Below, one piece after another: positions 1-64,000 of a stretch of DNA of 64,000 nucleotides. The DNA comes from Synergistales bacterium (GTDB lineage: Bacteria > Synergistota > Synergistia > Synergistales > JAFGMB01). The stretch is from positions 704,001-768,000 of the forward strand of contig OY762654.1 in NCBI GenBank assembly GCA_963666205.1, in the 5' to 3' direction. The notes beneath the pieces are model-generated. The model was given only the letters and a program-made list of their open reading frames with translations. It was not told where the DNA came from and did not search any database. Numbering within the stretch: the stretch's first letter is position 1; every line of letters begins with the position of its first letter. The translations under genes and the position numbers were made by a program.

Positions 1-362
1 TTTTATTGTCGAGGAGCCAGCGGACAGCATGGTTAGATGTATGAGTGTTAAGCATTACAGTAGTGCCCTTCTTTTTTATACCTATCAGAGTATAACCTGT
101 AGTTCTAGTTCTGGAGGGCTGATTAATTGAAAGTAAAACAGGGGACCCTGGAAATAGCAACTCCCAGAGCCTGCCGGGATTAGGAAGAAATACCTTTATC
201 AGAGAACCGTTCAATTCACATTCCACAAGGAATCTGTTAATACGTCTGAGGAAGATGGATTCAACTACATTTTCGGTAGATGCAACTCTGAATACTGTGT
301 CAGAAGGATACATGGGATAATATCTTATTTTTTCAGTATTATTATGAAAACAGGATTGATGA

Positions 363-848
363 TCATTTACATATCAGTCTGGCTACTAATGGTACTGTTA
401 ACAAAACGATTATTATCCTTATGACGTGGAAAAGTATAACTACCGGAGCATTTGCCCCCAATTCAGCAGCAGCCAGGCCAAGGCCTGAAAGACCTCCCGG
501 GGGCATGGCAAAAAGAGCAGTGAAAAGATCTATCCCAAGATAACGGGAACATAACCAGGCTAACAGAATACTGAAACCAAGAAGGATAAAACTATAGCAT
601 ACCGCTATAGGAACGATCGACGGCAGAGTTTTCATGGTTGAAATATCAGAACTTGCAACAATAACATAGGCTACCAGCATCTGGGTCACTATAGAAAGGA
701 TCCTTGTATTATGGGACGGGACCCCTGATATGGCTTTATATAAAAGGCCTGCTATCAAACCACCTACAAGTACCCCTGCAGGAACTTTCATTACAAGACC
801 TGAAAGACCTCCCAGAAAAACCATGACCGGCTGGAATATTTTCTTCAA
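363..848 (-). CDS. AbrB-family (putative ammonia monooxygenase-like) membrane protein
   Basis: Hydrophobic protein with PAGVLVG and AMPPGGLSG..A...GAN...V..FH..R motifs. Start moved from 989 to TTG at 848, which follows a GGAGG SD. Confidence 0.7.
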   Translation of the reverse strand: MKKIFQPVMVFLGGLSGLVMKVPAGVLVGGLIAGLLYKAISGVPSHNTRILSIVTQMLVAYVIVASSDISTMKTLPSIVPIAVCYSFILLGFSILLAWLCSRYLGIDLFTALFAMPPGGLSGLGLAAAELGANAPVVILFHVIRIIIVLLTVPLVARLICK

Positions 849-1004
849 TTCAGAACCTCCACTATCTGACCAGAATCGGAAGATTTTCTTCAGTGGATCA
901 AAAACGATGTAAAATTCTGTTCCGGCAATAAACACAAAAGGGCTCCCTGAAGAGCCCTTAAATAATACCCTAACTTTTGAGAAATACAACTTATGAGATT
1001 ATCT

Positions 1005-2123
1005 TCAGCTCAACAGAGTAAGCATAACCCCGGCAGCGACGGCAGTACCGATTACTCCGGCCACATTCGGACCCATGGCATGCATGAGGAGGAAATTGCT
1101 GGGGTTCTCCTGCTGGCATATTCTCTGGACCACCCTGGCGGCCATGGGGACGGCACTCACTCCTGCCGCTCCTATCATGGGATTTATCTTTCCCCCGCTT
1201 ATTATCTTCATAAGCTGGCCGAAGAGGGTTCCTCCGGCGGTGCTGAAGATGAAGGCCACCAGTCCCAGAAGTATTATCTTCAGAGTTCCCAGGGTCAGGA
1301 AATATTCGGCACTCATTGTGGCTCCTACCGACAGTCCGAGGAAGATGGTGGTGGCATTGAGTATCTCGTTCTGGGCCGCCTGGTTGAGCCTTTCCGTAAC
1401 TCCGCATTCCCGGAGAAGGTTGCCGAACATGAGCACTCCTATGAGGGGTACACTTGCCGGCAGGATAAGGCCGGCTGCTATGGTGCATATGACGGGAAAG
1501 AGCACTCTCTCAAGCTTGCTAACAGGACGGAGATTGTCCATCCTTATGGCACGGTCCTCCTTCGTGGTAAGCATCCTTATCACGGGCGGCTGAATGAGGG
1601 GCACCAGGGCCATGTAGCTGTAGGCCGCCACCGCTACGGCTCCCAGTATCTGGGGTGCCAGCTTGATGGTCAGGTATATGCTCGTGGGACCGTCCGCTCC
1701 TCCTATGATGGCTATGGAGGCTGCTTCCTTCACGCTGAAACCGAGCATGAGCGCTCCGAAGAGGGCTATGAATACTCCCAGCTGCGCCGCCGCTCCAAGA
1801 AGAAAGGTTATGGGGTTGGCCAGAAGGGGCGCAAAGTCCGTCAGCGCTCCCACTCCCATGAAGATTATTACGGGATATATCTCGTGCTGGGTTCCGAAAA
1901 ATATGTAATACAGAAATCCGCCTTCGTCCATTATCCCCGACAGAGGCAGGTTAACAAGGAGGCATCCGAAGGCTATGGGTACGAGCAGAAGGGGCTCGAA
2001 TCCCTTCCTTATGGCCAGGTAGAGCATGACGAAGGCCACAAGGAGCATGGTGATGTTACCTCCACTTATGCCGGCAAAGCCGGATTCGTTCATTATCTTG
2101 ACAAGTGCTTCAAAATATACCAT
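1005..2123 (-). CDS. mmdB: Na+-translocating decarboxylase beta subunit
   Basis: FEPLLLVPIAFG, IIGGADGPTSI, AAYSYMALVP and HAMGPNVAGVIG motifs of the OadB/MmdB/GcdB family. Confidence 0.95.
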   Translation of the reverse strand: MVYFEALVKIMNESGFAGISGGNITMLLVAFVMLYLAIRKGFEPLLLVPIAFGCLLVNLPLSGIMDEGGFLYYIFFGTQHEIYPVIIFMGVGALTDFAPLLANPITFLLGAAAQLGVFIALFGALMLGFSVKEAASIAIIGGADGPTSIYLTIKLAPQILGAVAVAAYSYMALVPLIQPPVIRMLTTKEDRAIRMDNLRPVSKLERVLFPVICTIAAGLILPASVPLIGVLMFGNLLRECGVTERLNQAAQNEILNATTIFLGLSVGATMSAEYFLTLGTLKIILLGLVAFIFSTAGGTLFGQLMKIISGGKINPMIGAAGVSAVPMAARVVQRICQQENPSNFLLMHAMGPNVAGVIGTAVAAGVMLTLLS

Positions 2124-2194
2124 AGGGGCGTTTCTCCCTCCTTTGTCCTCTTTCCTGTTTCCCAGTCCGGTAACTGGTTAAAGGGGAGGGACTT

Positions 2195-2602
2195 CTAGCC
2201 TATCACTAACAGAAGGTCTCCGGTGTTTACGGAGTCACCGTCATGTGCCCTTACTTCCTTCACTGTGCCGCCGGCGGGAGCAAGTATCTCGTTCTCCATC
2301 TTCATGGCTTCCAGAACCAGAAGAAGATCCCCTGCGTTCACCGCTGCTCCACTCTGGACAACCACCCTCAGTACCTTGCCGGGCATGGGGGCGGATATCT
2401 CCGTTCCCTCTACGGGGCCTGCCGGTGCCGGCGCTGCTGCTGGTTTGGGGGCAGGAGATGCTGCCGGCGCCGCTGCTGGTGCCGCTACTGCTGCCGTAAC
2501 TGGTGCTGGGCTCGATGATGCGGGTGCACTGCTGCCTCCGAGTTCTTCCACTTCTACTTCGTAACTCGTTCCATCTACGGTCACTCTGTATTTCTTTGCC
2601 AT
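2195..2602 (-). CDS. mmdC: Biotin carboxyl carrier subunit of the decarboxylase
   Basis: EAMKMENE biotinylation motif and Ala/Pro linker; operon context. Confidence 0.93.
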   Translation of the reverse strand: MAKKYRVTVDGTSYEVEVEELGGSSAPASSSPAPVTAAVAAPAAAPAASPAPKPAAAPAPAGPVEGTEISAPMPGKVLRVVVQSGAAVNAGDLLLVLEAMKMENEILAPAGGTVKEVRAHDGDSVNTGDLLLVIG

Positions 2603-2635
2603 CTTATCTTCCTCCCGGACTTCCCACCTATGTTG

Positions 2636-2667
2636 GATTTTAGATTTTAGATTTTAGATTTTAGATT
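2636..2667. repeat. Tandem heptamer repeat (GATTTTA)x4 + GATT
   Basis: Read directly; lies between mmdD and mmdC. Confidence 0.9.
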
Positions 2668-2763
2668 AAGGCCATTCAGAAACGCTGAAAACATTCAAAC
2701 AGTTTAAAACGTTTATATCCTTCGATCAGTCTGTCCCAGGGGGGGCAGTTTAATTCCCCGTCC

Positions 2764-3198
2764 TCAGGCCTTCCTCTTCCAGGGGTCCTTTACCATTCCC
2801 TGGTAGTTCTCCAGAAGGGCACTGGCCCTCCAGCCTCCTGAAAGAGTTCCCCTTACCCCACTGCCTGCGGGCGTTATGCTCTTTATCCTTACTGCCCTGC
2901 CTGTGGAGGCGAGGATGGCTGCACTTATGGCCGCTGCCAGCTTCCCTCCTTCAGGGGTCGACGGCGCTCGGGATGATACCTCTGCTGCCGGGCTTTCCTT
3001 CGGGGGGGCTGACTTTACCCTTTCCCCTCCCCTGGGGGGGGTGACTCCCTTATTACCCATTCCTCCTCCGAGGGCTGCCAGATACTTCACACAGTAGATA
3101 ATGAGGGTCAGTCCTCCAAGTACCAGAAAGACCGTAGAAAAGGCTATGAGGGCGAGGCTCAGGGCCCCTCCTATTCCGTTGCTGAACTGGTTGCCCAT
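2764..3198 (-). CDS. mmdD: OadG/MmdD-type membrane anchor subunit
   Basis: N-terminal TM helix (VFLVLGGL), Pro-rich linker, AAAISAAI, C-terminal WR..A motif. Confidence 0.85.
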   Translation of the reverse strand: MGNQFSNGIGGALSLALIAFSTVFLVLGGLTLIIYCVKYLAALGGGMGNKGVTPPRGGERVKSAPPKESPAAEVSSRAPSTPEGGKLAAAISAAILASTGRAVRIKSITPAGSGVRGTLSGGWRASALLENYQGMVKDPWKRKA

Positions 3199-3224
3199 GG
3201 TGTGTCTCTCTCCTCCCTCGTCCC

Positions 3225-4784
3225 CTACTGGGGCATTACGGAATGTTTCTTCCGGGGCAGGCTTTCCCTCTTGCCTTCCGTGGCCTTGAGGGCTTCGTAG
3301 ATCTCACCTCGGGTCTCTTCCGGAAGGATAACCCTGTCTACCAGTCCTCGCTTGGCTGCCTGGTAGGGGTTGGCAAAGGCTTCCCTGTATTCATCTATCT
3401 TCTGCTGCCTCTCTAGCTGCTGGTCCGCCGCTTTCTCGATTTCCTTACGAAATACTATGTTCGCGGCTCCTTCGGCTCCCATAACGGCTATCTCTGCCTG
3501 GGGCCAGGCAAGTACCATGTCAGCTCCAAGGGCCTTGCTGCACATTCCCAGGTAGGCTCCTCCATAGCTCTTCCGAAGGACTACCGTGATCAGGGGTACT
3601 GTGGCTTCGCTGTAGGCGTAAAGAAGCTTGGCTCCATGCCTTATAATACCGCCCCATTCCTGCGCGGTACCGGGTAGATAGCCGGGTACGTCCACAAAGG
3701 TCACTATGGGTATGTTGAAGGCATCGCAGTGGCGGATAAAACGGCTGGCCTTGTCTGAACAGTCTATGTCCAGGCAGCCTGCCATGTTGCTGGCCTGGTT
3801 GGCCACTATGCCCACTGCTTTCCCTCCGATCCTTCCGTAACCGGTGACTATGTTCTTCGCCCAGAGAGCCTGCACTTCAAAAAAACGGCCATCGTCAAGC
3901 ACTCTCTTCAGTACTTCATGAACATGGTAACTCTTGTTCGGGTTCGTGGGCACTATGTTCCTGAGTTCCAGATCCCTCCGGTAGGGATCGTCATCGCTCT
4001 CCTTAACGGGCGCATCCTCCATGTTGTTGGAGGGCAGGTAACCAAGTACTGTCCTTACCTGTTCAAAACATTCCTGCTCGCTCTTCGCAAAAAAATGGGC
4101 GTTCCCGCTGCGGCTGTTGTGCGCCATGGCTCCGCCTATCTGTTCGCTGGTAACTTCCTCTCCCGTGACCGCCTTGATCACGGCGGGCCCCGTTATATGC
4201 ATTATCCCCGTCTTGTCCACCATGAAAATGTAGTCCGTCAGCGCTGGACTGTAAACAGCACCTCCCGCTGTGGGACCTACTATCACTGACAGCTGGGGAA
4301 TTACTCCGCTGGCTATGGTGTTACGGTAAAATATACCACCGTATCCGTCCAGTGAATCCACCGCTTCCTGGATCCTCGCTCCTCCACTGTCGTTGATGCC
4401 TACTACAGGGGCTCCGTTCCTCATCGCAAGGTCCATTACCTTCCAGATCTTGTGGGCATGCTTCTCTCCCAATGAACCTCCCAGTACAGTGAAATCCTGG
4501 CTGTATACGTATACCGGACGACCTTCCACTGTCCCCCAGCCCGTCACTACTCCGTCCCCGGGATATACCTTGCTCTCCATTCCAAAATGGCTGCAGCGGT
4601 GCTCCACAAATTCGTCTATCTCTATAAAACTGCCTGCGTCAAGTAATAGCTCTATCCTCTCCCGCGCCGTCAGCTTACCCTTAGACTTCTGCTTCTCTAT
4701 CGCCCCGGGACCGCCTCCCTCGCGGACCTGCTCTCGCTTCGCCTCCAATTGCTCACATAGTTCGTCTATATGCCTCTCCGACAT
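3225..4784 (-). CDS. mmdA: Methylmalonyl-CoA decarboxylase alpha (carboxyltransferase) subunit
   Basis: QDFTVLGGSLG, DSGGARIQE, DVPGYLPG..QE.GGIIRHGAK motifs; adjacent to the epimerase gene. Confidence 0.92.
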   Translation of the reverse strand: MSERHIDELCEQLEAKREQVREGGGPGAIEKQKSKGKLTARERIELLLDAGSFIEIDEFVEHRCSHFGMESKVYPGDGVVTGWGTVEGRPVYVYSQDFTVLGGSLGEKHAHKIWKVMDLAMRNGAPVVGINDSGGARIQEAVDSLDGYGGIFYRNTIASGVIPQLSVIVGPTAGGAVYSPALTDYIFMVDKTGIMHITGPAVIKAVTGEEVTSEQIGGAMAHNSRSGNAHFFAKSEQECFEQVRTVLGYLPSNNMEDAPVKESDDDPYRRDLELRNIVPTNPNKSYHVHEVLKRVLDDGRFFEVQALWAKNIVTGYGRIGGKAVGIVANQASNMAGCLDIDCSDKASRFIRHCDAFNIPIVTFVDVPGYLPGTAQEWGGIIRHGAKLLYAYSEATVPLITVVLRKSYGGAYLGMCSKALGADMVLAWPQAEIAVMGAEGAANIVFRKEIEKAADQQLERQQKIDEYREAFANPYQAAKRGLVDRVILPEETRGEIYEALKATEGKRESLPRKKHSVMPQ

Positions 4785-4827
4785 GGCCTTCGCATTCCTC
4801 CTTATAGTAGGAAATATTTACCTTTTG

Positions 4828-5244
4828 TTATTGCTTTTCCATGGGTCTCTCCGAAATTTCAAGAAGAACCCCTCCACTAGCCTTGGGATGGACAAAAGCA
4901 ATCCGGCATCCGCCGGCACCAAGCCTTGGTACTTCATCAATAAGTCTTACTCCCTTTACCTTAAGATCAGCCAGCGCTTTTTCTATATCATCAACCCTGA
5001 TAGCGATGTGATGGATTCCTTCACCTTTTTTCTCAATAAATCGAGCAACCGGACTATCTTCGGCCGTGGGTTCCAGAAGTTCAATTTCAGTGTCCAGTAG
5101 AGGAAGAAAAGCTGTTCTAACCTTCTGTTCCTGAACTTCTTCTATGCCATGACACTTTATTCCCATGGCTCCTTCCCAGAATTCCAGAGAATCTTCAATG
5201 CTTTTTACTGCAATTCCGATATGATCAACAACAGTTGGGTTCAT
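4828..5244 (-). CDS. mce: Methylmalonyl-CoA epimerase
   Basis: DHIGIAV, IELLEP, GEGIHHIA and AFVHPK..GGVLLE VOC-family motifs. Confidence 0.93.
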   Translation of the reverse strand: MNPTVVDHIGIAVKSIEDSLEFWEGAMGIKCHGIEEVQEQKVRTAFLPLLDTEIELLEPTAEDSPVARFIEKKGEGIHHIAIRVDDIEKALADLKVKGVRLIDEVPRLGAGGCRIAFVHPKASGGVLLEISERPMEKQ

Positions 5245-5426
5245 TATTAGCCCTCCATTAAAATTAATTGAAAGATATTTTACTCATATCAATGCATAGT
5301 AATAGTAACAGATATCATAAAAAATACATATTTTCAGAATGCTAATATTCCAGATATCCATTACGTCATAATTATATTTATAGTTATTTCAATATGTATA
5401 CTATTTATATTGTCTACTCTCCATAT

Positions 5427-5461
5427 AAAAATAGCCACCATATATACCTGGTGGCTATTTT
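5427..5461 (-). terminator. Intrinsic terminator after usp
   Basis: AAAATAGCCACCA-N8-TGGTGGCTATTTT inverted repeat with T/A tails. Confidence 0.75.
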
Positions 5462-5488
5462 CCTGTAAAAGAAGTCCTGTCTCCGAGA

Positions 5489-5947
5489 TCAGAAAACATC
5501 AAGTCCCGGTCTGTATATAAGAACCGAGCAATTGGAATAACGAGCAACATTTGCAGCTGTACTGCCCACAACCAGTCTTTCAATGGTACTCTGGCCTCTA
5601 TATCCAATTATTATCAGATTATAATTTCCCTCTTTTGCGCATCTGATGATAACATCAGATGGACTTCCTTCTTCGATAATAATCTCGTGGGACCTGTCTG
5701 CACAGTGAGGCATCGACTCCCCGGCTTTGTGGATGTAATATTTTATTTTCTTTCTTGCGATTTCGGAGATCTCAACATCAAGCTCAGGAGGAAGCCAGGG
5801 CTCATAACCTTTCCAGAGGGTGGGATGGGGAAGAACATGGATGAAGTTCGTTTCAACATCGAGTCTGTAAGATAGCGAGCAGGCATAAGCGATAAGTTTG
5901 TCCGACATTTTACTTAAGTCCACAGCAACGAGGATTTTTTTGGGCAT
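5489..5947 (-). CDS. Universal stress protein
   Basis: KILVAVDLS N-terminus; G.RG...ERLVVGSTA..V motif. Confidence 0.9.
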   Translation of the reverse strand: MPKKILVAVDLSKMSDKLIAYACSLSYRLDVETNFIHVLPHPTLWKGYEPWLPPELDVEISEIARKKIKYYIHKAGESMPHCADRSHEIIIEEGSPSDVIIRCAKEGNYNLIIIGYRGQSTIERLVVGSTAANVARYSNCSVLIYRPGLDVF

Positions 5948-6082
5948 TCATATTCACTCCTTTCCGCAATTAACAATCCCTATCCTTTCTTTATAATATT
6001 ATACTACTGTAGCTCAGTAAATAGTCAAGATGAAATATTTCTCAGATTCTTTTAAAATAGATCCGATCTGAAAAATTCGGGA

Positions 6083-6871
6083 GTGATGCTTAATATGGAA
6101 ATCAAAGTACCTTTCATAATACTGAACATTTTCTTCGGAACCTGCATGGGGTCATTTCTTAATGTAGTAGCATTCAGAACTCTTGAGGACAGATCCTGGT
6201 GGGGGAAAGAACGGTCAAAATGCCCGAAGTGCGGGAATTTACTGAAATCGAAAGACCTTATACCCCTCTTATCTTACATCTTCCTGAGGGGTAGATGCCG
6301 ATACTGCAACACCAAGATCCCAAGGAGGTATTTTCTGATCGAACTGACTGGTGGAGCAATTGGCGGACTTCTTGCATGGAGGTGGGGTGTATCATATGCA
6401 ACGATTCTGGCCCTGATGACGGCATACGGTCTGCTCCTCAGCGGGATAACAGATTTTTTTTCAGGTTATATCTACGACTTGTATGCACTTATCATAGGTA
6501 TCGCCGGGCTAGTCCTGAGACTGCCTGGTGGATGGGTTTCCCTGGTGGATGGAATTGAAGGGGCACTTCTCGGTTTTGGTGTCATCGCAATAATAATTCT
6601 ATTAAGCCGTGGGGGAATGGGATGGGGTGATGCAAACCTTATGGCGGGAACGGGCGCTGCTCTTGGCTGGAAAATGACCGGGATCTCACTCTATCTCGGC
6701 TTCATGGTTGGAGGGATAGTTGCCATTACACTCCTTCTTCTGAAGGTTGTGAAAAGGAAGGATGCAATCCCCCTTGGTCCGTTCCTTGCTATAGGGGCAT
6801 TTCTTTCACTCCTTTTTGGAAAAGCTATTCTGAATTACTTCGGGACACACCCTGGATGGCCCTGGATTTAA
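6083..6871 (+). CDS. pilD: Type IV prepilin peptidase (A24)
   Basis: GSFLNVV, CPKC...CRYC Zn motifs, GGMGWGD, IPLGPFL. Start may be a few codons downstream. Confidence 0.9.
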   Translation: MMLNMEIKVPFIILNIFFGTCMGSFLNVVAFRTLEDRSWWGKERSKCPKCGNLLKSKDLIPLLSYIFLRGRCRYCNTKIPRRYFLIELTGGAIGGLLAWRWGVSYATILALMTAYGLLLSGITDFFSGYIYDLYALIIGIAGLVLRLPGGWVSLVDGIEGALLGFGVIAIIILLSRGGMGWGDANLMAGTGAALGWKMTGISLYLGFMVGGIVAITLLLLKVVKRKDAIPLGPFLAIGAFLSLLFGKAILNYFGTHPGWPWI

Positions 6872-7670
6872 ACTCCAGAAGAATAGAAACCGTCATTTCC
6901 AGAGGTTTTAATGAGGGTTGACCATCCATTTGCCGAAATGAATGATCTGAACCAGGTATTACATGAAAAGATTTATCTCCGGGAAGTAAGGGAATAAGTT
7001 CGAATATCCTTCTGCACGAACTTTCACTGAAAGTAGCATCCATCTGTCCATAGAAGGATAGGAACCTGCCGCTCTTGATATTTCCAGCAGCCCTGAGCAG
7101 GATTTCTGCTGCTGGAACAGTTGAAAGAACAGGTAGGGAGAGGCTATTTCTTGCCTCGTCTTTAATTGAATCTCCGCTTCCCGAAGTAATTACCGTTTTT
7201 ATTCTCTCCGGATCAATTTGAGGAATGGATGATCCGCAGGCCGAAAGTATTTCTTTCCATACATATCCCTTGATCAAAATGGAATGCAGCCCTCCAAGGG
7301 AAAAACCCCAGAGGTTCAAAGACGAATATTCCAGGTTTTCCATAATAAAGGAAAGAGCCTTGCAGTTATCGTACAATTCTTCGCAATACTTTTTATCCTT
7401 AAAGGATTGCCAGGCCCATTCAGTCCTGTCATCCCCGAAGGATTCTCTATCTCTTCTTATACGGCTCGTTTCAACCAGGCATACATCAAATCCAAGAGGC
7501 AGAAGCATCCCTGCAAGGGATGCATACTTGTTGCCTTCCGTAAAGGATGAACATCCATGAACTCCATGAAAAAGCACTATAAGATCATCTGTACCGTTTA
7601 CATGCAGATGATCCACAAGCACTTTTCTGTCACCGAATGTCCCTTCTAATTCATACTTTGTAAACTCCAC
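6825..7670 (-). CDS. Alpha/beta-hydrolase fold protein
   Basis: LFHG oxyanion segment, GFSLGG nucleophile elbow, later D and GSDHSF His. Confidence 0.7.
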   Translation of the reverse strand: MEFTKYELEGTFGDRKVLVDHLHVNGTDDLIVLFHGVHGCSSFTEGNKYASLAGMLLPLGFDVCLVETSRIRRDRESFGDDRTEWAWQSFKDKKYCEELYDNCKALSFIMENLEYSSLNLWGFSLGGLHSILIKGYVWKEILSACGSSIPQIDPERIKTVITSGSGDSIKDEARNSLSLPVLSTVPAAEILLRAAGNIKSGRFLSFYGQMDATFSESSCRRIFELIPLLPGDKSFHVIPGSDHSFRQMDGQPSLKPLEMTVSILLEFKSRAIQGVSRSNSE

Positions 7671-7801
7671 GAAAACGACTCCCCATGCAATCTGGTTATG
7701 GATCTATTTTTGAAAGGTTTTCTATTAACAGGGTAGCACAAGAACTACAAATTCCAAAGGATGTTCTCACCACTTGAAGTTCATTCTTTTCGCACTTATA
7801 G

Positions 7802-7830
7802 TTGACAAATAAGGCATTCAGAGTAAAAAT
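7802..7830 (+). promoter_or_regulatory. Putative sigma70 promoter of the thiT leader
   Basis: TTGACA at 7802, with TAAAAAT 16-17 nt downstream, just before the riboswitch. Confidence 0.55.
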
Positions 7831-7835
7831 ATCTT

Positions 7836-7930
7836 TTGCACCTGGGGGAGTCGATAAGAATCGGCTGAGAGGAGGCTTTTTGCCTCGACCCCTTGAACCT
7901 GATCCGGGTAATGCCGGCGAAGGGAAGACG
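7836..7930 (+). ncRNA. TPP riboswitch (THI element)
   Basis: GGGGAGTC...GGCTGAGA...GACCCCTTGAACCTGATCCGGGTAATGCCGGCGAAGGGA core consensus, upstream of thiT. Confidence 0.93.
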
Positions 7931-7998
7931 GTCGCTTCTGTTCTCACAAAAACCTTCCTTCCTCCGGCTGTATGAAAATACTTGAAGGAGGAAATCCC

Positions 7999-8496
7999 AT
8001 GAATACAAAAACCCGAATGTTAGTTGAAGGAGGACTGGCAGCAGCCCTTGCCATTGCCCTCTCTTATCTCAAATTATGGAGGATGCCCCAAGGTGGCTCT
8101 GTTACCCTTGAGAATATACCCCTTCTCATTTTTTCCCTCAGATGGGGCATCAAAGCAGGTATGGGAGCGGGTGTAGTGGCAGGCATTGTCCAGCTTATGC
8201 TGGGAGGCTATGTCGTTCACCCGGTCCAGGCTCTGCTGGATTACCCCCTGGCCTTTGGAGCTCTTGGTTTGGCTGGTTCGGTCCGTCGCCCCATTTGGGT
8301 TGGGCTGAGTTTAGGTTCTTTTCTGAGATTCGCATGTCATGTTCTTTCCGGGGTTGTCTTTTTCGGAAGCTATGCACCGGAGGGAACGAACGTATGGCTT
8401 TACTCCACCATATACAATGGCAGCTATATGCTCCCAAACCTGGTAATTGCCTTTATCCTGACATACCTTATCTGGCCCAGACTTAAAAAGATCTGA
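7999..8496 (+). CDS. thiT: Energy-coupled thiamine transporter S component
   Basis: MPQGGSV, HPVQALLDY, RF.CH.LSGVVFF.SYAP, YS..YNGSY. ATG at 7999 follows AAGGAGG. Confidence 0.93.
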   Translation: MNTKTRMLVEGGLAAALAIALSYLKLWRMPQGGSVTLENIPLLIFSLRWGIKAGMGAGVVAGIVQLMLGGYVVHPVQALLDYPLAFGALGLAGSVRRPIWVGLSLGSFLRFACHVLSGVVFFGSYAPEGTNVWLYSTIYNGSYMLPNLVIAFILTYLIWPRLKKI

Positions 8497-8599
8497 TACA
8501 AGGGTAAGGAGGAAGACTTTGCGGGAACAACTTTAGCAGCTATGGATCTGAAAATAAAAGAAACAACAGTTTAATCTGAACAATATTCAATCAACACTA

Positions 8600-8661
8600 T
8601 TCAAGAGGGTAGCTAACTGCTGAGAGAAGGCCTTCTCTCAGCAGTTAGCTACCCTCTTGAA
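8600..8661. repeat. Perfect 62-bp spacerless palindrome between convergent thiT and pssA; probable bidirectional terminator
   Basis: TTCAAGAGGGTAGCTAACTGCTGAGAGAAGG is followed immediately by its exact reverse complement. Confidence 0.9.
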
Positions 8662-8689
8662 ATTAAATTGTTTTATTGTTTATAGTTAT

Positions 8690-9424
8690 CTAAAGCTCTT
8701 CTTTCAGATCCACATCTTCTTCCTCATGCTGGGAGAAGAACCTGCTCCAGTCTACATGGATAAAACCACTGGTAATATATATAGCCATGGCTGCAAGTAC
8801 AGATCTTGAATGAAGTCCAAGGATAAGGATAATGCATGTAATATAAAAAAGGGCAACCTTTTTCCGGTTGGTCTTTCTGACTCCCTTAAGATTTCCATAG
8901 GGCATACTGGAGATCATCAGAATTCCTGAAAAAGCAACCATAAACGCCGCCATCCATGAAGGAAGAGACAGCCCCCCTATTACAAAAGATGCAAGGAAGA
9001 GTCCACCTGCAGGGATGGGAAGACCCTGGAAGGGACCGGGAACGTGTACAATATTGAACCTGGCCAGACGTAGAGCTCCGCAGAGAGCAAAGAAAGAAGC
9101 AACAAGAGCTCCTGCGACTCCAAAGAATCCATTCAGATAAACCGAATACATAAGAATTGCAGGCGCTACTCCGAAACTGATAACATCAGCAATGCTGTCA
9201 TATTCGAGACCAAATTTGCTCCCCCCCCCGAGACTGCGTGCCACTTTGCCATCCATAAAATCAAAAAACACAGCCATGGCTATCAGCCATCCAGCAGGGA
9301 CATACTGGCCTCGAAGAGTGAGAATAAGAGAAAACATACCACACATCAGGTTTCCGCTCGTTATCATATTAGGAGCAATATCCTTGAAGGGAATGCTCCT
9401 GTATCTCTGTCTTGGTGATCTCAT
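8690..9424 (-). CDS. pssA: CDP-diacylglycerol--serine O-phosphatidyltransferase
   Basis: PN.IT, DFMDGKVAR...S.FG.EYDS.AD.ISFGVAP, LRLARFN, FQGLPIP. Confidence 0.93.
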   Translation of the reverse strand: MRSPRQRYRSIPFKDIAPNMITSGNLMCGMFSLILTLRGQYVPAGWLIAMAVFFDFMDGKVARSLGGGSKFGLEYDSIADVISFGVAPAILMYSVYLNGFFGVAGALVASFFALCGALRLARFNIVHVPGPFQGLPIPAGGLFLASFVIGGLSLPSWMAAFMVAFSGILMISSMPYGNLKGVRKTNRKKVALFYITCIILILGLHSRSVLAAMAIYITSGFIHVDWSRFFSQHEEEDVDLKEEL

Positions 9425-10041
9425 TTGCCGGACACTCCAATCACAGTAACTCCTGCTTTCACCGCCTGACCATGTTTTACAGAGAGGTCTACTCCTACGG
9501 GTAAGTACAGGTCTACTTTAGATCCTAATTTTATCATACCGAATCTATCTCCCCGGTTAAGCTCCATTCCTTTCTCCACTCTACATACGATCCTTCGGGC
9601 CAGAAAACCTGCTATCTGGACCATCATGGCTCTTCCTTCACGGGTTTCTATTCCCGTATACATTCTTTCGTTATCTTCCGAAGCTTTGGGAGAAAAGGCC
9701 ATCCATTTTTTCCCCGGTACATATTCCAGATAGTCCACTCTACCCGGAAAAGGTATCCGGTTGACATGTACATTGAAAGGAGACATAAATATTCCTATCT
9801 TAACAGACTTCCCTGTAAACGGGTGATAAACCGACTCTATCTCTACTACTTTGCCATCGGCAGGACTGACCCATATATTTTCTTCAGGGGAAATGATCCT
9901 CTCAGGATCACGAAAAAACCAGACAAGAAAGATCGTCAGTACTGCCATAAAAAAAGAGATGAACGGAGATATCCAGAATCCTGCCAGAGTCATAAATCCT
10001 GAAAATGCTATCATTGGCCAACCGTCATGAGCTATCTGCAT
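9421..10041 (-). CDS. psd: Phosphatidylserine decarboxylase proenzyme
   Basis: FFRDPER, SPADGKV, FM..FNVHVNR, GMIKLGSKVD autocleavage motif. Start set at ATG 10041, just after the gyrA stop. Confidence 0.92.
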   Translation of the reverse strand: MQIAHDGWPMIAFSGFMTLAGFWISPFISFFMAVLTIFLVWFFRDPERIISPEENIWVSPADGKVVEIESVYHPFTGKSVKIGIFMSPFNVHVNRIPFPGRVDYLEYVPGKKWMAFSPKASEDNERMYTGIETREGRAMMVQIAGFLARRIVCRVEKGMELNRGDRFGMIKLGSKVDLYLPVGVDLSVKHGQAVKAGVTVIGVSGK

Positions 10042-10048
10042 ATCAATT

Positions 10049-12502
10049 TTATTGCCCTTCGCAGACAGCAGCAGAAACAATACTGGCACCTGCCACGCTG
10101 TCTCCTTCATTGAGTCTTACAACGATAGAACCCATGGCAGTCCTGCTCAGGATAGGTATCTGGTTGGATGCAACCCTTATAAGTCGTCCCTTGGAGGAAA
10201 TAACAATGATCTCATCTGAATCAACCACACCAGAACTGGATATAAGGCGTCCAGTCTTGACTCCAAGGTTCATTGCCTTAACCCCGCTCCCGCCCCGGTG
10301 ATGGGGTGTGAATTCACTGTAACAGGTCCTTTTTCCCACGCCTTTTTCGCTTATGATAAGGGAATACATTTCTTCGTTGACCACATCAAAACTTATTATC
10401 AGGTCATCTTCTGCGAGTCTCATTCCTCTTACTCCACGAGCATTTCTACCCATAGGACGAAATTCAGTTTCCGAAACCCTCAAGGCCTGTCCCTTTGATG
10501 TTATGAAGAGAAGGTGATCTTCACCCGTAGTAGCATGGACCATGGCAATATCATCACCCTCATCAAGGGAAAGGACTCTTCTGCCTGCACGTGTAAGGTT
10601 CTGTAGCTCGGATATGGGAAGACGTTTCGCCACACCCCTTCGGGTAAGGAAAAAGACAAATTTCTTTCCCTCTATAGCTGAACCTTTTATGGCGACCACA
10701 GTCTCTTCGCTTTCAAGGGAAATAAAGCGAGTTATGGGCTTCCCCTTCCCGCTTCTGGTCTCCGGGATGACATATCCCTTGATAGCCAGCACCCTTCCCT
10801 TGGATGTAAAAAGATAGATATCCTTATGGGTATTTGTGACTGCCATCAGAGATATTTCATCTTCGCCCTTCAGGGAAGCGCCCTTACGCCCCTTCCCGCC
10901 ACGACATTGGACGGCATAGTCCTCAAGGGGCTTCCTCCTGAGATAACCATCACTGGAGAGAATAACCACGATCTCGCTCTCTGGTATAAGTTCTTCCAGA
11001 GAGACCTCTGCCGCGGCATTAACTATTTCGGTTCTTCTGTCATCCCCGAATTTTTTCTTCACATCGAGAAGTTCTTCGCGGATGACAGAATCAAGGACTT
11101 TAGGATTAGCGAGGATTGTCTGATATTTTTCAATATCAGAAAGAAGCTGGGCAAGTTCGTCTTCCAGTCTTGATCTTTCCAGTCCTGTAAGCCTCTGAAG
11201 TCTCATATCGAGGATGGCCTGTGACTGTATACCTGTGAATCCGAGTTTCTGCATCAGGCCTGATTTGGCTTCACCAGCAGTTCTTGAGCCTCTGATTATA
11301 GAGATCACTTCATCAATTATATCAAGGGCCTTTACAAGACCCTCAACAACATGAGCTCTGGCCTGTGCCTTTTTCAGGCGGAAGTTAGTCCTTCTCCGAA
11401 CCACCGATCTCCGGTGATCAAGGAAAATAGTCAGCATATCCTGTATGGGCAACTCCTTGGGCTGGTTATCCACCAGGGCCAGATTAATCACACCAAATGT
11501 TGATTGCAGCTGCGTTCTGGAGTAGAGTTGCCTCAATACAAGGTTCGGATCGGCTTCCCTTGTCAATTCAATGACTACACGTAAACCATCTCTATCAGAT
11601 TCATCCCTTATGTCTGAAATACCGTCGATGTTCTTGTTCTGAACACCCTTTACGATGTTCTCTATAAGGAGAGTCTTGTTAACCATATAGGGGATCTCGG
11701 TAATTACGATACTGTCCCTTCCCCTCTTGCTTTCTTCAATGTGGGTCCGGCCACGCATAATGATCTTGCCCCGACCGGTTCTGTATGCATCGATAATGCC
11801 TTCCCTTCCCAGGATCAACCCACCTGTCGGGAAATCAGGGCCAGGAAGACGGGAAAGAAGTTCGCTGAATTCTATGTTCTCCGTTTCTGTATCAATGATA
11901 TAACATAGGGCATCAATAACTTCACAGAGGTTATGGGGTGGAATATTGGTGGCCATACCTACGGCTATACCGGAACTCCCGTTAACAAGGAGATTCGGTA
12001 TTATGGACGGTAGATACAGAGGTTCAGTAAGGGATTCATCGAAGTTGGGTCCCCAGTCAACTGTATCTTCATCAATATCGGCAAGCATGTACTCTCCTAT
12101 ATCAAAGAGTTTGGCTTCAGTGTAACGCATTGCAGCTGCTGAATCTCCGTCAATAGAACCGTAGTTCCCCTGTCCATCAACAAGGCGGTAGCGCATGCTG
12201 AAATCCTGGGCCATCCTGACCATGGTCTCATATATTGCAGAATCACCATGGGGATGATATTTACCCATTGTTTCACCTACAACCCTGGCCGATTTTTTAT
12301 AGGCCGTATTATGTTTAAGCCCCAGACCCAGCATGGAATAAAGGATCCGTCGTTGAACAGGTTTAAGGCCGTCGCGGGCATCAGGAAGAGCCCGTCCGAC
12401 GATTACACTCATGGCATAATCAAGGTAGCTGTGCTTAATCTCTTCCAGAAGAGGAAGGGGTACTACTTTGCCAAAGAGAAACTCTCCCTTTTGTTCTTCC
12501 AT
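10049..12502 (-). CDS. gyrA: DNA gyrase subunit A
   Basis: [43 protein letters not shown] and a GyrA-box-like QCRGGKG. Confidence 0.97.
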
Positions 12503-12657
12503 TTATTTCCGACCTCCAAGAAATATTACTCAAAAAAGCGGCAGACATTCTGCCGCTCCAATTTTTCTTTAACCGATATATTTTACCATGACGACGAGGG
12601 ATTTTCTCACTTCTCTGACAATCGCAACTGTTATTCGTGAAAAATCTTCAATACCTG

Positions 12658-14526
12658 CTAAAGCCCGAGCTCCTTTATTTTTAATGGACCAGGAATACCG
12701 TTTTTATTCCACCCCCGAGCCAAATAATATTCATCCAGCATTGAATCGTAATCCCTAATAGCACAATCATCTACCCCGCAATATTTACCAGATACAGGTT
12801 TCTCAAGTACCCTTGAGGGCAGATAATCATCTTTACGGGCAAAACCTTCCCTTATATTAAAAAGCCTCTGAAGGTTGTTCACTCTTTCACCTGTAGTAAG
12901 CAGTTCCCTGCCCGAAATATCCCAACCCGTAACTGAAGAGAGGAGGTCAGCATATATCTCGAGGTCAATTCCCATATACATATAGAACTTGCACGTTCCA
13001 AGCACATCCGGTATTACGCCTCCATCCTGCAGGATCTTGACAATCGCACCTTTGCCCTGCTCATCCCATCTGTCCACAAGAAGGGGGTCTGGAAGTCCCA
13101 TGGACTGAAGGCCAAAATCGATCTTTTGACTGTCATAAGCTTGAGCTTCAACGGGGTGGATGTGACACATTCCCCTATTGCCTGTTCCATAGGCAAGGGC
13201 AAGACATTTCCCAGATCTGGGATCATGGGCAGGCCCCTCCAGGCCTTTACAGTGAATCGCAAAGGAACGGGAAGCATCTCCTATGAAATCCGAAGCAGCC
13301 CTGACTCCCTTAGCCATGAGATCCCCAATGTCCTCCCTGAGAGCGATCTTCCTGATCATAACAGGAAGGTTTTCCTTTTCGCCCCAGTTCAAGCCAGACT
13401 CTTCTTCATGAATATCCTTTAAAAGGCCCTTTTCCTTGCACTCCATGAAAAATCCAATCACAGCACCTGTAGATATGGTATCAAGGCCATATTCATTGCA
13501 TAAATAGGAAGAATGAACAGCCGCATCAACATCACTGTTCATTATGAATGCTGTAAACGCTGCTATAGATTCATACTCTCCGCCATCATGTTCAGGGGTA
13601 CCGAAGGGCCCGTCAGGAACATGAACCCTGCGTCCACACCTGGCAGGACAGCCGGTATAACATCCCTGTTCCTTTATCTGGTTCCGTGCAAAAAAATGCT
13701 TTGAAATATCCACACCATTACCCCAGGAATTTGATGCCCAGTTCCTCGTAGGGAAATCACCCAACCTGTCACTGTGTTCCAATCCTCCCATGGTTCCCTG
13801 GGAACTGAAGAATGGAGTTGAAGGATCACTTTGCACTATCCCGTGAGCCTTCCGGATCTTTTTCATGAATTTTTCTCTATCAAACAAAGGGACTGATTTA
13901 TTCCCCCTCACTGCTACTGCAAGAAGGTTTTTGCTCCCCATCACAGCACCTCCGCCGCATCTCCCTGCAGCTCTGTGGCCATTCATAACTGTAGCAAAGG
14001 GAACAAGGTTTTCACCGGCCGGACCAATGGTAATGATCTCAAAACCACCTTCATTAAGTTCTTCTCTGATCCGCGTATCCTTTTCCAGTACAAGCAAACC
14101 CTCTAGAGAAGTCCCTTCACGAAACGAAACCATCCCGTTGTCGACAACAAGGTATACGGGAGAGGAGGATCTTCCCTCGATAAGAATATAGTCATATCCA
14201 GACTTCTTCATGGCAAAACCGTAGTTAGAACCCAGACGGGCTTCACCCCAGGCTCCTGTCAGGGGCGATTTGAAACATATTTCAATGCTACCACCCCCGG
14301 GAACCTGTGGCAGGGTAAGAGGACCAGTAGCTATAAAAATTTTATTACCTGGAGAAAGGGGGACCGTTCCTGAAGGTATCTCATCATAAAGGAATCTTGC
14401 ACCGATCCCTACTCCACCAAGATACTGCCTGAGCAGCTTTTCTTCCATCTTTTCGACGGAGTAAATCCTTTCAGTAAGGTCAATTCGCAAGAGGCTTCCT
14501 GCGTATCCAAACAATTCCTCTTTCAT
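12658..14526 (-). CDS. Aldehyde:ferredoxin oxidoreductase family (tungstopterin)
   Basis: IGPAGEN, AAGR.G.GAVMGSKNL, GC..CP..C, EYE, CNEYGLDTIS, YY..RGW..NG.P. Confidence 0.9.
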   Translation of the reverse strand: MKEELFGYAGSLLRIDLTERIYSVEKMEEKLLRQYLGGVGIGARFLYDEIPSGTVPLSPGNKIFIATGPLTLPQVPGGGSIEICFKSPLTGAWGEARLGSNYGFAMKKSGYDYILIEGRSSSPVYLVVDNGMVSFREGTSLEGLLVLEKDTRIREELNEGGFEIITIGPAGENLVPFATVMNGHRAAGRCGGGAVMGSKNLLAVAVRGNKSVPLFDREKFMKKIRKAHGIVQSDPSTPFFSSQGTMGGLEHSDRLGDFPTRNWASNSWGNGVDISKHFFARNQIKEQGCYTGCPARCGRRVHVPDGPFGTPEHDGGEYESIAAFTAFIMNSDVDAAVHSSYLCNEYGLDTISTGAVIGFFMECKEKGLLKDIHEEESGLNWGEKENLPVMIRKIALREDIGDLMAKGVRAASDFIGDASRSFAIHCKGLEGPAHDPRSGKCLALAYGTGNRGMCHIHPVEAQAYDSQKIDFGLQSMGLPDPLLVDRWDEQGKGAIVKILQDGGVIPDVLGTCKFYMYMGIDLEIYADLLSSVTGWDISGRELLTTGERVNNLQRLFNIREGFARKDDYLPSRVLEKPVSGKYCGVDDCAIRDYDSMLDEYYLARGWNKNGIPGPLKIKELGL

Positions 14527-14613
14527 TTCAATCTACTCCTGTATTCTCAGATATCATAATTATACGGAATATTATAAATAAGGGAGGGCCAGGCCCCCCC
14601 TTGTCATATTAAC

Positions 14614-15543
14614 CTATTTTTTAATTAAACCTTCCGATATGAGATATTCCCTTGCTATATCCTCAGGGTCTTCGCCCTCATCAAATCTGTAGTTAAGTGC
14701 AGCCATGGTTTTCTCATCGATCTTGCCACTGAGCATGCTCAAGATATCCTTAACTTTAGGATATTTATCAAGGACTTCCATTCTTACAACATAAGCTGCA
14801 CTATATGCGGGGAAATATTCAAGGTCATCTTCAAGCATTACCAGATCAAGCTTCTTGATCCTTGAATCAGTGCTGTATGCAGCTATAACATCCACTTCTT
14901 CCTTGTCTATGGCCATGTACATCATTGAATACTGCATGGGAAGTACTTCCTTGAATTCGATCCCGTAGGCTTTAGACCAGCCAGGATAGGCATCGGGGCG
15001 AGTATCGAAGTTCTCATCCCCTCCTATTTTCCAGTCTTTGGCATATTGTTTAAGATCAGAAGCCTTCTTTAAATTGAATTTTTCTGCAGTCTCTCTTCTC
15101 ACTGCCATAACATAGGTATTATTGAATCCGAAGGGGTCGATCCAGGTAAAATTGAAGTTCTGTTCAAACCCTTCCTTGACTTTTCTGAAGGTTTCTTCTT
15201 TGGATAAATTAGGCCCTTCATAACGAAGGATCCCCGTTAACTGAGTACCAGTCCAGGTAACATATATATCAAGTTCTTTACCTACCATTGCCTGATGAAG
15301 CACTGAAGAAGCAGCAAATTCAGTACTGGTTTCAGTTTTCAGACTGGTATATTCATCCAGAAGCAGTTTTGCCATCCAGGCAAGGGTTATAGGTTCATTA
15401 ACTGTCTGGGCCCCCACTTTAAGTTTACCCTTGTAATTCATGGGATTATCCTCCGCTGCGACTCCGGCACCTGCAAAAAACGCAATTGCAAAGAGAACCA
15501 GTACTACCAGTGATACTGTCCTTGTGTACTTTCCGGTTAACAT
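14614..15543 (-). CDS. Glycine betaine/choline-type (OpuCC/OsmF-like) ABC substrate-binding protein
   Basis: Signal peptide, W..PFGFNNTY, AYSTD.RI, FP.Y.A motifs. Confidence 0.85.
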   Translation of the reverse strand: MLTGKYTRTVSLVVLVLFAIAFFAGAGVAAEDNPMNYKGKLKVGAQTVNEPITLAWMAKLLLDEYTSLKTETSTEFAASSVLHQAMVGKELDIYVTWTGTQLTGILRYEGPNLSKEETFRKVKEGFEQNFNFTWIDPFGFNNTYVMAVRRETAEKFNLKKASDLKQYAKDWKIGGDENFDTRPDAYPGWSKAYGIEFKEVLPMQYSMMYMAIDKEEVDVIAAYSTDSRIKKLDLVMLEDDLEYFPAYSAAYVVRMEVLDKYPKVKDILSMLSGKIDEKTMAALNYRFDEGEDPEDIAREYLISEGLIKK

Positions 15544-15560
15544 GTATATCTTCCCCTTTC

Positions 15561-16262
15561 TTATTCTGTAAGATCTATACCAAGTTTCTCCGCTTTTCTA
15601 GCCATTCTTTTCGCCCTTTTTCGAGGGCTGTAATATTCCTGAAGGGATTTCAGAAACTGGTCTGCAAGCAGGGCAATTATTGTAGCCGGGATAGCACCTG
15701 CCAGTATTATTTCATACCTTATTGATGCCAGGCCTGAAAATATCAACTTGCCAAGCCCCCCTCCTCCTATGGCTGAAGCAAGTGTAGCCGTTCCAATTAT
15801 CCATACTGTAGCCACCCTTATTCCTGCAAGGAGAACGGGACGGGCTATGGGGAGCTGGACTTTCAGGAGAATCTGAAAATCAGTCATACCCATACCCTTA
15901 GCGGCCTGAACCAGATGCCTGGGGACACTTCTGATACCTGTGTAAGTATTCTGAATGACCGGCAACATGGCATAAAGGAAAAGAGCACAGATAGCATTAT
16001 CATTACCGATTCCGAAGAACAATATCAGAAATCCCAGAAGGGCAAGGCTTGGAATTGTCTGAAAAACATTAGCCAGACCAATAACATAGGGCGCAAGCTT
16101 TTCTTTTCTGGTGATATATATTCCCAGGGGGACACAGATAATAAGGGTCAGAGCAAGGGCTATAGCCGATATGGTCAGATGCTGTAATGTCAGTTTGAGA
16201 ATCCTGGGATAATATCTTGTAACGTATTTAAAAAATAGTACCAGAAGGTTATGCTGCATCAT
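15561..16262 (-). CDS. Opu-type ABC permease
   Basis: QTIPSLALLG, AAKGMGMT EAA loop, IGGGGLG. Confidence 0.9.
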   Translation of the reverse strand: MMQHNLLVLFFKYVTRYYPRILKLTLQHLTISAIALALTLIICVPLGIYITRKEKLAPYVIGLANVFQTIPSLALLGFLILFFGIGNDNAICALFLYAMLPVIQNTYTGIRSVPRHLVQAAKGMGMTDFQILLKVQLPIARPVLLAGIRVATVWIIGTATLASAIGGGGLGKLIFSGLASIRYEIILAGAIPATIIALLADQFLKSLQEYYSPRKRAKRMARKAEKLGIDLTE

Positions 16263-17446
16263 GCTGATCCACCTCCTGTCACTCGTCGTTTCAGTCTTCC
16301 AATAGTGAGCCGGGCTATTCCGGCTTCAGTAATTACCCCAAGAAAAATATCATGTTCGTCAATGACCGGAATAGCATAGGGTCGATCGGCAAGCATTTCT
16401 GCTGCATCCCTCATGGTTGCCTCTTCCAGGTACAGTTTACGGTCCCTTCTGACGGCATCCCTTACCGAACCACCATTCCTGGATATTCGTTTAACATCCC
16501 TAAGATAGGCCATCCCTAACCATCGGTCGGCCCGTCTGTCGACTACCTGGATACATTCCATATCCTCATCTTCCATCATTGACAGGACATCAGATGCAGA
16601 TTGCTCCGGGTAGGCCTTTGCCCATGGATCCTCAACAAGGACGGCAACGGAGTCTTCCGGAGATATCTGGGAAAGCCTGTCTTCTCCGATGAAATTACGT
16701 ACAAATTCGGTGGCAGGATTTTCCTGGATCTGTGCAGGAGAACCCATCTGTTCAATCTTGCCCGACCTCATGATAACGACCCTGTCAGAAATCTTCAGTG
16801 CCTCGTCCATGTCATGAGTAACGAAAATAATGGTCTTATGAAGTTGTTCCTGGATTGACAGAAGTTCGTTCTGCAGTACCTCTCTGCTTATAGGGTCCAG
16901 CGCTCCAAAGGGTTCGTCCATAAGAATAACTTCAGGTTCTGCAGCAAGGGCCCTGAGTACGCCTATCCTTTGTTTCTGTCCCCCGCTCAACTGGTCTGGA
17001 AGTCTGTACCGGTATTTGGAGGGTTCCAGACCAGACATCTCCAGAAGTTCGTCCACCCTTTTCATGATCTTTTTACGGGGCCAGTTATGAAGCTTCGGGA
17101 CTATTCCAATATTCTCTGCTACGGACATATGAGGCATCAGTGCAATTTCCTGAACGACGTATCCAATGCCCCTTCTCAACTGTACCGGGTCGAAGGACAT
17201 AATATCCTTCCCTGCGACAAGGATCTTTCCCGAAGTACATTCCTCCAGCCTGTTAACCATTTTCAGAGTGGTGGTTTTACCACATCCGCTTGGCCCTATC
17301 AGACTTACCAGTTCTCCCTTTTCAATAATAAGATTCAGGTTTTCTACTGCTACGGTCGAATCTTCATAGACCTTTCTTACATCCTGAAAGACGACCATAC
17401 CATTATCCAGAGCCGGTTCATTTTCAGGTAAGGCTATCTGTGTCAA
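16259..17446 (-). CDS. Opu-type ABC ATPase with C-terminal CBS-like region
   Basis: GPSGCGKTT, LSGGQKQR, MDEPFGALDP, VTHD. Confidence 0.92.
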   Translation of the reverse strand: MTQIALPENEPALDNGMVVFQDVRKVYEDSTVAVENLNLIIEKGELVSLIGPSGCGKTTTLKMVNRLEECTSGKILVAGKDIMSFDPVQLRRGIGYVVQEIALMPHMSVAENIGIVPKLHNWPRKKIMKRVDELLEMSGLEPSKYRYRLPDQLSGGQKQRIGVLRALAAEPEVILMDEPFGALDPISREVLQNELLSIQEQLHKTIIFVTHDMDEALKISDRVVIMRSGKIEQMGSPAQIQENPATEFVRNFIGEDRLSQISPEDSVAVLVEDPWAKAYPEQSASDVLSMMEDEDMECIQVVDRRADRWLGMAYLRDVKRISRNGGSVRDAVRRDRKLYLEEATMRDAAEMLADRPYAIPVIDEHDIFLGVITEAGIARLTIGRLKRRVTGGGSA

Positions 17447-17448
17447 GG

Positions 17449-18564
17449 TTAATCATCCTTCCTCAATTGATCCAGAACAGAAGTAAAATTTCGAAGTAAA
17501 CTGGAATTTTCATCAGGAGTACCCACCGTTATCCTGATAGATCTTGAATACCCCCAGCCCGAACAGGGACGAATTATTATCCCTCTATCCAGCAAAGCTT
17601 CTGTGACAACAGAAGCTTCAAGGGGAGTTGTCACAAAAATAAAGTTGGATTGGGATTGGACGGGATCAAGACCCATTTCTTCAAATGCATCGAAGAGTTT
17701 CATCCTCTCCGCTCTTATCTTTGAAATAGCTTCTTTACATTCTTCCATATCCTTCTGCAGTGTCGCAAGTGCTCCTGCTATACCAACCCGGTTAGCATTA
17801 AAGGGTTCCGACACAGTATCTATGATGGTGGCAATTTCCTTTCGACAGAGGGCATATCCGACCCTTGCTCCCGCTAGAGCATAGGCTTTGGAAAAGGTTC
17901 TGACAGACACGATGTTCTTTCCCTTTTCTATATACGAAGATATGTCGGGCAGATTATCCGGGTCTGCAAATTCTGCATATGCCTCATCCAGAACTATCCA
18001 GCACGTTGCCGGTATTTCTTCGAGAAGTATATCCAGGCTTTCTTTCCTGAACATGGTCCCTGTAGGGTTATTCGGGTTATTAAGCCAGATAAGCTTTGTC
18101 CTGGAAGAAACTGCTTTCCTGATGGATGCCATATCAATATAAAAATTATCTTTCATTGGGATTCTTATAATATCTGCTCCCATAAGTTTGGATATCTCCG
18201 AGTAAAGAGGGTAAGTTGCAACAGGGATCAGAACTTCATCTCCAGGTTCGATAAAGGTTTTACCCAGGGTCTGTAGCATCCCCTCGGCTCCATGGGATAT
18301 GCAGATATTTTCGCCTTTAAGACGATAGAGACCAGCAATGGCATCCTTGATTTTCTTGAAGGAAACATCGGGGTAAGTATTAAGTTTGACAAGTTCCTTT
18401 TCCATATATTCCAGGGCAGCAGGGAACGGACCATATGGGTTCTCGTTCGAACCCAGTTTAATCACATTACTGAGACCTTTTTCGCAGATCACTTCTTCAG
18501 TAGTCTTACCAGGAACATATGGTTCTACATTAAGAACTGCTTTTCTGATTCCGTCCAGTGACAT
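17449..18564 (-). CDS. HisC-family (class I/II) PLP aminotransferase
   Basis: KLGSNENPYGP, NNPNNPTG, DEAY.EF, RTFSKAY.LAG.RVGY. No his genes nearby. Confidence 0.88.
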   Translation of the reverse strand: MSLDGIRKAVLNVEPYVPGKTTEEVICEKGLSNVIKLGSNENPYGPFPAALEYMEKELVKLNTYPDVSFKKIKDAIAGLYRLKGENICISHGAEGMLQTLGKTFIEPGDEVLIPVATYPLYSEISKLMGADIIRIPMKDNFYIDMASIRKAVSSRTKLIWLNNPNNPTGTMFRKESLDILLEEIPATCWIVLDEAYAEFADPDNLPDISSYIEKGKNIVSVRTFSKAYALAGARVGYALCRKEIATIIDTVSEPFNANRVGIAGALATLQKDMEECKEAISKIRAERMKLFDAFEEMGLDPVQSQSNFIFVTTPLEASVVTEALLDRGIIIRPCSGWGYSRSIRITVGTPDENSSLLRNFTSVLDQLRKDD

Positions 18565-18567
18565 ATC

Positions 18568-20184
18568 TCAATAACACTCCTTCACTTTTATTTCTATCAG
18601 GGTAGGTCCCTTTTCATCAAAGGCCTGGCCAAGGATGCCGGGAAGTTCTTCAATAAAGGTAACAGTGTTTCCCTTTATTCCGTAGGCCCTTGCCAGGGCT
18701 GTGTAATCAAGACATTTATGGTCAACAGCAATGGTCTTGCCAGGATGACGGCCATTCTGATTCCGCCTGATCTCACCGTAGCCACAGTCATTCCAGACAA
18801 TAATGGGGAGAGTTAACCGAAGTTCTGATGCCACTGCAAGCTCAGGAAGAGTGAACTGGAATCCACCATCTCCAGCAAGAACACAGATCGCCTTGTCCGG
18901 GCAGGCCATTTTACTGCCTATTGCACCAGGGAGAGCTACTCCCAGGGTACCGAACCCCACCGGGTGAAGAAAAGATCTGGCTCCGGGGGAAGAGAACTCA
19001 CTGATCCCTACATAAGCAGGAGAAGTCATATCAGTCCAGATGGAGCCATCTTCGGGCAGACATCTCCTTATAATATTCATTAAAAGGACCATTGCGGGGA
19101 GTTCCTCACCCATACCGGTAACTTCGCCCAGGGATGCATAGCAGGTCTCTCTAAGCTTTATAACTTCTTCAGTCTTTACATGGCTATCGGCTTTACTCTT
19201 AATTTCACTGTCCAGAAACATTTGCACAACATCTTTTACATCACCCTCTATACCTATGTTACAGGTACGCTGATTGAAAAAAGATCCGGGATCAATATTT
19301 ACACATATAAGTTCCTTCCCAAGATCAATGGATCTTTTCCAGAAATCCGTAGGAGAAAATTCTGTACCCAGTGCTATAACAAGATCACTCTTTTGGAGGT
19401 AATCCTGAACAACAGGGAAATGAATACGGGCTCCAAGAGAAAGAGGATGGTCCTCTCTTACAACGCCCTTACCAGCACAAGTCGAAATTACAGGCGCTGA
19501 AATCGTTTCAGCCAGAAATGTAATCTCCTGACCGCATTTTACAGCTCCCCCACCAACCAGTATTACCGGATCTGTTGAACTTGAAATCTTCTCCACTGCA
19601 GATCTGGCAAGATCACTTCTGAAAATCAGACTATCAGGGCAGGAAGGTAAATTCTGATTGTCTACAGGCTGTTTCATAGCGAGTATATCCAGTGGTATCT
19701 CCACGTGGACAGGACCAGGCCGTCCTGAGATAGACAGGTGATAAGCTTCAAAAATCGACATCTCTATGGCAGAATGGCTCTCTACTCGACGACTTTCCTT
19801 GGAAACGGATGATACAAGCTGAGTGGAATTCCTTAATTCGTGAAGATAACCTGACCGGTAATGCAATGCAGATGTTTCTATCTGGCTTGATATGACAAGC
19901 ATGGGAATTGAATCATGATAAGCCTGCCCCATAGGAGTGATAATGTTGGTTAATCCAGGGCCAGTTATTACAAGGGCTACTCCGGGTTTACCGGATATTC
20001 TCGCATATCCGTCGGCCATAAAACCAGCACCCTGTTCATGCCTTGCCCCTACAGCAGTAATGGAACTTCCCATAAGATATTCATAAATATCCAGATTATG
20101 AATGCCGGGAATCCCGAATATATGTTCGACACCGAGTTTTTCCAAAGCCTGAATTACCAGTTCTCCTCCTGTTTTTAATTCCAT
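18568..20184 (-). CDS. TPP-dependent 2-oxoacid decarboxylase, AruI-like
   Basis: FGIPG.H, RHEQGAGFMADGYAR, GPGLTN..TPMGQAY.DS.P, G.LHEL, GDGGFQFTLPEL...WND.GYGEIRR. Confidence 0.8.
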   Translation of the reverse strand: MELKTGGELVIQALEKLGVEHIFGIPGIHNLDIYEYLMGSSITAVGARHEQGAGFMADGYARISGKPGVALVITGPGLTNIITPMGQAYHDSIPMLVISSQIETSALHYRSGYLHELRNSTQLVSSVSKESRRVESHSAIEMSIFEAYHLSISGRPGPVHVEIPLDILAMKQPVDNQNLPSCPDSLIFRSDLARSAVEKISSSTDPVILVGGGAVKCGQEITFLAETISAPVISTCAGKGVVREDHPLSLGARIHFPVVQDYLQKSDLVIALGTEFSPTDFWKRSIDLGKELICVNIDPGSFFNQRTCNIGIEGDVKDVVQMFLDSEIKSKADSHVKTEEVIKLRETCYASLGEVTGMGEELPAMVLLMNIIRRCLPEDGSIWTDMTSPAYVGISEFSSPGARSFLHPVGFGTLGVALPGAIGSKMACPDKAICVLAGDGGFQFTLPELAVASELRLTLPIIVWNDCGYGEIRRNQNGRHPGKTIAVDHKCLDYTALARAYGIKGNTVTFIEELPGILGQAFDEKGPTLIEIKVKECY

Positions 20185-20452
20185 CCAATCACCATCCCTA
20201 TATTTATATTATTTTCCACTACAAAACAGCTTCAGCTGAGTGAAGAAAGGGCAGGTCTGATATCCAAAAAGAGAGCTAAATGGGAATATATTTTTTTATT
20301 TATTTGGGAAAACCAGAAATTCTATCCCCACTTAATACTGTGGGGCAAACATACCCTCTTCACAAACTGAACATACACAAATTTTGACTTACGATATTTT
20401 GGCAGGAATATAGACCTGGAGAAAAGAAACAAATATTTAGAACCTAAGCTTC

Positions 20453-20501
20453 AAAATAACTCAAGAGCAATCAAATGTCAAATAAAAATTAACATTTGAT
20501 T
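20453..20501 (-). promoter_or_regulatory. Putative sigma70 promoter overlapped by an inverted repeat
   Basis: Minus strand TTGACA (20481-20476)-N17-TATTTT. AATCAAATGT-N13-ACATTTGATT at 20469-20501. Confidence 0.55.
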
Positions 20502-20546
20502 AATAAATAGATTATTTTTTACTTTGTTTAGATATTAGTAAAATCA

Positions 20547-21260
20547 CTAAAACGTATTCACGTGAAGGCTTATCTTACCAGTACACCTACTCATATCCCT
20601 AGTCCCTCCACCCCTTGCGACTATCCTGGCAAGCTCCTGGACATCATTAATTGATCTTCCCAATACATATTCGATGGAAGAACCTTTGTAGACAGCAACC
20701 GAAAGAGGAGCAGAAGGCCCGACCAGCCAACATCTGCATGCCGAATCAGCAAGACTCTGCCAGGTTCCATTGACAACTGAACTTGCGCTGAGAATCAGAA
20801 GATCACTCTTCGAGGCCATCCGGCACCCCATATCAAGAGGCAGGCTTTCTCCATAATGGTCATCAATTACATGAGGTGTTATCCCTGACTTCACAATAGC
20901 CTTGTAAAGAGGCTCAATAAAACCTACCATTAATACTTTTTTACAATTTCCGAGGGACGGAATAATTTCCGAGACTTTTCCCTGAACACCAAGAATAGCA
21001 TTAACAACTGCCACAGCAGCGCAACGGTCACCGGGGTATGAAGAACCTGAAAGGTCAAGAAAGGAATTTACTGGAAGGGGAAGCTTAGAAAGAAAACTAA
21101 AAAGTTTTTCATTTCTGCTAACCTTTTCAGGAAAGGAAAAGGCAAGTCCTGCAGAATCATCATCCAGTACAGCCAGAGAGTACCGGATCCCTCTTATGAA
21201 CCTTTTTAACGATCTACCCTGAGCTTTTTCTCTTGCAAAAGAGAATAATTTTTCTTCCAT
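20547..21260 (-). CDS. DUF364/DUF4213-type Rossmann-like protein
   Basis: AVAVVNA, KVLMVG.I.P, SASSVVNGT, LVGPSAP, GG. Confidence 0.7.
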   Translation of the reverse strand: MEEKLFSFAREKAQGRSLKRFIRGIRYSLAVLDDDSAGLAFSFPEKVSRNEKLFSFLSKLPLPVNSFLDLSGSSYPGDRCAAVAVVNAILGVQGKVSEIIPSLGNCKKVLMVGFIEPLYKAIVKSGITPHVIDDHYGESLPLDMGCRMASKSDLLILSASSVVNGTWQSLADSACRCWLVGPSAPLSVAVYKGSSIEYVLGRSINDVQELARIVARGGGTRDMSRCTGKISLHVNTF

Positions 21261-21355
21261 CTAATATCTCAATCTCCTTTCACATAAGAAAAGACTTTTC
21301 TTTTCAATCTAAGACTATTATATTAGATAAATAACAAAATGAAGGAGGTGGTGTT

Positions 21356-21868
21356 ATGTCAACTAATATAGCGGTTCTTGTTGAAAAGGATTTTCACGAT
21401 CTTGAGTTCTGGTACCCCTACCTGCGTCTTGTCGAAGAGGGCCTTGACCCGGTGGTAGTAGCCCCTGTCGCACCTAGAGCCTACGTCGGGAAATATGGAA
21501 CCCAGATAGAAGCCAACTACACTCCAGCCAGTCTGGAAATGGATAATATTTCAGGGGTTGTTATCCCTGGAGGATGGGCTCCGGACAGACTCAGGATCTC
21601 TCCTGAAATAGTGCAGTTCGTAAGGGATGTCTATAACAAGGGAGGCGTTATCGCAGGAATATGTCACGCAGGCAGTCTGCTTGTTTCTGCCGGTATAATC
21701 AAAGGTAAACAGGTTACATCCTACTCAAGTATCAGGGACGATATGGTAATTGCAGGTGCTGAATGGTTAGATGAAGAGGTAGTTGTATGCGATAGGATAG
21801 TAACAAGCAGACGTCCGACTGATCTGCCATTTTTCATGAAGGCCCTGCTTAAGGAAATAAGAAAATGA
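21356..21868 (+). CDS. PfpI/DJ-1 family protein
   Basis: F.DLE..YP, IPGGWAPD.LR, ICHAG nucleophile, TSR.P.DLP.F. Confidence 0.92.
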   Translation: MSTNIAVLVEKDFHDLEFWYPYLRLVEEGLDPVVVAPVAPRAYVGKYGTQIEANYTPASLEMDNISGVVIPGGWAPDRLRISPEIVQFVRDVYNKGGVIAGICHAGSLLVSAGIIKGKQVTSYSSIRDDMVIAGAEWLDEEVVVCDRIVTSRRPTDLPFFMKALLKEIRK

Positions 21869-21898
21869 AAGGAGCCCGCACTTTCCTGCGGGCTCCTT
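21869..21898. terminator. Hairpin between convergent pfpI-like and fadL-like genes
   Basis: AAGGAGCCCGCA-N6-TGCGGGCTCCTT. Confidence 0.75.
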
Positions 21899-21904
21899 GA
21901 GTCT

Positions 21905-23155
21905 CTAGAACCTGTAACTGACAGAGATACCGAACATGTGAGTATCTGCATTAGTAATATCAGAATCAAAAACCCCTTCACCTGAACGACCTTCTATATG
22001 CCTCTCCTTGATATCAAGATAGGCATACGAAAGGTCATATATCCACTTGTCCCTGGTAAATCCGTAACCAATGCTGTAGATCTGACGCCCATTGGCAGGA
22101 ACTATATAGTCTACTGTCTCATCAGGGACAGGGCTATCATCATAGACATAACCAAACCTGAGCCAGGAATTTTCCGAGAGGGCATGTTCGATCCCTAACT
22201 GATAACGCCAGACATCATCCCAGTTTTTGGGAGTTGAAGTAACGTCAGAATCGGGGCCATAGAGGTCCATACCGTAATTGATGGTCAATTTATCGTAACT
22301 ACTCCATCTCGTGTATATGGCATCAGCTTCAATCGATGTTTTTTCAGTTGCCTGGAAAGCTATTCCAGCGCTGAAAGATTCGGGAAGAGTCACTTTCCCT
22401 GCTCCGGTCGTATCCGGGAAAAGATACGCCGGGGTATCTGAAGGTACGGTAAAATCAGCGTTACCCTCTATGTTCTGTTCTATCTCGCTCCTGTAGAAGA
22501 AGCCCATTCTGATACGATCAGCAGGTTTAAAGTGCATGGCAAAATTCCAGCCCCAGCCGATATCATCTCCCTTGAGCTGGGCATCGATATCCGAAGGGAG
22601 AGAAAAAAGAGCTCCAGGAATCTTTTTTTTCTGCTCGAACTCAAACCACATGACCTCCATTCCTGCGGCTATAGCGAATTTTTCCGAAAGCTTTACAGCA
22701 AGGGTAGGGGTTAGGGAGAAACTCTGGATACAGCCATAATAATTATTATATTTTCCCGGCCAATCCTGATCGAATTCGGATCCCAGACCAAAACGTGATG
22801 TCGCAGATATACCGAACCAGTATTTCTCATTAAGCTGTTTTGTATAGTAGAAGTGAGGAGGAATCCAGATCTTATCCACATTGGAAAAACTCTGACCCAA
22901 ATCATTGAATCCTACATTCAGACTTGGCTTAATAGCGGTAAGACCGAACATTATGTTTTCACCCTCAAGCTGGGTGATACCAGCAGGATTATACACCAGA
23001 GCAGAAGGATCATCTGCTCTTCCCACCAGTGTTCCTCCCAGGGCATTTCCTCTGGAACTGAATTCATAAAGGGCAAAACCTGCCGCAAAAGAAGAACCAG
23101 CAACGCAAAGAATCAAAAATATCGAAAGAAAAATAGCACGAATAAACTCTCTCAA
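21905..23155 (-). CDS. OmpP1/FadL family outer-membrane hydrophobic-compound transporter
   Basis: Signal peptide then AGF.L.E.S, NPAG, FGL, W.D.WRY..G, C-terminal YRF. Confidence 0.9.
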   Translation of the reverse strand: MREFIRAIFLSIFLILCVAGSSFAAGFALYEFSSRGNALGGTLVGRADDPSALVYNPAGITQLEGENIMFGLTAIKPSLNVGFNDLGQSFSNVDKIWIPPHFYYTKQLNEKYWFGISATSRFGLGSEFDQDWPGKYNNYYGCIQSFSLTPTLAVKLSEKFAIAAGMEVMWFEFEQKKKIPGALFSLPSDIDAQLKGDDIGWGWNFAMHFKPADRIRMGFFYRSEIEQNIEGNADFTVPSDTPAYLFPDTTGAGKVTLPESFSAGIAFQATEKTSIEADAIYTRWSSYDKLTINYGMDLYGPDSDVTSTPKNWDDVWRYQLGIEHALSENSWLRFGYVYDDSPVPDETVDYIVPANGRQIYSIGYGFTRDKWIYDLSYAYLDIKERHIEGRSGEGVFDSDITNADTHMFGISVSYRF

Positions 23156-23213
23156 ATCATAAGACCTCCCAGGTAGAAATAGAATGTAAAGAACAAAACT
23201 CTAGACTTCTTTA

Positions 23214-23840
23214 TTAACTATCTTCATACTGATGAAGACTGAAGAGGCTTCTGACGAGAAGTTCCAGGGCCTTCTCTATACGTTTCCAGTCTTCATCTGA
23301 ATTCAGATCTATTCCAAGGTAAGTACCTGAAGTTTTAGCCCTCAGGAGAAGATAGGTAAAACCCGCAGAAAGTATTGCGGCAACAGCTGGAATATCAAGG
23401 TCTCTGGAAAGGTCTCTACCGATGCTCAACATCTCAATTAGCTGTTTACCCTGTCTTTCCCGTATTTCCGCTGTTTCAGCAGACAGATCATTTTTACCTG
23501 CGAGTTCCCCTCGTAGCAGTTCCTGGGCCATATTTCGTTTTTTTAACTCCCTCAGATATCCATTCAGCAGAGCCAGTGAAGAATCTGCCATAGATCCTTC
23601 AGAAAGTTCCAGTTCTCCGGGAGCTATATCTGCAAGGGATGGCCAGAAATCCCCCTGTTCAGCAAATTCATGAAGCAATTCGGGCAATCCCCCGAAGTAG
23701 CGATAGATCAGGACCTTATCTATACCTGCTTCTCTGGCAATATTATTGATACCGATGTTATTAAAACCCTTCCTTTCCAGTATTGAACCCACTGCCTTCA
23801 GAATTCGTTTTTTAGTCTCTTCCCTATCTCGAATTTTCAA
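23214..23840 (-). CDS. TetR/AcrR family regulator
   Basis: HTH GINNIAREAGIDKVLIYRYFGG. Start uncertain: TTG at 23840, or ATT at 23834 which is 8 nt after GGAGG. Confidence 0.88.
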   Translation of the reverse strand: MKIRDREETKKRILKAVGSILERKGFNNIGINNIAREAGIDKVLIYRYFGGLPELLHEFAEQGDFWPSLADIAPGELELSEGSMADSSLALLNGYLRELKKRNMAQELLRGELAGKNDLSAETAEIRERQGKQLIEMLSIGRDLSRDLDIPAVAAILSAGFTYLLLRAKTSGTYLGIDLNSDEDWKRIEKALELLVRSLFSLHQYEDS

Positions 23841-23847
23841 CACCTCC

Positions 23848-23902
23848 GTCACCCTGAAGTGACAACTTACCCACTTTAAGTCACTCTGGAGTGACATGTC
23901 AA
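23848..23902 (-). promoter_or_regulatory. tetR promoter with two GTCAC-N6-GTGAC palindromes
   Basis: Minus strand TTGACA at 23902-23897. Palindromes at 23880-23895 and 23848-23863. Confidence 0.7.
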
Positions 23903-24125
23903 GAATAATTTTCCCTTAACATGAAAACAATACATTTCCATGTTAATATATTTTCCAGTTCCACCGAGTGAATGTTCTCTAAAGTGTCAGAATTTTCTTG
24001 CTTGACTTTGTGGTATCGGTTTATTTCCATTTTTCCAAGAAATGGGATAAATTATATTGTTGTGTGTTCAAAGATCGAAACGTAGTACGTACAGATCTCG
24101 TTATTTTCAGGAGGAGGGCAACTCA

Positions 24126-24956
24126 ATGCAGGGAGGCAAAGAAAAAGATCTCGAAAGTATCGCAAATAATATTCGCCAGGACATCATAAGGATGATAACA
24201 GAGGCACGTTCAGGCCATCCCGGAGGGTCCTTATCGGCAGCAGATATCGTAACTGCCCTTTACTTCAGGGTTATGAAGCATGATCCTTCAAACCCCTGCT
24301 GGGATGGAAGGGACAGATTCATCCTCTCAAAAGGACACGCATGTCCAGTTATTTATGCAGCCCTTGCTGAAGCCGGCTATTTCCCCAAAGAGGAGCTGTT
24401 GACCCTCAGAAAGATAGGCTCAAGACTCCAGGGACATCCAGACAAATGCAAGCTTCCCGGATTTGAGGCCTCTACCGGCAGCCTGGGACAGGGGCTTTCA
24501 ATAGCTGCAGGTATGGCTCTGGGTCTCAAAATGGACGGCAAAACAAACAAAGTATACTGTCTTATGGGAGATGGTGAACTCGATGAAGGGCAGATATGGG
24601 AAGCTGCTATGACTGCCTCACATTACAAACTTGACAATCTCTGCGGTATTGTTGACAGAAACGGCCTTCAGATAGACGGATGTACTGCGGAAGTCAAAGA
24701 TATTGAACCCCTTGCTGAAAAATGGAAGGCGTTCGGCTGGAATGTTCTGGAAGTGGACGGTCATGATATTGAAGATATTGTCAAAAGTCTTAAACGTTTC
24801 AACCATACCCACTTCAGACCAACTGTTATCATTGCACATACAGTAAAAGGCAAGGGGGTCTCCTTCATGGCCGACCAGGCCGGCTGGCATGGCAAAGCTC
24901 CCAGTCCCGAACAGGCAGAACATGCCCTTAATGAACTTTCCACAGAGGTGATGTAG
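24126..24956 (+). CDS. Transketolase, N-terminal subunit
   Basis: SGHPGGSLS, RDRFILSKGH, STGSLGQG, GDGELDEGQ.WEA. ATG at 24126 follows AGGAGG. Confidence 0.93.
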   Translation: MQGGKEKDLESIANNIRQDIIRMITEARSGHPGGSLSAADIVTALYFRVMKHDPSNPCWDGRDRFILSKGHACPVIYAALAEAGYFPKEELLTLRKIGSRLQGHPDKCKLPGFEASTGSLGQGLSIAAGMALGLKMDGKTNKVYCLMGDGELDEGQIWEAAMTASHYKLDNLCGIVDRNGLQIDGCTAEVKDIEPLAEKWKAFGWNVLEVDGHDIEDIVKSLKRFNHTHFRPTVIIAHTVKGKGVSFMADQAGWHGKAPSPEQAEHALNELSTEVM

Positions 24957-25937
24957 ATGAAAGACTTAAAACTTTCAAACAATATTCTTGGTGATGTAGA
25001 AATGATACCCACCAGGTTCGGTTACGGTGACGGATTGGTAGCCCTCGGCAAGCAGAATTCTGACGTTGTAGTTCTTGGAGCAGATCTTACGTCATCCCTA
25101 TGTGCAGACAGATTCCAGAAAGCCTTTCCTGATCGATTCATTCAGATCGGTATCGCTGAACAGGATATGATGGGAGTTGCATCGGGTCTGTCAATCGTCG
25201 GAAAGATCCCCTTTGTCAGCACCTATGGAGTTTTCTGCACCGGGAGAGCATGGGATCAGTTGCGTACCACAGTGGCATATGCAAAGCTCAATGTAAAGGT
25301 TGGATCAGGCCATGGTGGTATATCTGTCGGTCCTGACGGGGCAACACACCAGGCTCTCGAGGATATAGCCATCACAAGAACTATACCCAATATGACAGTT
25401 ATAGTCCCCGCTGACTACCATGAAACTTTTAAAGCCACCATCGCTGCTGCTAACATGGATGGGCCGGTGATGATACGCTTTGGAAGAGAAAAGGTGCCCG
25501 TAATAACCACTTCTGAAACGCCCTTCGAGATCGGGAAAGCCGATATCTACCGGGATGGCAGTGATGTCTCAGTTATAGCTTGCGGCGTTATGGTCTATCA
25601 GGCCCTTGTAGCTGCGGAGAAACTGGCCAACGAGGGTATATCCGTACAGGTAATCAATTGTCACACAGTAAAACCCATAGATATGGAAACCATTATCGGT
25701 GCTGCTGCTCTGACCGGTGCAGTTGTTACAGCGGAAGAACACCAGGTAATGGGCGGTTTCGGAAGTGCAGTGGCCGAAGTTTTATGCCAGAACTGCCCTG
25801 TACCGATGAAAATGGTCGGGATACAGGACAGTTTTGGAGAATCCGGACAACCCGATGACCTGATGAGGAAATTCAACCTTCTCGATACAGATATCATAAA
25901 GGCTGTCAGAGAAGTCCTGAGAAAGAAAAGCAGGTGA
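24957..25937 (+). CDS. Transketolase, C-terminal subunit
   Basis: GIAEQ.M, DGATHQ.LED, TAEEH..MGG.GSAVAE, D.FGESG. Confidence 0.93.
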   Translation: MKDLKLSNNILGDVEMIPTRFGYGDGLVALGKQNSDVVVLGADLTSSLCADRFQKAFPDRFIQIGIAEQDMMGVASGLSIVGKIPFVSTYGVFCTGRAWDQLRTTVAYAKLNVKVGSGHGGISVGPDGATHQALEDIAITRTIPNMTVIVPADYHETFKATIAAANMDGPVMIRFGREKVPVITTSETPFEIGKADIYRDGSDVSVIACGVMVYQALVAAEKLANEGISVQVINCHTVKPIDMETIIGAAALTGAVVTAEEHQVMGGFGSAVAEVLCQNCPVPMKMVGIQDSFGESGQPDDLMRKFNLLDTDIIKAVREVLRKKSR

Positions 25938-27160
25938 ATCAGATGGTAGACTTTGCTGACAGGATCAGCCGTTTGGGAACTGAGACAGCTTTTGCTGTAG
26001 GTGCGGAGGCAAAACAACTTGCCGACAGGGGATTCAAAGTTTATCCATTCCATCTGGGAGACCTCGATATTGCAACTCCGGAATATGTAGTGGAAGCTGC
26101 TGTTAAAGCTATGAAGGATGGCAAGACAGGTTATTGCGCAACTCCAGGTATTGCTCCCCTCAGGGAGGCTCTGGCAGATGATGTAGGTAAAGCAAGAGAG
26201 CTAAAGCTGGACATGGAAAACGTAAGTATACAGACCGGGGGAAAACCTGTAATAGGGAAATTCATCATGTCTCTCATGAACCCGGGAGATGAAGTCCTTT
26301 ACCCTAATCCGGGATATCCCATCTATGAATCTTTGATCAGATTTCACGGTGGAGTAGCAAAACCATATGGTTTTATAGAGAACGACCTTGGATTTGCTCT
26401 GGATTTTGACAGTATCGAAAGTCAGATAACCCCTAAAACAAAGATCTTTATTTATAACAACTACCATAACCCTACAAGCGCCGAATCAGATCCAGCTGAG
26501 ATGCAAAGACTGGCAGAATTATGCATAAGACATGATCTTTACGTTCTGAGTGATGAGGCATATTTCGATATCCTTTATGAAGGACAGGGTCAGAGCATAG
26601 CAAGCCTTCCGGGAATGTTTGATCGAACTGTTATTCTTTACACATTTTCGAAAAAATTCGCCATGACCGGGTGGCGCCTTGGTGCTGCTATAGGCCCCAA
26701 AGAAATAATATCCATAATTTCCAAACTTAACATAAATGATGAATCATGCTCAAATCATTTTGTCCAGTGGGCGGCAGTGGAAGCCCTTAAAGCTCCCGGG
26801 GATAACTACAACAGAATGCTGGCGGTTCTCAGGGAACGCAGGGATGTGGCTGTTGATATTCTCAACTCCATGGAGGGAATAAAGGTTCACCGGCCCAACA
26901 GCACTTTTTACCTTTTCCCGAACGTTACCTCTGCCATGAAACAACTGGACATCAAAGGAGTAGAGGAATTCAGAAAGGTCATCCTTGACAAAACAGGAGT
27001 TTCTTTTACCACTAGAGATCATTTTGGCACTCCCCTACCCTCTGAAACCCAGAAATATATAAGACTTGCCTATTCCGGGATCACAAAAGAAGACATCCTC
27101 GAAGGCCTTGGTTTGATGAAGGAATTTCTGGCATCTTCATCGCCCTGTAAAGCACTCTAG
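25934..27160 (+). CDS. Aspartate-aminotransferase-like PLP enzyme (class I)
   Basis: PNPGYPIY, NPT, SDEAY, FSKKFAMTGWRLG. Confidence 0.9.
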   Translation: MNQMVDFADRISRLGTETAFAVGAEAKQLADRGFKVYPFHLGDLDIATPEYVVEAAVKAMKDGKTGYCATPGIAPLREALADDVGKARELKLDMENVSIQTGGKPVIGKFIMSLMNPGDEVLYPNPGYPIYESLIRFHGGVAKPYGFIENDLGFALDFDSIESQITPKTKIFIYNNYHNPTSAESDPAEMQRLAELCIRHDLYVLSDEAYFDILYEGQGQSIASLPGMFDRTVILYTFSKKFAMTGWRLGAAIGPKEIISIISKLNINDESCSNHFVQWAAVEALKAPGDNYNRMLAVLRERRDVAVDILNSMEGIKVHRPNSTFYLFPNVTSAMKQLDIKGVEEFRKVILDKTGVSFTTRDHFGTPLPSETQKYIRLAYSGITKEDILEGLGLMKEFLASSSPCKAL

Positions 27161-27175
27161 ATATCCCTGCATCAT

Positions 27176-27220
27176 AAAAGCGGGTGTTGGAGCATGTAAT
27201 AGCTCCAACACCCGCTTTTT
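27176..27220 (+). terminator. Intrinsic terminator
   Basis: AAAAGCGGGTGTTGGAGC-N8-GCTCCAACACCCGCTTTTT. Confidence 0.85.
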
Positions 27221-27290
27221 ATCCATTCCCAAAATCTTCTGTAAAAACATAAAGATTTACTATATAAAGGATTATTAAGACATCTTTATA

Positions 27291-27338
27291 GTTTTACATG
27301 TAGCGTCCTGGAGATCAGATTTATGCTATATGTAGTGG
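27291..27338 (+). promoter_or_regulatory. Tandem NrdR-box-like sites
   Basis: GTTTTACATGTAGCGT (27291) and ATGCTATATGTAGTGG (27323), 32 bp apart, upstream of nrdD. Confidence 0.6.
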
Positions 27339-27417
27339 TAAAATAGTTTGGCTACCCTTAAATACATCAACTTCGAAGTGCAGAACTATGAAAGAATATG
27401 TACAGGGAGGAACACTC

Positions 27418-29457
27418 ATGTCTATTCGATATATAGAAAAACGTGACGGATCAAAGGATATATTCGATAGTAAAAAGATCAGGTATGCGGTTATCAAGGC
27501 AACGAAGGCAGTTGAAAGGAATGAACCTGATACGATAGCCGATGAGATAACTCTCGAAGTGGTGTCTTATCTTAATATTTTTTTTAACAAGGAAGGGATA
27601 CCCACAGTCGAACAGGTTCAGGACCTTGTGGAAAAAATACTTATAGAAAAAGGTTATGCTGATATAGCCAAAGCATACATCCTCTATCGCGAACAACACG
27701 CAAAACTCAGGGATACCCGTGAACTCCTGGGCAACGCAGCCCAGATGGTTAATAAATACCTTGAGAAGATAGACTGGAAGGTCAATGAGAACAGTAACAT
27801 GAGTTACTCCCTGCAGGGACTGAATAACTATATTGCGTCAGAAGTAACTGCACAATACTGGCTAAATGAAATATATCCTCCACAGATACGGGAAAATCAT
27901 ATTGGAGGAGATTTTCATATTCATGACTTGAATAACCTGTCTGTATACTGCTGCGGATGGGATCTGCAGGATCTCCTTCTGAGCGGATTTACGGGTGTAC
28001 ATACTAAAATCGGCAGTAAACCGGCAAAACATTTCAGGACTGCACTCGGACAGATCGTGAATTTCTTTTATACCATGCAGGGAGAATCTGCAGGAGCCCA
28101 GGCTTTCTCAAATTTTGACACGTACCTGGCACCTTTTATCTATTATGATGAACTAAGCTACAGAGAAGTCAAACAGGCTATGCAGGAATTTGTTTTCAAT
28201 CTGAATGTTCCCACCAGAGTAGGTTTTCAGACCCCATTTACCAATATAACAATGGACCTGATCCCGCCATCTTCCATAAAATCACTTCCGGCAATAATAG
28301 GCGGCAAGTTTCAGGAAAAGTCCCTTGGTGAATTCCAGACAGAGATGGACATGCTGAACCGGGCTTTTGCCGAAATAATGCTTGAGGGAGATGCTTCGAA
28401 CAAAGTATTTCCCTTTCCCATACCCACCTATAATATTACCTCGGATTTCTGCTGGGATAACGAGATACTGGAACCAGTATGGGAAATGACATCAAAATAC
28501 GGCATTCCCTATTTCTCCAACTTTGTGAACTCCGATATGGATCCGGACGATGCCAGAAGTATGTGCTGCAGACTCAGGCTGGATAACCGGGAATTGAGGA
28601 AACGTGGCGGTGGTCTTTTTGGATCCAATCCCATGACTGGCTCCATTGGAGTAGTGACCCTTAACATGCCCCGAATCGGTTATCTTTCAGGGGATGAAAA
28701 TGATTTTCTTCGAAGGACTTTCGACCTCATGGATATAGCAAGGGAAAGCCTGGAGATAAAGCGCAAGATCCTTGAAAGATTTACAACACATAATCTTTAT
28801 CCTTACTCAAAGTTCTATCTTCGTAACATTAAAGAATCTTCCGGGAAGTTCTGGAACAACCATTTCAATACTATCGGCCTTAATGGAATGAATGAAGCCG
28901 CCATCAATTTCATGGGGAAAGACCTTTCTTCCACCGAAGGAATTGCTTTCTGTACAAGGGTCATGGAGGCAATGAAGGAAAGGATGATCCAGTTCCAGGA
29001 AGAGACTGGCAACCTTTATAATCTGGAGGCAACCCCTGCAGAAGGAGCAACCTACAGATTTGCAAAAACAGATAAGGAAAGGTTCGGAAACAGTATCATC
29101 TGCGCCAACGAAAAGAACTACAGGGAGTATGGTGCAGATCCCTATTATACGAACTCATCCCAGTTACCGGTTGGCTATACTGATGATATCTTTGAAGCTC
29201 TTTCGCTACAGGATGATCTGCAGACTTTATATACTGGAGGGACCGTTTTCCATGGATTTCTTGGAGAAAGCATGCCCTCCGGTAAAAGCACAAAACTTCT
29301 TGTACGTCGAATTGCTGAAAATTTCAGGCTTCCCTACTATACTATTACCCCTACTTTCAGTATTTGTCCCATTCATGGATATATTCAGGGAGAGCACGAA
29401 TTCTGCCCTTACTGTGATCAGGAAATCGGATATTCCGCAGAGGAGATCATTTCTTGA
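27418..29457 (+). CDS. nrdD: Class III anaerobic ribonucleoside-triphosphate reductase with ATP cone, lacking the C-terminal glycyl-radical motif
   Basis: KRDG..VEQVQDLVE ATP cone, HIHDL, YCCGW, SMCCRL, EATPAEG, TPTFSIC..HG....EFCPYC, then a stop with no RxxGY. Confidence 0.93.
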   Translation: MSIRYIEKRDGSKDIFDSKKIRYAVIKATKAVERNEPDTIADEITLEVVSYLNIFFNKEGIPTVEQVQDLVEKILIEKGYADIAKAYILYREQHAKLRDTRELLGNAAQMVNKYLEKIDWKVNENSNMSYSLQGLNNYIASEVTAQYWLNEIYPPQIRENHIGGDFHIHDLNNLSVYCCGWDLQDLLLSGFTGVHTKIGSKPAKHFRTALGQIVNFFYTMQGESAGAQAFSNFDTYLAPFIYYDELSYREVKQAMQEFVFNLNVPTRVGFQTPFTNITMDLIPPSSIKSLPAIIGGKFQEKSLGEFQTEMDMLNRAFAEIMLEGDASNKVFPFPIPTYNITSDFCWDNEILEPVWEMTSKYGIPYFSNFVNSDMDPDDARSMCCRLRLDNRELRKRGGGLFGSNPMTGSIGVVTLNMPRIGYLSGDENDFLRRTFDLMDIARESLEIKRKILERFTTHNLYPYSKFYLRNIKESSGKFWNNHFNTIGLNGMNEAAINFMGKDLSSTEGIAFCTRVMEAMKERMIQFQEETGNLYNLEATPAEGATYRFAKTDKERFGNSIICANEKNYREYGADPYYTNSSQLPVGYTDDIFEALSLQDDLQTLYTGGTVFHGFLGESMPSGKSTKLLVRRIAENFRLPYYTITPTFSICPIHGYIQGEHEFCPYCDQEIGYSAEEIIS

Positions 29458-30149
29458 TTATAACTGGCATGCAGAAAGTTAGTCTCATTGATTATCCTGA
29501 ACATATTGCCTGCGTGATCTTTACAAGGGGGTGTAATCTCCGTTGTCCCTATTGTCACAACCCGGAGCTGGTGGATCCCGAAAGATACCCTGAAGAGAGT
29601 ATACCTGTTTCCGGTTTGTGGCAGTTTCTTGAAAACAGAAAGAGTTTTCTCGACGGAGTCTGCATTACAGGGGGGGAACCCACTCTCCAGGAAGACATTG
29701 AAGACTTTACAGCTAAAATACGATCAATGGGCTTTAAAATTAAACTGGACACCAATGGATCTAAACCGGATGTTCTGAAAAAACTCCTCAAGAAAAACCT
29801 TCTGGATTATGTAGCCATGGACATAAAAGTGCCTCTTGCAAGATATAAATCTGTTATGGGTTTTAAGGAAGACCCATCCTGTATAGGAGAAAGCATAGAT
29901 ATACTGGAAAATTCATACACCGTCCATGAGTTCAGGACTACAGTAGTTCCTGGAATCCACTCCTGTGAAGATATGGACATCATGGGAGATCTGGTCAAGG
30001 GAACGGATCTGTTTTTTATACAGAATTTCAGACCCAGTAAACATCTTCAACCCAGCATGGAGGGACTTAGCGGATTTCCAAAAGCAATGCTTGAGAGATT
30101 CAGGGATATCCTTGAAAAATATATAACGCATGTTTACATAAGGAACTAG
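29454..30149 (+). CDS. nrdG: Anaerobic RNR activating radical SAM enzyme
   Basis: GCNLRCPYCHN, ITGGEPT, KLDTNG, YVAMDIK, EFRTT. Confidence 0.93.
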   Translation: MIITGMQKVSLIDYPEHIACVIFTRGCNLRCPYCHNPELVDPERYPEESIPVSGLWQFLENRKSFLDGVCITGGEPTLQEDIEDFTAKIRSMGFKIKLDTNGSKPDVLKKLLKKNLLDYVAMDIKVPLARYKSVMGFKEDPSCIGESIDILENSYTVHEFRTTVVPGIHSCEDMDIMGDLVKGTDLFFIQNFRPSKHLQPSMEGLSGFPKAMLERFRDILEKYITHVYIRN

Positions 30150-30179
30150 ACCTTAATAATTGGACTTCAAAGGAGAGCG

Positions 30180-30338
30180 ATGGTCATGGAACAAAAGGAA
30201 CTGAAAAGAACCAGGTGTGAGGTATACTCTAGAGTGGTAGGCTATCTGACCCCGGTATCACAATGGAACAAAGGGAAAAAAGCTGAATTCAGAGACAGGA
30301 AAACCTTTGACAGTATTCTGGATGATATCAAGAAATAA
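30180..30338 (+). CDS. Stand-alone NrdD glycyl-radical domain peptide (52 aa; not in the ORF track)
   Basis: Hand translation MVMEQKELKRTRCEVYSRVVGYLTPVSQWNKGKKAEFRDRKTFDSILDDIKK. AAGGAG SD upstream; alternative start at 30186. Confidence 0.9.
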   Translation: MVMEQKELKRTRCEVYSRVVGYLTPVSQWNKGKKAEFRDRKTFDSILDDIKK

Positions 30339-30465
30339 TTTTAATCCCCTTACCTGTTCGCAGGTAGGACCGATCTGAATAGATGAATCCCTGTACCTGT
30401 TTACTGTCGGCTATACTGTGGATCATCAAGTTTGAAGATGTAGCTTTTCGGAGGGGTAACTCAAT

Positions 30466-31239
30466 ATGAACTTTGCTGTGCTAGATCTTGAAACAAACGG
30501 TTTTAAAGGCACATCAGCAGTTTCAGCTTCATCCATTGTCTTTGACGAAAACGGAATAATTCTGAACTTTTTTAACAGGTATTACTATCCCACCGAAAGG
30601 CCTGATTATGGGGCTATAAGGGTTCATGGCCTTGACCCTTCAAGAATTACCTGGCTCAGAAAGGGGTATTCCTATCCAGAATATTTTTCTGATGACTGGG
30701 ACAGCCTCAGTTTGTTCTGGGAACATCACCATGTTGAAGCTATAACAGTACACAACCTTGGTTTTGACACATCTTTTATTCCCGACTCTGCAAAAAAGGA
30801 CCGTAAATGGTGGTGTTCCATGCTCGGACTTACCGACTTCTGTAAAATTCCGGGCAAAAATGGGCAATATAAATGGCCTAAACTCGAAGAGGCAAAAAAG
30901 ATCACGATGAATACCTTCAGTGCTGATGCCAATGTCCTAAGCACTGAAAGGGCAATATCCAGTCACATATGCCATAACTCTCTCAGCGACTGTATGGATC
31001 TTTACTCTATCTTTATAAGGATATGGAAAAACAGACCGGATCTCGTGAAATTCGCTTTTATAAAAAAAATGTTCATTCAGGCTAAATGGGAAAAATATGA
31101 ATGGGACCACTGTTGTGAACCTGACCGACATATATGGTCTGCCCTTCAGTTAAGTCTGGAAATAGCCCGACTTGCCGGTCTGGAAAAGAAAGAACGAAAA
31201 ATAATCCGCTCTCTGGAAGATCTATTTCCCGAGAGTTAA
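30466..31239 (+). CDS. DEDDh (DnaQ-like) 3'-5' exonuclease family protein
   Basis: VLDLETNG (Exo I), VHG, HNLGFD (Exo II), KWPKL, HNSLSD (Exo III). Confidence 0.8.
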   Translation: MNFAVLDLETNGFKGTSAVSASSIVFDENGIILNFFNRYYYPTERPDYGAIRVHGLDPSRITWLRKGYSYPEYFSDDWDSLSLFWEHHHVEAITVHNLGFDTSFIPDSAKKDRKWWCSMLGLTDFCKIPGKNGQYKWPKLEEAKKITMNTFSADANVLSTERAISSHICHNSLSDCMDLYSIFIRIWKNRPDLVKFAFIKKMFIQAKWEKYEWDHCCEPDRHIWSALQLSLEIARLAGLEKKERKIIRSLEDLFPES

Positions 31240-32732
31240 GACTTCCTCCTGCTCTGCGGAACAAGAGGAGCCATTTCGCGTTCAGGGAAATCATGCAATT
31301 CCCTGTTCATCGAAGCTCTTAGAAAATTGTTCACCCACCAGAATACATCCCTTCTTTTGATAGAACGTCTCATTGAAGACATTCTGTTATATTTTTCTTT
31401 TTCTGACATTGTAAAAGCCCTGAATATTGCATCGGCGGTACCTTCCCTGTCATAGGGATTCACCAGGAGAGCATTCTTTTTGAGTTGTGATGCGGAACCT
31501 GCAAACTCACTCAGGATCAGAACTCCATCATTATTTATGCGAGAAGCACAATACTCTTTGGATACCAGGTTCATCCCGTCCTTTAAAGAAGTTACGAGAG
31601 CTATATCTGCAGTTCGATACATGGCTATGAGTTCTTCCTTTGAAACAGATCTGTGGGCATACCGAACCGGCATCCAGTCGTGAGTTGAAAATTCTCCGTT
31701 TATCTGACTTATAAGCTGCTCGATGTCTCCTTTCAGATCCCTATAAGCTGGAACATCCTCCCTGCTGGGAACAAGCAACTGTAAAAGAGTGATTTTCCCC
31801 CTTAACTGTGGATACCTTTCCAGTACTGTTCTATAAGCCTGAAGTTTCTGAGGTATTCCTTTTGTATAATCCAGCCTGTCCACTCCGAGAATAAGCCTGC
31901 TTCCGCCAATACTATCCCTGCTGAACTCATTTATTCTCTCTTTGACACTCCTGGAGGCAGCAAGATCAGCAAAACTTGTAAAGTCAATACTTATGGGAAG
32001 ACTTGCCAATCTGACAGATCGTCCAAAGGCCTCTACTGTGACTACAGGCCCCCTGCCATGAATTTTAGTATCTGGATCAAATATCCGCAGGCAGTCGATA
32101 AAGTTTCTACGGTCCCTCCAGGTCTGAAATCCTACAAGCATGTATTCCATAAGGTCTTTTACCAGTTCCTGTCTCCATGGAAGCTTCAGGAGAATATCCC
32201 TTGGCGGAAACGTTATGTGCAGGAAAAAGAAACATTTACGATCCTCTTTGTTTTCCCTCAAACAACGGGCCAGAGGTATAAGATGGTAATCATTGACCCA
32301 TAAAAAGTCATTACTGTTACTATGCTTAGTCACTACTTCGGCAAAGATATGGTTTACAACGTTATAAGCTTTCCAGTAGGGTGGATAAAAATAACAGATA
32401 TTCTGGAGATCATGAAAAAGAGGCCATATTATTTCATTGGAAAAACCATGGTAATAGTTATCCACTTCTTCCCTGTTCAAAAGGATGGGTATCAGACGAT
32501 ATCCCATTTCCTTTGAAGCAGGCCCCATAAGGGTCTTCAAGACCTTCAGGTCAAGATCTTCCCTGGCTGTACCCGTCCATCCTATCCAGAAACCGCCTCT
32601 GTCTTTTATTACTGGACTTAAAGCAGTTACAAGACCACCGGAACTCTGCCTGGTTTTCCATTCTCCCTCTTCTTTGAATAAAGAAACCGGGAGGCGGTTA
32701 GATATCACTATAAGCCGCATTCCTTCCTTCAA
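31236..32732 (-). CDS. otsA: Trehalose-6-phosphate synthase (GT20)
   Basis: SNRLP, GGLVTAL, WIGW, DYHL, GVDRLDYTKG, DGMNLV.KEY, LSEFAG. Confidence 0.88.
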   Translation of the reverse strand: MKEGMRLIVISNRLPVSLFKEEGEWKTRQSSGGLVTALSPVIKDRGGFWIGWTGTAREDLDLKVLKTLMGPASKEMGYRLIPILLNREEVDNYYHGFSNEIIWPLFHDLQNICYFYPPYWKAYNVVNHIFAEVVTKHSNSNDFLWVNDYHLIPLARCLRENKEDRKCFFFLHITFPPRDILLKLPWRQELVKDLMEYMLVGFQTWRDRRNFIDCLRIFDPDTKIHGRGPVVTVEAFGRSVRLASLPISIDFTSFADLAASRSVKERINEFSRDSIGGSRLILGVDRLDYTKGIPQKLQAYRTVLERYPQLRGKITLLQLLVPSREDVPAYRDLKGDIEQLISQINGEFSTHDWMPVRYAHRSVSKEELIAMYRTADIALVTSLKDGMNLVSKEYCASRINNDGVLILSEFAGSASQLKKNALLVNPYDREGTADAIFRAFTMSEKEKYNRMSSMRRSIKRRDVFWWVNNFLRASMNRELHDFPEREMAPLVPQSRRKS

Positions 32733-33411
32733 TTATTACACCTCTCTTGTTGGAGCAACCAAATATACTGTATTTTAAATTTCTGTCTCGGAATTTCCAT
32801 TATTTCCCTTGAAAACAAAACGCCTTACAGAAAAGAGCTTTGTGATGTAAGTACTTCCAGGCAGATCCCCATGGACAGACTGGGAAAGGACAATCACCTT
32901 TTTTGTATTCAGCGCTGTGGTTTTGTATTAATATGCTCCTTAGGATGGTCCACTGAACCTTGAACCGGTAAAATGGATAATTATCTGTAATCTTATTCCT
33001 TACGAATTCCTTCAATTTCGAGTTTGTATTTTGATATGACCTCTGCAAAAAACATCTACAGAGCTTATTCGATCCTGATAATGCTACTGATGATAACCAT
33101 CTATATAGTGATAAAAGTTTATCTCGTGATAATAGGGGAATTACTTATTATCTTTCATTAAAGTGGGACTGATATAGGAGTTATTGTTGTGTAGAGATAA
33201 TATATTAAACAGACCTTATAATAAGAATAGCAGAAAAACATTGTTTTATAAAGGAACATAAAGAAACATGACTACGCAATGTGCATTTGAGATGGTATAT
33301 TTTTATTTGAAATAGAAAGAATGAATTGCTGGCATATAAAGTGTTATGGATTGAAATAATGATATCCAGGACTGCAATGATATTACAGAGGTCAGGGAAA
33401 GGAGATGCTTT

Positions 33412-34404
33412 TTGAAATACATAGAAAATCTTTCAAAAGATCCATACTTAAATCTGGCCATGGAGGAATATCTTTTTAATAATCTGAAATCCGGAGATGA
33501 TGGATATTTCCTTCTTTGGCAAAATGAACCTACAATCGTGGTTGGGAGGTTTCAGAATACCCTTGAGGAGATCAATGGAGATTTTGTAAGGTCCAGAAAG
33601 GTAAATGTGGTCAGGCGCATTTCAGGAGGCGGAGCTGTATATCATGATCAAGGTAACCTTAACTATACATTTATAGTACATTCCAAGACAGATAATCCAT
33701 TTGACTTTGCTTTCTATACAAGACCCATTGTTGAAATTCTAAATCGACTTGGCGTCAATGCAGCATTCACAAGCCGTAATGATCTCACCATTGATGGAAA
33801 GAAATTCTCCGGAAATGCCCAGTATATGAAAAAAGGAAGACTTCTGCACCACGGAACGCTTCTTTTTAATTCCGATCTGGATGTCCTGACCCAGGCTCTT
33901 AATGTATCGGAGGATAAGTTCCTTTCGAAGGGAATTAAATCAATTCGAAGCAGGGTAACCAACATACTCCCCCATCTTTCTGACGATATGGATATTTCGT
34001 CTTTCAAAAAAGTGATACTGGAAAATATTACCCATGACAATCAGGATATTGTCGAGACTACCCTGCCTGTAGAGGTTATTAAAAACATCGAAGATCTTGC
34101 TGAAAATAAATACAGGACCTGGGATTGGAATTATGGCAAATCCCCTGAATTTACGGAAAGAAAGATCCAACGCTTTGACAGCGGCAAAATCGAGGCTCTC
34201 ATAAAAGTTGAAAAGGGAATAATCCTTAGCTGTAAATTTTATGGAGATTTTTTCGGGAATGGAGATCTGGGAGATATTGAAACCCTGATTACTGGAAAAC
34301 CCTATAATAAAGACGACATGGCAAAGGCGCTGGAACACGTTCATCTGGGGCATTATTTCAGGGGAGTAGAGAAGCCTGATTTTATTGAATTTATGGCACC
34401 GTAG
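33412..34404 (+). CDS. lplA: Lipoate-protein ligase A
   Basis: NLAMEE, RRISGGGAVYHD.GN, RND....KKFSGNAQ, HHGTL, WDWNYG. Confidence 0.93.
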   Translation: MKYIENLSKDPYLNLAMEEYLFNNLKSGDDGYFLLWQNEPTIVVGRFQNTLEEINGDFVRSRKVNVVRRISGGGAVYHDQGNLNYTFIVHSKTDNPFDFAFYTRPIVEILNRLGVNAAFTSRNDLTIDGKKFSGNAQYMKKGRLLHHGTLLFNSDLDVLTQALNVSEDKFLSKGIKSIRSRVTNILPHLSDDMDISSFKKVILENITHDNQDIVETTLPVEVIKNIEDLAENKYRTWDWNYGKSPEFTERKIQRFDSGKIEALIKVEKGIILSCKFYGDFFGNGDLGDIETLITGKPYNKDDMAKALEHVHLGHYFRGVEKPDFIEFMAP

Positions 34405-34443
34405 ATAACACAAGGGGCCCTCTGAAGCGACCCCTTGTGTTAT
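34405..34443. terminator. Hairpin between convergent lplA and the E3 gene
   Basis: ATAACACAAGGGG-N13-CCCCTTGTGTTAT. Confidence 0.7.
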
Positions 34444-34470
34444 ATGGCTTATGGTAAAAAAGCATATGAA

Positions 34471-36234
34471 CTATTTTCGGGGAGGAATATGGATGGCTCC
34501 GCCATTGACATCAAGGGCTGCTTCGCCAAGAGCCTCCCCTACTGTGGGATGAGCATGAATGGTAGATACTATCTCCTCCACGGTAGCTTCCAGTCGAAGA
34601 GCCAGTGCTCCCTCAACAATAAGATCTGTCGCCCTTGGACCGACAATATGAACACCAAGTATTTCATCATATTTCCCGTCTACAACGAACTTGATCATAC
34701 CCTCTGTTTCATTCATGATGAGGCTTTTCCCGTTCGCAACAAGGGGGAACTTCCCTATTTTGACATCATAGCCTTTCTCCCTTGCTTCTTTTTCAGTCAG
34801 ACCGACACCGGCAATTTCAGGAGATGTGTAGATACACCCTGGATTGGTCTTGTAGTCCATTTTTGTTTTATGACCCATGATATTTTCTGCTGCAACTTCT
34901 CCTTCATGAGAAGCCACATGGGCAAGCATAACAGGGCTGGAACAGTCTCCTATGGAATAAATGCCTGGTTTGTTCGTACAGAGATATTCATCTACCACGA
35001 TTCGGCCACGATTCATTCTGATACCGATATTATCAAGGCCAAGTCCATCGGTCACCGGCCTTCTGCCAATTGCAACCAGTGCCTTGTCTGAAGTTATGCT
35101 GATATCTCCATCAGAAGTACTTACTGAAACAAGCACTGATTCACCATTTTTACTGAATCCTGTTACTTTTGATCCGGTATGGAATTTCACACCCTTACGG
35201 GAAAGGGAAGCTTTAATTACCTTGATTATATCTTCATCAATATTGGGTAATATCTCGGGAAGCATCTCTACTATGGTCACTCTTGTTCCCAGACTGGCAA
35301 AGATGGAAGCAAATTCCACACCGATCACTCCACCACCGATTATGGTCATGGAAGATGGTACTTCCTCAAGGGAGAGGGCCTCATTGCTGGAGATAACACC
35401 CTCGTTTTCTATACCAGGGATTGGAGGCATGGATGGTTCGGATCCAGTAGCTATGATGAAATTATCGGCAACAATGGTCTGTTCTCCTGCAACTGAGCTT
35501 ATGCGTATCTCATTTTCAGATATGAAGGATGCTTCTCCTTCAATTATCTTCACATTGTTTTTAGTAAGAAGGGTTTTTACACCTCCAACAAGCTGACCGA
35601 CTATGCTGTCTTTTCTTTTCATTAGAGAGGTCCAGTCTACTCTGACATTATCTGCCAACAGTCCGATCATGGATCCCTCTTTTACTGCATTGTACAACTC
35701 TACTGTATGGAGAAGTACCTTGGTGGGAATGCATCCCACGTTAAGACATGTACCGCCAAGATATTTTCTGTCTACAATGGTAACATCAGCGCCAAGGCGG
35801 GAAGCCCGGATTGCAGCAACATAACCGCCAGGTCCCGCTCCTATAACAACAATCTTCTTCCTGTCAGTGATTTCTTTAAGGGGCTTTTTTTCAACTTCTT
35901 CAGAAAGAGAGGATTCCTCATCAGCCGTTTTCTGCTGAGGCGCCTGGACCTGATCCTGTACCGGTTCCTCAGGTATTTCATCTCCCAGAACCTCTCCAGG
36001 CTCGGAAATGACAGCAAGGGATTCTGCCACTGCTGCTGAACCGCCTTCAGCTACCACTATCCTTGCTAATATTCCGCTTTCCGGAGCTTCTACCTCGTAG
36101 GACAGTTTATCTGTTGCTACTACTAATAGGATCTCGCCTTTTTCAACGGAATCCCCTTCATTCTTTCTCCACTCTGAAATAGTGCCCTCAGTCATTGTGA
36201 GACCTAATTTGGGCATGGTTATAGTTGTTGCCAT
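34471..36234 (-). CDS. lpdA: Dihydrolipoamide dehydrogenase (E3) with N-terminal lipoyl domain
   Basis: Lipoyl TDK motif, GAGPGGY, GGTCLNVGCIPTK, HAHPTVGE. Start set at ATG 36234. Confidence 0.93.
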   Translation of the reverse strand: MATTITMPKLGLTMTEGTISEWRKNEGDSVEKGEILLVVATDKLSYEVEAPESGILARIVVAEGGSAAVAESLAVISEPGEVLGDEIPEEPVQDQVQAPQQKTADEESSLSEEVEKKPLKEITDRKKIVVIGAGPGGYVAAIRASRLGADVTIVDRKYLGGTCLNVGCIPTKVLLHTVELYNAVKEGSMIGLLADNVRVDWTSLMKRKDSIVGQLVGGVKTLLTKNNVKIIEGEASFISENEIRISSVAGEQTIVADNFIIATGSEPSMPPIPGIENEGVISSNEALSLEEVPSSMTIIGGGVIGVEFASIFASLGTRVTIVEMLPEILPNIDEDIIKVIKASLSRKGVKFHTGSKVTGFSKNGESVLVSVSTSDGDISITSDKALVAIGRRPVTDGLGLDNIGIRMNRGRIVVDEYLCTNKPGIYSIGDCSSPVMLAHVASHEGEVAAENIMGHKTKMDYKTNPGCIYTSPEIAGVGLTEKEAREKGYDVKIGKFPLVANGKSLIMNETEGMIKFVVDGKYDEILGVHIVGPRATDLIVEGALALRLEATVEEIVSTIHAHPTVGEALGEAALDVNGGAIHIPPRK

Positions 36235-36347
36235 TTTATAAATGATCCTCCTTGATAAAATTGGAAGCAAATCGTTTCCGGATTAGAATAAGACCTTCCC
36301 TGGTAAGGAATCTCCGGTATATCCGGCCTTGACCAGGGAAGGGATAT

Positions 36348-37847
36348 CTAGACCATCAGCAGGTAGGGATTCTCGATAAGTTCCTTGATCCTGGCAAGGA
36401 ACTTTGCTGCATCTGCACCATCAAGAATACGATGATCAGCGGTAAGACCGATCATTGAAATGGGCCGGATCTCGACAGCACCATTAACAGCTACAGGTTT
36501 TTCGACAATAGCATTTACTGCCAGGATACAGGCCTCGGGAGGGTTGATAATGGGCGTAAAATCATGCATTCCGAACATTCCGAGGTTAGAGATAGTGAAG
36601 GTGCCACCCTGCATGTCATCCATGCCCAATTTGTTATTCCTTGCTTTATCAACAAGAGCATCGGTTACAGAAGCTATCTCGTAAATGCTTTTGGACTGCA
36701 CACTTTTAACATTGGGTACAAGGAGACCACCCGGAACGGCTACAGCAAGTCCTATATTCACTTCATCATGCAGAATATACTCCTGGGTCCCTTGATCATA
36801 ACTGGCATTTGCCATGGGATTCTCCATAAGGGCTTTTGCACAGACCTTCATCAGCATATCGTTAAAAGAAACCTTGGCGCCTCTGTCCGAGACTTCTTTT
36901 TTGATCTTGCTCCGGAAGGATATGAACTCGGAAAAATCCACTTCAATGTTAAAGACAACCGAGGGAATAGTAGAGGCACTGTGAGTCATGCGCTCCGCAA
37001 TGATCTTTCGCATTGGAGAAAGAGGAACCCTCTTTTCTCCTGATATCGAAAGAACTGGTGATTTTCCTGGTTGAATTTCACTGCATGATTTTTCAGCAGT
37101 AGTTCCAATACCAGCAGCCTGCATTACATCTTCTTTCATGACCCTTCCATCCTTACCTATGGCCGCAATATCAATACCAAGGTCTTCAGCCATTCTGGAG
37201 GCAACGGGAGATGTCTTTGTGATACGGCCCTTCTGTGCTTCTATGTAAAGCAGAACATCCTGGTTAACTGTTCTCCCATCAGGTCCGGTACCTGGAATAT
37301 CCGTTATATCAAGCCCGCCATCCCTGGCTGTTCTCTTCGCAAGAGGAGATGCCTTGAACTTTTGTGCGGCCTTCATAACATCGTCTTTCACTACCCTGCC
37401 TTCAGGACCGGTACCATAGATAAGGGAGAGATCAAGATTGAATATACGTGCCCATTTCCTGGCAAGCGGCGAAGCCTTAACCGGTCCGGATGAAAGGGGT
37501 TTTTCTGTTACTGCTGTCATTTCTGCAACTGGTACCGGTTCTTCGGCCACTTCACCGGGCTGCTCAGTTCCTGACACTTCTTCGGCATGAGAAACCTCGA
37601 CATTTTCACCAGGCTCACCTATTGCCGCAATGTTCTCCCCAACTGGGGCAGATTCACCTTCTGAGATAAAAATGTCAAGTAGTACGCCATCTTCAGGAGC
37701 TTCAACCTCATAAGTTAATTTATCAGTTGCCACAACCAGGATGATCTCGCCTTTCTTTACCTCATCCCCCTTCCTCTTGGACCAGGATGAGATTGTGCCT
37801 TCGGTCATGGTCAAACCCAGTTTGGGCATAGTTACAAGTGTAGCCAT
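36348..37847 (-). CDS. Dihydrolipoamide acyltransferase (E2, AcoC-like)
   Basis: One lipoyl domain, three subunit-binding repeats, GGTFTISNLG, DHRILDG. Confidence 0.92.
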   Translation of the reverse strand: MATLVTMPKLGLTMTEGTISSWSKRKGDEVKKGEIILVVATDKLTYEVEAPEDGVLLDIFISEGESAPVGENIAAIGEPGENVEVSHAEEVSGTEQPGEVAEEPVPVAEMTAVTEKPLSSGPVKASPLARKWARIFNLDLSLIYGTGPEGRVVKDDVMKAAQKFKASPLAKRTARDGGLDITDIPGTGPDGRTVNQDVLLYIEAQKGRITKTSPVASRMAEDLGIDIAAIGKDGRVMKEDVMQAAGIGTTAEKSCSEIQPGKSPVLSISGEKRVPLSPMRKIIAERMTHSASTIPSVVFNIEVDFSEFISFRSKIKKEVSDRGAKVSFNDMLMKVCAKALMENPMANASYDQGTQEYILHDEVNIGLAVAVPGGLLVPNVKSVQSKSIYEIASVTDALVDKARNNKLGMDDMQGGTFTISNLGMFGMHDFTPIINPPEACILAVNAIVEKPVAVNGAVEIRPISMIGLTADHRILDGADAAKFLARIKELIENPYLLMV

Positions 37848-38001
37848 GCTTAGTCCTCCTTATAACGTTTCTTCAGTTAATGCATATTACATATTCCTGT
37901 TACTTCCGGCAGAATACATCCATATATACAAAGTCCTGCCACATCTATTTTGGGACTACTTCTCTGAACACACAATTCATGAAGGCTCCGGGATATTGAC
38001 A

Positions 38002-39054
38002 CTAACCTTCGACCCATGGATCAAGTATAACTTTGCATGCCTTACCCTCTTTTAACAACTCAAATCCCTTCTCAAACTGCTCAAGGGGGAGGACATGGGT
38101 CACGATCGGTTTAAGGTTAAGAAGGTTTCCGGCCATAAGATTTTCCATTACAGTCCAGGTTTCAAACATCTTTCTGCCATGAATACCGATTATCTTGGCT
38201 TCCTTGAAAATAACATCGGAAACAAGATCGATCTCAAAGGTTTTCGACGGAAGACCGATCAGGGCGACTCTTCCTCCCTTTCGGAGGAATTTAAAAGCAT
38301 CAGCGATAGCCTTGACGTTACCGGAAGCATCTATGAAAGCATCCACCCCTACTCCCCCTGTTATTTCCATAACAGAGGACACCACATCGCAATTCATGGG
38401 ATTGAGCAGATTACTGGCACCCAGTTCCTTTGCAATAGCAAGTCTGTCCTCGGAAACATCGGTAACGATGATCCTGCAGGCTCCCATGGCTTTAAGAGCG
38501 GTAACCACACCGAGTCCGATAGGGCCGCAGCCTATGACGGCAACATTGGAACCGGAACAGACCACTTCCTGGGCCGCTCGTACACTTGTGCCCAGAGGTT
38601 CCATCATTGCCCCGAACTCCCAGGGGATCTCATCCGGGATCTTTCTGGCGCATATTTCGGTGAGTAAAGCATATTGTGCAAAGCAACCATTACAATGAAC
38701 ACCAAAAAGATTCATGTTTGCACAGATATGCTGTTGTCCGTTCATGCACTGGTAGCACTTGCCACACGGGCCATGGGTTTCCCCAGAGACCCTGTCTCCG
38801 ATCGAAAGATTTTTTACGGCAGATCCTGTTTTGGCAACCTCGCCACTGAATTCATGCCCCATTATCTGGGGAACCGATCTTACTGCTTTCCTGGCCCATT
38901 CATTCCACGCGTAAATATGCACATCGGTCCCACAAATAGCTGTAGCCTTTACCTTGACCAGGACTTCCCCGGGACCCGGTTCCGGGATATCCACACTTTG
39001 AAAAACTGCCCCCGGTTCTGCAGCCGCCTTGACGACCGCTTTCATCTTACTCAT
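38002..39054 (-). CDS. Zn-dependent alcohol dehydrogenase, threonine-3-dehydrogenase-like
   Basis: ICGTD.HIY.W, GHEF, CGKCYQC..G..HIC, G.GPIG, GIHGRKMFETW. Confidence 0.85.
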   Translation of the reverse strand: MSKMKAVVKAAAEPGAVFQSVDIPEPGPGEVLVKVKATAICGTDVHIYAWNEWARKAVRSVPQIMGHEFSGEVAKTGSAVKNLSIGDRVSGETHGPCGKCYQCMNGQQHICANMNLFGVHCNGCFAQYALLTEICARKIPDEIPWEFGAMMEPLGTSVRAAQEVVCSGSNVAVIGCGPIGLGVVTALKAMGACRIIVTDVSEDRLAIAKELGASNLLNPMNCDVVSSVMEITGGVGVDAFIDASGNVKAIADAFKFLRKGGRVALIGLPSKTFEIDLVSDVIFKEAKIIGIHGRKMFETWTVMENLMAGNLLNLKPIVTHVLPLEQFEKGFELLKEGKACKVILDPWVEG

Positions 39055-39072
39055 GAAACAATACCCCTTTCA

Positions 39073-39837
39073 TCAGTTATCGCGCATTATTCCACCGTCA
39101 ACATCAGTGATCTCACCGGTTACATGGCTGGCCAGATCTGATGCCAGGAAAACCACCATGTTCGCAATATCCTGTGGTTGGCCGAACTTGCCCAGGGGAA
39201 CACCACTCAGGATACGTTTCCTGTTCTCATCATCAAGACCGGAAAGCATAGAGGTTTCTATAGGACCAGGGCAAATTGCATTAACATTGATACCGTATTT
39301 GCCGGCTTCTCTGGCTATTCCCTTGGTAAGAGCAATTACACCAGCTTTTGATGTTCCATAAAGAGTATTTCCGAAGAATCCTCCGCCTTTTTTGCCTGCT
39401 ATTGAAGCGATATTTACTATCTTTCCATATCTCTGCTCTATCATTATCGGCAAAACGGCATAACAGGTACTGTATACACCCTTTAGATTTACTGCCATGA
39501 TCAGATCCCATTCTTTCTCTGATGTTTCCAGAAAAGGATTGGGAGAAACTATTCCGGCATTGTTGACAAGGATATCTATACGACCTAGTTTACTCTGGAT
39601 ATCTTCCACAATATTTTTGACCTGTCCCATGTCGGTAACATCCGCTTTATATACGAAGGCCTCTCCGCCTTTTTCAAGGATAGCATCCTTTGTGGAATTG
39701 GCTCCCTCTTCGTTCATATCCAGTATAACCACCCTGGCTCCACATTCCGCAAGGGAAATCGCAATAGCCTGTCCTATCCCTCTTGCTGCCCCGGTAATTA
39801 CTGCAACTTTATCGGAGAAATTAAATTCCATAGTCAA
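39073..39837 (-). CDS. Short-chain dehydrogenase/reductase
   Basis: TGAARGIG, NNAG, YGTSK, VDGG. Confidence 0.9.
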   Translation of the reverse strand: MTMEFNFSDKVAVITGAARGIGQAIAISLAECGARVVILDMNEEGANSTKDAILEKGGEAFVYKADVTDMGQVKNIVEDIQSKLGRIDILVNNAGIVSPNPFLETSEKEWDLIMAVNLKGVYSTCYAVLPIMIEQRYGKIVNIASIAGKKGGGFFGNTLYGTSKAGVIALTKGIAREAGKYGINVNAICPGPIETSMLSGLDDENRKRILSGVPLGKFGQPQDIANMVVFLASDLASHVTGEITDVDGGIMRDN

Positions 39838-39875
39838 ACCTCCAGGTAAAATGTCTTATTAAGAAGCTTTGAAGG

Positions 39876-40640
39876 TCAATCGCGCATTATCCCGCCATCA
39901 ACATCAAAGATCTCACCAGTAACATGACTGGCCATATCCGACGAAAGGAACATGGCCACATCGCCTATCTCCCTGGGCTCACCAAATCTGGCAAGGGGAG
40001 TACCTGCAATGATGGCTTTCTTGTGCTCTTCAGGGATAGGATCGATCATGGTTGTCTTTATAACACCGGGACATATCGCATTGGCATTGATATTAGATGG
40101 ACCACCCTCCCGGGCCAGCCCCTTTGTGAGCCCTATTACTCCTGCTTTAGAGGCAGCATAGATAGCAGTTCCCCTGAATCCGCCACCGAGCTTTCCCGCA
40201 ATTGAGGCAATATTGACTATCTTTCCGCCTCCATTATTGATCATATGCGGGAATACGGCGTTACATGTATTAAAAGTACCTTTCAGATTTATTCCAACAA
40301 TAAAATCCCAGTCCTTCTCATTACATTCAGCAAAGGGCTTCCCGCTTGAAACCCCTGCATCATTTACCAGAACATCAATGCGCCCGAATTTACCAATGAT
40401 CTTTTCAATGCACAAGTTAACATCATGATATAAAGAAACATCAAGGGGGAGGAAGGAAACCTTCCGCCCCCTTGATGTAAGCTCATCGGTGGTCTGCAGG
40501 GCTGATGATTCGTCCAGATCAAGGATGACAACAGTTCCATTGGACTCGGCAAAGGCTTCGACAATACCTCTACCTATCCCTCGACTGCCTCCGGTAACAA
40601 CTATGACCTTTCCTGAAAAATCCATACCCAGTGCAACCAT
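39876..40640 (-). CDS. Short-chain dehydrogenase/reductase (paralog)
   Basis: TGGSRGIG, NDAG, YAASK, VDGG. Start set at ATG 40640. Confidence 0.9.
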   Translation of the reverse strand: MVALGMDFSGKVIVVTGGSRGIGRGIVEAFAESNGTVVILDLDESSALQTTDELTSRGRKVSFLPLDVSLYHDVNLCIEKIIGKFGRIDVLVNDAGVSSGKPFAECNEKDWDFIVGINLKGTFNTCNAVFPHMINNGGGKIVNIASIAGKLGGGFRGTAIYAASKAGVIGLTKGLAREGGPSNINANAICPGVIKTTMIDPIPEEHKKAIIAGTPLARFGEPREIGDVAMFLSSDMASHVTGEIFDVDGGIMRD

Positions 40641-40641
40641 G

Positions 40642-41133
40642 TTATTCCGCCTTTCCGTAAATATTAAAAAGGGGAAATTCCGTTTCGTCATCGAAAGCCC
40701 TTGTGATGGTCACGTCATCAAAGGCCTGGATCATTATTTCCATTGTGCTCATAACAGGATTTCCGCCCTCTACAAAATGGGCCCCGTGGAATCCCTGGTC
40801 GGGATCGGAGAGAACACCGTGGAGGTGAACAACGGTCTCCCCATTATCCTCATAGACACCGATCATGCCGCTTCCGCAAATGAATTCCAGGGGTCCTTCA
40901 ACATCAACAGGATCACCATATTTCGCATTCATTTTCGTCCTGGGATCAGGCAGGGCCCACACAAAACGGGCTCTGGAAAGACTTCCATGCATTGCAGTAA
41001 TGCAACCTGCCGTAACTCCATGTTCCTTACATACCGCAACCAGTCCCGTTAAAAGGTCAGTTCCCGGGAGAAGTCTTACTGCGATCTGCCTGGCCTTTAC
41101 TTCTCTTGAGGAAAAACGTATATTTCCCATCAC
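40642..41133 (-). CDS. PPC/DUF296 domain protein
   Basis: RLLPGTDL, GSL, LE....G, HLH..L.D..G..HGAH, TMEI.I. Confidence 0.85.
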   Translation of the reverse strand: MMGNIRFSSREVKARQIAVRLLPGTDLLTGLVAVCKEHGVTAGCITAMHGSLSRARFVWALPDPRTKMNAKYGDPVDVEGPLEFICGSGMIGVYEDNGETVVHLHGVLSDPDQGFHGAHFVEGGNPVMSTMEIMIQAFDDVTITRAFDDETEFPLFNIYGKAE

Positions 41134-41145
41134 AAAAACCTGCTA

Positions 41146-42126
41146 TCAGAACATTCTTCTGATAGCATCAGCTATCTTCTGGGGAGTAACCCTGTATGCC
41201 GTCTCAAGGGGTTTGGCAAATGGTACCGGAGTGAAAGGAGCACCGACCCTGACTATAGGAGCATCCAGATAGTCTATTCCCTCTTCTGCCACTATTGCAG
41301 AAAGTTCTGCTCCCACTCCGCCCTGTTTGACAGCCTCATGGGCTATGGCAAATCTGCTTGTCTTGGCTACAGATTCAAGAATGGTATCCTTATCGATGGG
41401 AGAAATGGTCCTCAGATCGATACATTCCACGCTGATTCCTTCTTTCTCCAGCATCTGTGCTGCCTCAAGGGCATGATTAAAACACAGTGAATAAGAAACC
41501 AGTGTGACATCTGAACCTTCCCTGACAACCTTGGCTTTGCCGATGGGTGTAAAATATTCTTCTTCAGGAACAGGTCCTTTACGGCTGAAAAGACTCTTAT
41601 GTTCAAAATAAATAACAGGATTATCATCCCTGATAGCAGATTTCAGAAGACCTTTAGCATCTGCCGGATTGGAAGGGATAACGACTTTGAGACCGGGAAC
41701 ATGCATAAACCAGGATTCGAGACTCTGGGAATGCTGTGCAGCAGCCTGATTGATCAATCCATCAGGTGCACGGAGGACCATGGGTACGGTCTTCTGCCCA
41801 CCGAACATGTAATGGATCTTTGCCATCTGGTTGAAGATCTCATCCATGCAGACTCCTACGAAATCGGCAAAATGCATATCAGCAATGGGCCTCATCCCTG
41901 CAAGGGCTGCTCCAACACAAGCCCCGACAATAGCCGTTTCAGTAATAGGAGTATCTTTGACCCTGTCGGATCCAAATTTCGCAGGAAGACCTTTAAACTG
42001 CCCGAAAATACCTCCCTGTCTTGCTATATCTTCTCCCATGACAAAAACTGTTTCATCACGAGTCATTTCCTCATCCATTGCTTCGAGAGTGGCCTGGGAA
42101 AAAGTAATTTCTCTCATTTTATTCAC
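41146..42126 (-). CDS. acoB: Acetoin/2-oxoacid dehydrogenase E1 beta
   Basis: MGEDI...GG.F, DTPI.E, AAQHSQ, PGLKVV.P, YFEHK. The acoB symbol is family-level only. Confidence 0.85.
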   Translation of the reverse strand: MNKMREITFSQATLEAMDEEMTRDETVFVMGEDIARQGGIFGQFKGLPAKFGSDRVKDTPITETAIVGACVGAALAGMRPIADMHFADFVGVCMDEIFNQMAKIHYMFGGQKTVPMVLRAPDGLINQAAAQHSQSLESWFMHVPGLKVVIPSNPADAKGLLKSAIRDDNPVIYFEHKSLFSRKGPVPEEEYFTPIGKAKVVREGSDVTLVSYSLCFNHALEAAQMLEKEGISVECIDLRTISPIDKDTILESVAKTSRFAIAHEAVKQGGVGAELSAIVAEEGIDYLDAPIVRVGAPFTPVPFAKPLETAYRVTPQKIADAIRRMF

Positions 42127-42131
42127 CGTCC

Positions 42132-43136
42132 CTATACATAAAGATCCTGGTAAAGTTCAGCGGGGTCTGGTTCCGGAGCCTGCATGGCAAAATCCACCGC
42201 TTCTTCGATTACTTTCCTGGCGTCGCTCTTTATCTCATCGAGTTCAGCCCGGGACATCATTTTTTCTGCCAGGACCCTTTCTTCAAAACGGGTTATGGGA
42301 TCATTCTCTGTAAATACCTTGTTTACTTCTTCCTTGGTCCTGTACATTTCAGGATCACCGACAAAATGGCCTCCTATACGGTAGGTCTTGCATTCAAGAA
42401 GGGCTGGGCCTTCTCCCTTTCTGATATTCTCGATCAGGCCCTTTGCCGCCTCGTAAACAGCAAAGACATCATTTCCGTCAACTATTACACCAGGCATACC
42501 ATAACCCTGGGCACGGTCTGCAATATCTTCGACAGAGGTCGTAGTTCTGTAGGGAGTGGTTGAAGCCCACTGATTGTTCTCACATACGAAAAGGACTGGA
42601 AGTTTCCAGGCAGCAGCCATGTTGGCCGCCTCATGGAAGGTACCACGGTTGGAAGCGCCATCTCCGAAAAAGACCACTGCTATCTCTTCTTTTCCCATCA
42701 TCTTGCTCGCAAGGGCAGAACCGGTTGCCAGGGTGTATCCACCCCCCACTATTCCATTTGCACCAAGCATTCCTACACTGAAATCGGCTATATGCATGGA
42801 ACCGCCTTTTCCCTTGCAGAATCCAGCTTTTTTGCCAAAGATCTCTGCCATCATCCTTTTAGGATCGGCACCCTTGGCTATTGTGTGGCCATGTCCCCTG
42901 TGGGTGGTCTGAATATAGTCCTTTTTTGTAAGGTTGGACATGATACCTGTTCCCGTTGCCTCTTCTCCGATGTAGACATGGACAAACCCGGGAATCACAC
43001 CAGCAAGGAATTTCTCCTGGATATTCTCTTCAAAACACCTGATCTTGCACATGATTTCGTAGAAATGTTCCAGAAGCTCCTTATTGTATTTCTTGATAGA
43101 AGAAGGAGTCTTCTTTGTTACAGGTTTAGCACACAT
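42132..43136 (-). CDS. acoA: Acetoin/2-oxoacid dehydrogenase E1 alpha
   Basis: PGFVH.Y.GEEA, THRGHGH.IAKG, GKGGSMHIAD...GMLGANGIVGG, GDGASN.G.FHE..N, GHF.GDP..YR. Confidence 0.85.
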   Translation of the reverse strand: MCAKPVTKKTPSSIKKYNKELLEHFYEIMCKIRCFEENIQEKFLAGVIPGFVHVYIGEEATGTGIMSNLTKKDYIQTTHRGHGHTIAKGADPKRMMAEIFGKKAGFCKGKGGSMHIADFSVGMLGANGIVGGGYTLATGSALASKMMGKEEIAVVFFGDGASNRGTFHEAANMAAAWKLPVLFVCENNQWASTTPYRTTTSVEDIADRAQGYGMPGVIVDGNDVFAVYEAAKGLIENIRKGEGPALLECKTYRIGGHFVGDPEMYRTKEEVNKVFTENDPITRFEERVLAEKMMSRAELDEIKSDARKVIEEAVDFAMQAPEPDPAELYQDLYV

Positions 43137-43177
43137 ACAAATACCTCCTTAACATTTTGCACTGAAAGAATCTGTGA

Positions 43178-44500
43178 TCAGCCTGCCAATGTGGGCAACC
43201 ACATTACTATTTTGGGCCAGATCAGGCACATGGCAAGGCCGGTGGCCTGAAGCATCACGAAGGGAGTCACGCCCCAATATATCTCTTTAGTTGTAACAGT
43301 CGAGGGAGCAACGCCTTTAACAAAGAAAATAGCGTAGGCAAAGGGCGGGGTAAGGAAAGACATCTGAAGATTGATACTGATCAAAAGCACGAAGTAAAGG
43401 GGATCAAGCCCAAGATGAACAGCTATGGGCAGGAAAATGGGCACCACGATATATACGATCCCAATCCAGTCAAGGAACATACCCATAATGAAAATGGAGA
43501 ACATCATGATAAAGATAACTCCCCACTTTCCAAGCCCCAGTCCAAGAAGCATGGCTTCGATAAGGGCACCGCCCCTCATGAACAGGAAGACTGACGTGAA
43601 CATCTGGGCTCCAACGATTACAAAGAAAACCATGGAGGTTACCTTGATGGTCTCCATGACTGCTCCTCTTACGGTAGCCCAGTTAAGGTTTCTGTACAGC
43701 AGTGCAATGATAATGGCACCGAGAGCACCCACACCCGAAGCCTCCGTTGGGGATGCTATCCCCAGAAGGATCGATCCCAGAACAGCGAACAGCAGACCCA
43801 GGATGGGGAGCATGTAGATTACTGTGTGAAGAAGGATAGTCCCCTTTACGGCATCCCTTTCAGCGGACGTGATGGCAGGTGCCACCGAGGGCTGGAGCCA
43901 GCACCTGATGATAATATATACAATGTAAAGGGAAGCAAGAAGAAGACCGGGAAGAAGGGCACCGGCAAAAAGCTTGGCCACCGAAAGGTTCGTCATAGGG
44001 CCAAGAACAACCAGCATTACACTGGGAGGAATAAGGATCCCAAGCGTACCTCCGGCACACACTACACCCGTGGAAAGGCCATGATCGTAGTTACGCTGAA
44101 GCATGGCGGGGAGGGCCATAAGGGTCATGGTGGTAACAGATGCAGCTATAACGCCAGTACAGGCAGCAAAGAGGGTACTGATGATGATGGTTGTCAATGC
44201 AAGACCGCCCCTGACAGGTCCAAGAAGGAGATACATGGTATTGAACAGTTTCTCCGCCGCTCCGCTCTTCTCAAGAATACATCCCATAAAGACGAACAAT
44301 GGTACCGCGATAAGGACCTCGTTCTGCATTACACCGAAGGTGTTCTGCATAAAGAGGTTCAGCATTGCAGGACCTCTGTACCAGACACCGAAGGTTACTC
44401 CAAGGAACATCATGGCAAAACCAAGGCGAACTCCAGTCATCACCATGAAGATCAAGATAAGGAGCATCGATACCGCTAAAACTTCTGGGCTCATGGTCAT
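43178..44500 (-). CDS. TRAP transporter large permease (DctM)
   Basis: AVPLF.FMG, GTLGILIPPS, SPTEA, FLTPPF. Confidence 0.92.
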   Translation of the reverse strand: MTMSPEVLAVSMLLILIFMVMTGVRLGFAMMFLGVTFGVWYRGPAMLNLFMQNTFGVMQNEVLIAVPLFVFMGCILEKSGAAEKLFNTMYLLLGPVRGGLALTTIIISTLFAACTGVIAASVTTMTLMALPAMLQRNYDHGLSTGVVCAGGTLGILIPPSVMLVVLGPMTNLSVAKLFAGALLPGLLLASLYIVYIIIRCWLQPSVAPAITSAERDAVKGTILLHTVIYMLPILGLLFAVLGSILLGIASPTEASGVGALGAIIIALLYRNLNWATVRGAVMETIKVTSMVFFVIVGAQMFTSVFLFMRGGALIEAMLLGLGLGKWGVIFIMMFSIFIMGMFLDWIGIVYIVVPIFLPIAVHLGLDPLYFVLLISINLQMSFLTPPFAYAIFFVKGVAPSTVTTKEIYWGVTPFVMLQATGLAMCLIWPKIVMWLPTLAG

Positions 44501-44997
44501 TCTTCTCCTTTAACTGCTACACGCAAATTTCGAAATAATTCCACCACACCCTGCAACATGAGCAAAGCAAACCCGATGGGTATCATGGTTTTAACCGGTC
44601 CTGCAGGGAAATGCCACAGTGTCGTCGAGAGATACTCATGCGAACTCCATGCCCTTGCGGCAAACTGGATACCTTTCCAGGTCAGGATCGCCATGATGGG
44701 CAGAAAGATAACGGCAAAAAAGAAAGAGTCGTACCATGCCTGAAATCTTTTTGGAAGGGCCGAAAAGATGATGTCAATTCTCACATGTCTTTTATGTAAC
44801 ATGGTATATCCTCCACCGAGAAGGAACATTGCGCTGAAAAGCATCCAGGCCGTATCGTAAACCCAGTCGGTGGGATTATTGAATACGTACCTGATCACGA
44901 CCTCGTAGACAACCACCGCGTTGAGGGGTAATACTATAGCGGCAGCGACCAGACCTAATTTTTCATTAACCCACTCGATAAGATCGAAAAGTCCCAT
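44497..44997 (-). CDS. TRAP transporter small permease (DctQ)
   Basis: YEV..RY.FN.PT.W, HVRID; four TM segments. Confidence 0.9.
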   Translation of the reverse strand: MGLFDLIEWVNEKLGLVAAAIVLPLNAVVVYEVVIRYVFNNPTDWVYDTAWMLFSAMFLLGGGYTMLHKRHVRIDIIFSALPKRFQAWYDSFFFAVIFLPIMAILTWKGIQFAARAWSSHEYLSTTLWHFPAGPVKTMIPIGFALLMLQGVVELFRNLRVAVKGEE

Positions 44998-45029
44998 TTT
45001 GTTACCTCCACTCCATATGGGCTATCTTC

Positions 45030-45059
45030 ATAGGAGAGCGGCATAAGCCGCTCTCCTAT
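45030..45059. terminator. Intra-operon hairpin between dctP and dctQ
   Basis: ATAGGAGAGCGGC-ATAA-GCCGCTCTCCTAT. Confidence 0.7.
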
Positions 45060-45105
45060 AATTGTTTCATTGTTGATTGGAAACAGGATACTTAACTGAT
45101 CATTC

Positions 45106-46158
45106 CTACTTGTCGAACTTGACCAGGTTATTAAGGTCCTCGTAAGATGCAAGGAATTTCTTCTGGGATTCCCAGACCTTCTTGAACATGGGGTCGTCCT
45201 GTGATTTTTCATCAAGAATCTCATAGGTCAGTCTCAAAGCGATCGCCTGATCAGCAGGAGAAAGTTTGTTGATCTCCACTCCGGCGGCCTTTATCTCGTC
45301 AAAGGCCTTTATGCTTTCAAACCAGAACTTGGCATAGCCCTCAAAGGTTGCCGAAACGGCCGCATTCTTTACGATCTCCTTGAGGTCATCAGGAAGGGCA
45401 TTGTACTTATCCGTGTTGATAATAAGCTGGAAGATATTGGAACCCATGTGAATGGGGGGACCCATGAGATATTTGCAGACCTCGTGAAGCCCAAGACCTA
45501 CGTCCATGCTCGGGAAGGCAAACTCTGCACCATCGATAACACCTCTGCGGAGGGAAGGAACCACTTCGCCGCCGGGAAGAAGGACAACGGATGCGCCGAG
45601 TTTCTGCCAGAGTTCCATGCTCAGACCGGCAGACCTGACCTTAAGTCCCTTGATGTCCCCAAGGGTTTTGACCGGCTTGGTGGTCCATATTCCTGATTCC
45701 GGAGGGGTAAGGCCAAGGGGGAAGACCTTGATTACATCGCCATACATTTCCTGCTCGAGGGTTGCGCCTTCATCACCGTACATCCAGACCAGCAGGTCAT
45801 TGGTTTCAGTTACACCAGCGGGAAGGGTGTAGAAAAGGTCTCCCGCAGGATACTGCCCCTTCTGCCAGGCAGGAGTATTCTGACCGCAGTCAAGGACGCC
45901 GTCACGGACAGATTCGAAAACAGCAGGTCCGGGAACGATCTCGCCCGAGCCATGCATTTCTATTTTAAGTCTTCCGCCACTCATTGCCTCAACTTTATCT
46001 GCCCACATGGGGAAATACATACCTACTGGAAGAGTAACGGGGAAGCAGCTCTGTCCTACCCACACTATGGGTTTATCTGCTGCAATAGCGGTACCGGAAC
46101 CGAACATAACGAAAGCCATCAGAAGTGCAATTACAAAAAGAGCAAAACCTTTTTTCAT
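45106..46158 (-). CDS. TRAP solute-binding protein (DctP, TakP-like)
   Basis: Signal peptide, MSGGRL.I....GEIV, GLKVR..G, LPGGE....L.RGVIDGAEF. Confidence 0.88.
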   Translation of the reverse strand: MKKGFALFVIALLMAFVMFGSGTAIAADKPIVWVGQSCFPVTLPVGMYFPMWADKVEAMSGGRLKIEMHGSGEIVPGPAVFESVRDGVLDCGQNTPAWQKGQYPAGDLFYTLPAGVTETNDLLVWMYGDEGATLEQEMYGDVIKVFPLGLTPPESGIWTTKPVKTLGDIKGLKVRSAGLSMELWQKLGASVVLLPGGEVVPSLRRGVIDGAEFAFPSMDVGLGLHEVCKYLMGPPIHMGSNIFQLIINTDKYNALPDDLKEIVKNAAVSATFEGYAKFWFESIKAFDEIKAAGVEINKLSPADQAIALRLTYEILDEKSQDDPMFKKVWESQKKFLASYEDLNNLVKFDK

Positions 46159-46275
46159 TATCTCATACCTCCTCTTGATAAAAAGCTGTCAGGTTTCTTA
46201 TCCTCACGCCATATCCTTGCCTAACTTATAGCCTTTGCTTCACCTCCTTAAAAGAAACAGAGACAGATACAATTT

Positions 46276-46905
46276 TCAAAGTAAACGTGTCTTGGCTCCT
46301 TTCAGATGGACATCCATCTCCCTGATAGCTCGTTCAAGGTCGCCCTCTTTCATCGCTGTCAGGATGAGTGAATGTTCTTTAACAAAAAGCTTCATATTAT
46401 CGAGAGATTCAAGCATTTTATAATTAACAGAATAAAGTCTATCCCTGAGGTTTGCCATGTATTCAACGATCATTGGATTACCATAACGCCTGAAGAGGAA
46501 TTCATGAAACTCCCTGTCAGAGCGAAGAAAACCGGGAGTATCCGTTTCCAGGATACATGAAAGCTGCTGATCGATCACAGCTGAAAGATACTGTATATCC
46601 TCTTTAGTCAGGTTGCCGGAGAGTTCACGGACAACAAACTCTTCAAGGGCTATCCTCATATCATAAATATCACGAACTTCCTGAACTGAAGTTTCAGTTA
46701 CCACTATTCCCCGATTAGGCAATACCTTTATAAAACCCTCCGACTGAAGCTGCTGGAGTGCTTCTCGAATAGGGGTCCGGCTCATCTGAAGCCTTTTGGA
46801 AAGAGAATTTTCGGAGATGCTGTAATTTCCGGCAAAATCCTGATCTGTGATTAGTCTTTTGATTTTCTGATAGGCGATTTCTTTCTTGCTTTCTTTTGGT
46901 TTCAA
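46276..46905 (-). CDS. GntR family regulator with FCD domain
   Basis: SE..L...L.MSRTPIREAL..L..EG, D.EFH, EH. Likely TTG start at 46905. Confidence 0.88.
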   Translation of the reverse strand: MKPKESKKEIAYQKIKRLITDQDFAGNYSISENSLSKRLQMSRTPIREALQQLQSEGFIKVLPNRGIVVTETSVQEVRDIYDMRIALEEFVVRELSGNLTKEDIQYLSAVIDQQLSCILETDTPGFLRSDREFHEFLFRRYGNPMIVEYMANLRDRLYSVNYKMLESLDNMKLFVKEHSLILTAMKEGDLERAIREMDVHLKGAKTRLL

Positions 46906-46936
46906 AATTATCCCCCTGGGAAAAAGCGATTGCAGC

Positions 46937-47001
46937 TTGTATGCAAGTTGGATACAACCAAAAAACAACAATAGAATATTATTTGAACACCTTTCTGTCA
47001 A
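46937..47001 (-). promoter_or_regulatory. Promoter and candidate operator of the gntR-TRAP-aco operon
   Basis: Minus strand TTGACA (47001)-N17-TATTCT. Near-palindrome TTGTATGCAAGTTGGATACAA at 46937-46957. Confidence 0.65.
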
Positions 47002-47200
47002 GTGGCCCCTCAAGTAGTCGCTAAAGTTGAAAAATTGCTTTCAATAAAGGAGAAGTTAGAAAATATTGTAGTTAATGAATTCACACATTTGGAATAAACA
47101 TATCTTTAATGGAGATATTGACATTATCCGACCTATGAATAAAACTTACCTTTATTAATGGGAAAAGAGACTCTTATCGTCCCGGAGGGAGGAAATAGAT

Positions 47201-47503
47201 CTGAAACATAAAGTATTACTGATCCATCCAGCTGATAATGTAGCTACTGCCCTGACAGATATTACTGCAGGGGATAAGGCTATTTGTTCCATAGGGGAAA
47301 AAGACATTCCTGTACTGGCAGTTGAAGATATTCCCTTCGGCCACAAGATAAGCCTTTCAGATATTTCAACAGGAATGGAAGTTATAAAATATGGGGAGAT
47401 CATAGGAAAGGCATCAGTGGAGATCCGTAAGGGACAGCATGTACATGTTCATAATCTTGAAAGTTTGCGGGGACGTGGCGACCTGGAGGTAGAGACTGAA
47501 TGA
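47201..47503 (+). CDS. UxaA/SuyA-type SAF-domain small subunit (100 aa; CTG start; not in the ORF track)
   Basis: Translates LKHKVLLIHPADNVATAL...IPFGHKI...VIKYGEIIG.A...I..G.HVHVHNLESLRGRGDL. ATGA overlap with the next gene. Confidence 0.88.
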   Translation: MKHKVLLIHPADNVATALTDITAGDKAICSIGEKDIPVLAVEDIPFGHKISLSDISTGMEVIKYGEIIGKASVEIRKGQHVHVHNLESLRGRGDLEVETE

Positions 47504-48657
47504 GACTTTATGGATATATCAGAGAAAACAATACTGCAGGCATAAGGAATCACCTTCTCATAATACCCTCGTCTGTCTGCGCCTCCACCATTTCTTCAAG
47601 GATAGCAGATCAGGTTTCAGGAGCAATATCCCTTCCCAATCAACATGGATGTGCCCAGATAAGACCAGACCTGGATCTTACATTCAGAACACTTGCCGGC
47701 TTTGGGAAAAACCCGAATGTCGGAGCTGTAATTGTTATCGGTCTGGGATGTGAAAGTCTGAAAGCAGAGGAACTTGCCAGGGAAATAAGTAAATCCGGCA
47801 AACCTGTAGAATTTCTGGAGATCCAGAGTTGCGGAGGCACCCTCTCCGCCCAGGAAAAGGGACTGAGAATCGCGACACTTCTCAGTCAAAGTCTATCTCT
47901 GTTAAAACGGGAACAGATAAGCTTCGGAGATATCGTCCTTGGTCTGGAGTGCGGGGGATCTGATACAACTTCAGGCCTTGCTGCCAATCCAGCACAGGGT
48001 CATGTATCAGATAAACTTATAGATCATGGCGGCACATCTATCCTTTCAGAAACCACGGAATTGATTGGTGCTGAACATCTCCTCGCAAAACGGGCCTTAA
48101 ATGATATCATCTCAAAAAGATTGATAGAAATAGTGAACAATTGTGAAAAAAAGGCAAAGAGTATGGGCGTGGACTTGAGGGGTAGCCAGCCGACACCAGG
48201 GAACATCGCTGGAGGATTGACCACAATAGAAGAAAAATCCCTGGGCTGCATATACAAGGGAGGGACACAACCCCTTTGCGGAGTCCTGGGTTATTCCGAA
48301 GCTCCATCTGCTAAAGGTCTCTTTATGATGGATACCCCGGGACAGGACATAGAATCAATAACAGGCATGGTAGCGGGAGGGGCACAGATTGTACTGTTCA
48401 CAACTGGAAGGGGTACCCCTACAGGATGCCCTGTAGCACCTGTCATAAAGATCACCGGAAACCCGGGAACTTACAGGATAATGGAGGAAAATATTGATAT
48501 AAACGCCGGAACCGTAATTGAAGGATCTGAGACGATCCAGGAAGCAGGAGAAAGGATCTGGCTAGAAATGATAGAAGTAATTAACGGTAAGCTAACTAAA
48601 TCCGAAAGTCTTCTTCACCGGGAATTCGGGATACACAAACTTATTTCCACATTTTAG
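47500..48657 (+). CDS. UxaA/GarD/SuyB-family hydro-lyase large subunit
   Basis: GIRNH, HGC.Q, GLGCE, ECGGSD.TSG, GN..GGLTTIEEKSLG, FTTGRG. Confidence 0.88.
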   Translation: MRLYGYIRENNTAGIRNHLLIIPSSVCASTISSRIADQVSGAISLPNQHGCAQIRPDLDLTFRTLAGFGKNPNVGAVIVIGLGCESLKAEELAREISKSGKPVEFLEIQSCGGTLSAQEKGLRIATLLSQSLSLLKREQISFGDIVLGLECGGSDTTSGLAANPAQGHVSDKLIDHGGTSILSETTELIGAEHLLAKRALNDIISKRLIEIVNNCEKKAKSMGVDLRGSQPTPGNIAGGLTTIEEKSLGCIYKGGTQPLCGVLGYSEAPSAKGLFMMDTPGQDIESITGMVAGGAQIVLFTTGRGTPTGCPVAPVIKITGNPGTYRIMEENIDINAGTVIEGSETIQEAGERIWLEMIEVINGKLTKSESLLHREFGIHKLISTF

Positions 48658-48696
48658 AAAAATATTCTGAACAGGGAGGTTTTTCGTGCAGCATAA

Positions 48697-49194
48697 TTAT
48701 GAACAGGATTTACGAACTTCTTTCATGTTAAAAAGGATAAAATCGGTTTTTTCATCATAAACTCTTTCCAGTACAATGTCCGCAAAAGACTGGATAACTA
48801 TTTCCATTGTGGCCAGAACAGGTGTTGATCCATTATCCACAATGTGACCAGCAATGGGTTCCATTTCATCAGTACCTACCGTACCATGAAGATGTACACT
48901 TATCTCTCCATCCTTAAGGCCTATCATTCCCTGGGCGCCAACAAGCTCAAGAGGCCCTTCTATCGTTATTGGTTCAAAATATCTGGCTCCTGTTTCAGAA
49001 GTTGGATCGGGGGTAACACAGACAAGGGTAACAGACCAGAGACTTCCCAACATGGTTACAATACTCCCTGCGGTAACACCCTTTGATTTGCAGATCTCTC
49101 TTATACCTTCAAAAATATCCTTACCGGGAAGCAATCGTGCCACAACTGTTTTTGAAATATTAGTTTCTACAGCATAAAAAGACTGGGATTCCAA
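48697..49194 (-). CDS. PPC/DUF296 domain protein (second copy)
   Basis: RLLPGKD, GSL, GPLELV..QG, HLHG...AGH, TMEI. TTG start at 49194 follows GGAGGGG. Confidence 0.82.
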   Translation of the reverse strand: MESQSFYAVETNISKTVVARLLPGKDIFEGIREICKSKGVTAGSIVTMLGSLWSVTLVCVTPDPTSETGARYFEPITIEGPLELVGAQGMIGLKDGEISVHLHGTVGTDEMEPIAGHIVDNGSTPVLATMEIVIQSFADIVLERVYDEKTDFILFNMKEVRKSCS

Positions 49195-49369
49195 AGTAAT
49201 TCTCCCCTCCCCATAACATTCGCCCGAAAAAAACAGCATAATTCTACCATAGAAAAGAGCAAGCCTTCAGAGCTTCATTAAAAATATGTTACCAAAGATA
49301 ACCTTAAATCCAGACCCGGAGATATATGGAGTTTTGAATCCAGAATATCACCTCCGGAACTTCAGACAA

Positions 49370-49855
49370 CTATTGCGTGGAAGTTAAAGACTGTTCCTCT
49401 CCTTGTGAACCAAATTCCTTCAACTGTTCATTAAGCTTTTTCCCTATCTCAAAGTACTTCATTTCGACTTTTCTGAGTTCTTTCGCATCGGCTTCATATT
49501 CCTTCCTGGGATAGACTCCTCCTCTACTCTTTTCATGGAGTTTCCTGCAGATCAACTTAAGGCTGACCATAGCCTCAAGGAAAGCTGAAGAGTAAGCTCT
49601 CAGGGTAATGAGAAACTGTCCTTCGAGACTCTCATTCTCTGGTTTAAGGGATCGAATAAAGTTTTTCACCTGATCGATCTCATCTTCCATTTCCCCAAGA
49701 CGTTCAATATGGGACAAATAATTTATGGGCCTGAAAATTCCCGGTATGGGAAGGCTTTTACGAATTGAGGGTTTGAAAACATCATCCTCAATAGATACAT
49801 ATTCCTTTATGAGATCATTGACCTTCCGTGCAACCAGGCTTGTTTCACCGTTCAT
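49370..49855 (-). CDS. Hypothetical helical protein
   Basis: Open frame with protein-like composition; overlaps the upstream gene stop by 4 nt. Confidence 0.6.
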   Translation of the reverse strand: MNGETSLVARKVNDLIKEYVSIEDDVFKPSIRKSLPIPGIFRPINYLSHIERLGEMEDEIDQVKNFIRSLKPENESLEGQFLITLRAYSSAFLEAMVSLKLICRKLHEKSRGGVYPRKEYEADAKELRKVEMKYFEIGKKLNEQLKEFGSQGEEQSLTSTQ

Positions 49856-50292
49856 ATTTCAGCCTCCTGTTCCTTATTTTCATCATGTTTCGGAATAATT
49901 TCATCAAGTATAGAGGAAAGTTCCTCAAAAAGACCTTCAAGCTCTGAAAGGTATTCCCGGGAATTAAGCAGGGATGGGTCTCTTTTTGATTTCTTACGCA
50001 TATCCTCCGCTCTTTGTTTACCAGATTCCAGTCTGCGGAGAAGAGCTTCAACTTCCTCTTTCTGATCATGTTCCAGATTTACAAGCTCACTTCTGACGGT
50101 ATTCAGGATTTCTCCGGCGACAGCAACCGCATTATCGGTTTCCCTTGCAGGAAAGGGAAGATACTCTGTCATCGGGGGCTTCTCAATGGAAAGAGATGAA
50201 AACAGGAATATCACCCCGATAACAAGGATACACAAAAATACAGCAGGGTAAAACATTTTTCTACTCATAATGTAGGACGTCCTTTTACGCAA
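49852..50292 (-). CDS. Hypothetical membrane-anchored coiled-coil protein
   Basis: N-terminal TM helix then a Glu-rich helical region. Start uncertain. Confidence 0.6.
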   Translation of the reverse strand: MRKRTSYIMSRKMFYPAVFLCILVIGVIFLFSSLSIEKPPMTEYLPFPARETDNAVAVAGEILNTVRSELVNLEHDQKEEVEALLRRLESGKQRAEDMRKKSKRDPSLLNSREYLSELEGLFEELSSILDEIIPKHDENKEQEAEI

Positions 50293-50503
50293 ATATCCTG
50301 TTTCCTGATATTCTCACAAAGCAAAGGGGATTGTAAAGGCCATATTCCCGATAAGAAAATATGGTATCTCTCTCTAAATATAAATGTCGCAAGAAAAAAC
50401 GAAAGCACATAATGTAAAAAACCATGATCCTCGGTCCAAAGAGCAATGACAGTATTTTCAACATGTTCTGCAAAGATATCGAACAGTTCATGGAAAGACG
50501 CTT

Positions 50504-50635
50504 TCAATGAAAGGCGGTATATCTGCGAGTAGGGTCAAAACATGCGTTAACAATCTCTTCCATACTTAGTGGGCTTGCAATGCCCTGCCAGGCTATATCA
50601 AAGGAAGTGCCATGATCCACAAATGAACGTACAAT
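50504..50635 (-). pseudogene. pdxA: C-terminal remnant of a pdxA-family gene
   Basis: Hand translation IVRSFVDHGTSFDIAWQGIASPLSMEE..., matching the PdxA motif RTS(V/P)DHGTAFDIA..GIA...SM. No upstream remainder seen. Confidence 0.75.
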
Positions 50636-50734
50636 GGTTTGATTGAACCAGGTATTTCTTATTTGCGTTTTAATACCTATGGTATCATCATCTTTAATTC
50701 AGATAACTCAATAAATTCAAAAGAGGTGAGATAT

Positions 50735-51742
50735 ATGTTAAATGTACTTGAAAACAGGATACAGCTTGCCCACCTGCCAACCCCTGTCCAAAAACTGGAA
50801 AGTTTATCTGAACTGTTCGCAGGTCCTGAGATCTACATAAAGAGAGATGACCTGACCGGAATAGGATTTTCAGGTAACAAGATACGTAAACTCGAATATT
50901 GCGCCTATGCTGCAAGAGAAAAGGGATGCGATCTCCTGATAACATGCGGAGGCATCCAGTCGAACCATGCCCGCGCAACGGCAGCAGTGGCAGCAAAACT
51001 GGGAATGAAATGCCATCTTGTGCTCAACGGCAATCCTCCTGAAGTCGCGGAAGGGAACCATTTTCTCGATATGATGTTCGGGACAGATATAACCTACGTA
51101 AGCAACTGCGAACTCGGTGATCTGGAAAAAGAGATCTTTCGAATAGCCGAAACATCCAGAAATAAAGGATATAAACCGTATACCGTCCCCCTGGGAGCAT
51201 CCGATGCTACCGGTTCCCTCGGCTATATAAGGGCCGTGAAGGAAATGAAAAAACAGTTTTCCGATATGGGCTTCATTCCTGACCATATCATCAGTGCCGC
51301 CGGTTCAGGGGGTACCATGTCAGGACTGACAGCAGGTAAGGCTCTTTTTGATCTGCCTTCAAAAATAACCGGTTTCAGCGTTGCCTTTGAAAGGATCTCC
51401 CTTGACACAAAGATCAAAGGGGTTATCAGGGAAATCAGGGACAACTACTTTCCAGAGATAATTCCGGATCTTGCAGATTTTGATATTATCGACAGCTATG
51501 TAGGAGAAGGCTATACAAAAACCGACCTGGAACAACTTGAACTTATAAAAAAAGTAGCAGGCCTGGAAGCCATCCTCCTGGACCCGACCTATACAGGCAA
51601 GGCTATGTTCGGTCTTTCCAGAGAGATCGAAAAGGGAACCTTCAGAAAGGGAGAAAAAGTGCTTTTTCTCCACACAGGAGGAGTTTTTGGACTATTCCCA
51701 TATCGGGAAATGCTCCAGAAAGAATATAAACTGATCGGTTAA
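50735..51742 (+). CDS. D-cysteine desulfhydrase/ACC deaminase family PLP enzyme
   Basis: KRDDLTG...SGNKIRKLE, QSNHAR, GSGGT, LDPTYTGKA, FLHTGG. ATG at 50735 follows GAGGTG. Confidence 0.88.
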   Translation: MLNVLENRIQLAHLPTPVQKLESLSELFAGPEIYIKRDDLTGIGFSGNKIRKLEYCAYAAREKGCDLLITCGGIQSNHARATAAVAAKLGMKCHLVLNGNPPEVAEGNHFLDMMFGTDITYVSNCELGDLEKEIFRIAETSRNKGYKPYTVPLGASDATGSLGYIRAVKEMKKQFSDMGFIPDHIISAAGSGGTMSGLTAGKALFDLPSKITGFSVAFERISLDTKIKGVIREIRDNYFPEIIPDLADFDIIDSYVGEGYTKTDLEQLELIKKVAGLEAILLDPTYTGKAMFGLSREIEKGTFRKGEKVLFLHTGGVFGLFPYREMLQKEYKLIG

Positions 51743-51822
51743 TATTTTATCAATTTTGTTTGAATATCCTGAATGGCTACCCTTTGGAAAATTGAAATAT
51801 CTTCGGTTCAGGGAGGTTTTTC

Positions 51823-52935
51823 ATGCTGCTCCGTCCTACAATAATGAAAGTAAATACCAATAGTTTACGTTTGAATTACCGGAACATCAGGAAGTTAATT
51901 CCTGCCTCCTGCAGTATCATTGCAGTAGTAAAAGCAAATGCCTACTCCCAGGGACTTCTTGAAGTTTCCAGGATCTTCTCCGAAGAGGGTTGCAAGTCCT
52001 TCGCCGTGGCAACACCCGATGAGGCCCTCGAACTCCGAGATTCGAATCCTGACTGTAACATCCTGGTTATGGCGGCGTCCGTACCATCTGCATGTCAGGA
52101 ATATGTAAGGCATGATATTACAGCAACTTGCAGCGATCTGGACTTCCTTCACCAAATGAATGAAGCCGCATTAAGAACAGGACAAAAAGGAAAGATCCAC
52201 CTCAAATTTGACACCGGACTTGGGAGAACCGGTTTTTTCGAAGAAGATGTCCCTTCGATTTTGAGAAACCTTGATAATTTGAATAATATAAGTATTACTG
52301 GTGCCTTCACTCACTTTGCAACTGCTGATGAAGAAAATTCTGATTATACAAGGTGGCAGTTCAGCCGATTCCAGAAGATAATGCAGTTGTTTGAGGCAGC
52401 CGGGAGGCCAGTCAGTTTCCAGCATGTCTGCAACAGCCCAGCGACAGTTAATTATCCCGAGATGTGTCTTAATGCTGTGAGGCCGGGGAACCTGCTCTAC
52501 GGCCTGCCCAGTGGATACTCCGCCAGACCCTTGGACCTCTATCCATCCTGTTCCCTGGAAACGGAAATAATTGCCATAAGGGAACTGCCTCCTAACAGCG
52601 GAATTGGTTATGGATTAAAGTATATGACCAGAGGTGTTGAAAAGATCGGCGTCTTACCAATCGGTTTTCATGATGGTATGACAAGACTGCTCTCAGGAAA
52701 GGCAGAGGTATTGATCCATGGGAAACGAATACCCGTGGTTGGAAACATATGCATGGATCAGACCATGGTTAACCTGACCGGTCTCCCTGACGTAAAGGCC
52801 GGTGACCCAGTGGTTATTTTCGGACACCAGGGGAAAGAAGAAATAACAATAGAGGAAATAGCAAAAAAGCTTGATACAGTGGTAACACAGATCCTGAGCT
52901 TTATCGGCCCCAGGGTTCGCAGGGTTTATATTTAA
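51823..52935 (+). CDS. alr: Alanine racemase family protein
   Basis: AVVKANAY, HLK.DTG, THFA.AD, VRPG, GYG, CMDQ. Several substitutions relative to canonical Alr. Confidence 0.8.
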   Translation: MLLRPTIMKVNTNSLRLNYRNIRKLIPASCSIIAVVKANAYSQGLLEVSRIFSEEGCKSFAVATPDEALELRDSNPDCNILVMAASVPSACQEYVRHDITATCSDLDFLHQMNEAALRTGQKGKIHLKFDTGLGRTGFFEEDVPSILRNLDNLNNISITGAFTHFATADEENSDYTRWQFSRFQKIMQLFEAAGRPVSFQHVCNSPATVNYPEMCLNAVRPGNLLYGLPSGYSARPLDLYPSCSLETEIIAIRELPPNSGIGYGLKYMTRGVEKIGVLPIGFHDGMTRLLSGKAEVLIHGKRIPVVGNICMDQTMVNLTGLPDVKAGDPVVIFGHQGKEEITIEEIAKKLDTVVTQILSFIGPRVRRVYI

Positions 52936-52944
52936 CTTTAATAC

Positions 52945-52971
52945 GTCAGGGGAGCTCTATGCTCCCCTGAC
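52945..52971 (+). terminator. Hairpin after the alr-like gene
   Basis: GTCAGGGGAGC-TCTAT-GCTCCCCTGAC. Confidence 0.7.
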
Positions 52972-53177
52972 TTCCTCCCAGGTGAAAATAGAAAAACACA
53001 ATACATTTATAAAAATAAAATAACAGACCCCTGAATAACTGCTAATAACCCTCATTCAGAGATCCCTGAAAAAAACTTTAAACCATATTTGCAGGACACT
53101 CCAAATGTTAATTAATGCACTTTTATGCAATACATAAAGTTAAGATAATCACTAATTTTGGGAATGTATCTTTTTGT

Positions 53178-53241
53178 TTGACACTTTAAAAACACTACGG
53201 TAAGATACCCACATTATCCACAACCTTTCCGCAATGCGGAT
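53178..53241 (+). promoter_or_regulatory. Sigma70 promoter and candidate IclR operator
   Basis: TTGACA (53178)-N17-TAAGAT (53201). Palindrome TCCGCA-A-TGCGGA at 53228-53240. Confidence 0.7.
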
Positions 53242-53310
53242 TTCCAGGTTTTTATTATTATCAATTGTTATATTTACAATTTTTACTACCTTCGGGAAGG
53301 AGTATGGTTA

Positions 53311-54102
53311 GTGGAAAAGGTAAAAAACAAAGACCTTGTCCAATCCGTAATAAGGAGCACCATGATCCTTGAACTCCTCAGCCAGCAGGGAGAGATGGGC
53401 ATCAGTGATATCAGTGTGTCCCTTGGCCTTGAAAGAACGACAGTTTCCCGAATGGTAGGAACTCTCAGGCATCTTGGATATATCAAACAGAATACGGAAA
53501 ATCATAAATACTCCGTAACATTGAAACTCTTTGAAATGGGTATGACTGAAATAGATCGCCTGGGGATAATCAAAACTGCAAGACCCTACCTGGAAGAGCT
53601 TTCAAAAAACACAGACGAAACAGTAAATCTTGGCATTCTTTCCGGGGCATATGCTCTTTATATAGATACGGTTCAAAGCCCGAGCCCCATAAAAGCAGAC
53701 TGGGGAACAGGCAGCAAGATGCCGGTTCATGCTTCTGCCCTGGGCAAGGTTCTCCTGGCTTTTCAGAAAGATGAAGTCCAGGAAAATATCATAAAAGAGA
53801 TTCCCTTTCTTAAATTTACTTCAAAGACGATCAACAGTGCAGAAGTCCTGAAAAAGGATCTTATGAATATTCGAAACACAGGCTATGCCGTAGATGATGA
53901 AGAGTCTCTTGAGGGCTTGACATCTTTTGCTGCACCCTTACTGGGTTTCAGAGGGGAAGCCATCGCTTCTGTAAGTCTGGCTTTTCCCAAATATCGTTAT
54001 AAAAATGATCCCTCGAGAAGAGATACAATGCTTTCTTTCTTGTTGACCACATCTTCTTCTCTATCAAGGGAACTCGGTTTTTCCGGTTTTATTCCTACTT
54101 AG
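53311..54102 (+). CDS. IclR family regulator
   Basis: VQSV.R...ILE HTH, ETVNL, P.HASALGK.LLA, GYAVDDEE. Confidence 0.92.
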   Translation: MEKVKNKDLVQSVIRSTMILELLSQQGEMGISDISVSLGLERTTVSRMVGTLRHLGYIKQNTENHKYSVTLKLFEMGMTEIDRLGIIKTARPYLEELSKNTDETVNLGILSGAYALYIDTVQSPSPIKADWGTGSKMPVHASALGKVLLAFQKDEVQENIIKEIPFLKFTSKTINSAEVLKKDLMNIRNTGYAVDDEESLEGLTSFAAPLLGFRGEAIASVSLAFPKYRYKNDPSRRDTMLSFLLTTSSSLSRELGFSGFIPT

Positions 54103-54220
54103 GTTAGATTTCCGGAAATATTATGGAGGGAGGTAAGGCCAGAAAGGAATTTCAGTTTGACCGCTAAAGGAAACAGAAGTTCTGGAAATTGAAAATGCAA
54201 AGAAAGGTAAAGAAAAAGGG

Positions 54221-54838
54221 GTGGTAAATAACATGCTGAAAATAATGACAAGTAAGGGATGGCGGATTATGGGATTCCCGCAGAAATTGATAATGATCAT
54301 CTCATCCATGGCTATCCTTACCCTGGTCATAGTACAGGTAGTTCTTCGATACGTTTTTGTAATGCCCCTGATGGGAGTTGAAGAACTCGCTACCATGGTG
54401 GGTTTCTGGCTTTATTTCATGGGTGCTTCCTGGGGAACTGCAGAAAGAACCCACATAAAGGCAGACCTTGTGAACGCCTTTGTCAAGGATCCTAAAAAAC
54501 TTATATGGATCAAGGCATTAACAGGATTTATATCTGTTGCTCTTTCCCTTTTCATGACCTACTGGGGATGGAAGTACGTCCTTTGGGGAATCACGAAAGG
54601 ACAGATGTCACCCACTCTCAGACTGCCCATGATCTATTCTCAGGTCAGTATTTTTATATGTGCGTTACTGATGGATTTTTATTTTGCTGTCGAATTTATC
54701 GATTACTTCTTCCAGGCAATAGGCAAAACGCCCCTTGACATCGGCCGGGAGGAAGAAGAAAAACTGGAAGAACTTCTCGAAGAAGCAAAGGCTGCTAAAA
54801 AACTTTCTAATGGAAAAGGAAGAGGGGAGGATGTCTAA
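54221..54838 (+). CDS. TRAP small permease (DctQ)
   Basis: QV.LRYVF..PL.G.EEL, HIKAD. Start uncertain. Confidence 0.85.
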   Translation: MVNNMLKIMTSKGWRIMGFPQKLIMIISSMAILTLVIVQVVLRYVFVMPLMGVEELATMVGFWLYFMGASWGTAERTHIKADLVNAFVKDPKKLIWIKALTGFISVALSLFMTYWGWKYVLWGITKGQMSPTLRLPMIYSQVSIFICALLMDFYFAVEFIDYFFQAIGKTPLDIGREEEEKLEELLEEAKAAKKLSNGKGRGEDV

Positions 54839-56140
54839 ATGGTTATTGCTATCAATCTAATGCTCCTGATCGGACTGATCGTAATAGGTCTTCCGGTTCC
54901 TCTCTGCTTCATGTCAGCAGCAATCTACATGGGTATGGTTTACGGATTCAGTTTCGGATTCCTTCTTCCTGCAGGATATTACGCACTGAACTCCCTCACC
55001 CTTCTCTCGATGCCTTTCTTCATTATGGCTGGAGCACTTATGTCTTCATCAGGAATAGCCCAGAGACTCACCATCTTTGCACAGGCCTTTCTTGGACGGA
55101 TGAGAGGCGGTATGGGTGCAGCGACCATAGTTGCCTGTGCTATTTTCGGATCCATTTCGGGAACCTGTTCCGCGGCCGTTGCATGTATAGGCGGAATCAT
55201 GATCCCAAGGCTTGAGGATTTCGGTTATCCAAGACCTTATTCTGTTGCAATGGTCAGTTGTGCTTCTGTCCTTGGCCAGCTGATCCCGCCAAGTGTTCCA
55301 ATGATCCTCTATGCATGGGTGACCCAGCAGTCAGTGGCTGCCTGTTTCCTCGCCACTGTCCTTCCCGGTATCCTGATGACCATCCTCATGTGCGTACTCA
55401 ACTACTTCGAAGTGAAGAAGATCCCTACAGTAACGGTAGAGCCCCAGATCCCCTGGGGTGAAAAGATGAAGGTCATAGGAAATGCGACCAGAACAGGAGT
55501 CTGGAGTCTCCTGATGCCTGTTATCATTCTCGGAGGTATTTACGGGGGTATCACGACTCCAACAGAATCAGCTGCAATTGCAGTGCTTTATGCAATACTT
55601 ATAGGATTCTTCGTTCATAAGGAACTGGATATGAAGATACTTGGCCATTCTCTTTCATCCTCTGCAACTACAAGCGGAGTATGTGCCCTCATGCTCTTCT
55701 TTGTGTCCATACTGGCAAAGATATACACCATGCAGCAGATACCCCAGCAGCTTGCAGATTTCCTTCTGAGCCTGTCTGACAATAAGATAGTCATCCTTCT
55801 TCTAGTCAACCTTTTCCTCATACTTATCGGGATGATGATGGACGATTTCAGCGGCACCATGCTCGCAGCTCCACTGCTCCTTCCGCTCATGCTCAAGATA
55901 GGTGTTCACCCGATCCATTTCGCTGCAATAATGGGAACAAACCTCGGGCTTGGAAACGTTACACCTCCGTGTGCTCCCATACTGTACCTGGGAGGGCGTA
56001 TTGGAGGGGCATCCTTCGATGAGTACGTAAAACCGGCTTTGAAAATAATGCTGGTCGTCCAGTTGCCGGTGGTTCTTATAACAACATATGTACCTCAGCT
56101 TTCACTCTTCCTTCCGAAACTGATCATGCATATTAAATAG
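54839..56140 (+). CDS. TRAP large permease (DctM)
   Basis: PFFI.AG.LM, LIPPS.PM, T.TESA, G.VTPP. Confidence 0.92.
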   Translation: MVIAINLMLLIGLIVIGLPVPLCFMSAAIYMGMVYGFSFGFLLPAGYYALNSLTLLSMPFFIMAGALMSSSGIAQRLTIFAQAFLGRMRGGMGAATIVACAIFGSISGTCSAAVACIGGIMIPRLEDFGYPRPYSVAMVSCASVLGQLIPPSVPMILYAWVTQQSVAACFLATVLPGILMTILMCVLNYFEVKKIPTVTVEPQIPWGEKMKVIGNATRTGVWSLLMPVIILGGIYGGITTPTESAAIAVLYAILIGFFVHKELDMKILGHSLSSSATTSGVCALMLFFVSILAKIYTMQQIPQQLADFLLSLSDNKIVILLLVNLFLILIGMMMDDFSGTMLAAPLLLPLMLKIGVHPIHFAAIMGTNLGLGNVTPPCAPILYLGGRIGGASFDEYVKPALKIMLVVQLPVVLITTYVPQLSLFLPKLIMHIK

Positions 56141-56290
56141 CTTTTACTCGAGTTCAGAAGAGTGTCAGGTATTAACACATAACGATCAAAGGATGGTGAT
56201 GCCTCAGGAATACAAAGCCTTACGGAAACTGGTTGAAACTGAAAGAGAGTTCCAGGAGAGAAACTGGTTTTTAAAATTCAAGGAGGTGTA

Positions 56291-57310
56291 TTGAAAGTTA
56301 TGAAAAAGTGTTTGCTCGTTTTCCTCGTTGTTGCATTAGTTGCTACCATGGCCACTGCAGTTTGTGCAGCCCCCAAGTATAAGTTCAAGATGGGACATGC
56401 CAACCCCGTAGATACACCATACGACGTAACTGCAAAGAAATTTGCCGAACTGGCTGGTGAAAAGACCAACGGACAGGTACTGATCAATATTTTCCCCAAT
56501 AACCAGCTCGGTGACTGGACGGAAACTTTCGAGCTTATTATGCGCGGTGATGTTGAGATGGGATTCCAGATCGCCAATGCAGCCTATGATCCCAAGCTGA
56601 ACTTTGCCTACTACATGCCATACGTAGTTCGTAACGTTGCTGAAGCCAGAAAAGCCTACGGAGAAGGCGGCTGGGCTCTGGATATCTGCAAAGATCTCTG
56701 GAAAGAACATGGGATCAAGGCTCTCGCTGTATTCCCGGTGGGAGTAGCCGGCGTTTCCCTTAGAGAGATGCCCCCTGCACCTGGTGATCCCAATGTTGAA
56801 AAGAAGATGAAGATCCGTGTTATGCCTCTTAAAGCCTGTGAGCTTACCTATAAGAGACTGGGATACATTCCTACCCCCATTCCTTATGCTGAATGCTACA
56901 GTGCTATCCAGACCGGTATAGCTGACGGCCAGATGGGCGGAGGAACATTCCAGGCATGGTCTTTCAGAGACGTCAATAATGTGTGGGTAAGATACAATGA
57001 CTACTTCGAGAACCATTTCATAGTAATCAATATGGATATTTGGGACAAGCTCCCCGCAGACGTCCAGAAGGGTCTCCAGGAAGCTGCAAACGAGGCTTCT
57101 GCTCTTCGCTGGGCCCAGGTTGAAACAGAGGATGAGGATTACATCAAGATCCTCAAGGAAGAGAATAACTGGACCATCGTAACCCTTACCGATGCAGAAC
57201 TTGCAGCATGCGCCGACGCAGTCCGCAAGGATGTATGGCCGGAACTTAAGGAAATGCTTGGAGAAGACCTCTTCAACAAAGCTATGAAGGGTGTTGGACT
57301 AGCCCAGTAA
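56291..57310 (+). CDS. TRAP solute-binding protein (DctP)
   Basis: Signal peptide, FPNNQLG, KIRV, TPIPYAE.YSA.QTG..DG. Confidence 0.9.
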   Translation: MKVMKKCLLVFLVVALVATMATAVCAAPKYKFKMGHANPVDTPYDVTAKKFAELAGEKTNGQVLINIFPNNQLGDWTETFELIMRGDVEMGFQIANAAYDPKLNFAYYMPYVVRNVAEARKAYGEGGWALDICKDLWKEHGIKALAVFPVGVAGVSLREMPPAPGDPNVEKKMKIRVMPLKACELTYKRLGYIPTPIPYAECYSAIQTGIADGQMGGGTFQAWSFRDVNNVWVRYNDYFENHFIVINMDIWDKLPADVQKGLQEAANEASALRWAQVETEDEDYIKILKEENNWTIVTLTDAELAACADAVRKDVWPELKEMLGEDLFNKAMKGVGLAQ

Positions 57311-57329
57311 TAGTAATGTTTCTTTTGTT

Positions 57330-57365
57330 TAGAGCAGGACGGGGCAACATTCTCGTCCTGCTCTA
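57330..57365 (+). terminator. Hairpin after dctP
   Basis: TAGAGCAGGACG-N12-CGTCCTGCTCTA. Confidence 0.6.
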
Positions 57366-57490
57366 TGATATTAAGATATCAGAATTGAAAACCTGGATTG
57401 AAAAAATGAAGGCCTGGATCGTTTCTGAAAAAGACCAGGTCTCTTTTATACATGATAATAAATGCTTTTTGTAACAACTCATGAAGGGAG

Positions 57491-58858
57491 TTGGGAAAGG
57501 TGCCCCACAGAGATCTTGAAAAATGTCTGAAACTCGTAGAGGAGGATAAGGCCATCACTTCTCCAGCAGCAAAAATGCCCTATTACCCACTTGTCGTAAA
57601 AAAAGCAAAAGGGTCTATACTGGAGGATCTTGATGGGAACACCTACATTGATATGCTTTCAAGTGCAGGTGCTATAAACACAGGTCACTGTCATCCCCGG
57701 GTTGTAGACGCAATACAGAAACAGGCACAGGATCTTATTCTTTATACTCACGTTTACATGTATCATGAACCTCTGGTCAAACTTACAAAGGAACTTATCA
57801 GTATATCTCCTGGAGACTACAGAAAAAGGGTATTCTACGGCCTTTGCGGATCCGATGCGAATGACGGAGCCATAAAGCTTGCAAGATGGGCTACAGGACG
57901 CACCAAGATCATATCCTTCATCCGTTCCTACCATGGAAGCACTTACGGAGCTATATCCCTGAGTGCAATAAGCCTTCCCATGAGAAGGGGTATAGGCCCT
58001 CTTCTTCCAGAGATATACCACGTTCCCTACCCTGATCCTTATCGGACTCCCTTCCCCGGAATGAATGAGGATGAAGTGGCAGATTACACCCTTAAGGTCA
58101 TCAGAGAAGCCCTTGAAACCTACATTCCCGCAGATGAAGTTGCAGCATTCATAATGGAACCCATCCAGGGTGATGCCGGTCTTATAATTCCACCGGTAAA
58201 GTTTGTTAAAGACCTTAAAAAACTCTGCGAGAAACACGGTATCCTTTTCTTCTCCGAGGAGGTTCAGCAGGGATTCGGACGAACAGGGAAATGGTTCGGC
58301 ATCGAGAATTTTGATGTTGTTCCTGACGGCATTATTATGGGCAAGGCCATGGCTTCAGGACTTCCCCTGGGCGGAGTTGTTGCACGTGCGGATCTGATGG
58401 ATGACTGGCAGGCTCCGGCCCACCTTTTCACGGCAGCCGGCAATCCTGTCTGCTGTGCGGCTTCCCTGGCTACAATAGAAGTTATCCGGGAAGAGAAAGT
58501 GCTTGATCATACGCTGGCAATGGGTGATTACACTATGAAACGTTTCAGAAAAATGCAGGAGAAGTACGAACTTATAGGTGACGTCAGAGGCATGGGCCTT
58601 TCCATAGGTGTAGACCTGGTAAAAGACCGGGAAACCAGGGAACGGAATTGCGAGGCTGCAGCCAAGATCTGTTACCGCACATGGGAAAAGGGGGTCCTTC
58701 TTTCGTTCTTCAGCGGTTCCGTACTGAGAATACAACCCCCGCTGGTAATAACACAGGAAGAACTGAAAACTGCTCTTGACGCAATCGAGGAATCAATCAC
58801 CGAATATCTTAAAGGAGATATTCCCGATTCTGTTCTTGAAACAATCAAGGGATGGTAA
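57491..58858 (+). CDS. Class III (GABA-AT-like) PLP enzyme, isoleucine-2-epimerase/amino-acid-racemase-like
   Basis: YYPLV, GSDAND, SYHGSTYG, EPIQGDAG, GRTGK, GK..ASG, APAHLFT..GNPV, C-terminal GW. Confidence 0.8.
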   Translation: MGKVPHRDLEKCLKLVEEDKAITSPAAKMPYYPLVVKKAKGSILEDLDGNTYIDMLSSAGAINTGHCHPRVVDAIQKQAQDLILYTHVYMYHEPLVKLTKELISISPGDYRKRVFYGLCGSDANDGAIKLARWATGRTKIISFIRSYHGSTYGAISLSAISLPMRRGIGPLLPEIYHVPYPDPYRTPFPGMNEDEVADYTLKVIREALETYIPADEVAAFIMEPIQGDAGLIIPPVKFVKDLKKLCEKHGILFFSEEVQQGFGRTGKWFGIENFDVVPDGIIMGKAMASGLPLGGVVARADLMDDWQAPAHLFTAAGNPVCCAASLATIEVIREEKVLDHTLAMGDYTMKRFRKMQEKYELIGDVRGMGLSIGVDLVKDRETRERNCEAAAKICYRTWEKGVLLSFFSGSVLRIQPPLVITQEELKTALDAIEESITEYLKGDIPDSVLETIKGW

Positions 58859-58907
58859 AAACTGTTTCACGAAATATTGGAATATTAGAGAAGGAGGCTG
58901 CATCCAA

Positions 58908-59219
58908 TTGAAAGGACAGACCGTTAATGCAGGATCATGGGTTCAGATCGAAACCGTAGTTCTGGAACCAGGAGAAAGAACCGGACATCTCCCGGAGGAT
59001 ACCAGACAAGTACCCCTCCAGATGTGGGTTAAGGGATATTTGAAAGAAGATGGTGAAATAGGAGATACGGTAAGGGTTGAAACGTCAATCGGCAGAGAAC
59101 TACAGGGTAAACTGATAGCTGTTAATCCTCCATATGTCCACACATTCGGACGCCCCATACCTGAGTTGCTTCCCATAGGTAACGAACTCAGAGAGTTGAT
59201 CAGGAGGGGGCAGAAATAA
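58908..59219 (+). CDS. ortA: 2-amino-4-ketopentanoate thiolase alpha subunit
   Basis: WV.I...VL...ER...LP.DT..VPL.MWVKG.L, P.Y.H.FG...PELL.IG. TTG start at 58908 follows AGGAGG. Confidence 0.88.
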   Translation: MKGQTVNAGSWVQIETVVLEPGERTGHLPEDTRQVPLQMWVKGYLKEDGEIGDTVRVETSIGRELQGKLIAVNPPYVHTFGRPIPELLPIGNELRELIRRGQK

Positions 59220-60628
59220 TGGATAACAGCTACCAGAGCGTTATGAGCCGAAGGAACGAAATAATGAAAAAGGCCCTGGGTCTCGATTTTGATAAGTTTG
59301 AAAGAAAGGGTCTTGCTTTTGATTATGAAGGAATGATGGAAGAAGCCGGTTTCAGTATAGATGAAGTCAGGGCGATTCAGACAGAAAGTAACGTAGGGAA
59401 GACCCCCCTGATCGAATTGAAGAACCTTACCAACGCAGCAAGGGTTCTGGCCGGCCCAGGCAAAGGAGCCAGAATTTTCATTAAGGATGAAGCATCAAAC
59501 CCCTCTGGCAGCTTTAAAGCAAGAAGAGCTTCCGTTTCCTGCTATTATGCCGAAAAAAAAGGTTACCTTGGGGTTGTAGCGGCTTCGAGCGGGAACTATG
59601 GCGCCGCAGTCGCATCTCTTGCCAATATGAGAAATCTCAAATCCATCATTGTTCAGGAACTTTTCGACAGTCGTGGTGTAGGTCAGCCCGAAATACTGGA
59701 AAAGGGAAGAAAATGCGAGGCCTATGGTGCAGAAGTACTTCAACTTACTGTGGGACCCGAGATTTTCTATATTCTTCTTCGAACACTTGAAGAGACAGGT
59801 TATTTCAATGCTTCTCTTTACACTCCTTTCGGTATTACCGGGATCGAAACCCTTGGGTATGAAATAGCCGAAGAAGTTCGAACCCGCTGCAACAGAGACC
59901 CTGACGCTGTAGTAATAACCCACGCCGGGGGCGGCAACCTTACAGGTACGGCCAGGGGATTGATCAAGGCTGGAAGTTCAGATACTAGAATAATTGGAGC
60001 CAGTGTTGATCTAAGCGGACTTCATATGGCCAGTGACAGCGATTTCAATCGCAAGTCCTTTACAACCGGTCATACCGGTTTCGGTGTTCCCTTTACAACC
60101 TGGCCAGACAGAGCGGATGTGCCCAGGAATGCGGCCAGATCCCTTCGTTACATGGACAGATATGTAACCATATCCCAGGGAGAGGTTTTCTATATCACAG
60201 AAGCCCTTGCTCAACTGGAAGGTCTTGAACGCGGTCCGGCAGGCAACACATCCCTCACGGCAGCCTTTGCCATTGCCCAGGAGATGGACGAAGACCAGGT
60301 GATAGTGGTTCAGGAAACCGAATATACAGGAGCTGGTAAACATGTGACTGCACAGCTTACTTTCGCCAGGGAGAACGGGGTAGAAATAAGAAGAGGGAAC
60401 CCAAAAGAACAGGTACCCGGGAAAAATATCATAATCCCCGAAGATCCCGGCCTTATTTCCACAACAGAGATGGATATGGACGATCTCAGAAAATCGTATA
60501 TCAGGAACTCCCTTAAACACTATAACATCACTGCAGAAGAACTTTCACAGGAAGAAATCGAATTCCTGGCTGAGGAGATCAACAAGCCCGATACATTCGT
60601 AAGAAATATTCTTCAAGAAACCATATAG
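59219..60628 (+). CDS. ortB: 2-amino-4-ketopentanoate thiolase beta subunit (PLP)
   Basis: SY.SVMSR.NEIMK.A.G, KDEA.NPSGSFKARRA, GQPEI.EK.R.CEA.GAEV, FN.KSFTTGHTGFG, QETEYTGAGKH. Confidence 0.92.
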   Translation: MDNSYQSVMSRRNEIMKKALGLDFDKFERKGLAFDYEGMMEEAGFSIDEVRAIQTESNVGKTPLIELKNLTNAARVLAGPGKGARIFIKDEASNPSGSFKARRASVSCYYAEKKGYLGVVAASSGNYGAAVASLANMRNLKSIIVQELFDSRGVGQPEILEKGRKCEAYGAEVLQLTVGPEIFYILLRTLEETGYFNASLYTPFGITGIETLGYEIAEEVRTRCNRDPDAVVITHAGGGNLTGTARGLIKAGSSDTRIIGASVDLSGLHMASDSDFNRKSFTTGHTGFGVPFTTWPDRADVPRNAARSLRYMDRYVTISQGEVFYITEALAQLEGLERGPAGNTSLTAAFAIAQEMDEDQVIVVQETEYTGAGKHVTAQLTFARENGVEIRRGNPKEQVPGKNIIIPEDPGLISTTEMDMDDLRKSYIRNSLKHYNITAEELSQEEIEFLAEEINKPDTFVRNILQETI

Positions 60629-60638
60629 AGTTTTTTAA

Positions 60639-60684
60639 GTCAAAAAAGGGAGAAAGGGCTCAATGCTCCTCTCCCTTTTTTGAC
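60639..60684. terminator. Bidirectional terminator between ortB and xth
   Basis: GTCAAAAAAGGGAGA...TCTCCCTTTTTTGAC. Confidence 0.8.
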
Positions 60685-60715
60685 GATCTCTGAATGGGTG
60701 GCCTTCTGACAAGAG

Positions 60716-61510
60716 CTACTCCTCAAAGATAGATATTACAGGAGCATGATCGGATGGTTTTTCCCAGCTTCTGGGATCCCTGTCAACATAGCAGTCTATA
60801 GATAGTGATCCCAGGGAAGATGTAGCAAGTATATGATCGATCCTCCACCCTATATTTCTTTCCAGTGCATTTTTAACCCTGTAATCCCAAAAGGAAAATT
60901 CTCCTTCTCCTGGTCTGTGTTTTCTGAAAATATCAATAAAACCCCAACTCTTCACCTCTTCAAAGATGACCTTGAGATCCTTGTGAAAACATACATGATC
61001 CCTTTTCCTCTCCGGACTTGTAACATCAATGTCTGTCGGTGCCACATTCATATCTCCAACCCAGATCAGGTGATCTTCCTTTCTGAAGTTCCTGTCAAAA
61101 AGTATTTTCAACCTCTTAAGAAATATCAACTTATACTGATAGTCCTTATGGTCTATGGATTTACCCTGTGGGATATAAGTGTTTACCACATTGATACCCT
61201 TGATGGTGGCTCTTATCAGTCTTGTTTCAGCCAGAGGTTCTTCTCCATCTTCAAAACCGAAATGGACATCCTCTATGGGATAATTGCTTGCTATGGCTAC
61301 TCCGTTATAGGCTTTTTCTCCCCTGTAAACAACATTGTAGCCCAGAGAATCAAAAAAATCTGCAGGAAAGGTTTCATCAACAGTTTTGGTTTCCTGAAGA
61401 CAGAGAACATTCACCCTGGAACTTCGTATCCACTTTTCAAGAACAGGGATCCTGCTTCTGACGGAATTCACATTGAAAGTCGCAATTGTTATTCCTCCCA
61501 AATCATTCAC
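60716..61510 (-). CDS. xth: Exodeoxyribonuclease III
   Basis: TFNVNS, CLQETK, YNGVA, GDMN.A, FSFWDYR, GWRIDH, PSDHAP. Confidence 0.94.
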   Translation of the reverse strand: MNDLGGITIATFNVNSVRSRIPVLEKWIRSSRVNVLCLQETKTVDETFPADFFDSLGYNVVYRGEKAYNGVAIASNYPIEDVHFGFEDGEEPLAETRLIRATIKGINVVNTYIPQGKSIDHKDYQYKLIFLKRLKILFDRNFRKEDHLIWVGDMNVAPTDIDVTSPERKRDHVCFHKDLKVIFEEVKSWGFIDIFRKHRPGEGEFSFWDYRVKNALERNIGWRIDHILATSSLGSLSIDCYVDRDPRSWEKPSDHAPVISIFEE

Positions 61511-61596
61511 CTTCCCGATCCATAGATATTCCTTCTCCTTTCTATTGTAAAATATTAAGGGTGGAAAGGAAATACAGTAAAGGAAGGTATCAGCCC

Positions 61597-62628
61597 TTGA
61601 AAAAAAGGACTCATAATATTTTTATGCTATCAATAGTTATGGCCGTACTATCAGCAGGGTTTATTGGAATGCACATGATAGTAGGACTTTCGTGGATTGA
61701 TTCTCTATACTACACCATAACAACTCTTTCCACGGTAGGATACGAAGCTCCTCCAGAACTTACAGATGCTGGAAAAGGCTTTATCATAATCCTCATTATT
61801 TCAGGCATCGGTATAGTCGGGTATGCCATAAGTTCTCTAGGACGGCTGTTCATAGGCGAAAAATTGCTTATCTTTCTTGGGAAAGGCAGGGACAGAAAAG
61901 TGAAGGACATAAAGGATCACTGGATATTGTGCGGCCTGGGGACATTCGGAAGGGAAATAGCATCTCTCCTGATAGCTGAAGAAGCACCTTTTGTCTCCAT
62001 AGAAAAGGATACAGATATTGTTACAGAAGCCCGTATAAAGGACATGCTGGTAATCCAGGGAGACGCTAAACATGACGATATACTGATAGAGGCCGGCATA
62101 GACAGAGCAAAAGGAATAATTATATCGATGGAGGATGAAGCCGACGCTGTCTACACAACTCTTACAGCAAGATCTCTTAATTCAGATATCAGGATCGTCA
62201 GCAAGGCAAACAATGCCCAGTCAGAAAACCTCATGTATCGAAGCGGGGCTAACAAGGTAATTAACCCCGTTATAGCAGGTGCTTCTTCAATAGTAAGAGC
62301 CTCTTTAGAGCCCACAGTGGCAGACTTTCTTGAATTAGTGGGAATATCAAAAAAACTTGATCTGGATTTTGGAACTGTGACTATTCTGCCACAAAGCTAT
62401 ATGGTAGGCCAGACCCTTAGTGAAGCCCCCATACGTGCCATTTACGAAGCTACTGTAATTGCAATTATCCGACCAGATGGGAAAATCATTCACAATCCTG
62501 ATGGAGACCTGAGGCTCGAAAAGAACGACCAGCTCATCATTTTCGGTCAAAGACGGCAGATAGCCAAGCTTAGAAAGGATGTCTCCTGTATAACCTGCAC
62601 TGATACCATTGGAAATCAGACCCATTAA
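61597..62628 (+). CDS. Potassium channel with RCK (TrkA-N/TrkA-C) domains
   Basis: TLSTVGY filter, two TM helices, CGLGTFG, GDA. Likely TTG start at 61597. Confidence 0.88.
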   Translation: MKKRTHNIFMLSIVMAVLSAGFIGMHMIVGLSWIDSLYYTITTLSTVGYEAPPELTDAGKGFIIILIISGIGIVGYAISSLGRLFIGEKLLIFLGKGRDRKVKDIKDHWILCGLGTFGREIASLLIAEEAPFVSIEKDTDIVTEARIKDMLVIQGDAKHDDILIEAGIDRAKGIIISMEDEADAVYTTLTARSLNSDIRIVSKANNAQSENLMYRSGANKVINPVIAGASSIVRASLEPTVADFLELVGISKKLDLDFGTVTILPQSYMVGQTLSEAPIRAIYEATVIAIIRPDGKIIHNPDGDLRLEKNDQLIIFGQRRQIAKLRKDVSCITCTDTIGNQTH

Positions 62629-62670
62629 CTCACTATCGGCCATCCCTGAATATATGGCCGATAGTGAGTT
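62627..62670. terminator. Hairpin between convergent genes
   Basis: AACTCACTATCGGCCAT-N10-ATGGCCGATAGTGAGTT. Confidence 0.78.
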
Positions 62671-62705
62671 GAGGCTGAAAATTGCCAGGAGTTAACAAAG
62701 TTTAC

Positions 62706-63698
62706 CTACCCCAGGTAGTCCTTTCTTTCGATAAGACCTCGCACCTGGCCACCCTCAAGGAAAGCTTTCACATTTACAACTGCAGATGTCACTGCATCGA
62801 CAAAAGCATCCTTGACATAGTTGGAATTGTGGGGCGAACCAAGAAAATTAGACAGATCAAAGAAGGGATAATTAAGTCTGAAATCATTATCACTCCATGA
62901 TGGTTCCTCCCACCATACATCAATTCCGGCAAGGAAGTCAGGGTGGGTATTAAGATGATCATAAAGGGCTTTCTCATCCAGAAGAGGCGCTCGTGCAACG
63001 TTAATAAGGGTTGCATCTTTTTTCATGCTTTCGAGTTCCTTCCTGCCTATAAGCCCTCTTGTATGACGGGTAAGAGGAAGGGTAAGAACAATAATATCAG
63101 CTTTTTCGAGTACATGACCAAGGTCATTAAGGGTTCCGATAAAATCAACATCATCGGAAGTTCTGCCAGAAGTATTTATTGCCATGACCTTGACATCAAA
63201 TGGTTTAAGCAATTGGACAATGTCTTTTCCTATGCTTCCATAACCTATAACACCGACAGTTTTACCCCTGAGGTTCCTTAGCATATATCCATTTCGTGCA
63301 AAATCTCCCTTTGCCAGCTTGTTATGCTGAGGGATGAATCTCCTGTAAAGCGCCATTATCATGGCGACTGTATGCTCTGCTATCTGGTATGACCAACCTC
63401 CTGCATTACACGCAATAATAATATTTTCAGGTATCTCGGAAAAGGGAAGATAGTCTACACCGGTAGATATGGTCTGGAGAAGCTGAAGCCGGTCAAGTAA
63501 AGGATATTCATCCTTCCTTATTTCCCGGTTGAAAAAGAAGGAGACTACTGCATCTGCATTGGTAAGAAGTTCATTTCTGGCATCTTCTTCCTGGTCTGCA
63601 AGGAAAAACACACGAGCCATGCTCGATAAAACTGAACGTATTTTTATTTTTGACTCCTCCGACATAGAAGCTGATACTACAACCGATTTTTCTTTCAT
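62706..63698 (-). CDS. D-isomer-specific 2-hydroxyacid dehydrogenase family
   Basis: IAEH, GYGSIG, LPLT..T, INVAR, DVWW.EP, SPH. Confidence 0.9.
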   Translation of the reverse strand: MKEKSVVVSASMSEESKIKIRSVLSSMARVFFLADQEEDARNELLTNADAVVSFFFNREIRKDEYPLLDRLQLLQTISTGVDYLPFSEIPENIIIACNAGGWSYQIAEHTVAMIMALYRRFIPQHNKLAKGDFARNGYMLRNLRGKTVGVIGYGSIGKDIVQLLKPFDVKVMAINTSGRTSDDVDFIGTLNDLGHVLEKADIIVLTLPLTRHTRGLIGRKELESMKKDATLINVARAPLLDEKALYDHLNTHPDFLAGIDVWWEEPSWSDNDFRLNYPFFDLSNFLGSPHNSNYVKDAFVDAVTSAVVNVKAFLEGGQVRGLIERKDYLG

Positions 63699-63822
63699 AA
63701 ATCATTCGTCTCCTTTGAAATATTTTGCCCTCTCTAAACATTACCGAATCTAGTATTATGGGGAGGCATATAATAATTGTAAAAGGTTTTAAGAAAAAAA
63801 GGAATTATCCGGGGGTATAAAA

Positions 63823-64000
63823 TTGTTCGAAGATGTACAGACTCTTCCATTTATGCTGGTTTCAGGTGGTATATGTATTTTCCTCATCGGACTTGATCTA
63901 AGCACAAAAGCATTCAGAAAGGCTCTGGGAGAGCGGCTGAGCCACCTTATGTATAACCTCAGCCACAGTAAAAAGCTATCCTTTTTTTTCGGGATCAGTC
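63823..64000 (+). CDS. Na/Pi cotransporter family protein, N-terminal part (runs off the window)
   Basis: Translates ...GGICIFLIGLDLSTKAFRKALGERLSHLM..., resembling the GG...FL.G...S.......G..L N-terminus of this family. Confidence 0.55.
   Translation, partial: MFEDVQTLPFMLVSGGICIFLIGLDLSTKAFRKALGERLSHLMYNLSHSKKLSFFFGIS

Follow-up and report, generated by a model that had tools for sequence, protein, structure and literature searches.

The six genes that lie side by side on the minus strand at positions 12658-20184 of the window (the whole stretch of Synergistales bacterium DNA analysed, 64,000 nucleotides long) raise the question of what a betaine-type importer, two enzymes of keto acid and amino acid chemistry and an aldehyde:ferredoxin oxidoreductase (AOR) do together, and on which compound. 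An earlier note had proposed the import, transamination, decarboxylation and ferredoxin-linked oxidation of a cationic amino acid, in the first place arginine. No published description of this combination was found in the literature.

Gene order, transcription and inheritance

All six ORFs on the ORF list are real and co-oriented (Table 1), and the first four had rightly been described as overlapping or at most 3 nt apart: from the thiamine-dependent (TPP) gene to the AOR gene, the ORF coordinates give spacings of 3 nt, 2 nt, a 4-nt overlap, 17 nt and 87 nt. The 87-nt gap contains a hairpin whose 10-pair stem includes seven GC pairs and is followed by a weak T tail. The promoter-like site upstream (10/12 matches) is followed by a leader whose conservation is limited to the genus and which matches no Rfam family.

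Table 1. Features of the operon, in positions of the window
Feature	Coordinates	Strand	Description
TPP gene	18568..20184	-	538 aa; ThDP-dependent 2-oxoacid decarboxylase, AruI-like subfamily, own Synergistota clade (putative function)
Aminotransferase gene	17449..18564	-	371 aa; HisC-family (class I-beta), altered side-chain pocket
ABC ATPase gene	16259..17446	-	395 aa; ProV/OpuCA-type, C-terminal CBS domain
ABC permease gene	15561..16262	-	233 aa; single gene
Substrate-binding protein gene	14614..15543	-	309 aa; periplasmic, OpuBC/OpuCC/EgtUC-type (subcluster F-III), signal peptide
AOR gene	12658..14526	-	622 aa; tungsten-type aldehyde:ferredoxin oxidoreductase, AOR sensu stricto, operon-specific clade
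Terminator-like GC-rich hairpin	14580..14602	-	between binding-protein and AOR genes
Promoter-like site and leader of ~260 nt	20185..20481	-	TTGACA-17-TATTTT at 20481-20453

The DNA of the window was found in marine-sediment runs, and the operon is covered by RNA-library contigs about 99% identical to that DNA, obtained in two studies of marine sediment; this RNA evidence consists of assembled contigs, in which DNA may be included. One contig spans the TPP gene, the aminotransferase gene and the leader, and another, in X4 (14466-17155), bridges the gap between the binding-protein and AOR genes, crossing the hairpin. An X4 contig also ends at 20434, and across 20478 word depth drops from 52.5 (bin below) to about 6 (bin above).

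Five of the genes form a core: TPP decarboxylase, HisC-type aminotransferase, ProV-type ATPase, permease and OpuB/OpuC-type binding protein. Forty order-level relatives were compared, 24 of them without a TPP orthologue, and the core order is kept in 14 of the 16 loci around the orthologues of the others, counts which overstate independence since the genomes are kin. The relatives concerned span four family codes (f1, f5, f7, f9), and the order is also present in an Aminobacteriaceae MAG (L002) and in 8 of the 11 metagenome loci with an aminotransferase at least 48% identical. The conservation of the neighbourhood, a check named in the earlier note, is thereby established, and the six-gene arrangement is far beyond chance. 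In one further locus (L003) the TPP orthologue is grouped with a D-2-hydroxyacid dehydrogenase, an aminotransferase and an MFS carrier.

AOR orthologues (taken at a threshold of at least 50% identity; 50-89%) occur in 9/40 relatives, all nine among the 14 core-bearing genomes, and the 24 relatives lacking a TPP orthologue have none; the AOR orthologues are adjacent to the core in seven relatives' loci, in L002 and in four metagenome loci. The five other core-bearing relatives (G002, G003, G004, G010 and G030) have no AOR orthologue at this threshold, and this, together with the terminator-like hairpin before the AOR gene, counts against reading the six genes as one module.

Signatures of the enzymes and the importer

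The TPP enzyme contains the Pfam TPP_enzyme N, M and C domains and retains the HEQGAGFMADGYAR and GDGGF motifs. Its top NCBIfam model is the AruI-type NF005712 (5-guanidino-2-oxopentanoate decarboxylase), with 498.5 bits against a cut-off of 500 and a runner-up at 386 bits; two Pseudomonas proteins score 778 and 867 on the same model. The comparison with AruI by phylogeny, also suggested earlier, places it in a 20-row clade with a (starred) support of 100, apart from 69 Pseudomonadota-dominated rows. The enzyme is thus AruI-like but outside the AruI clade proper: the previous assignment as an AruI-like decarboxylase survives as regards the closest family, but has to be qualified by the score below the cut-off, the separate clade and a partner of HisC type rather than AruH type. 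Similarly, the four motifs on which that assignment relied are all in the translation, but only MGQAY.DS and G.LHE are common to the whole AruI-like subfamily and missing from the genome's own acetolactate synthase (ALS), while QFTLPEL and GYGEIRR recall a second group of Pseudomonas paralogues, not the one adjoining an AruH-like aminotransferase. Some Pseudomonas relatives of the enzyme occur in modules with a class-I aminotransferase and an aldehyde dehydrogenase (ALDH), others in modules with LysR, ALDH and a PotD-type ABC system; together with the top model, these give the subfamily a cationic theme. As the family holds both kinds of activity, the enzyme could instead of a decarboxylase be a carboligase or lyase.

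The aminotransferase (Aminotran_1_2) scores 316.4 bits on TIGR01141 (hisC; cut-off 276.55), its closest solved structures being 3ffh (HisC) and 4r2n (Mtb ArAT). In 17/17 operon-linked copies E94, G95, Y118, L120, E253 and F255 are invariant, where E. coli HisC has D85, E86, Y110, M112, A241 and Y243; the pocket changes shared by all 17 include D85E, E86G, Y243F and A241E. The positions compared are described as specificity determinants of Mtb HspAT/ArAT (PMC4703992). The combination E94 with E253/F255 was looked for in 80 metagenome loci: of the 11 copies at least 48% identical, 10 have it (eight with G95, two with N95) and one, L119, carries G94 instead, and the 69 weaker matches all lack it. 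The closest aminotransferase outside the operon, a sister 50% identical that keeps E94/E253/F255 (L123/L124), adjoins an MttB-family methyltransferase, a neighbour which points to methylated onium substrates; the other neighbours are a LarA-like 2-hydroxyacid racemase, a GlcD/GlcF-like dehydrogenase and a PotD-like ABC importer.

Both enzymes are dedicated paralogues, separate from the housekeeping ilvB and hisC-type genes. The whole genome has only two TPP_N genes, and its ilvB (TIGR00118, 726 bits), only 30% identical to the TPP enzyme, lies elsewhere in ilvC-ilvB-ilvN. A second HisC-type gene, 28% identical to the aminotransferase, has orthologues in 27/40 relatives (12 of these without a TPP orthologue), which adjoin hisD in G012, G021 and G037; the his operon (335-341 kb in the genome) lacks hisC. 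A role of the operon's aminotransferase in histidine synthesis is possible, because it alone passes the HisC equivalog cut-off (316 versus 252 bits).

The AOR contains PF02730 (AFOR_N) and PF01314 (AFOR_C) and matches the P. furiosus enzyme (1aor, 5e-106), the alignment covering three clustered Cys and a fourth one as well as the motifs EYES and CHI; the AOR is only 24-35% identical to its paralogues in the same genome.

In the importer, the ATPase combines PF00005 (ABC_tran) with PF00571 (CBS) and exceeds the cut-off of TIGR01186 proV (370.1 versus 326.6 bits), and the permease contains PF00528 (BPD_transp_1), its top NCBIfam matches, ProW and a choline permease, both being under cut-off. The binding protein (PF04069, OpuAC, 187.5 bits) matches OpuBC/OpuCC (6eyg, 3.5e-53), EgtUC (4e-46) and A. 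fulgidus ProX (6e-46) in the PDB. Its cage residues W97, Y144, Y223 and Y247 and its N142 are invariant (17/17), and these four aromatics and the Asn at their base align with OpuBC Y71/Y117/Y197/Y221/N115. R182 is kept in 17/17 copies and T100 in 16/17; R182 sits 38 residues past the second cage Tyr, a spacing equal to that between Y341 and R379 of EgtUC, where R379 is described as binding the carboxylate of the ligand (PMC9732360). The protein thus retains the quaternary-ammonium/sulfonium cage of OpuBC/OpuCC, plus a candidate carboxylate-binding Arg. In the relatives that bind glycine betaine or ergothioneine, the kept Arg/Thr pair holds a carboxylate very near the onium group, so that a long chain, trimethyllysine for example, would fit less well than short betaines. 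Moreover, no OpuB/OpuC/ProX/EgtU-type binding protein is known to take a ligand bearing a free alpha-amino group, which counts against amino-acid import.

A proposed pathway and its alternatives

From what was observed (gene content, family assignments, co-inheritance, paralogue status, pocket signatures) we infer the direction of flux, the substrate class and every chemical step described here. On balance it seems probable, with considerable reservation, that the genes work as one module, by which an amino acid whose side chain is permanently or strongly cationic is taken up and then converted oxidatively, without oxygen, along an Ehrlich-type route. The OpuB/OpuC-type ABC system would import the compound, the binding protein holding the onium group in its Trp/Tyr cage, with the conserved Arg/Thr pair and an acidic loop positioned to receive the carboxylate and alpha-ammonium groups. 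The aminotransferase, which has two invariant Glu within or next to its side-chain pocket, would then give the 2-oxo acid, which the ThDP enzyme would decarboxylate to an aldehyde one carbon shorter, to be oxidised to the acid by the dedicated tungsten AOR with reduction of ferredoxin; in genomes without the operon's AOR, another aldehyde-oxidising enzyme would presumably take over. The route would end in an onium or guanidino acid, kept as compatible solute or excreted. The logic of the earlier proposal is thus supported by synteny, by an AOR clade confined to core genomes and by the separate ilvB and hisC-type genes.

As substrate, S-methylmethionine, giving DMSP, is tentatively placed first, followed at slightly lower likelihood by N-epsilon-trimethyllysine, giving 5-trimethylammoniovalerate (delta-valerobetaine); arginine, homoarginine or methylarginines, giving guanidino acids, are more doubtful, histidine-type compounds improbable, and the remaining likelihood falls to something else. 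The S-methylmethionine option is weakened by 4-dimethylsulfonio-2-oxobutyrate, reportedly very unstable (a finding attributed to Rhodes et al., 1997). A methylated, onium-type amino acid, formerly a secondary idea, is favoured by the OpuBC/OpuCC cage and the MttB-family neighbour.

The alternative that survives best, although unlikely, is that the importer is an ordinary osmoprotectant system (glycine betaine, choline, carnitine) and that the enzymes act on ordinary intracellular amino acids (aromatic, branched-chain, methionine or histidine), sharing the operon only so as to be regulated together, for instance in response to salt or nutrient stress. The importer's three parts are typical of OpuB/OpuC systems with a CBS domain, its binding protein is the only one of OpuB/OpuC type in a genome where no BCCT carriers were found, and the importer proteins are better conserved in relatives (58-91% identity; ATPase 61-90%, permease 71-91%) than the enzymes (43-84%); furthermore, the HisC family includes aromatic aminotransferases (4r2n; PMC4703992), and AORs are described as oxidising amino-acid-derived aldehydes broadly (PMC6365974). 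Against this, gene order is fixed across four family codes and metagenomes, the TPP subfamily is elsewhere tied to cation importers and betaine-aldehyde-type dehydrogenases, the aminotransferase pocket has two invariant Glu instead of the aromatic enzyme's hydrophobic set, and relatives of both enzymes pair with PotD-type cation importers and an MttB homologue.

A route that copies AruH/AruI of Pseudomonas under anaerobic conditions, from arginine via 2-ketoarginine and 4-guanidinobutyraldehyde to 4-guanidinobutyrate, is still somewhat less likely. Synergistota are amino-acid fermenters, the acidic aminotransferase pocket would suit a guanidinium, and the top family model and the AruI-like subfamily motifs of the TPP enzyme agree with this route; but the score is far under those of the Pseudomonas proteins, the clade is separate, two of the four motifs match the other paralogue group, and the aminotransferase is not AruH-type. 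In addition, arginine importers normally use another class of binding protein. Arginine thus receives no specific support, the onium cage and the MttB-linked sister aminotransferase pointing elsewhere.

A synthetic direction, in which the AOR would reduce an imported onium acid with reduced ferredoxin to the aldehyde, followed by ThDP ligation and amination, is very improbable: AORs are reported to reduce non-activated acids with low-potential donors (PMC9295118), PDB matches show carboligases and lyases in the ALS-like superfamily, and known OpuC-type ligands are acids, alcohols and betaines rather than amino acids, but the closest family model is a decarboxylase, related modules have NAD-type aldehyde dehydrogenases of oxidative direction, and no known natural product matches the scheme. 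Finally, a chance neighbourhood of the cell's HisC and an acetolactate synthase, suggested by the TIGR01141 score and a his operon without hisC, is largely refuted by the separate ilvC-ilvB-ilvN, the hisD-linked orthologues of the second HisC-type gene in three relatives, the altered pocket and the conserved synteny.

Relation to known routes and meaning for the cell

The proposed module resembles several known routes in part. The arginine transaminase pathway of Pseudomonas aeruginosa (AruH, AruI, KauB, GbuA) also transaminates a cationic amino acid, decarboxylates it with an ALS-like ThDP enzyme of the same NCBIfam subfamily and oxidises the aldehyde; the operon differs by its separate TPP clade at the cut-off, its HisC-type aminotransferase, a ferredoxin-linked tungsten AOR replacing the NAD-dependent dehydrogenase, a betaine-type ABC importer and an anaerobic host. 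The phenylpyruvate decarboxylase of Aromatoleum aromaticum EbN1 belongs to another ThDP family than the operon's TPP enzyme. The anaerobic phenylalanine route of that strain (transaminase, phenylpyruvate decarboxylase, phenylacetaldehyde dehydrogenase/AOR) is likewise an anoxic Ehrlich-type route in which a tungsten AOR can oxidise an amino-acid-derived aldehyde, but as described its substrate is aromatic, its AOR a three-subunit, NAD-reducing back-up, and no importer is linked (PMC6365974).

Import of an onium precursor by an OpuB/OpuC-type system and its oxidation via an aldehyde to a betaine-type acid are shared with OpuB/OpuC and GbsAB of Bacillus subtilis, in keeping with the cage retained in the binding protein. 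There, choline, an alcohol, is converted to glycine betaine by NAD-dependent enzymes with no need of a transaminase or decarboxylase; here, importer and enzymes are joined in one operon. In Melanthera (Wollastonia) biflora, S-methylmethionine is described as being converted via DMSP-aldehyde to DMSP, and the transamination pathway as having a DMSHB decarboxylation step (PMC11464771, PMC11306096): a sulfonium amino acid is transaminated and decarboxylated to an unstable aldehyde, which a dehydrogenase turns into DMSP. These routes are plant or algal, with no known enzymes for transamination and decarboxylation, and a sulfonium substrate is only a candidate here.

With ABC uptake spending ATP and no substrate-level phosphorylation in the route, it is a poor energy-yielding fermentation, a point against the proposal, and the benefit would lie in nitrogen, osmolyte or electrons. 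If the proposed pathway holds, the cell would gain an amino group and low-potential electrons.

Organisation, occurrence and conservation of the operon

The operon consists of a five-gene core, encoding an AruI-like ThDP enzyme (hereafter TPP enzyme), a HisC-family aminotransferase and the ATPase, permease and binding protein (SBP) of an OpuB/OpuC-type importer, followed by a gene for a tungsten-type aldehyde:ferredoxin oxidoreductase (AOR). Taken in this order, the first two junctions between the six genes are gaps of 3 and 2 nt, the third is an overlap of 4 nt, and the last two are gaps of 17 and 87 nt; gyrA lies downstream of the operon.

Features of the operon and its surroundings (window coordinates)
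Feature	Position	Strand	Assignment
Three-domain ThDP enzyme gene	18568-20184	minus	NF005712 best model
HisC-family aminotransferase gene	17449-18564	minus	TIGR01141
ProV-type ATPase gene with CBS domain	16259-17446	minus	TIGR01186; CBS at residues 341-379
ABC permease gene, single	15561-16262	minus	PF00528
OpuAC-family binding protein gene	14614-15543	minus	Pfam/NCBIfam
Aldehyde:ferredoxin oxidoreductase gene	12658-14526	minus	Pfam AFOR_N + AFOR_C
Promoter-like site	20481-20453	minus	consensus scan
Terminator-like hairpin, SBP-AOR gap	14602-14580	minus	consensus scan
GC-rich leader hairpin	~20342-20322	minus	
DUF364/DUF4213 gene, directly upstream	20547-21260	minus	'putative heavy-metal chelation'
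PfpI-family gene	21356-21868	plus	
FadL-type outer-membrane channel gene	21905-23155	minus	
TPP riboswitch	7834-7942	plus	RF00059, 76.6 bits

The genome is a single contig of 2.95 Mb with a G+C content of 44%, and the best public matches of its TPP enzyme are found in MAGs of Synergistaceae and Aminobacteriaceae. As regards habitat, marine sediment metagenome runs of two studies, P2 and P3, contain 51-82% of the window's sampled words, and runs of P5, a third study, 22-25%, the runs with small word shares (X16-X20) being left out of the habitat inference. RNA libraries are included in P2 and P5.

Contigs about 99% identical to the operon occur in four RNA-library runs from two studies. In one of these runs, X4, a contig at 17435-20434 carries the aminotransferase gene, the TPP gene and the leader, while another, at 14466-17155, runs over the hairpin of the SBP-AOR gap and extends 61 nt into the AOR gene; this gene is also represented by pieces at 12228-13041 and 13124-13474. 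At 20478, beside the predicted promoter, the word depth in X4 drops: the bin below has 52.5 and the bin above about 6. The AOR bins 13570-14197 are nearly uncovered in the four runs but, these being assembled contigs, this is uninformative on transcription. The contigs show that the sequence occurs in RNA libraries; they do not reveal how the transcripts are built, and they may include carried-over DNA.

The X4 strain has a 15-nt insertion in the operon leader at 20360, beside the GC-rich hairpin, which is kept within the genus and not in other genera; the hairpin may be a regulatory element. The idea of a riboswitch or conserved leader was dropped, since the operon has no match to any Rfam family (gathering thresholds, window) and the leader of about 260 nt can be aligned within the genus only. 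The sole match in the window is a TPP riboswitch some 10 kb away, by its position unrelated to the operon. The upstream DUF364/DUF4213 and PfpI genes are also present at the loci of the relatives G001 and G003, together with the FadL-type gene, and the contig-limited G002 locus has the PfpI gene only; the synteny of these neighbours with the operon ends at the family.

The earlier note had put forward an Ehrlich-type pathway, and had named conservation of the neighbourhood as a check. This conservation was found. A TPP orthologue is present in 16 of 40 same-order relatives (identity 43-84%), and among the regions of about 20 kb fetched around each of them, 14 have the TPP, aminotransferase, ATPase, permease and SBP genes in the same order. 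The TPP gene stands alone in the other two (L100 and L101, from relatives G020 and G036 of one genus). Furthermore, a metagenome scan with an alignment of operon aminotransferases yielded 80 loci, 11 of them at an identity of at least 48%; the full core is present in eight of the latter, four of which also have the AOR gene, and the remaining three are a 2-kb fragment and two variant loci (L123 and L124). All six genes occur in an Aminobacteriaceae MAG (L002), where the AOR gene is placed upstream. The three Ehrlich enzyme types, namely transaminase, 2-oxoacid decarboxylase and aldehyde-oxidising enzyme, are thus encoded and inherited together. All-against-all ORF clustering of 17 and then 29 loci revealed no recurrent partner (regulator or downstream enzyme) beyond the six genes, and the neighbour genes checked against Pfam were unrelated.

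At L100 and L101 the solitary TPP orthologue adjoins a TusA-DsrE fusion and an isochorismatase-family gene, with neither aminotransferase nor importer, and the enzyme may there be put to a different use.

The enzymes and their relatives

The four motifs that the earlier note recognised from the AruI group were all found in the translation. The ThDP machinery is intact: the catalytic Glu motif (HEQGAGFMADGYAR) is present at residue 49, and the GDG...N metal/diphosphate motif as GDGGF at residue 438, then WND. However, the score on NF005712/PRK07524 ('5-guanidino-2-oxopentanoate decarboxylase') is 498.5 bits, below the curated cut-off of 500 (next model 386), and relatives of the Synergistota-type clade score 460.5-512.6, whereas two Pseudomonas proteins reach 778 and 867. 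In a tree of 95 proteins (FastTree only, rooted on the ilvB of the genome, built without the P. aeruginosa AruI sequence itself and with several rows atypical in composition), all operon-linked TPP proteins and one Desulfobacteraceae protein form a 20-row clade (100*), whereas both Pseudomonas groups fall in a separate, mostly pseudomonadotal clade of 69 rows (100*). Because of the score below the cut-off and the separate clade, the enzyme is AruI-like, as the earlier note had it, but not an AruI by membership. Its own clade is a borderline and divergent sister group.

The TPP enzyme also lies outside the clade of proteins encoded beside an AruH-like arginine aminotransferase; its partner aminotransferase is of HisC type, as against a class-I, GntC-like one in locus L017. 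In a first Pseudomonas group (NF005712 score 778), the TPP gene is accompanied by a class-I (GntC-like) aminotransferase and an aldehyde dehydrogenase, and in a second (score 867) by a LysR regulator, a betaine-aldehyde-type dehydrogenase and a PotD-type ABC importer. Cation importers and aldehyde-oxidising enzymes are the recurring company of this subfamily. The second group (L041:8963-17568 and 14 similar loci) is a paralogue group lacking the aminotransferase and scoring highest on NF005712; its substrate may be other than 2-ketoarginine. When the six OpuAC-family SBPs of the genome were compared by tblastn with 80 genome-contig loci of AruI-like genes, a match was found in L002 only.

The operon aminotransferase scores 316.4 bits on TIGR01141, above the equivalog cut-off of 276.55. 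The PLP-binding Lys and the other conserved residues (K226, N166, D193, Y196, R234 and R332, equivalent to E. coli K214, N157, D184, Y187, R222 and R322) are retained, as are in general the PLP and carboxylate/phosphate-binding residues; R344, at the position aligned to R335 in the metagenome matches, is invariant in a 15-sequence alignment. The side-chain pocket is different. Its specificity-setting positions, as named for M. tuberculosis HspAT and ArAT (PMC4703992), were mapped through alignments to 4r2n and to E. coli HisC (NC_000913).

Pocket positions of the HisC-family aminotransferases
Position	Operon copies (17/17)	E. coli HisC	Second HisC-type gene
Pocket acid	E94	D85	D
Residue after pocket acid	G95	E86	E
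Pocket aromatic	Y118	Y110	F
Pocket aliphatic	L120	M112	E
Beside partner-chain residue	E253	A241	C
Partner-chain aromatic	F255	Y243	Y

The HisC-type substrate pocket (E. coli D85, E86, Y110, Y243*) is therefore not present as such, E253 being additional. The combination of E94 with E253/F255 recurs in 10 of the 11 metagenome copies of at least 48% identity, eight with G95 and two (L123/L124) with N95, the eleventh (L119) having G at position 94; it is found in none of the 69 weaker matches. Two invariant Glu residues in or beside the side-chain pocket would fit a cationic side chain.

Only two TPP_enzyme_N genes were found in the genome. The other one is ilvB (TIGR00118, 726 bits), located between ilvC and ilvN, and this separate set argues against the alternative, raised by the earlier note, that the TPP enzyme acts as acetolactate synthase. 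As for histidine synthesis, no hisC was found in the his operon at 335-341 kb of the genome. The second HisC-family gene scores 251.9 bits on TIGR01141, below the cut-off; it has orthologues in 27 of the 40 relatives. Since 12 of these relatives lack the operon, and the orthologues adjoin hisD in three (G012, G021 and G037), the second gene is favoured for the biosynthetic role in spite of its lower score on the HisC model; the operon copy may also moonlight in the histidine pathway. To judge from these comparisons, the operon enzymes are probably not the housekeeping copies.

Finally, the AOR has the AFOR_N and AFOR_C domains and is closest to the P. furiosus AOR (1aor, 5e-106, vs 4e-87 for FOR and 6e-56 for WOR5), which places it with the AORs sensu stricto. 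Its cysteine cluster is C-x3-C-x3-C, as against C-x2-C-x3-C in 1aor, and the fourth Cys and the EYES and CHI motifs align; the four cysteines are taken to be [4Fe-4S] ligands and the motifs to belong to the active site. At another site, the genome has a gene for a WtpA tungstate-binding protein (382 bits, cut-off 355). With the four other AORs encoded in the genome, the enzyme shares 24-35% identity; its orthologues (50-89% identity, next-best matches falling to 39-40%) occur in nine of the 40 relatives. All nine belong to the 14 core-bearing genomes, the other five of which have no orthologue at the threshold of at least 50%, and no orthologue was found in the 24 relatives lacking the TPP orthologue. 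The gene is adjacent to the operon in seven relatives, about 10.5 kb away in G012 and on another contig in the fragmented G021. This distribution points to a dedicated partner of the core operon. According to a 2026 survey, only 5 of 92 tungsten oxidoreductase clades have a member whose physiological role is defined (PMC13328260).

Import, proposed route and candidate substrates

The SBP is nearest to B. subtilis OpuBC/OpuCC (3.5e-53), followed by EgtUC and A. fulgidus ProX (~5e-46). The OpuBC residues Q19, Y71, D74, N115, Y117, Y197 and Y221 (3r6u numbering) correspond to Q46, W97, T100, N142, Y144, Y223 and Y247. Thus, the four-aromatic cage with an Asn base, as defined in PMC9732360, is present (W97, Y144, Y223 and Y247, with N142) in all 17 operon-linked copies. 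R182 and the loop residues D176, N178, F179, D180, T181 and D184 are also invariant in these 17 proteins, and E177 is conserved in 16. R182 lies 38 residues past the second cage Tyr, the same spacing as between Y341 and R379 of EgtUC, where R379 is described as binding the ligand carboxylate together with T296 and K242 (PMC9732360); the Thr is retained (T100), and Gln takes the place of the Lys, as it does in OpuBC. Because the cage residues and R182/T100 are retained, the SBP seems made to hold an onium head group together with a carboxylate, and its extra acidic residues could take an ammonium group. The short onium-carboxylate distance implied by its relatives argues for a short chain over a long one.

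The rest of the importer is equally of OpuB/OpuC type, with a ProV/OpuCA ATPase (TIGR01186, 370.1 bits, cut-off 326.6) bearing a CBS domain and a BPD permease (PF00528). The operon SBP is the only one of this type in the genome (PF04069 subcluster F-III); five further SBPs of the OpuAC family share 38-53% identity among themselves and at most 26% with it. The latter are encoded outside the window, at 490-491, 520-521, 889, 1375 and 1961 kb of the genome contig. Only the 520-kb gene has adjacent permease- and ATPase-sized ORFs, a set which adjoins a WtpA tungstate-binding gene, while the other four look orphan.

In the proposed route, the compound would be imported by the OpuB/OpuC-type system, transaminated by the operon aminotransferase and subjected to a predicted ThDP-dependent decarboxylation, after which the AOR would oxidise the product with reduction of ferredoxin. 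Since ABC uptake costs ATP and the route includes no substrate-level phosphorylation, the likely pay-off would be the amino group, low-potential electrons and a betaine-like product, and not fermentation energy. BCCT and MttB-family genes, sought for the downstream use of such a product, were not found in the genome.

The near-identical variant loci L123 (647-12221) and L124, both from metagenomes, have an aminotransferase 50% identical to that of the operon, with E94, E253 and F255 retained. They further encode a GntR regulator, a LarA-like 2-hydroxyacid racemase, a PotD-like ABC importer, a GlcD/GlcF-like 2-hydroxyacid dehydrogenase and an uninterrupted MttB-family methyltransferase, and this gene content has the appearance of an undescribed pathway acting on a methylated, cationic acid, either 2-hydroxy or 2-amino. 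The MttB superfamily is known to demethylate trimethylamine and quaternary amines. In locus L003, a TPP orthologue occurs with an IclR regulator, a D-2-hydroxyacid dehydrogenase, an aminotransferase and an MFS carrier. The constant element of the variant loci would be a cationic 2-oxo acid, derived from either a 2-amino or a 2-hydroxy acid.

S-methylmethionine would fit this scheme as the natural 2-amino partner of a natural 2-hydroxy sulfonium acid, 4-dimethylsulfonio-2-hydroxybutyrate (DMSHB). Both share one 2-oxo acid, which would explain the exchange of an aminotransferase for a 2-hydroxyacid dehydrogenase in relatives. Its S+ stands at the delta position, like the histidine ring nitrogen, in a HisC-type pocket, and the organism's DNA is found in marine sediment. 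Moreover, its onium-to-carboxylate distance equals that of carnitine. The DMSP-aldehyde to which it would lead is unstable (PMC11464771), and this would favour a dedicated oxidase. On the other hand, the 2-oxo acid, 4-dimethylsulfonio-2-oxobutyrate, is reportedly very unstable, and MttB enzymes are, to our knowledge, known for N-methyl groups only. Trimethyllysine has its N+ at the chain position of the C-zeta of 2-ketoarginine, which suits an AruI-like enzyme, and a review presents trimethyl-5-aminovalerate as a trimethyllysine derivative (PMC13604290); it would, however, be long both for the SBP and for a HisC-type pocket. Arginine-type compounds, the substrate first in view in the earlier note, match the name of the TPP family but fit neither the SBP cage nor the MttB link.

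Novelty and significance

The chemistry is of a known kind (Ehrlich or arginine-transaminase type); what is new are the enzyme clades, the built-in betaine-type importer and the ferredoxin-linked last step. In a limited full-text literature search no description of this gene combination was found, although the neighbourhood dataset of PMC13328260 may list the AOR clade. The same search yielded neither a gene assignment for the bacterial conversion of trimethyllysine to valerobetaine nor a link between OpuC and S-methylmethionine.

A far-reaching proposal, which is considered improbable, is that 'onium 2-oxoacid decarboxylase' modules form a wider, so far undescribed family which makes DMSP from imported sulfonium precursors, with the operon as its anaerobic representative. 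S-methylmethionine would enter through the aminotransferase and, in relatives, DMSHB through the 2-hydroxyacid dehydrogenase, both routes passing through the same 2-oxo acid and then DMSP-aldehyde. If true, the proposal would provide candidate genes for the largely unidentified DMSHB-decarboxylation and S-methylmethionine-transamination steps, and would hint at DMSP production by anaerobes in marine sediment. No less bold would be the alternative that trimethyllysine is converted to delta-valerobetaine, a host-active microbial metabolite.

There is a real but unproven prospect that the operon closes a gap in the metabolism of onium compounds, and the question is testable, since the four soluble operon proteins can be expressed and screened directly. 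The identity of the substrate bears on the enzymes for S-methylmethionine transamination and DMSHB decarboxylation in DMSP synthesis, on the microbial genes leading from trimethyllysine to trimethyl-5-aminovalerate, and on the handling of guanidino compounds without oxygen. For DMSHB decarboxylation, knowledge beyond DsyGD is described as still lacking (PMC11306096). If the general reading holds, anaerobic amino-acid fermenters would have a conserved route to import and transform cationic, probably methylated, amino acids, and one more clade of tungsten oxidoreductases would gain a physiological role. The labels 'HisC', 'acetolactate synthase-like' and 'glycine betaine transporter' in Synergistota genomes would then mask a dedicated pathway.

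Follow-up and report, generated by a model that had tools for sequence, protein, structure and literature searches.

A putative split class III ribonucleotide reductase in Synergistales with the glycyl-radical domain encoded as a separate peptide downstream of nrdG

Three neighboring genes of a Synergistales bacterium very probably encode a functional anaerobic ribonucleotide reductase (RNR) of class III that is composed of three gene products, namely a catalytic core (NrdD), the activase NrdG and a detached radical peptide. The locus lies in a window of 64,000 nucleotides (assembly GCA_963666205.1, contig OY762654.1, positions 704,001 to 768,000), and it was found that the RVxGY glycyl-radical motif is not on the core polypeptide, being carried by a separate ORF (Table 1). 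The 679-aa core comprises an ATP-cone, a catalytic barrel and a zinc ribbon with its full Cys3His set, with the radical site absent, and the peptide of 50-52 aa would represent the detached glycyl-radical domain. An obligate separate radical-carrier protein had been proposed in the initial annotation of this DNA, and this proposal is supported by the absence of a full-length nrdD from the genome and by the recurrence of the layout in relatives. The complete genome consists of one 2.95-Mb contig, in which one core match and one peptide match were obtained, and the search for further nrdD genes in it revealed neither a full-length copy, which had been named as an argument against the proposal, nor any other nrdD.

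The nrdD-nrdG-peptide locus

The nrdD ORF spans 27388..29457 and would encode 689 aa from the upstream ATG at 27388, but translation more likely begins at the ATG at 27418, as GGAGG precedes it. The core exceeded the cut-offs of PF13597 (604.5 bits, cut-off 26.2), TIGR02487 (515.1, cut-off 326.35) and the curated NF006126 profile (1034.9, cut-off 548), and since the latter match ends at position 651 of 684, about 33 terminal profile positions are absent from it. The C-terminus (...CPYCDQEIGYSAEEIIS) ends 13 residues beyond CPYC with no radical loop, and the nrdD TGA overlaps the TTG start of nrdG, all as described in the initial annotation. The nrdG translation contains the radical-SAM cluster motif CNLRCPYC and scored 209.7 bits on the NrdG2 profile (cut-off 131.15). 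An alignment of 36 sequences, comprising cores and full-length relatives, showed no variation at C650, H653, C663 and C666. All four candidate ligands, which would bind zinc as in solved NrdD structures (Logan 2003, cited in PMC9669993), are located within the core polypeptide; the first pair of the ribbon is CxxH, not CxxC. The stretch S381 M382 C383 C384 R385 L386, presumably the finger loop that bears the thiyl-radical cysteine in solved structures, is also invariant in the 36-sequence alignment, and the catalytic residues are conserved.

Table 1. Features of the locus, in window coordinates
Feature	Position	Strand	Basis or remark
nrdD core	27418..29457	+	PF03477 ATP-cone; PF13597 1-529/562; NF006126 3-651/684
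Zinc-ribbon codons C650-x2-H653 ... C663-x2-C666	29365..29415	+	Numbering from M at 27418
nrdG, radical-SAM activase, 231 aa	29454..30149	+	TIGR02495 NrdG2; PF04055; CNLRCPYC
Promoter-like site TTTACA-16-AATAAT, just 5' of the peptide gene	30133..30160	+	Consensus match only
Shine-Dalgarno AAGGAG of the peptide gene	30170..30175	+	Read in the sequence; 4 nt 5' of ATG 30180
Putative glycyl-radical peptide gene	30180..30338	+	PF13597 531-562/562; NF006126 649-682/684
Stem-loop 3' of the peptide gene	30349..30368	+	8 bp, UUCG loop, no U-tract

The peptide ORF encodes 52 aa, or 50 aa if translation begins at the second ATG (30186). Its only Pfam match was to the end of PF13597 (E 9e-11, above the Pfam cut-off), and core and peptide are complementary on NF006126, which agrees with the earlier description of a small gene with its own Shine-Dalgarno sequence encoding the missing NrdD C-terminus. 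The peptide aligns with the last 40 residues of Thermotoga maritima NrdD (4COI residues 608-646). Gly21, encoded by the GGC codon at 30240-30242, lies within SRVVGY, and Y16, S17, R18, V19, V20 and G21 are invariant in 35 homologues. In a selection test covering 34 peptide codons from 21 loci, the median pS was 0.92 versus a pN of 0.14, and comparison with a same-genus locus gave a pS of 0.36 and a pN of 0; the median dN/dS was 0.04, as obtained from the 23 of 210 pairs with finite dS. The peptide is, therefore, under strong purifying selection. Regarding its expression, the lack of which had been named as a finding that would speak against the proposal, the peptide ORF is spanned by RNA-library contigs, assembled from metatranscriptomes of two studies, which give neither strand nor ends; this favors expression, although weakly, because DNA carry-over is possible. 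The RNA runs covered nrdG in patches only, and contig depths were not used to rank genes.

Concerning the non-coding features, the promoter-like site upstream of the peptide gene matches the consensus at 10 of 12 positions, in a region that is not enriched in such sites over shuffles (10 in total, 8.1 expected). The small hairpin noted initially was borne out as a stem-loop of -11.7 kcal/mol (z -2.46; equally stable folds in 5 of 200 shuffles), and the terminator scan of the region returned no terminator-like site, this stem-loop having no T-run after it. A tie of the window's downstream gene to the phage neighbor phrog_7339 was considered and rejected, since this gene is a DnaQ-like exonuclease (phrog_192).

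Predicted assembly of core and peptide

Structure prediction of NrdD with the peptide, which had been suggested in the initial annotation, placed the peptide on the core with a score of 0.85 in 3/3 runs, while the best of 3 controls reached 0.00. In the calibration of the tool, 58 of the 80 solved complexes attained the 0.85 mark, as did 2 of the 110 mismatched pairs; the present model differs from that calibration in its use of our own alignments and a zinc ion. The pLDDT of the partner was at least 77, the runs shared at least 85% of contacts, and the predicted interface comprised 167-170 contacts over peptide residues 8-51. Nevertheless, the score may stem from one-chain NrdD structures that the model has memorised. 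The contact list omits the finger-loop cysteines C383 and C384, and peptide Cys13 is set beside C650 and C663. An obligatory role of Cys13 as inter-chain zinc ligand was rejected as a general rule, considering that the core has four invariant candidate ligands and that Thr takes the place of Cys13 in Cryosericum-type peptides.

With regard to trans activation, docking geometry and radical transfer, we infer the following course. NrdG, a radical-SAM enzyme, would take a hydrogen from peptide Gly21, and the peptide would dock by strand addition, with its residues 13-16 beside the zinc ribbon at core residues 646-650. The Gly loop would then enter the barrel, and, in the manner of the one-chain enzyme, the radical would move on to the cysteine of the finger loop.

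Distribution and origin of the gene order

The initial annotation had guessed that the split might be widespread and had regarded an arrangement unique to one assembly as evidence to the contrary. In fact, the split was found in Synergistales, Halanaerobiales, ultra-small (CPR) bacteria and DPANN-type archaea, and separate peptide genes also in viral loci. The nrdD-nrdG-peptide order is kept in 13 of the 14 strong-hit loci of related genomes. Within the same phylum, 25 genomes were above the NF006126 cut-off, with cores ending at positions 651-665 in 23 and full-length cores in two; a one-chain member (G042) covers profile positions 3-682. Among the Halanaerobiales, 35 of 41 genomes were above the cut-off, no core match extended beyond position 673, and a separate match to positions 628-683 was present in 36 genomes. 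Inteins are present elsewhere in the nrdD of relatives.

Altogether, the nrdD-nrdG-peptide order was observed at 28 loci from Synergistales and Halanaerobiales, two orders of different phyla. In a tree of 100 cores (232 columns, one FastTree run with local support values; L025, L077 and L083 left out for poor cover), 28/28 tips with this order formed a single clade (support 0.979), whose sister comprised 12 tips (support 0.926), all with the in-place split nrdD-peptide-nrdG that is common in CPR bacteria and DPANN-type archaea. According to this tree, the nrdD-nrdG-peptide order arose once. It may be proposed that a one-chain NrdD with a long linker was first split in place, giving nrdD-peptide-nrdG, and that the peptide gene was subsequently shifted 3' of nrdG a single time, in the lineage from which the Synergistales/Halanaerobiales clade descends.

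Role of the detached peptide and alternative explanations

The detached peptide could be a replaceable part, in which case oxygen damage or turnover would cost 50 residues rather than 680; we consider this more speculative, at slightly less than even odds. Somewhat more tentatively, the peptide may be a diffusible, consumable cofactor that is replaced after oxygen damage or loss of the radical, constituting a second, independent spare-part system beside GrcA, in which phages lacking both core and activase would load the host core and NrdG with their own peptide and thus raise dNTP levels during infection. The main alternative, which we regard as quite possible while giving it somewhat less than even weight, is a stable enzyme of two subunits that serves neither repair nor exchange, in which the bound peptide is a permanent subunit and the fission was neutral or helps activation only, a free peptide being more accessible to NrdG than a buried domain. 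It agrees with the presence in the studied genome of exactly one peptide gene, closely linked to nrdD and nrdG, with a predicted interface whose size, very large given the 52 aa of the peptide, suggests tight binding, and with the precedent of the split class II RNR NrdJa/NrdJb, whose fission has no known repair role in the available part of PMC9669993. However, three genomes of the related Synergistales genus g7 (G008, G017 and G026) harbor one truncated core and 2-4 peptide genes each, the extra genes being unlinked. Some of the unlinked extra peptide genes observed sit in prophages, one of them flanked by a terminase gene (L107, 4998-5159). The viral contigs number about 240, and among the best 80 viral loci, 70 carry the peptide without a core within 4 kb, and in five whole viral records the peptide is present and core and activase are both absent. 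Additionally, a Desulfatibacillum MAG carries a full-length NrdD together with an unlinked 112-aa zinc-ribbon/radical-domain protein. These extra genes, the phage and prophage peptides and the Desulfatibacillum protein imply that the radical module can function when a second gene provides it, which argues against a permanent subunit. It should be mentioned that the extra copies and phage peptides come from genomes other than the one studied here, which has a single peptide gene. A search of INPHARED with the peptide matched only 3 records, one without annotation and the other two annotated as anaerobic RNR genes.

A second alternative is gene decay, in which the truncated nrdD would be inactive, the small ORF a leftover, and the cell reliant on a class I/II-type RNR. 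A large subunit of that type (PF02867) is indeed present in the studied genome, so that the split enzyme cannot be regarded as essential there, and also in 9 of 10 other tested genomes with the nrdD-nrdG-peptide order. Nonetheless, this explanation is highly improbable in view of the purifying selection on the peptide, the layout kept across two orders of different phyla, the NF006126 score of the core and its conserved catalytic residues. Furthermore, a class I/II RNR large subunit was found in 0/3 of the genus g7 genomes (97-99% complete), in which the split enzyme is the sole RNR found and hence likely functional. The argument from an only RNR was rejected for the studied genome owing to its PF02867 protein, and is limited to genus g7.

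Finally, there is a next to negligible probability that the pieces end up in a single NrdD chain through an intron, trans-splicing, a split intein or readthrough of a stop codon. In favor of such joining, nrdG and the peptide ORF share one frame, separated only by the nrdG TAG and 10 sense codons, and inteins occur in relatives' nrdD as noted above. However, readthrough would yield an NrdG-peptide rather than an NrdD fusion, and of 13 related loci only 7 share the frame. The pieces have an entire nrdG gene between them, and neither the 13-aa tail that follows CPYC in the core nor the peptide lead-in of about 9 aa leaves space for split-intein halves. Moreover, when 26500-31500 was scanned against Rfam (E <= 1), no intron or other RNA family was detected between or around the pieces, the two matches obtained being weak sRNA hits located upstream of nrdD. 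Among candidates from other loci, an NrdG-peptide fusion in G019 (289-aa open frame) was dismissed, as the frames overlap with no fusion; an NrdD-NrdG fusion at L076 was dismissed for the stop between the two, and a 1498-aa protein (P0163) was an unrelated repeat protein.

Significance and comparison with known systems

The two-piece NrdD design is apparently widespread yet undescribed. Our literature search found no paper on a split NrdD, a free radical peptide or a phage-borne peptide, in line with the earlier guess that the split enzyme is biochemically uncharacterised, and such small ORFs are often annotated as 'hypothetical' or misnamed as whole reductases. In the available part of a 2026 review, spare-part proteins are known for formate lyases only, the existence of others being 'yet to be determined' (PMC13450708). 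A widespread natural NrdD with a free 50-residue radical domain would offer a direct test of further spare-part systems, and the peptide represents a minimal substrate for how activases recognise and activate a radical loop. In addition, truncated cores could be taken for pseudogenes in annotation, and phage genomes with the peptide only suggest that a tiny auxiliary gene serves dNTP supply under anoxia.

The putative split enzyme has its catalytic core, ATP-cone, zinc ribbon and activase in common with one-chain class III RNRs (T. maritima 4COI/4U3E, P. copri 8P23 and phage T4 1H78; NF006126/PRK08270). By contrast, the glycyl-radical domain is here a separate polypeptide encoded 3' of nrdG, and the core ends with CDxExGY and an acidic tail, in the place taken in one-chain forms by a linker of 2-8 residues that leads to C-EVYSRVVGY. 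A subunit split over two genes is also described for the class II RNR of Pseudomonas aeruginosa, NrdJa/NrdJb, in the available part of PMC9669993 (citing Crona 2015), where the C-terminal zinc-finger region is located on the second chain. However, that enzyme belongs to another RNR class, depends on a B12 cofactor, is split at another site and has a second chain without a radical.

A functional parallel is provided by the spare parts of pyruvate formate-lyase, GrcA/YfiD and phage T4 Y06I, which are small stand-alone glycyl-radical domains acting in trans on a large body, as the peptide would, the latter being presented as a phage-encoded autonomous glycyl-radical cofactor in the available part of PMC8683613. 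Phage-encoded copies, known for the GrcA type from Y06I, were also seen for the NrdD-type peptide. Both GrcA/YfiD and the peptide are presumably activated by the parent enzyme's own activase. Nevertheless, GrcA/YfiD belongs to PF01228 (Gly_radical) and the peptide to PF13597 (NRDD), which makes the peptide an analogue rather than a family member. Moreover, GrcA backs up an enzyme with its own radical domain, whereas the split NrdD body has none, and the peptide would therefore be obligatory.

Gene organization of the split enzyme

As judged from its genes and their relatives, the nrdD-nrdG-peptide operon of the window specifies a genuine, conserved and almost certainly functional two-piece class III ribonucleotide reductase (RNR). 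The NrdD core has an ATP-cone and matches positions 1-529 of 562 of the Pfam NRDD family and positions 3-651 of 684 of NCBIfam NF006126 (PRK08270; 1034.9 bits), and its C-terminus, CPYCDQEIGYSAEEIIS, ends 13 residues past the final cysteine of the zinc motif. NrdG is a complete activase of the NrdG2 type (TIGR02495, 209.7 bits; cut-off 131), and the peptide ORF, with its radical glycine (Gly21) within SRVVGY, corresponds to positions 531-562 of PF13597 and 649-682 of NF006126, which is exactly the part missing from the core. The initial annotation had described an nrdD truncated behind its zinc motif with its stop overlapping the nrdG start, a small gene with its own Shine-Dalgarno sequence encoding the missing C-terminus, and a hairpin behind it, and these features were borne out by the ORFs, the profile positions, the AAGGAG and the UUCG stem-loop. 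No intron was detected by an Rfam scan of the nrdD-nrdG-peptide region.

It was also observed that nrdG and the peptide ORF share one reading frame, with nothing but the TAG of nrdG and ten sense codons between them (30147-30182), so that stop readthrough would yield an NrdG-peptide fusion. This common frame is kept in just 7 of 13 related loci and is therefore probably not required. Upstream of nrdD, ATGCTATATGTAGTGG (27323-27338) resembles an NrdR-box, agreeing at 12 of 16 positions with the consensus. The gene that follows the operon has no Pfam match at E ≤ 0.01.

Coordinates of the operon features in the window and of related genes in other loci (L numbers, each with its own numbering)
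Feature	Position	Strand	Remarks
nrdD	long ORF 27388-29457; likely start ATG 27418	+	679 aa; GGAGG before the ATG; start fits family profile
nrdG	29454-30149	+	TTG start overlaps nrdD TGA; CNLRCPYC motif
Peptide gene	30180-30338	+	52 codons; AAGGAG ahead; 30 bases past nrdG stop
Hairpin	30349-30368		3' of peptide gene; 8 bp, UUCG, -11.7 kcal/mol, z -2.46
Gene after operon	30466-31239		DnaQ-like 3'-5' exonuclease; phrog_192, E 4e-12
phrog_7339 gene	L128 2928-3998; L150 5188-5973; L174 3033-3980		directly upstream of peptide in L128 and L174; ~1 kb downstream in L150
Prophage-borne peptide genes, genus g7	L107 4998-5159; L103 4977-5255; L105 3273-3506		L107 peptide also in L032, L117, L119, L120
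Diverged peptide paralogue, genus g7	L104 4905-5213; L106 4950-5300; L108 4968-5183		RTPCEIFSRVVGFLTPLSQWNVGKREEFRQRKTYDK
Zinc-ribbon/radical-domain genes	L052 3749-4111; L067 15-503; L087 3770-4105; L088 3707-4114; L097 3737-4114; L100 3605-4105; L168 3767-4114		L168 viral

Conservation and distribution of the peptide

By its pattern of substitution, the peptide ORF is a real gene under selection. Thirteen residues (Y16, S17, R18, V19, V20, G21, P25, S27, W29, N30, K33, E36 and R40) are invariant in 35 aligned homologues. For the 21 loci with the window's order, compared over 34 codons, synonymous sites were saturated (median pS 0.92; pN 0.14), and the 23 pairs out of 210 that gave a finite dS had a median dN/dS of 0.04; against the same-genus locus, pS was 0.36 and pN 0.

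The window's own genome, a single 2.95-Mb contig, holds one core and one peptide, and no full-length nrdD was found in it. In 40 related genomes, strong peptide matches sit in open frames of 56-289 aa, and 13 of 14 such loci have truncated nrdD, nrdG and peptide in this order, the remaining one having the peptide alone. NF006126-type NrdD exceeded the cut-off in 25 of 151 genomes of the phylum; 23 of these proteins stop at profile positions 651-665, and the other two, from another family, reach position 682 as one chain. The same cut-off was exceeded in 35 of 41 genomes of Halanaerobiales, which belong to a different phylum; no core match there extended beyond position 673, and 36 genomes have a small match, detached from the core, to positions 628-683. 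One protein database search returned 120 small homologues (39-83 aa), and a search of 1.84 billion cluster representatives gave 3287 matches at E ≤ 0.001, 149 of the best 150 being 48-149 aa long. The single long match among these 150 was an unrelated repeat protein, rejected as a peptide relative. The arrangement is thus not peculiar to one assembly, and the suggestion that it may be widespread is borne out.

Position of the cut and origin of the split

In one-chain relatives, CPxH and CPxC are followed after 2-8 residues, or in a few cases a long linker, by C-EVYSRVVGY. Split cores have CPxC-DxExGY and an acidic tail in place of the linker, and the peptide starts about nine residues ahead of C-EVYSRVVGY. 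Since C650, H653, C663 and C666 are invariant in the core, the zinc ribbon is complete within it.

The best 80 loci on contigs drawn from one genome per species, a ranking that favours relatives of the query and gives no census, comprised 38 one-chain loci, 23 split in place (nrdD-peptide-nrdG; chiefly Patescibacteria, DPANN-type archaea and Bipolaricaulota), 10 with the window's order and 9 orphan peptides. A tree of 100 cores was built on 232 columns, after removal of three poorly covered loci. In it, the 28 tips sharing the window's order all fell into one clade (0.979), whose sister is a 12-tip clade split in place throughout (0.926), and parsimony required six changes overall between split and one-chain states. 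Linker patterns and clade structure point to a likely history in which a long linker would have been followed by fission in place and then by a single move of the peptide gene to its place behind nrdG.

Additionally, the nrdD of relatives (L027, L029, L035-L037, L050, L053, L055, L061, L099, L111 and others) is interrupted by in-frame insertions of ~1 kb, probably inteins, at three recurrent sites corresponding to window NrdD residues ~188, 281/282 and 393/394 (689-aa numbering).

Function of the split enzyme

A class I/II-type RNR large subunit is also encoded in the window's own genome and in 9 of 10 other tested genomes with the window's order. It was not found in the three genomes of the Synergistales genus g7 (97-99% complete; one in two contigs), where each genome has a single truncated core as its only NrdD, alongside 2-4 peptide genes. 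As the sole RNR detected in this genus, the split enzyme should work there.

When core, peptide and zinc were modelled as a complex, all three runs scored 0.85 (best of three controls, 0.00), a mark attained by 58 of 80 solved complexes and by 2 of 110 mismatched pairs. The pLDDT of the partner was 77 or more, and the runs had 85% or more of their contacts in common. In the modelled complex, residues 13-16 of the peptide pair with core 646-650, and Cys13 touches C650/C663. Because solved one-chain NrdD structures exist, this pass indicates likeness to the one-chain enzyme and may stem from the model's memory of those structures. A weak hint of expression comes from two studies, whose metatranscriptome contigs cover the peptide ORF.

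Peptide genes in viruses and as extra copies

IMG/VR has 242 stretches coding for a relative. The best 80 viral loci comprise 70 small ORFs, none with a core or nrdG within 4 kb, nine one-chain NrdDs and one locus with the window's order. In five whole viral records, three of them rated 100% complete, NRDD matches were small ORFs only, and neither an NrdD core nor a radical-SAM gene was found; one of the complete-rated genomes, 35.9 kb long with terminal repeats, carries two peptide genes. When 47 distinct viral peptide cores were compared, 40 proved nearer to cellular peptides of split loci than to one-chain C-termini, with 6 the reverse and 1 tie. In four viral loci, adjacent or nearby genes matched PHROGs for the large terminase subunit, tail protein J and a metallophosphoesterase, phrog_7339. 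The last, annotated as 'DNA repair exonuclease' with a weak PF00149 match, lies near an orphan peptide gene in three phage loci.

In genus g7, one prophage peptide gene is flanked by the genes for the small and large terminase subunits, another copy comes after a replication module of phage type (HTH_36, DnaC-like ATPase, MazG-like), and the third, a diverged chromosomal paralogue, has a gene for a PAS-GGDEF diguanylate cyclase as its neighbour in each of the three genomes. Proteins of 110-166 aa that combine a CxxC...CxxC zinc ribbon with the radical domain are encoded in Desulfobacterota and on one viral contig by genes that have no nrdD within 4 kb. A Desulfatibacillum MAG has full-length NrdD and an unlinked 112-aa protein of this type; in the L087 genome, full-length NrdD lies on a different contig, which makes its zinc-ribbon protein a candidate GrcA-like spare.

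Comparison with known systems

No description of a split NrdD was found in the main text of openly accessible papers. In passages of two RNR phylogeny papers (PMC9531940, PMC9669993), the radical domain is at the C-terminus and the split enzymes mentioned are class II only. The two-piece enzyme is a widespread variant of a known one, and apparently an undescribed one. The extra, phage-borne and unlinked peptide genes, all in genomes other than the window's and known from sequence only, are consistent with a module that can act in trans. The peptide as a replaceable part is an attractive reading, and one now open to testing. The validated spare parts named in passages of Andorfer 2021 (PMC8683613) are YfiD and Y06I only, and an NrdD-type peptide supplied in trans would resemble phage T4 Y06I, which plays this role for pyruvate formate-lyase.
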